From positions 1-17,803 of the forward strand of contig JBDRBU010000104.1 in NCBI GenBank assembly GCA_043822305.1: a stretch of 17,803 nucleotides of DNA, written 5' to 3'. The translations under genes were made by a program, and so were the position numbers. Numbering within the stretch: the stretch's first letter is position 1; each line of letters begins with the position of its first letter. The notes under the pieces are model-generated. The model saw only the letters and a list, made by a program, of their open reading frames with translations. It made no database searches and was not told where the DNA came from. This DNA comes from Candidatus Firestoneibacteriota bacterium. Lineage in GTDB: Bacteria; Oederibacteriota; D2-FULL-39-29; JBDRBU01. Below, in pieces: positions 1 through 17,803 of the stretch.

Positions 1-149
1 GATAAAATACACAGTGAAGAATTGAACTGTAAAAAGGTCAATATCCTAACCTTAAATTAGGATAAATTCAAATTAAAGGAGGCTTCAGGCAAAGGTAGAA
101 ATATTAAATAAATTTTCTACAATCAAACCTGAAGAACCGGAGAAATAAT

Positions 150-764
150 ATGAATAAAAAAAAGGCCCAAAAAATGTTTAAGGCAGCACTAACCTACTGT
201 GAGAAAAATCACAAAAGCGAACTTGAGTGTGCCAGGAACATTAACCCAGATACCTTTAAGAATTTAACCGTTAAAGAGTTTCTCGAAGAATACTGCTGGG
301 TTGTGTATACAAGTAATTTTAAAGTTAAGACAATTGAGGCATTATTCCCTCGATTACAGAAGGCATTCCTAAATTTTGATTTGGCAGCTCTTGCGCAAAT
401 GCGATCTCTTACGGCAGTACTTACAGTATTTAAAAACAAAATCAAGGCAAATTGCTTTTTCAAGGGAAGTAAGGCTATTGCTGCTGAAGGTTTTTCCACG
501 TTCAAAAGACGTCTTGAAAAACAAGGAATTAACATTCTGGAGGAGTTGCCCGGAATCGGGCCCATTACCAAGTGTCTACTTGCAAGGAACATTGGACTTG
601 CCGATGTAGAGAAGCGTGATATCTGGCTTAAACGTGCATCAAAGGCATGCAACGCAAGCGTTAGTGAATTTGTTACGTTTCTTAGTAAGCATAACAAGGA
701 GAAACGCGGTGTTGTCGATGTGGTAATTTGGCGATATGGTGCGGAAAAAAAGTTTGGTCTTTGA
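150..764 (+). CDS. HhH-GPD superfamily DNA glycosylase-like protein (Ogg2/8-oxoguanine glycosylase-like)
   Basis: 204 aa. HhH motif LEELPGIGPIT, then LARNIGLADVEKRDIWLKR and C-terminal VDVVIWRY, resembling the Ogg2 pattern GIGxK..FLRNVG..DV..IDRHILR..LDLYLW. GGAG upstream of the ATG. Confidence 0.65.
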   Translation: MNKKKAQKMFKAALTYCEKNHKSELECARNINPDTFKNLTVKEFLEEYCWVVYTSNFKVKTIEALFPRLQKAFLNFDLAALAQMRSLTAVLTVFKNKIKANCFFKGSKAIAAEGFSTFKRRLEKQGINILEELPGIGPITKCLLARNIGLADVEKRDIWLKRASKACNASVSEFVTFLSKHNKEKRGVVDVVIWRYGAEKKFGL

Positions 765-858
765 AACAAAGAGGGAACAAAATAAATAAAATAATAATTT
801 AAGTAAGAAAGAATAAGAGAAATAGTGATAGTAAATTGCAAGAACCCAAGGAGGATAC

Positions 859-1050
859 ATGACTGAGAAAGATGTTGAAGTAGTAAAAGCAGATCCCGCA
901 AAGAAAGCATCATTCGGTGGAAAGATAATAAAGTGGAGCAAAGTAAAAGATGTAAGGATTGGAGAGATTTTCGGAGATAAAGATTGTGGGATGGGTGAAC
1001 AGATAAAGTTAATCTGGGCATTCATAAAGAAGAATAAAATTAACGAGTAG
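859..1050 (+). CDS. Small basic protein resembling half of a SWIB/MDM2 domain
   Basis: 63 aa with strong RBS AAGGAGG. IGEIFGDKDCGMGEQIKLIWAFIKKNKI resembles the SWIB segment LaxivG....r.eviKklWaYIKknnL. Confidence 0.5.
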   Translation: MTEKDVEVVKADPAKKASFGGKIIKWSKVKDVRIGEIFGDKDCGMGEQIKLIWAFIKKNKINE

Positions 1051-1058
1051 TTTAAAGA

Positions 1059-1082
1059 TGGGCGGGTAGAAATGCCTGTCCA
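1059..1082 (+). terminator. Stem-loop (terminator or REP-like) downstream of the small ORF
   Basis: TGGGCGGGTA-GAAA-TGCCTGTCCA: 10-bp stem with G-U pairs and a GNRA loop. No U-tract follows. Confidence 0.4.
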
Positions 1083-1124
1083 ACCCTGTACCATTCGCAA
1101 GGCTCAGGTACAGAACAAGTTTAA
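1082..1124 (+). repeat. REP-like repeat family A, copy 1
   Basis: AACCCTGTACCATTCGCAAGGCTCAGGTACAGAACAAGTTTAA. Stem CTGTACC/GGTACAG. Near-identical copies at 10734 and 10838. Confidence 0.85.
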
Positions 1125-1181
1125 TAGAAAAGAGAGTAGAAGAATTAGAAACAAATAAGCACAGATGAAGGGAGTGAAAAA

Positions 1182-1829
1182 ATGAAAAAAATGGTATCTG
1201 TCCCTATTTTAATTTTGATGATTGGGGGGTGTGCACCTGCATATAAAATTATTGTTAAAATGAATCCTGTGACAGATAGTGAAGAAAATATTAAAGATAA
1301 TGTAAAGATTACAGCAGTTTATCAAGATAGAGATAATTTAGAAAAAATTATTCCTTATATAAACAGGAATCCATATCTAAGCGAAAATAAGGTTCTTTTT
1401 ACAGTTTTTGAAATTGTTGTAGAAAATAATAGAGATGATAAAATAGAGATAGATACCTCTAAATGTGTTTTGTTGGATGGTCTAGGTAATCAATATAATG
1501 CGTTTTCTTTAACATATTTTGAAAGTTTATATCCAGCCACAACTACTCAGTATTATACTTATTCTCCTGCGTTTAACGAGTATTCTCCAAATGTTGCTTA
1601 TACAGATGATTATTATAAGAAAAATATGGCAGGAAAAACTTTATTTAAAAATGGCGATATGTTTTCTAAGGTAGTTAGTAAAGGTTTTCTGGTGTTTGAG
1701 TCAGTAGGGAGAGAGTCTTCTAATATAACTTTAATAATTCCTTGTGTTAAAATATTCAAAGATAATCAAGAGATAGAAAAGATAGATTTTAAATTTAAAT
1801 TTTCACAAGAAGTGTATGTTGGTAAATAA
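1182..1829 (+). CDS. Putative lipoprotein (DUF4352-like beta-sandwich)
   Basis: Signal peptide MKKMVSVPILILMIGG-C with a lipobox-like Cys. Segments FEIVVENN, VLLDGLGNQY and KGFLVFE are typical of DUF4352-like Ig folds. RBS GGGAG. Confidence 0.6.
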   Translation: MKKMVSVPILILMIGGCAPAYKIIVKMNPVTDSEENIKDNVKITAVYQDRDNLEKIIPYINRNPYLSENKVLFTVFEIVVENNRDDKIEIDTSKCVLLDGLGNQYNAFSLTYFESLYPATTTQYYTYSPAFNEYSPNVAYTDDYYKKNMAGKTLFKNGDMFSKVVSKGFLVFESVGRESSNITLIIPCVKIFKDNQEIEKIDFKFKFSQEVYVGK

Positions 1830-1880
1830 AGTGGGGAAAGTAAGTAAAGTAAAGAAAGTAAAGGAAATAAAGGAAGTAGA

Positions 1881-4586
1881 ATGAAAAAAGAACTTTCTAA
1901 AAGATATGACCCTAAGGATGTAGAGAAAAAATGGTATAAGATTTGGCTCTCTAAGAATTATTTCCATTCTGATGTTGATTCAAAAAAACCTTCGTTTTCT
2001 TTAGTGATTCCGCCACCAAATATAACTGGTGCTCTTCATATAGGACATGCATTAAATAATACACTTCAGGATATAATTGCTCGTTTTAAAAGAATGCAGG
2101 GTTTTAATGTTTTGTGGCTTCCGGGAGTAGACCATGCAGGAATTGCTACTCAAAATGTTATAGAGAAAGAATTGGTAAAAGAGGGCCAGACTCGGGATAG
2201 TCTGGGAAGAGAAAAGTTTGTAAAAAAAGTATGGGAATGGAAAGAAAAATATGGAAATACTATTATAAATCAACTTCAAGAATTAGGGTGCTCTTGTGAT
2301 TGGAGTAGGACCAGATTCACCATGGATGAGGGTTTATCTAATGCGGTTAAAGAGGTATTTGTCCAACTTTATAAAGAAGGTTTAATATATAGAGATAATT
2401 ATATAATTAATTGGTGCCCTCGATGCAAAACGGCACTTTCTGATATAGAAGTTGAACATAAAGAAATTAAGGGAAATTTTTATTTTATCAAATATCCAGT
2501 GAAGAATAAGGAAGATGAACATATCACTGTGGCTACAACTAGACCTGAAACAATGTTAGGAGATACGGCTGTGGCTATTAATCCCAACGATAAAAGATGG
2601 GTTGGTTTAATTGGTAAAACTCTAAGACTACCTATAATGGATAGAGAAATTCCTGTAATTACTGATGATAAGATTGATATGACCATGGGAACTGGTGCCG
2701 TGAAGGTTACTCCTGCTCATGACGCGGATGATTTTGAAACAGGCAAAACACATAAATTGCCATCTATAAATATAATGAATTCTGATGCAACCATGAATGG
2801 GAATGCTGGAAAATATAAAGGTCTAGATAGATATGTTGCCAGAAAAGAAATAGTAAATGAATTGCAAAAGTTGGGTTTATTGGTAAAAATAGAAGACCAT
2901 ACACATTCGGTTGGCCATTGTTATAGGTGTAATACGGTTATAGAGCCAACTTTTTCACTTCAATGGTTTATAAGGATAAAGCCACTGGCCGAACCAGCAA
3001 TTAAAGCCGTAAAAGAAGGGAAAATAAAATTCATACCCGAATCATGGACAGCAACTTATTACAATTGGATGGAGAATATTAAGGATTGGTGTATTTCCAG
3101 ACAGTTATGGTGGGGACACAGGTTACCGGTATGGTATTGTAATAGTTGTGATGAAATAAATGTGGCCAATGAGAAGCCGGAGAAATGTCAAAAATGTGGT
3201 GGTGACAAATTAAAACAAGATCCGGATGTGTTAGATACCTGGTTTTCTTCTGCTTTATGGCCATTTTCAACACTTGGTTGGCCAGATAATACACCTGAAT
3301 TAAAAGTGTTTTATCCTACATCTATTCTTTCAACAGGTTTTGATATAATATTTTTCTGGGTGGCTAGAATGATCATGATGGGATTAAAATTTAAAAATGA
3401 TGTTCCATTTAAAGAGGTTTATATACATGCTTTAATTCGAGATATAGAAGGTAAAAAAATGAGCAAGTCAAAAGGGAATGTTTTAGACCCTCTTGTTGTT
3501 ATAGATAAGTATGGGACAGATGCGTTAAGATTTACTTTAGGAATCTTAGCCGCACAAGGAAGAGATATTTATCTTTCAGAGGATAGAATTGAAGGTTATA
3601 GAAATTTTGCAAATAAGATATGGAATGCATCAAGGTTTGTTTTGATGAATTTAGATGGATTTAATAAGGGTAATATAAAAATAGAAAAAATGAAGTTAAC
3701 CCTAAGAGATAGATGGATCATAAGCAAATTCAATAGATTAATAAATGAGACGACAAATTTTTTGAATACTTATAACTTTGATAAAGCAGCTCAAGGAATT
3801 TATGAATTTTTATGGCATGAATTTTGTGATTGGTATATAGAGATTTCGAAACCGAGTTTAAATAAAGATGTTTATGAAAATTTGCCACAAGATGGTGGAC
3901 ATTCCCCAAGAGAAACAACCCAGCATATTTTATGTGATATACTTGAGCGGACATTAAGGTTGCTTCATCCTTTCATGCCATTTATTACAGAAGAAATCTG
4001 GCAGTATCTTCCACATGAGGGAGATAGTATTATGGTGTCATCATATCCAACTTACAATAAGGGTGAAATAAATGAAGATGTTGAGAAAGAAATGGAACTA
4101 ATTAAAAATGTGATAATCGCTATAAGAAATATTAGAAGCGAAGTTAAAACAAATCCCTCAAATAAAGTTGATGTATGGATAAGAAGTGATGAAAAAGAAA
4201 TCTTAAAAGTTATAGAAAATAATTCTAATTATATTACTGATTTAGCAAAAGTATCAACATTAAAAGCAGGTGCTAAATTGGAAAAACCGAATGTATGTGT
4301 AACGGCTGTCCTGCCCAAATTAGAAATTTTTGTTTTATTAAAAGAAGCTGTTGATTTGCAAAAAGAAAGAGAAAAGTTAAATAAAGAGATAGAAAAAATC
4401 ACTAAAGAATTAATTAGTATAAAGAAAAAATTTGCAAATGAAGAATTTTTACAAAAAGCACCGGCTAAAGTTATAGCCGATGAAAAATTAAAGCAGAAGG
4501 AATTACTTGATAAGAAAGAGAAATTGGTTGAAAATTTAAAAAGGATAGAGAATCTCGTTAATGGGGATAAAGCAGATAATACATAA
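1881..4586 (+). CDS. valS: Valine--tRNA ligase
   Basis: 901 aa. PPPNITGALHIGH (HIGH motif), DWCISRQLWWGH, DVLDTWFSS, KMSKS and a C-terminal coiled coil. Confidence 0.99.
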   Translation: MKKELSKRYDPKDVEKKWYKIWLSKNYFHSDVDSKKPSFSLVIPPPNITGALHIGHALNNTLQDIIARFKRMQGFNVLWLPGVDHAGIATQNVIEKELVKEGQTRDSLGREKFVKKVWEWKEKYGNTIINQLQELGCSCDWSRTRFTMDEGLSNAVKEVFVQLYKEGLIYRDNYIINWCPRCKTALSDIEVEHKEIKGNFYFIKYPVKNKEDEHITVATTRPETMLGDTAVAINPNDKRWVGLIGKTLRLPIMDREIPVITDDKIDMTMGTGAVKVTPAHDADDFETGKTHKLPSINIMNSDATMNGNAGKYKGLDRYVARKEIVNELQKLGLLVKIEDHTHSVGHCYRCNTVIEPTFSLQWFIRIKPLAEPAIKAVKEGKIKFIPESWTATYYNWMENIKDWCISRQLWWGHRLPVWYCNSCDEINVANEKPEKCQKCGGDKLKQDPDVLDTWFSSALWPFSTLGWPDNTPELKVFYPTSILSTGFDIIFFWVARMIMMGLKFKNDVPFKEVYIHALIRDIEGKKMSKSKGNVLDPLVVIDKYGTDALRFTLGILAAQGRDIYLSEDRIEGYRNFANKIWNASRFVLMNLDGFNKGNIKIEKMKLTLRDRWIISKFNRLINETTNFLNTYNFDKAAQGIYEFLWHEFCDWYIEISKPSLNKDVYENLPQDGGHSPRETTQHILCDILERTLRLLHPFMPFITEEIWQYLPHEGDSIMVSSYPTYNKGEINEDVEKEMELIKNVIIAIRNIRSEVKTNPSNKVDVWIRSDEKEILKVIENNSNYITDLAKVSTLKAGAKLEKPNVCVTAVLPKLEIFVLLKEAVDLQKEREKLNKEIEKITKELISIKKKFANEEFLQKAPAKVIADEKLKQKELLDKKEKLVENLKRIENLVNGDKADNT

Positions 4587-5379
4587 TGCATTAAGGGAAG
4601 ATATTGGTAAGGGAGATATAACCAGTATAGCGATTATTCCGTGTGATTTAAATATTAAAGCGATTATTGTTGCCAGGGAAAATGGTAAACTTGCCGGACT
4701 AAATATTGCAAAAGAAGTTTTTAAAATTATAGATAAAAAAATAAAGTTTAATTTAAAAGTAAAAGAAGGAAGTTATATAAAATCTGGCCAAGTCTTAGCC
4801 GAGATATTTGGCCAGGCCAGAAGTATATTGTCCTCCGAGAGAGTTGCTTTAAACTTTTTGCAAAGACTGTCCGGCATAACAACTTTAACCGATAAGTTTG
4901 TAAAAAAGATTAAATCTTCTAAAATAAAAATTCTTGATACAAGAAAAACAACGCCAAACCTGCGTCTTTTAGAAAAATATGCTGTTAAAATGGGTGGGGG
5001 ATTTAATCATAGATTTGGACTTTTTGATGGGATGTTAATAAAAGATAATCATATACAGATTGCCGGAGGTATTAATAATGCCATAGAAAAAGCAAGGAAG
5101 AAGTATCCTAAAATGAAAATAGAAGTAGAAGCACAAAGTTTAAAAGAAGTTAAAGAATCTTTAAAAGCTAATTTTAATGTTATCATGCTTGACAATATGA
5201 ATATTCCAGATTTAAGAAAAGCAATAAAGCTAATAAATGGTAAATATAAAATAGAAGTTTCAGGAGGTGTAAGGTTAAACAATATATCAAAAATTTCACA
5301 ATTAAAAATAGATTATATATCAATAGGTGCCTTAACCCATTCAGCAAAAAGTTTAAATATGAGTTTAGATATTAAATAG
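4561..5379 (+). CDS. nadC: Nicotinate-nucleotide pyrophosphorylase (quinolinate phosphoribosyltransferase)
   Basis: ALREDIGKGDITS, ERVALNFLQRLSGI, DTRKTTP, HRFGLFDGMLIKDNH, IMLDNM, EVSGG, ISIGALTHS. Overlaps the valS end by 26 nt. Confidence 0.98.
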   Translation: MGIKQIIHNALREDIGKGDITSIAIIPCDLNIKAIIVARENGKLAGLNIAKEVFKIIDKKIKFNLKVKEGSYIKSGQVLAEIFGQARSILSSERVALNFLQRLSGITTLTDKFVKKIKSSKIKILDTRKTTPNLRLLEKYAVKMGGGFNHRFGLFDGMLIKDNHIQIAGGINNAIEKARKKYPKMKIEVEAQSLKEVKESLKANFNVIMLDNMNIPDLRKAIKLINGKYKIEVSGGVRLNNISKISQLKIDYISIGALTHSAKSLNMSLDIK

Positions 5380-5398
5380 GGACAGACACCCTATTTTT
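5374..5398 (+). repeat. REP-like repeat family B hairpin, possible terminator
   Basis: AAATAGGG-ACAGACA-CCCTATTT(TT): perfect 8-bp stem. Core GGGACAGACACC is identical at 12624-12635, with related reverse copies at 5736 and 6933. Confidence 0.7.
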
Positions 5399-5408
5399 AG
5401 GAGGAAAT

Positions 5409-5693
5409 ATGGACAATATATTCAGGAAAGCATTTTTGGCCGGTTTAGGTGCAGTTGCTTTAACTGAAAAAGCAGGGAAAAAATTGCTTAAAGAACTTGT
5501 GAAAAAAGGAGCAGTATCAGAAAAAGAGGCAGGGAAAATAATTAAAGAAGTTGTTAAGAAAGCTAAAAAAGAGAAAAAAGATTTAGCCAATAAGATAGTA
5601 ACAGAAACCAAAAAAATAGTTGAGAAAGCAAGTGTGAAAGCGATAGAGGGACTTAATAAATTAGAGAAAGAATTAAGTAAAAAAGACAAATAA
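5409..5693 (+). CDS. Phasin-family / PHA granule-associated-like protein
   Basis: 94 aa. KAFLAGLGAVALTEK..LLKELVKKGAVSEKEA is the typical phasin-like N-terminus. RBS AGGAGG. Lies upstream of an ABC1/UbiB kinase, a commonly seen pairing. Confidence 0.8.
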   Translation: MDNIFRKAFLAGLGAVALTEKAGKKLLKELVKKGAVSEKEAGKIIKEVVKKAKKEKKDLANKIVTETKKIVEKASVKAIEGLNKLEKELSKKDK

Positions 5694-5735
5694 AAGGGGT
5701 CAGAGTCGATTAAATTATCTCTTAGCGAAAAGTAT

Positions 5736-5758
5736 AAAAATGGTCGCTGTCCCTATTT
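5736..5758 (+). repeat. Left copy of a 23-bp direct repeat flanking the nuclease gene (family B, reverse orientation)
   Basis: AAAAATGGTCGCTGTCCCTATTT, 22/23 identical to 6933-6955. Confidence 0.85.
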
Positions 5759-5855
5759 ATTTATTCTATTTATTTATTTCTATTTATTTCGTTGGGACTT
5801 CTTTTATGCTTGAGCCGTTAGTCAACATTGAAAACGAAAAAGGAGAAGATGTAAA

Positions 5856-6926
5856 ATGGAATTAAATGATTTTGTTAATTCGATCAAAGAAAAAGTTCCA
5901 GGTTTTAAAAGTAAAAATATTAACGAAGGACAAACAAAAGAATGGTTAATAAAACCTTTTTTTGAAGTATTAGGATGGCAATTTTCCAATCCAAATGAAG
6001 TTGTTCCAGAAGATGATGATTCGACCGGAAAAAAACCAGATTTCGGTTTTTATTTCAATGATAGTGTTAAATTTTTTCTAGAAGCAAAATCAATTAATAA
6101 TCCACTTGATGATTTAAGGATGATATCTGAAAAGATAAATTATTGTAATAATGCTAATGTGCCATTTCTAATAATTACAAATGGGATAAATTATAAAATC
6201 TATTATATTGGTTTAAAAGGAAGTGGAAAAGATAAACTTTTACAAGAATTTTCTATATTGGAAGATATAGATGATGAAATTATAATGATGCTAACAAAAG
6301 AGGCTTTTAATGATGATCAATTATATGATTATGCAAAAAGAAAATATATTTTTGTGAATGTCAAAACTGCCCTAGAAAACATTTTTCAAAAACCGCATAA
6401 GAAAATTATTGATAAAATAAACAATGAGATAAGAACAATCTTAGGACATAAATTTGGAGATGATGAAATAAAAGAAGCGTTAAAAAGTTTTAATTTAACC
6501 ATAAATCTTAATATGTTTGAGGAAAACGATAAAAAGGATGATTCGAAAAAACCAGATGAAAACAATATCTATACTATTGAAAATCAATTTAAAAGTGGTA
6601 AATGGGTTAATAGCTATGATTTATATAATAAACTAAAGAAATATTTGAATAAAAACAATATTAGATTTGTAGAAAATCCTACAAAGTCTTATATCGGTAT
6701 ACTTGATAAAGATAATAATTACTTTCAAGTGCATGGTCAAAAATCTGGCTTAAAATTATTTATTAATATTGATTATTCAGAACTCTCTGAACAAGAAAAA
6801 TTAAAAACAAGAGATGTTAGTGAGATCGGTCGCTCGGGAATTGGTAATACAGAGTGTATAATAAAGAATGAAAATGATTTTGATTGGCTTTTAGGAATTA
6901 TTAGAAAAGCATACGATAAAATATAA
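5856..6926 (+). CDS. HsdR_N-like PD-(D/E)xK nuclease fused to a C-terminal DUF5655-like domain (predicted restriction endonuclease)
   Basis: NEGQTKEWLIKPFFEVLGW..EVVPE..KPDFG..FLEAK..IITNG is the HSDR_N pattern. C-terminal PTKSYIG..QKSGLKLFIN..RDVSEIG.SG.GNTECII..IRKAYD is DUF5655-like. RBS AAGGAG. Confidence 0.8.
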   Translation: MELNDFVNSIKEKVPGFKSKNINEGQTKEWLIKPFFEVLGWQFSNPNEVVPEDDDSTGKKPDFGFYFNDSVKFFLEAKSINNPLDDLRMISEKINYCNNANVPFLIITNGINYKIYYIGLKGSGKDKLLQEFSILEDIDDEIIMMLTKEAFNDDQLYDYAKRKYIFVNVKTALENIFQKPHKKIIDKINNEIRTILGHKFGDDEIKEALKSFNLTINLNMFEENDKKDDSKKPDENNIYTIENQFKSGKWVNSYDLYNKLKKYLNKNNIRFVENPTKSYIGILDKDNNYFQVHGQKSGLKLFINIDYSELSEQEKLKTRDVSEIGRSGIGNTECIIKNENDFDWLLGIIRKAYDKI

Positions 6927-6932
6927 CAAATA

Positions 6933-6955
6933 AAAAATGGTCGCTGTCACTATTT
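6933..6955 (+). repeat. Right copy of the 23-bp direct repeat
   Basis: AAAAATGGTCGCTGTCACTATTT, ending 1 nt before the ubiB ATG. Confidence 0.85.
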
Positions 6956-6956
6956 T

Positions 6957-8627
6957 ATGGATATAATTAAAATAACTAAAACATATAGAAATTTAAAAAG
7001 ATTAACAGAAATTGCAAATGTTTTGTTTAAATATGGATTTGAGTATTTGGTGGACAGGATGAATTTAATACATCTTATCCCTTTTAGAAAAAGAATAAAG
7101 TTAATAGAACATAAAGAAGAAAAATTTGAAATTGGTGAGAAATTAAAACTGATATGCGAAGAACTTGGTACAACTTTTATTAAATTTGGGCAGATTTTAA
7201 GTTTAAGAACAGATATTTTCCCTGAAAATGTGACTAATGAGCTTTCAAAACTTCAGGATGAAGTTAAACCTTTTTCTTATAAGGAAGCAAAGGTAGTTTT
7301 GGAAAAAGAATATAAAGTTAAATTAGAAGAAATATTTTCTTATTTTAAAGAAACTCCATATGCTTCTGCTTCTATTTCTCAGGTTCATTTTGCAACTTTA
7401 AAATCAACAAAAGAAAAAGTTATAGTAAAAGTTCAAAGACCAAACATAGAAAAGGAAGTGAAACAAGATATTGATATTTTGTATTATTTAGCCCATCTTA
7501 TTGAAAAATACTTCCCTGAATTCAAAGTATATAATCCATCAGGAATAGTAGAAGAATTTGAAAAAACAATTTATAGAGAATTAGATTTTACATATGAATT
7601 AAGTAATGCGGAAATGTTTAGAAAAATTTTTAAGGATAGCCAAACAGTATATATTCCGAAAGTTTACTATGAGTATTCTTCAAAAAAAGTGTTAGTTATG
7701 GAATATCTTGATGGAATCAAGATTACATCTTGTGAGAGGGCAAAAAAAGTAGATAAAATTTTAGTAACATCTAATTTGATTAATGCATATCATGCTATGG
7801 TTTTTGAAAGCGGTTTTTTTCACGCTGACCCACATCCGGGTAATATATTTGTGCTAAAAGATAATAGAATAGGTTTTGTTGATTTCGGTATGGTTGGATA
7901 TATTAATGATAAGATATTAAAAAAACTTGCATATTTGTTTTTATCTTTTGTTGAAGAGGATTTAGATTTAAGAGAATATGAATGTCTTGGGATTATTGCT
8001 GAATACGAGGAAAATATAGAATATGAAAAAGAAACCATAGAACTTTTAAACAGATACCGTGGTTTTCCTTTACAGAAAATTGATATTAGTCGTGTTATCA
8101 GAGAATTATCCGAACTTGCTCGAAGATACGATTTTAGATTTCCAAGAGATTTGATGTTACTCGGTAAAACCTTGCTTACCATTGAAAGAATAGTCAGGGA
8201 TTTGAACCCTGGATTTAATTTTGTAGTTGCCGGAGAACCTTTTGCGAGAAAGTTTATTGAAAGAAACTTACAGCCAAAGATGATATTAAAAGAAGCAGAA
8301 AGAAATATTTTATCGTTGTATCAATTCTTAAGAGATTTACCAAAGGAATTATCTGATATATTTAGAAAGATTAAAAAAGGTAATTTGAAAATAGAATTTG
8401 AACATATTGGTTTAGAACCTTTAATTAGCGAGATTGATAAAGCAACAAATAGACTTGCATTTAGTTTTATTATAGGTTCTTTAATAATAGGCTCGTCTAT
8501 AATTACATATGCTGGATTTGGACCTAAGATTTTTGGATTACCTGCTTATGGTATGGCAGGGTATCTTATAGCAGCGTTTCTGGGTTTATGGCTAATAATA
8601 GCCATCATTAAAGCCAATAAGTTATGA
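6957..8627 (+). CDS. ubiB: AarF/ABC1/UbiB family kinase
   Basis: ELGTTFIKFGQILSLR.D, ASASISQVH, VIVKVQRP, ELDF..E, VLVMEYLDG, GFFHADPHPGN, DFGMVG, plus two C-terminal TM helices. Confidence 0.93.
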   Translation: MDIIKITKTYRNLKRLTEIANVLFKYGFEYLVDRMNLIHLIPFRKRIKLIEHKEEKFEIGEKLKLICEELGTTFIKFGQILSLRTDIFPENVTNELSKLQDEVKPFSYKEAKVVLEKEYKVKLEEIFSYFKETPYASASISQVHFATLKSTKEKVIVKVQRPNIEKEVKQDIDILYYLAHLIEKYFPEFKVYNPSGIVEEFEKTIYRELDFTYELSNAEMFRKIFKDSQTVYIPKVYYEYSSKKVLVMEYLDGIKITSCERAKKVDKILVTSNLINAYHAMVFESGFFHADPHPGNIFVLKDNRIGFVDFGMVGYINDKILKKLAYLFLSFVEEDLDLREYECLGIIAEYEENIEYEKETIELLNRYRGFPLQKIDISRVIRELSELARRYDFRFPRDLMLLGKTLLTIERIVRDLNPGFNFVVAGEPFARKFIERNLQPKMILKEAERNILSLYQFLRDLPKELSDIFRKIKKGNLKIEFEHIGLEPLISEIDKATNRLAFSFIIGSLIIGSSIITYAGFGPKIFGLPAYGMAGYLIAAFLGLWLIIAIIKANKL

Positions 8628-9028
8628 GATTACTTGGTATTGATTATGGAGAAAAAAGAGTTGGTGTAGCCATAACTGATGAACTTAATATCTTAGCCCA
8701 TCCCTTAAAGGTAGTCAAGTCAACTAATGCGATAAACGAGATTAAAAAAATTTTAAACGAATATAATGATATAAGCAAAATCATAGTTGGAATGCCATTA
8801 AATCTTAAAGGAGAAGTTTCTTTTAAGGCAAAACAAGTCTTAGATTGGATTGAAAAATTGAAAAAAGAGGTAAACATTCCTATTATTACCTGGGATGAGA
8901 GATTTACAACTTCTGCCGCAGAAAGTTTTTTATTGGAAGCAAATGTAAAACGGAAAAATAGAAAAAAAATTATAGATAAATTAGCTGCTCGGATTATCTT
9001 GCAGGATTATTTAGATGCGAATAAATAA
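8624..9028 (+). CDS. ruvX: Holliday junction resolvase-like / pre-16S rRNA nuclease RuvX (YqgF)
   Basis: LGIDYGEKRVGVAITD, VGMP, WDERFTT, IDKLAARIILQDYLD. ATGA overlap with ubiB. Confidence 0.96.
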   Translation: MRLLGIDYGEKRVGVAITDELNILAHPLKVVKSTNAINEIKKILNEYNDISKIIVGMPLNLKGEVSFKAKQVLDWIEKLKKEVNIPIITWDERFTTSAAESFLLEANVKRKNRKKIIDKLAARIILQDYLDANK

Positions 9029-10004
9029 ATTTTCTAAAATAATAATTTTCATATTAATTATTTTTATAATTATTCCTATTTATATTATTTTCACACCTAA
9101 TAGTTTTTCTGATTCAGCAAAAATCGTAGATATAAATAAAGGCATGTCAACAGGAGAAATAACGGTTTTACTTAAAGGCGAAAATCTGATTAAATCTTCC
9201 TTATTTTTTAAGATAATGTGTTATATGCATGGTGGAAGTTTAAAGGCGGGACAGTACGAATTAAAGGCTAATATGAATTTATGGAAGATGGTTGGAATTC
9301 TTAAAATGGGCAAGGTAAAACTTTATAAAATTACCATACCAGAAGGTTTTACTTTAAGACAAATTGCTGAATTACTCGAGATAAATAATTTGATAGATAA
9401 AAAAAAGTTTATGGAATTATGTTATGATAAAGAAATTATTAAAAAGTTTGATTTTATTAAATCAAAATCTTTGGAAGGTTTTTTATTTCCGGATACTTAT
9501 TACTTAAAGAAGAGTATTGAAGAAGAGGATATAGTGTTACTGATGATAAGAAGATTTAATGAAATAATCGAAAAAAATAATATTCATGAATTAGTAAAAC
9601 AAAAAAATATAAATCTTTATGATTTAATAAAATTAGCATCTCTTGTGGAGAAAGAAGCAAAACTTGGTTACGAAAGACAAATAATATCTTCTGTTTTTTT
9701 AAAAAGATTAAAATCCCGCATGAAATTAGAATCCTGTGCCTCAGTGTTGTATGCACTTAATAATATTGGAATAAATAAGATTCATTTAAGAGATGCAGAT
9801 TTGAAGATAAATTCAGATTTTAATACATATCTTCATTATGGTTTACCAGCAACTCCTATTTGTAATTCTGGTTTAGAATCTATTTTTGCAGTCTTAAATC
9901 CTGCTGACACTAATTATTTGTACTTTGTATCCAAGAAAGATGGAACTCATGAGTTTTCAACCACTTTAGAAGAACATTTAAAAGCAAAAAGAAAATGGAA
10001 ATAA
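9015..10004 (+). CDS. mltG: Endolytic transglycosylase MltG (YceG)
   Basis: N-terminal TM anchor. LKAGQY, ITIPEG, LEGFLFPDTY, ASLVEKEA, NTYLHYGLPATPICNSG, YLYFV..HEFS. Follows ruvX as is common. Confidence 0.96.
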   Translation: MRINKFSKIIIFILIIFIIIPIYIIFTPNSFSDSAKIVDINKGMSTGEITVLLKGENLIKSSLFFKIMCYMHGGSLKAGQYELKANMNLWKMVGILKMGKVKLYKITIPEGFTLRQIAELLEINNLIDKKKFMELCYDKEIIKKFDFIKSKSLEGFLFPDTYYLKKSIEEEDIVLLMIRRFNEIIEKNNIHELVKQKNINLYDLIKLASLVEKEAKLGYERQIISSVFLKRLKSRMKLESCASVLYALNNIGINKIHLRDADLKINSDFNTYLHYGLPATPICNSGLESIFAVLNPADTNYLYFVSKKDGTHEFSTTLEEHLKAKRKWK

Positions 10005-10007
10005 AAG

Positions 10008-10787
10008 ATGATAAAATTAATTAATGTTACAAAAAAATTTGGAGAATTTACAGCAGTTGATAATATCTCTCTTAGTATAAAAAAAGGAGAGATATTTGGA
10101 TTTTTAGGTCCTAATGGAGCAGGTAAGACGACTACTATAAAAATGATGACAGGTTTACTTAAAATAACTTCTGGAAATATTTCAATTGGTGGATATGATC
10201 TTGAAATAAATCCAATAGAAGTAAAAAAAATAATAGGTTTTATTCCCGATAGACCCTATATTTACGATAAATTAACCGGTAAGGAGTTTTTGGAGTTTAT
10301 GGCTGGTATATACAAAGTTGATAAAGTTAAGAGAGACAAAAAGATGGATGAACTTTTTGAGTTATTTGAGTTAAAGGATTGGGCTGATGAACTTATTGAA
10401 AGCTATTCACATGGCATGAAACAAAAGTTAGTCTTATCGGCTAATTTGCTTCATGAACCTAAAGTTTTTATTATTGATGAACCTATGGTGGGATTAGACC
10501 CAAAATCAGCAAGGATAGTTAAAGAGATATTTATCAATCTGGGTAAGTCCGGGATTACTCTTTTTATCTCAACTCATAGTCTTGAGATTGTTGAATCATT
10601 ATGTGATAATATATGTATTATTCAAAAGGGAAGAATTATTGCCAAAGGAACAATATCAGAATTAAGAAAATCAGCAAAAGCAGAAGTGTCTAACCTTGAA
10701 GATTTGTTTTTAAGTTTAACGGGTGCACCGGACACCTATACCATTCGCAGGGCTCAGGTACAGGGCAAGTTTAACAGAAGTGATTAA
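10008..10787 (+). CDS. ABC transporter ATP-binding protein
   Basis: Walker A GPNGAGKTT, signature YSHGMKQK, Walker B IIDEP, H-loop STH. Confidence 0.95.
   Translation: MIKLINVTKKFGEFTAVDNISLSIKKGEIFGFLGPNGAGKTTTIKMMTGLLKITSGNISIGGYDLEINPIEVKKIIGFIPDRPYIYDKLTGKEFLEFMAGIYKVDKVKRDKKMDELFELFELKDWADELIESYSHGMKQKLVLSANLLHEPKVFIIDEPMVGLDPKSARIVKEIFINLGKSGITLFISTHSLEIVESLCDNICIIQKGRIIAKGTISELRKSAKAEVSNLEDLFLSLTGAPDTYTIRRAQVQGKFNRSD
10734..10775 (+). repeat. REP-like repeat family A, copy 2 (inside the ABC ATPase 3' end)
   Basis: ACCTATACCATTCGCAGGGCTCAGGTACAGGGCAAGTTTAAC. Confidence 0.85.
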
Positions 10788-10804
10788 ATACCTTAGATAA
10801 AATT

Positions 10805-10833
10805 ATAGTCTGATTACTTTCGTAATCAACTAT
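10805..10833 (+). other. Intergenic stem-loop
   Basis: ATAGT-C-TGATTAC-TTTC-GTAATCA-ACTAT: 12-bp stem with one bulge. Confidence 0.5.
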
Positions 10834-10837
10834 TCCT

Positions 10838-10876
10838 AACCCTGTACCATTCGCAAGGCTCAGGCACAGGACAAGT
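10838..10876 (+). repeat. REP-like repeat family A, copy 3
   Basis: AACCCTGTACCATTCGCAAGGCTCAGGCACAGGACAAGT. Confidence 0.85.
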
Positions 10877-10922
10877 ATTATTTGTTACATTATGGAAAGT
10901 CACGGATTGCGGATTACGAATT

Positions 10923-12617
10923 ATGGAAAACTTGTTTAATCTATTAACAGTCACTATTAATACAGTTAGAAATATTATGAAAAGAGTGGATAGAAAAGGG
11001 AAGTTTAAAACTTACCTCTTATCAATTATCGTTGTATTTTTTCTAATTAGCATTTTCGCTATATTTTACCGCATTTTAATTTATTTTAATACTGTTCCTT
11101 TATTTGGTCCTGTTTTAATTTCCAAACTCCTGGCTATGGTTTTTTTAACATTTCTATTTATGCTTCTTTTTAGTAATGTTATCGTTGCCATTTCAACTTT
11201 TTATCTTTCAGATGATATGAATTTACTTATGGCTACTCCCATACCTTTAACACCTATAATTTTTTTGAAATTTTTACACACTATTGTTAATAGTTCCTGG
11301 ATGGTATTTTTAATGGTGATACCTATATTTGCTGCATATACTTTTGTTTTAAAAGCAGGTATTTTGTGTTTCATTTTTTCTATATTTGTTTTTTTAATAT
11401 TTTTAATACTTATTGCCTCATTTGGGATTTTATTTACTATGCTTTTAATGAGAATTTTCCCTGCCAAAAGGACAAGAGATGTTTTTGTTTTATTAAGTAT
11501 AGGATTTGTGTGTGTTTTAACTGTTCTTTTAAGATTGCTACAGCCAGAAAAGCTAACAAATCCAAATGAACTTTTGGGAGTTATGGAGTATATGTCGTCT
11601 TTAAAAACTCCGGCTGCTCCATATTTGCCAAGCGCCTGGGTTTCACAGGCAGTTATAGGAATATTAAACTATAATTATAAAGAAGCATTTATTAATCTGG
11701 GGTTACTTTCAGTGGTTTGTATTAGTTTGTTTGCAATGTTTTTATTTCTATCAAATTTTATATTTGTAAAAGGATGGTGGAATGCTTCTGAAAATCAATT
11801 AACGAGATACAAAAAGAAATTTTTAGATAGATTAAACCTGCGCGAAATATTTTTTTACATTCAATCTAATATTAAAGAATTGGTTATAAAAGATATAAAA
11901 GTTTTTTTCAGGGATACGGCCCAATGGTCTCAAGTCCTAATTTTAATTTCAATAGTTATAATATACCTGTTTAATATTTCTAATTTACCCTTAGATAAAC
12001 TTCCTTCTAATGTTTATGCAAAGTATATTAAGGATGTAATATTTTTTCTAAATATGGGCTTTGCCGGGTTTATAATTGCGGCTGTATCGGCGCGATTTGT
12101 TTTTTCTGGAATAAGCGTTGAAGGGAAAAATTTCTGGATAATAAAATCCATTCCACTTTTACCGCGAAAATTTTTAATGGAAAAATTCTGGATAAGTTTT
12201 TTCCCATTATTTTTTCTATCAGAATTACTAATATTCCTTTCAATATATTTTTTAAAGATAGATTTGTTTATGAGTTTAATTTCAATTATAACTATTTGTA
12301 TTTTTAGTATTTCTTTAACTTCAATGGGTGTAGGTTTTGGAGCAATGTTTCCAAAATTTGATGCAGATAACACAGCAGATATAGCCACAAGTTATGGCGG
12401 AATCATATATATGATTTTTGCTGTTATTTATATTGGTGTTTCGCTGGTTATAATAGCAGGCCCTGTAAATATGTATTATTCAAGTAAAATGATATTAGGA
12501 CGAATAAATTATCATTATGTAGTTATAAGTTTAATATTATTTTTTATAGTTCAATTTTTAGCAATTTATTTACCTTTAAAATTTGGAGAATTGGCTTTAA
12601 ATAAAATCGAAGTGTAA
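10923..12617 (+). CDS. Putative ABC-2 type exporter permease (multi-pass membrane protein)
   Basis: 564 aa, highly hydrophobic, two halves. FYLSDDMNLLMATP, KDIKVFFRD..QWSQ and ISVEGKNFWIIKS.P are typical of this permease family. Follows the ABC ATPase. Confidence 0.88.
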   Translation: MENLFNLLTVTINTVRNIMKRVDRKGKFKTYLLSIIVVFFLISIFAIFYRILIYFNTVPLFGPVLISKLLAMVFLTFLFMLLFSNVIVAISTFYLSDDMNLLMATPIPLTPIIFLKFLHTIVNSSWMVFLMVIPIFAAYTFVLKAGILCFIFSIFVFLIFLILIASFGILFTMLLMRIFPAKRTRDVFVLLSIGFVCVLTVLLRLLQPEKLTNPNELLGVMEYMSSLKTPAAPYLPSAWVSQAVIGILNYNYKEAFINLGLLSVVCISLFAMFLFLSNFIFVKGWWNASENQLTRYKKKFLDRLNLREIFFYIQSNIKELVIKDIKVFFRDTAQWSQVLILISIVIIYLFNISNLPLDKLPSNVYAKYIKDVIFFLNMGFAGFIIAAVSARFVFSGISVEGKNFWIIKSIPLLPRKFLMEKFWISFFPLFFLSELLIFLSIYFLKIDLFMSLISIITICIFSISLTSMGVGFGAMFPKFDADNTADIATSYGGIIYMIFAVIYIGVSLVIIAGPVNMYYSSKMILGRINYHYVVISLILFFIVQFLAIYLPLKFGELALNKIEV

Positions 12618-12619
12618 AG

Positions 12620-12641
12620 TATGGGGACAGACACCATATTT
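12620..12641 (+). repeat. REP-like repeat family B copy at the core/accessory boundary
   Basis: TATGGGGACAGACACCATATTT. Shares GGGACAGACACC with 5379-5390. Confidence 0.65.
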
Positions 12642-12662
12642 ATATTGATGAGGAGGAAAAAA

Positions 12663-13496
12663 ATGAAAAAGATTATCTTTTTAACGCTTGTAATAATGCT
12701 TTTTTCAATATCATCTGTAAGAGCAGAAACAAAGTCAAATAAGTCCTTGAAGATTCTTTTTATCGGCAATAGCCTTACTTTTCATCATAATATTCCAGAC
12801 CTGGTCGGCCAAATCGCTTATTATAAGTTTAAGAAAGCGCAAATAGACGAATATGTGCCGGGAAACACTAATTTCAGAGCCCACTTTGAAAGCAAAGAAT
12901 GCTTGGATATAATAAAAAATAATAAGTATGATGTTGTAGTTCTGCAAAGCGCCAGTTTTGAGCCGATAAGCGGGCCGGAAGGGTTGAAAAAATACGGTAT
13001 CAAACTTCAGGAAAAAATAAAAAAATCAGGAGCAAGGACGGTATTTTTCATGACCTGGGAATACCACGGCATGGCTGATTGGATAAAAGAAACCAAGGAC
13101 GCGGAATTAATTAAATTGGCTGAGAAAGAAATCCCGACAATGTATTCTAAAGTCAGAGATGTGTATATTGACTTAACGAAGGAAACCGGCTCAGAAATAG
13201 CTCCAGTAGGCATGGCGTGGAATATGATAATGAAATCAATGCCGGATCTGATGTTGTATGAAAGTGACAATTCGCATCCATCCGAGAAAGGTTCATTCCT
13301 TAGTGCGATAGTTCTCTACTCTGTCATTTTCGAAGAAGAACCAAAAAACATTCCGTCATCTCTTTATCCGTACAAAAGGGAAAAAGACCAGAGAGCAAAG
13401 AATTATATTATAAATCTTAATTTCAGCGAAAAAATGAAGATGGAACAGATTGCGGCAAAAGCTATTGCAGAAGCGAAGAAAATGCTGAGCAAATAA
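12663..13496 (+). CDS. Secreted SGNH/GDSL hydrolase (DUF4886-like)
   Basis: Start moved to ATG 12663, which follows AGGAGG and begins a signal peptide MKKIIFL..VRA. Motifs ILFIGNSLT, YDVVVLQ, APVGMAW, DNSHPS. Confidence 0.85.
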   Translation: MKKIIFLTLVIMLFSISSVRAETKSNKSLKILFIGNSLTFHHNIPDLVGQIAYYKFKKAQIDEYVPGNTNFRAHFESKECLDIIKNNKYDVVVLQSASFEPISGPEGLKKYGIKLQEKIKKSGARTVFFMTWEYHGMADWIKETKDAELIKLAEKEIPTMYSKVRDVYIDLTKETGSEIAPVGMAWNMIMKSMPDLMLYESDNSHPSEKGSFLSAIVLYSVIFEEEPKNIPSSLYPYKREKDQRAKNYIINLNFSEKMKMEQIAAKAIAEAKKMLSK

Positions 13497-13516
13497 AATC
13501 TATTGGAGCGAGTCTA

Positions 13517-14176
13517 ATGGGGAATGTTGATGTTCTTTCAGCTACAATGCGGTATGAGTATGATGCGTGTGGGAAAGTCCGCAGTGAAACTCCTTCTGGT
13601 GATACCCGCAACAAAAACAAATTCGTAGGTGGATACGGTATCGTAGCCGACGAAGAAGACGGGTTAACCTATATGCGGGCCCGCTACTATGATAGCGAAA
13701 CAGGAAGGTTTATTAGTAGGGATCCGATTGCAGGTGAAATGAAAGAACCACTTACTCTGAATAAATATTTATATTGTCAAAATAATCCAATTAATTATAT
13801 TGACCCAGATGGAAAGTGTAGAAAGAAAACCCAGGAAGCGATAGATAATATGAGGAAAGTAGGTTTAAATAAAATGGCAGATGATCTACAAAATAAATTA
13901 GATAATGGTCAAGTCCATGAAACATCAGGCGAGAGTTATATTGATTCTGAAACTGGAGATATCTATGTGAATGACAAATCCCTTGATAATCCTATATCTG
14001 CAGCAGATGCTTTAGCTCACGAATATTATCATGGAGAAGAGACAAGCAATGGTGGAGGTGCCGTAAGCAATTGGTGGTATGGAGTTGGTGGTGAGACGAA
14101 AGCAAATAACTACGGAAATAATGTTGGACAGGCTATTTATAATCTGCTAACTCCACCTGATAGAAGGGGTAAATAA
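13517..14176 (+). CDS. Orphan RHS repeat-associated core protein with a C-terminal HExxH metallopeptidase-like toxin domain
   Basis: YEYDACG..GLTYMRARYYDSETGRFISRDP..NKYLYCQNNPINYIDPDG (PxxxxDPxG cleavage motif), then ALAHEYYHG..GETKA. GGAG 8 nt upstream. Confidence 0.88.
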   Translation: MGNVDVLSATMRYEYDACGKVRSETPSGDTRNKNKFVGGYGIVADEEDGLTYMRARYYDSETGRFISRDPIAGEMKEPLTLNKYLYCQNNPINYIDPDGKCRKKTQEAIDNMRKVGLNKMADDLQNKLDNGQVHETSGESYIDSETGDIYVNDKSLDNPISAADALAHEYYHGEETSNGGGAVSNWWYGVGGETKANNYGNNVGQAIYNLLTPPDRRGK

Positions 14177-14178
14177 GT

Positions 14179-15123
14179 ATGCATATTGATTTAAGGGGAG
14201 GAATTGTGAAAATCAATGTTAAATTAATTTCTGTTCTAATTTTATTTTCTGTCTTAAATGTTCAGGGTAGTGAGTTTAGAGCGATGGTATTACAACCATT
14301 AATTAATCCATTTAATAAATATTTGGGTATTTATTTCTTGTTTTTTGCTTTTGTTCTTGAATCGTTTTTGTTGTGGAAATATAAATTTAGCAAACTATTG
14401 AATGCTATCATTGTGTCTTTCAGTTCAACTTTACTTTTAGTATTAGTAGTCTTGCTTATGCCAGATTCTCTGTTTAATTATTTAATGATAAACAATCTAA
14501 GAGATTTAAGTAATCCTATTCGTTTTATATTCATTAATTTAGCAATATTCATTTTTATAATAGTAATAAAATATGGTATATATTATTTAAGTGCAAAGAA
14601 AATTCTTAGGTCTATAAAATATTTAGTTTTCACAAATATCTTGATTTATGGATTGGCTTTAATTCTTTTATCTATATTTTATCCAATATATTATTTTGAA
14701 CCTGGATCATTTTCAGAAACAACGTGTAAAGAAAACATGTCGCATATTGCAAAAATCTTAAAAATGTATTCAGTTGAACATAATGGGGAATTACCATCTG
14801 CTGATTCAATTGAGGAAATGAAGTTAAAATTAGAACCATATCGCACCAAAGCAGACTATATTAATACAATTGGCCAGAACATTGTTTTTGATACCCTCTT
14901 TGAATGTCCCATGGAAAGACTCGCAAGAACAAATAAAAAGACATACATCTATTCTATAAAAAAAGAAATGAAAGATAAAAGTTACAATTATTTTTGCAAA
15001 TATTCAGAAGTTGAAATTATGTACTGTGATAGTTCTTTCCACGGAAAATTTAAACCTCTTAAACCTCGAATAACGGGTTTGGATTTTATTGATCTCAAAC
15101 CTCGTGAGCAGAAAATGCGTTAG
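14179..15123 (+). CDS. Multi-TM membrane protein with a C-terminal DUF1559/pilin-head-like segment; putative immunity protein
   Basis: Starts 2 nt after the RHS1 stop (alternative GTG at 14206 after GGGGAGG). About 5 hydrophobic helices, then TCKENMSHIAKILKMYSVEHNGELP..FECP. The immunity role is inferred from position only. Confidence 0.55.
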   Translation: MHIDLRGGIVKINVKLISVLILFSVLNVQGSEFRAMVLQPLINPFNKYLGIYFLFFAFVLESFLLWKYKFSKLLNAIIVSFSSTLLLVLVVLLMPDSLFNYLMINNLRDLSNPIRFIFINLAIFIFIIVIKYGIYYLSAKKILRSIKYLVFTNILIYGLALILLSIFYPIYYFEPGSFSETTCKENMSHIAKILKMYSVEHNGELPSADSIEEMKLKLEPYRTKADYINTIGQNIVFDTLFECPMERLARTNKKTYIYSIKKEMKDKSYNYFCKYSEVEIMYCDSSFHGKFKPLKPRITGLDFIDLKPREQKMR

Positions 15124-15129
15124 TATCGT

Positions 15130-15417
15130 AGCACAAAACGTGATAAGATGTAAATTGGAAGTAACCCAACACCCTACCCAGCACAAATCGGGATAAGCAG
15201 TAAAGCGGAAGTACGAAAATTCGAACAGTTAGAAGGTCAGTAAACATCATAACAAATTAACTACTGCTTGTGAATCCAATCAGAAGTACTCACAGAGGGA
15301 AAATTGGAATAGATTCAAGGAAGTTTGTCTTTAATCTTATGTTGACCCGGCGGAATTACATCAATCTTTACAGCAAAGTTCGTGATAGGCAGTAAAGCGG
15401 AAGTACGAAAATTCGAA
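15130..15417 (+). repeat. Cluster of three ~35-47 bp direct repeats (family C) after RHS module 1
   Basis: 15130-15163 AGCACAAAACGTGATA-AGATG-TAAATTGGAAGTA (degenerate); 15179-15225 CAGCACAAATCGGGATA-AGCAG-TAAAGCGGAAGTACGAAAATTCGAA; 15371-15417 CAGCAAAGTTCGTGATA-GGCAG-TAAAGCGGAAGTACGAAAATTCGAA. Confidence 0.92.
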
Positions 15418-15474
15418 GGTTAATAAAATAAGGGTTTTTAAGGATTTGAAAAGTCTGTTGTAATTGATAAATAC

Positions 15475-15503
15475 TTGTATTTTTAGAAAAATCTATGTAG
15501 AAT
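15475..15503 (+). promoter_or_regulatory. Candidate sigma70 promoter for RHS module 2
   Basis: TTGTAT (15475-80), 17 nt spacer, TAGAAT (15498-503), 10 nt before the ATG at 15514. The AT-rich context raises the chance of a false hit. Confidence 0.4.
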
Positions 15504-15513
15504 AAAGATATCC

Positions 15514-16110
15514 ATGGATTCACTGTTCTTTGAGCTTATGAGTTACGATGCATTTGGGAAAGTGCGATCTGAAACTCCTTCTGGGGATACGAGAAATAAA
15601 AATAAGTTCGTTGGCGGGTATGGGATTATTGATGATTCGGTTGATGATGGGTTGGTTTATATGAGGGCTAGGTATTATGATAGTGAAACGGGAAGGTTTA
15701 TTTCAAGAGACCCATGGACATGGGGGCCAGATGATGAAAGGACAAGGGAACATTTTTATTTTTTTGAATTAATTCAATTAAGTGGAATTCAACAAAGTGA
15801 AAACTTATATAATTATGCGTATAATAATCCTTTAAGATATATTGATAAAAATGGGAAAAACCCGGTGCTCATTATTGAAATAGGTGGGGCTGCAATAGGT
15901 TTATATCTTCTTTTTGCTGAGGTAATACCTGCGATTGTGCACATAAGTGAAGCCAAGGAATTTAAAAAAGATTTAGACGCTAAAGCTTTAGCAGACCAAA
16001 TAAAGAGTCAAGATAGAGAAGGTCAAAAAGAGTTATTGACACCATGCAGAAAGAATATAATAGCTCGTGCTTTTTTAAAAGGATATTTATCAATGAGTGA
16101 TATAAGATAA
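15514..16110 (+). CDS. Orphan RHS repeat-associated core protein with a short unknown C-terminal domain
   Basis: YDAFG..GLVYMRARYYDSETGRFISRDP..NLYNYAYNNPLRYIDKNG, then a hydrophobic helix and a short tail. Confidence 0.85.
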   Translation: MDSLFFELMSYDAFGKVRSETPSGDTRNKNKFVGGYGIIDDSVDDGLVYMRARYYDSETGRFISRDPWTWGPDDERTREHFYFFELIQLSGIQQSENLYNYAYNNPLRYIDKNGKNPVLIIEIGGAAIGLYLLFAEVIPAIVHISEAKEFKKDLDAKALADQIKSQDREGQKELLTPCRKNIIARAFLKGYLSMSDIR

Positions 16111-16203
16111 GCTTAATATTAGGAATATTAGCATGAAATATGGTCAAACGGTTTTTTGAATAAATATATTATGTAGAACGCTAAAATAGTTTAGGAGGTT
16201 TTT

Positions 16204-16647
16204 GTGGAAAGCATATTTATGTCTCAGAAATGGATTTTGGCGGATATTTTACAAGGTCTGGGTAATTTGATTATCGGAAGTGCAATAATACTATTTTATT
16301 TTCATAAAGTACTTAAAAAACAAGGAAGCACAATATTTCTTTTTTCCCTTGGTTTAATTGCTATTTTAAAAGCAGTATCAATATTATACTTTTATGGTAT
16401 TTTAAGAGTTTACTATTTTATCTATGTTCTAAGTATAATGGAATTTGCGTTAGTAATATATTCAATAAAAAAGGGTGACTTGTTTTTTTTAGGAGAGATA
16501 TTTGAAAAGGTACTTAAAAAAACAAGAATAAGAGCAATTAGAATATTATACATTATTTTTATATTATTAAGCGTATTTATAATTATTCTTAATATTATTA
16601 ATATTGTTTATCTTTGGAATAATGGGGCAACTTTACTATCTCATTAA
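16204..16647 (+). CDS. Small 4-TM membrane protein; putative immunity protein for RHS module 2
   Basis: GTG start after AGGAGG. 147 aa with four hydrophobic segments. Directly downstream of RHS2. Confidence 0.55.
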   Translation: MESIFMSQKWILADILQGLGNLIIGSAIILFYFHKVLKKQGSTIFLFSLGLIAILKAVSILYFYGILRVYYFIYVLSIMEFALVIYSIKKGDLFFLGEIFEKVLKKTRIRAIRILYIIFILLSVFIIILNIINIVYLWNNGATLLSH

Positions 16648-16669
16648 ATGATAGTTGATTCATCTTCAC

Positions 16670-16798
16670 CAGCACAAAACGGGATAGACTGTAAAGCGGA
16701 AGTACGAATTTTCGTTAGTTAAAAACCCTAATAAATCAAGTACTCTTTTGAATCCACAGCAAAGTTCGTGATAGACTATAAAGCGGAAGAACAAAATT
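16670..16798 (+). repeat. Pair of family C direct repeats after RHS module 2
   Basis: 16670-16714 CAGCACAAAACGGGATA-GACTG-TAAAGCGGAAGTACGAATTTTCG; 16757-16798 CAGCAAAGTTCGTGATA-GACTA-TAAAGCGGAAGAACAAAATT. Confidence 0.92.
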
Positions 16799-16845
16799 AC
16801 ACTAGCTTAAAAGAACAACAGTTTCTTTTATTATAAAATATTTTG

Positions 16846-17640
16846 TTATATTTCCGGTTCGCTTTTATTCCACCATTCATTAAATGGAGGTTTATTTACA
16901 GTTTTCTTTACTTCACTGAATTGACCTCTTGCTATAGTATCAGTTGATGGCATATTATAAATTTGATTTTTCGAAATAATCCATCTGTCATGAATATCGG
17001 ACTTTAGCTTTCTATCGGCAATAACTCTTAATTCAATCTTTATTCCTTCTATTTTAAGTTCTTCTTTTAAATCCTTATACATCTTTTTAAATCTTTCGTC
17101 TATTTTTTCCGGCAGCATCAATATTCTGATAAGCTTGACATTCTTTGTATTTAGTGACTCCGAAAGAAGATCTAACCCAACTTTTGAAAAATATTTATCT
17201 ACCCAATATATATTCCTTTGGCAAGAACCAATAATATCTCTTATTGTTTTCTTATTTGAATAAGGTTTTCCGGGAGATAATAAAATAGGTTGCTCCTGAT
17301 GCATGACTTGAAAGATTGTTTTAATGTTCTTATCGTGTTTTTCTACTTTTTCCTCAATACTGTTTAATCTGCCAATAACCTCTTTATTTGAATAAACAAA
17401 TCTCCTTATATTAACAAATACTCGCATTATCCCAATATTTACCTGTATAGCTCTTTTACTGTTAAGAACACTTGAAAGCATTGCTACACCCTGTTCTGTA
17501 AAAGCATAAGGTAACGCCCTTCTTAATGTTGTAAGATTTAAAGTCGCAATTTGCGACTTTAAATTATTAACCTCTTTTTTATTTAATTGAAACATGAAAT
17601 CGCTCGGGAAACGGTTTATATTACGCGCAACTGCTTCATT
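16846..17640 (-). pseudogene. 5'-truncated ORF6N-domain DNA-binding protein fused to a PLD-like (HDRW) C-terminal domain
   Basis: The frame extends upstream of Met 17595 as NEAVARNINRFPSDFMFQL..LPYAFTEQGVAMLSSVLNS (ORF6N). An in-frame TGA at 17646-17644 blocks it and the N-terminal part of the domain is missing. C-terminus IYWVDKYF..IHDRWIIS. Confidence 0.75.
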
Positions 17641-17664
17641 CCCTCAAAGCCGAAAGAAATTCCA

Positions 17665-17803
17665 GGTTCTTTCGTATTTATTGTGGGTACCTCCTTGGAT
17701 TTAACAGCCCGCAATGTTGATGGATTTTTAGTTTAAAATATTCGACATCCCTATACCCATAAGCCATTCGTTTAAGCCGTTTAATTTTATTGTTAATTCC
17801 TTC
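17665..17803 (-). mobile_element. Right end of an ISL3-family insertion sequence (continues beyond the window)
   Basis: Transposase C-terminus ends at 17678. Terminal sequence GGTTCTTTCGTATTTATTGTGGG from 17665 fits the GG(C/T)TCT-type ISL3 inverted repeat end. Confidence 0.85.
17678..17803 (-). CDS. ISL3-family transposase, C-terminal fragment (partial)
   Basis: Manual translation of the - strand gives EGINNKIKRLKRMAYGYRDVEYFKLKIHQHCGLLNPRRYPQ*, matching the ISL3 motif EGxNNKIKxxKRxAYGfR. Not in the ORF track. Confidence 0.9.
   Translation of the reverse strand, partial: EGINNKIKRLKRMAYGYRDVEYFKLKIHQHCGLLNPRRYPQ

Follow-up and report, generated by a model that had tools for sequence, protein, structure and literature searches.

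The attC sites of integrons are imperfect inverted repeats that fold as a single-stranded hairpin, and the gene of the integron integrase adjoins the array. Sites of the Xer/dif type are built from two arms of ~11 nt, partially dyad-symmetric, around a spacer of 6-8 nt (6 nt in dif-type sites). Arrays of toxin modules have been described in two further settings. C-terminal displacement and orphan arrays are treated, in the portions of the literature considered here, for the rhs, cdiA and T6SS loci, with accounts of orphan Rhs in Salmonella (PMC3967940), of CDI/Rhs orphan modules (PMC3150448) and of sequential displacement in Vibrio cholerae (PMC5361080). The rAID-1 arrays of Bacteroidales are defined, in the part of the source drawn on here, by a XerD-like recombinase gene that opens the array on its 5′ side and whose product shares 44% identity or more with the B. 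fragilis reference, and by at least two co-oriented downstream genes, a GC content of at most 41% and conserved intergenic motifs (bioRxiv 10.1101/471110). The passages used of the two rAID reports call the mode of assembly of these arrays unknown (bioRxiv 10.1101/471110; PMC12247911), and the way in which alternative toxin tips and immunity genes come to be assembled into arrays remains an open question, as is stated for Bacteroidales rAID in the part of the source cited (PMC12247911).

The window analysed here is the whole stretch of 17,803 nt of one contig (C104) from a single metagenome-assembled genome, from which all the evidence on the repeat R described below derives. It holds two modules, both of them orphan C-terminal tips of RHS proteins followed by a partner gene, and R, a repeat of ~47 nt, punctuates the array as follows.

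13517..14176, + strand: orphan RHS C-terminal tip 1, an ORF with the core stub YEYDACGK...RFISRDP, then a variable toxin domain with an HEYYH motif
14179..15123, + strand: partner gene 1, an ORF of 314 aa, multi-pass membrane protein
15129..15165, + strand: R copy c0, degenerate a-type, only its first ~37 nt recognisable, 5 nt past the stop codon of partner 1
15179..15225, + strand: R copy a1, a-type 5′ part, centre AGCAG, class I flank after it; 62.9 bits
15226..15370, + strand: spacer S1, class I 3′ flank, in part homologous to spacer S2
15371..15417, + strand: R copy b1, b-type 5′ part, centre GGCAG; 64.9 bits
15418..15513, + strand: class II linker leading into orphan tip 2, with promoter-like TTGTAT (15475-15480), a 17-nt spacer and TAGAAT (15498-15503)
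15514..16110, + strand: orphan RHS C-terminal tip 2, an ORF with the stub from ..SYDAFGK and a variable C-terminal domain (CT) with a hydrophobic segment
16204..16647, + strand: partner gene 2, an ORF of 147 aa, small membrane protein
16670..16716, + strand: R copy a2, a-type 5′ part, centre GACTG, 22 nt past the stop codon of partner 2; 66.4 bits
16717..16756, + strand: spacer S2, class I flank, matching the first ~50 nt of S1
16757..16803, + strand: R copy b2, b-type 5′ part, centre GACTA, 3′ third degenerate; 56.6 bits, two mismatches to the 17-mer used below

The array lies directly after a DUF4886 gene, with tip 1 starting 20 nt past it and no linker between, and b2 is its final element, followed by a truncated ORF6N gene and an IS end. 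Tip 1, partner 1 and partner 2 have no Pfam match. Both partners are presumed to be immunity proteins, a role suggested by their position alone. The TTGTAT-17-TAGAAT pair is a putative promoter, judged by its sequence; a consensus promoter scan had not listed it.

The locus has the hallmarks of the orphan and displacement arrays, namely tips led by a core stub, different C-terminal domains and a partner gene for each tip. As in the orphan rhs, cdiA and T6SS arrays, in so far as the portions considered describe them, each tip has its own, presumed, immunity gene, the modules are co-oriented and different tips are found on the same core across genomes. Unlike in those portions, the modules here end in a discrete non-coding repeat of 47 nt, which comes in two ordered 5′ variants. 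A search of part of the literature on orphan and displacement arrays for mention of an intergenic repeat found none. With rAID-1, as partially sourced, the locus shares a low-GC, co-oriented array of modules related to polymorphic toxins with conserved or repetitive intergenic sequences between them: four genes of the window are co-oriented, the GC content of the contigs is 26-32% and R lies between the modules. It differs from rAID-1, which in the same sources mostly comprises immunity genes alone, in combining a toxin tip with a partner, in having no recombinase on the contigs that carry R, as far as these short or repeat-bounded contigs reach, and in belonging to another, small phylum (99 genomes), a comparison of gene content, orientation and GC content.

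The original prediction had described same-orientation copies of a ~45-bp motif just downstream of the two RHS modules, ordered a then b and 192 and 87 bp apart. All of this is reproduced in the window, where we find four good copies and one degenerate copy, starting at 15129/15130 (c0), 15179 (a1), 15371 (b1), 16670 (a2) and 16757 (b2), with start-to-start spacings of 50, 192, 1299 and 87 nt. Every copy is on the + strand, and within the window they are found only after the two modules of RHS-CT and partner. When the 17-mer TAAAGCGGAAGTACGAA was searched with up to three mismatches, the window gave four matches, against a mean of 0.04 in 200 dinucleotide-preserving shuffles, none of which (0/200) attained four matches.

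A profile scan of the entire assembly (2.15 Mb) with nhmmer yielded nine copies of R on three contigs, five on C104, three on C61 (x, a and b) and one on C46 (b), thereby extending the association to two further contigs. True copies score 30-66 bits with the profile and the degenerate c0 scores 14.8 bits (E 0.042). All nine share the orientation of the RHS genes and sit 3′ of the modules, 5-159 nt past the final partner ORF in the module or past another R unit. At least one copy is present at each of the five modules of one RHS family, and the same scan found none at a divergent RHS module on C45. Our results show that R closes each of the toxin-immunity modules that belong to one RHS family in this genome; the link to module boundaries that the genome scan was meant to reveal holds for 9/9 copies, with none scattered. 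A dispersed repeat of the REP/MITE type is ruled out, since the nine matches on three contigs are all at RHS modules; two further families of repeats from the window give, by comparison, 43 matches on 30 contigs and nine matches on seven contigs. The irregular spacing of the copies likewise rules out a CRISPR-like array.

No full-length RHS gene was found in the window or in the assembly, and a search with PF05593 returned a single match, on C46. Five core ends are 88-100% identical at the protein level (57 residues) to the stub of orphan 2, that of tip 1 matching other RHS ends in the assembly, while the tips after them are unrelated, with a partner ORF after each. One orphan on each of two contigs is preceded by the same b/x-type R and linker and has the same stub start (..SYDAFGK), continues into an unrelated tip and partner and is followed by an a-type R. 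Indeed, the linker after copy x of C61 is 74% identical to the class II linker of the window over 98 columns, and both lead into orphan tips. Every contig bearing R is either short or bounded by repeats: multi-copy IS sequence forms the ends of C104, and C61 and C46, which start within the end of an RHS gene, terminate in RHS or R sequence.

Copies of R are identical at 31-46 of 47 positions, and among the six best copies 32 of the 47 columns are invariant. A central stretch of 5 nt had been proposed to be specific to each module, with 4/5 agreement within a pair. This is the case for both pairs of the window (AGCAG/GGCAG in a1/b1 and GACTG/GACTA in a2/b2; c0 has AGATG) and fails in one pair of three, since the centres of the a and b copies of C61, AGCAG and GACTG, agree at 2/5 positions. 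The 5′ type (a or b) and the haplotype of the centre (GCAG or ACTG) are found in all four combinations, and the neighbouring copies a1 and b1 differ at five of positions 6-13, yet are identical at positions 19-47 (exact common run of 29 nt). Of the proposed shuffling of cassettes at the repeats, exchange within the repeat is visible in this mosaic, and the specific att/dif mechanism is not supported. The a and b variants of the 5′ part are nearly unchanged across several loci and keep a fixed order, with the orphan's partner gene first, then a, then b.

The edges of R are sharp. The 60 nt on its 5′ side are dissimilar in 28/28 pairs of copies (z <= 1.4), and in 8/8 good copies the unrelated upstream sequences meet R at the same nucleotide, within 1-2 nt. 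The 3′ flanks are alike only within three classes (a1 and a2, z 8.2; b1 and x61, 9.0, with x61 and a61, 7.9; b61 and b46, 24), the alignment of S1 with S2 having 32 of 39 columns identical, and a1 is identical to the a copy of C61 at 44/47 positions with unrelated flanks. R is the sole block common to all copies and contexts. Its conservation has to be set against that of the adjacent core stubs, where synonymous sites are saturated (dS 0.97-2.6 or undefined, third-position identity 41-65%). The longest exact common run between two copies of R has a median of 15 nt (range 7-31), and runs in the core stubs reach 42 nt.

Like attC and the Xer dif/pdif sites, R is short, has one orientation and punctuates gene cassettes. 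The arms had been thought loosely Xer-like, and R an att/dif-type site, a view that its anatomy does not support. Inverted repeats of at least 5 bp centred on the variable 5 nt or on the invariant GATA occur in 0/8 copies. The sole dyads are ACGAA-NN-TTCGT at the 3′ end, with arms of at least 5 bp in 3/8 copies, and TTCGT-N21-ACGAA, also in 3/8 (b1, b61 and b46). R further differs from attC, in the definition given above, in having no hairpin-forming inverted repeats, and RNAalifold with RNA energy parameters found 0 consensus pairs among the nine copies. Unlike dif-type sites, it has no dyad arms, and it shows no likeness beyond shuffles to the spacer and right arm of the genome's best dif-like site (C95, one mismatch to a dif consensus): 12-15 positions match a 28-nt stretch of C95 that comprises these two parts and lies ~6 nt off register, against means of 12.8-14.0 for shuffled R. 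Identity with a known non-coding RNA, for which a check had also been proposed, found no more support than identity with dif, with 0 Rfam matches in the window at E <= 1.

The window was said to encode no recombinase, and we found none there. As far as the contigs reach, no tyrosine or serine recombinase gene adjoins the repeats: C104, C61 and C46 carry none, and none was found near any RHS gene. The genome has four tyrosine recombinases and one serine recombinase, in settings that are housekeeping, island or plasmid-like; two of the tyrosine enzymes, on C9 and C94, are not housekeeping, and the serine recombinase is on the plasmid-like C15. A reading of the 3′ dyad as the site of a serine recombinase was dropped because the only such enzyme is the one on C15.

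We favour, tentatively, the interpretation of R as a homology anchor for the exchange of modules by ordinary recombination, to which its lack of the anatomy of known recombinase sites lends support. R is the conserved boundary element of the tandem unit that makes up the orphan arrays of one RHS family. This unit opens with a b-type R and its promoter-like linker, continues with the RHS core stub, the variable tip and the presumed immunity gene, and closes with an a-type R and a short spacer. Two blocks of common sequence thereby frame a variable cassette, the core stub on its 5′ side and R, with what follows it, on its 3′ side. General homologous recombination and gene conversion acting on both blocks could exchange modules, multiply them or remove them, as in C-terminal displacement and orphan arrays, with R as the proposed 3′ crossover point. 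Recurrent exchange would keep the copies of R alike, that is, in concerted evolution, and a dedicated recombinase would be unnecessary.

Replacement of a cassette between two flanking homologies is suggested by the orphans of C104 and C61, because these have the same R, linker and stub with different tips and partners. Gene conversion limited to the common 3′ part of R would account for the identity of a1 and b1 at positions 19-47 and for the pair-specific core seen in the window. RecA-type recombination has a threshold of roughly 20-30 nt, and the exact runs of up to 31 nt in R and 42 nt in the stubs would be within the range that it can use. Four observations weigh against the homology anchor. 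The conservation of R beside saturated synonymous sites puts a strain on conversion as its only cause, and direct selection would be simpler; a median exact run of 15 nt is marginal for homologous recombination; joins at the same nucleotide in 8/8 copies are what a precise joining mechanism predicts; and homogenisation does not predict that the a and b variants are kept in a fixed order.

Whatever acts on it, R provides one RHS family with a defined, strongly conserved boundary sequence of 47 nt, with two ordered variants and signs of internal exchange. Were it only a homology anchor, it would be a tidy example of how the 3′ boundaries of toxin cassettes are kept exchangeable, and were an enzyme to act on it, it would belong to a new cassette system.

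Direct selection on the sequence is the basis of another explanation, which we consider doubtful, in which R is a cis-regulatory element and recombination is incidental. R could be a DNA site that a protein binds through the ACGAA-NN-TTCG dyad and the bases beside it, located between modules and ~58 nt ahead of the orphan promoter, or an unstructured signal in the 3′ UTR of the immunity transcript. Its conservation far exceeds the neutral level of the neighbouring genes, which is what such selection would produce. CGAA-NN-TTCG is present in 7/9 copies and occurs 12 times in the genome, seven of them in R; moreover, a conserved TTGYAT-17-TARAAT pair ahead of orphan tips follows b1 and x61 at about equal distance, and in every module a copy comes soon after the last partner. 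Against this, a gene follows only 2/9 copies (b1 and x61), the rest leading to spacers or array ends, and 47 nt is long for a single operator. The other five dyads, found within genes, in a tRNA-like stretch or downstream of a hairpin, reveal no regulon, on which ground a LexA box or other operator of a regulon was rejected as a reading of the 3′ dyad. On the RNA side, no consensus structure, terminator or Rfam family was found for R, and an RNA element is rejected on present evidence; ARAGORN found 0 tRNA or tmRNA genes in the window.

It is unlikely, in our estimation, that a dedicated cassette system, similar to integrons or rAID, uses R for attachment or recombination, with a recombinase encoded outside the assembled contigs and a crossover perhaps at or next to GATA. 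Such a site would explain why R borders abruptly on unrelated sequence at either side and has a single orientation and copies at every module boundary. Furthermore, the orphan-2 cassette lies between two hybrid copies, b1 (b with GCAG) and a2 (a with ACTG), which are the reciprocal products that a crossover between a|GCAG and b|ACTG would leave. A precedent exists in the rAID-1 of Bacteroidales, with its XerD-like recombinase and, in the part of the work considered, repetitive intergenic sequences; the enzymes on C9 and C94 would be candidates, and the contigs with R are short or broken at repeats. The same hypothesis has to accommodate copies of which none (0/8) has inverted binding arms at the candidate crossover regions, which have no attC-like fold and do not resemble the spacer and right arm of the candidate dif, and of which one pair, that of C61, has unmatched centres. 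Several of the 'cassettes' between copies of R would be empty stretches of 13, 40, 117 or 145 nt, and no recombinase accompanies R or, as far as was found, any RHS gene. The GATA interval carries no weight, as it is forced by the differences between a and b; these are concentrated at positions 6-13, which makes all exchanges of the common 3′ part look alike, and fixed cleavage at GATA was dropped for this reason.

We also think it improbable that an undescribed integron-like system is at work. Its recombinase, encoded elsewhere, would place circular cassettes at b-type sites, each cassette made of the 3′ part of R, the promoter linker, the stub, the tip, the immunity gene and the 5′ part of an a-type R. 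This enzyme would recognise an asymmetric site of 47 nt without a dyad core, unlike known tyrosine and serine enzymes.

One forward frame is open through R in 9/9 copies. In a2 it forms an ORF of 23 codons whose ATG is directly past the stop codon of the immunity gene, the only copy with such a start. The frame is continuous with that of the upstream partner in a2 and b46 and shifted by +1 in c0 and a61, and the variable columns per codon position number 7, 11 and 5 (5, 7 and 11 in the best frame, which is not distinctive). A small ORF or a recoding element is rejected, because frames are mostly closed or without start codons, codon positions give no signal and the relation to the upstream frame is inconsistent. 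The open frame could also be explained if R were a relic without function, left over from the end of a gene or flank formerly next to the RHS locus and copied with each displacement; this is highly unlikely, as the variable columns have no third-position excess, only a2 has its start codon directly past the preceding stop, the relation to the upstream frame varies, the genome holds no parent gene (all nine nhmmer matches are the copies of R themselves) and a neutral remnant should decay like the neighbouring synonymous sites.

R and its RHS family were also looked for in other genomes. An exact scan for the 17-mer gave 38 loci in genome contigs and 49 in metagenome contigs, none scoring above 19.6 bits with the profile of R. 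These 87 loci are rejected as copies, since their listed alignments barely exceed the 17-mer and true copies score 30-66 bits; by our own estimate, ~70 chance matches are expected in 596 Gb. The pattern with up to three mismatches matched 60 related genomes only twice, both times in unrelated genes, and viral contigs gave 0 matches to the pattern and 0 relatives of protein P0095 (described below). Plasmids gave only a chance match of 35 nt, AT-rich, in the linker, and phages none. In these searches no copy of R was found outside this genome, and the RHS core stub had no match above 57% identity outside it among the 99 genomes of the phylum.

The tips do have outside relatives. The CT of tip 2 is related to an external protein, P0098 (57% identity), and that of tip 1 to the CT of P0095 (NCBI protein MFH1376195.1, on a contig of 2.8 kb; 49% identity overall). 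Further outside relatives are P0104 (OGF54176.1, on a contig of ~24 kb), P0001/P0105, P0097, P0099 and P0100. P0095 has a core of the C61 type, with 113 of the first 117 aligned residues identical, to which its tip, one of the orphan-1 family, is attached at RFISRDPI, a different tip on the same core. This protein shows exchange of tips between the main and orphan positions in this RHS family.

A sequence of about 47 nt (R), running from (C)AGCA through TTCG plus 2 nt, marks module boundaries in one RHS family as a discrete element with sharp edges, two ordered variants, internal mosaicism and above-neutral conservation. Repeat search of the window yielded a family of four direct copies, starting at 15179 (a1), 15371 (b1), 16670 (a2) and 16757 (b2), with start-to-start spacings of 192, 1299 and 87 nt, and a weaker fifth copy starting at 15130 (c0, degenerate). 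A conserved 17-mer of R gave four matches in the window at ≤3 mismatches, a number attained by none of 200 shuffles (shuffle mean 0.04). Window sequence, repeat search and alignment all bore out the original prediction as to coordinates, a-then-b order, spacings and 5-nt centres.

The window is the whole of contig C104 (17,803 nt), one of 125 in a 2.15 Mb assembly. Pfam identifies housekeeping genes, valS through an ABC transporter pair, and then a DUF4886 gene ending at 13496, beyond which lie the following features:

13517-14176, + strand, orphan RHS C-terminal tip 1 (core stub plus variable toxin domain), 20 nt past the DUF4886 end
14179-15123, + strand, partner 1 (presumed immunity gene), a membrane protein; then c0, a1, b1
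between b1 and orphan tip 2, linker of 96 nt
15514-16110, + strand, orphan tip 2
16204-16647, + strand, partner 2; then a2, b2
16846-17660, - strand, ORF6N-domain gene, match covering only profile positions 44-86 of 86

The ORF6N gene, opposite in strand to the array and 3′ of it, seems N-terminally truncated and adjoins an insertion sequence, as judged from the partial profile match and from a stop that closes the frame some 20 codons ahead of its ATG. It is followed by a transposase gene end: the right end of the contig encodes the C-terminus of a transposase, presumably ISL3-like. Both contig ends (1-141 and 17665-17803) match the termini of about ten other contigs at 100% identity; a single insertion sequence is present at all of them in copies, and the assembly breaks at these copies. 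A full-length RHS body was found neither in the window by Pfam nor in the assembly. Orphan tip 1 starts (13497-13560 region) 20 nt from the DUF4886 stop with neither R nor linker ahead of it, unlike the other two orphan tips. On its 5′ side the array looks cut or displaced. Toxin tip 1 has no Pfam match; an HExxH-type motif (AHEYYH, residues ~165-175), common to this tip and to P0095 (MFH1376195.1; AHEYIH), an outside protein related to this RHS family, suggests a zinc-peptidase-like domain.

An nhmmer profile of the four good copies, scanned against the entire assembly (E up to 10), gave nine matches: five in the window, three on C61 (copies x, a and b) and one, b-type, on C46. C61 holds a main RHS gene end, small ORFs and an orphan tip with its partner, and C46 an RHS gene end with its partner. 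Using the core stubs, tblastn found precisely five family ends on the R-bearing contigs and one divergent RHS tip on C45, for which nhmmer found no R. The association with RHS modules, first noticed in the window, therefore extends to the whole genome: all nine matches lie at RHS modules, R follows five of the five modules of this family, and it occurs nowhere else in the assembly. Its orientation is that of the RHS gene in every copy, and the first R begins 5, 22, 38, 70 or 159 nt downstream of the last partner ORF.

Two further repeat families present in the window are scattered over 30 and 7 contigs, whereas R is confined to RHS modules and is hence not an ordinary dispersed repeat. They are placed as follows:

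1179-1209, 5373-5399 (inverted), 5728-5758 and 6925-6955, in short intergenic gaps: 17-nt motif TAGGGACAGACACC(C/A)TA and variants, 43 matches (≤3 mismatches) on 30 contigs
1082-1125, 10732-10775 and 10838-10881: 44-nt repeat, 9 matches on 7 contigs

The 17-nt motif also flanks the C61 RHS modules on both sides, and in the window it could form a weak bulged hairpin, with a terminator-like or a protein-binding role as candidates; the 44-nt repeat has an 8-bp stem (CCTGTACC / GGTACAGG) with a 14-nt loop.

All nine copies of R align without gaps. The a-type 5′ variant, CAGCACAAA(T/A)CGG, is found in a1, a2 and the C61 a copy, with c0 close to it; the b-type, CAGCAAAGTTCGT, is identical in b1, b2, the C61 b copy and the C46 copy, and C61 x is one more, diverged copy. 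The rest of R comprises, in order, an invariant GATA, the variable 5 nt, TAAAGCGGAAGTACGAA, a variable dinucleotide and TTCG, and the six best copies all agree at 32 of the 47 columns. An a-type R stands after the partner gene of every orphan tip (3/3), with a b-type R 87-192 nt further on (3/3), and main-gene modules are followed by b- or x-type R. None of the 28 pairs of 60-nt 5′ flanks shows similarity. The 3′ flanks can be sorted into three classes:

Class I, following a1 and a2
Class II, following b1, C61 x and C61 a
Class III, following C61 b and C46 b, 98% identical over 101 nt

Class II is in two cases the linker into an orphan tip. These linkers share 74% identity across 98 columns, both hold TTG(T/C)AT, 17 nt and TA(G/A)AAT shortly ahead of the tip start, and both tips that they precede start at one core point, ..SYDAFGK. 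Given the regular order and the shared linkers and stub start, the tandem unit can be written as b-type R, linker, core stub, tip, partner, a-type R, spacer.

The original prediction regarded the variable 5 nt as a cassette-specific core. This describes the neighbouring a and b copies of the window, which agree at 4/5 positions, but fails for the pair on C61 (AGCAG versus GACTG). There are only two centre haplotypes, (A/G)GCAG and (G/A)ACT(G/A), shared between loci, and all four combinations of 5′ type and centre haplotype were found. Copies a1 and b1, spaced by 192 nt, show no difference from position 19 of R through its last position. The simplest reading would be gene conversion among R copies, confined to the part common to a and b, which would explain the agreement within pairs with no need for matching overlaps. 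Around the orphan-2 cassette, b1 and a2 are the reciprocal combinations that one a|GCAG × b|ACTG crossover would yield. Circle insertion would account for them, and a double crossover just as well; it is the positions at which a and b differ that place the apparent junction at GATA.

The five core stubs have 88-100% protein identity to the orphan-2 stub; among themselves their DNA identity is 72-82%, their third-position identity 41-65%, and their dS 0.97 to above 2, or undefined. R copies are pairwise identical at 31-46 of 47 positions, and a1 shares 44/47 with the C61 a copy between flanks that are unrelated on both sides. Within class II, R (35/47, 74%) is conserved no better than the linker (74%), so that its excess conservation appears between classes.

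We found no Rfam family (E up to 1), tRNA or tmRNA in the window, no terminator-like site in 13300-17000, and no consensus base pairs across the nine copies (RNAalifold). Every copy has one forward frame that is open across R. A live small gene was nevertheless rejected, since a start is missing from most of these frames, the counts of variable columns by codon position (7, 11 and 5) reveal no third-position excess, and the register relative to the upstream gene differs between copies. At 16648-16722, an ATG right after the partner 2 stop opens a 23-codon frame (MIVDSSSPAQNGIDCKAEVRIFVS) through a2; such a start is absent from the other copies.

The proposal that R is an att- or dif-like site with binding arms was not supported. 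Inverted arms around the variable 5 nt were present in 0/8 copies. R has only two dyads: ACGAA-NN-TTCGT, which lies at its 3′ end, and, in the b-type copies, TTCGT-N21-ACGAA. The genome's best dif-like site (C95, ~18875, - strand: ACTGCCTATAA GATATA TTATGTTAACT) differs at one position from a dif consensus, and is a candidate chromosome dimer resolution site. R was no closer to a 28-nt stretch of this site than shuffled R, the stretch being ~6 nt off register and without the left arm. XerD-like and XerC-like genes have housekeeping surroundings on C119 and on C108, in the latter case next to topA and dprA-like genes. The remaining recombinases comprise an integrase at an island end (C9), a short enzyme encoded behind restriction-type genes (C94) and a serine recombinase on plasmid-like C15, none of them near an RHS gene.

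Exact words of R gave chance matches only in two large contig collections, and R was not found in related genomes, viral contigs, plasmids or phages. By protein search the RHS family is rare, the long proteins having one relative at 70% identity and the short ones a few partial ends. In P0095, one of these ends, a core of C61 type, with identity at 113 of the first 117 aligned residues, is joined to an orphan-1-family tip; this is direct evidence for tip movement on this core between the main and the orphan position. A tip resembling that of orphan 2 occurs in P0098/P0104.

Orphan RHS arrays are well known. At the level of titles and abstracts, a literature search returned no element of 47 nt that comes in two ordered variants and stands at each toxin-plus-immunity module boundary. 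The setting of R is a small uncultured phylum, and all evidence comes from one metagenome-assembled genome. We tentatively favour R as a homology anchor at which recombination would exchange modules and let arrays grow. Support for this reading comes from the array architecture, from different cargo behind one common linker and stub, from the conversion tract, from the tip swap in P0095 and from the absence of recombinase-site anatomy in R. The core stub would serve as the 5′ exchange block and R as the 3′ block, and the copies would be kept alike by the module exchange itself. Against this stand the short exact runs shared by R copies (median 15 nt), the precision with which R is joined, at its 5′ edge, to upstream sequences that are unrelated in eight cases, and the stable split into a and b types.

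A cis-regulatory element is an unlikely but serious alternative: the R dyad is rare genome-wide, with 7 of 12 occurrences within R, and R lies at a fixed distance from a promoter-like pair, but a gene is downstream of only two of the nine copies. More doubtful is a site-specific system worked by a hypothetical enzyme. Its closest precedent is rAID-1, for which conserved intergenic motifs are reported and the assembly is likewise unexplained (bioRxiv 10.1101/471110; PMC12247911). A functionless stub is improbable. R is either a selected sequence or one kept alike through repeated exchange, and is not likely to be a passive relic.

The genome has 32% GC; within R (for example, 15179-15225), CpG falls at positions 11, 27, 35 and 43, with CA/CT at 19-20; with this 8-nt period R can be read, as a post hoc observation, as five loose octamers WAADNCGR.
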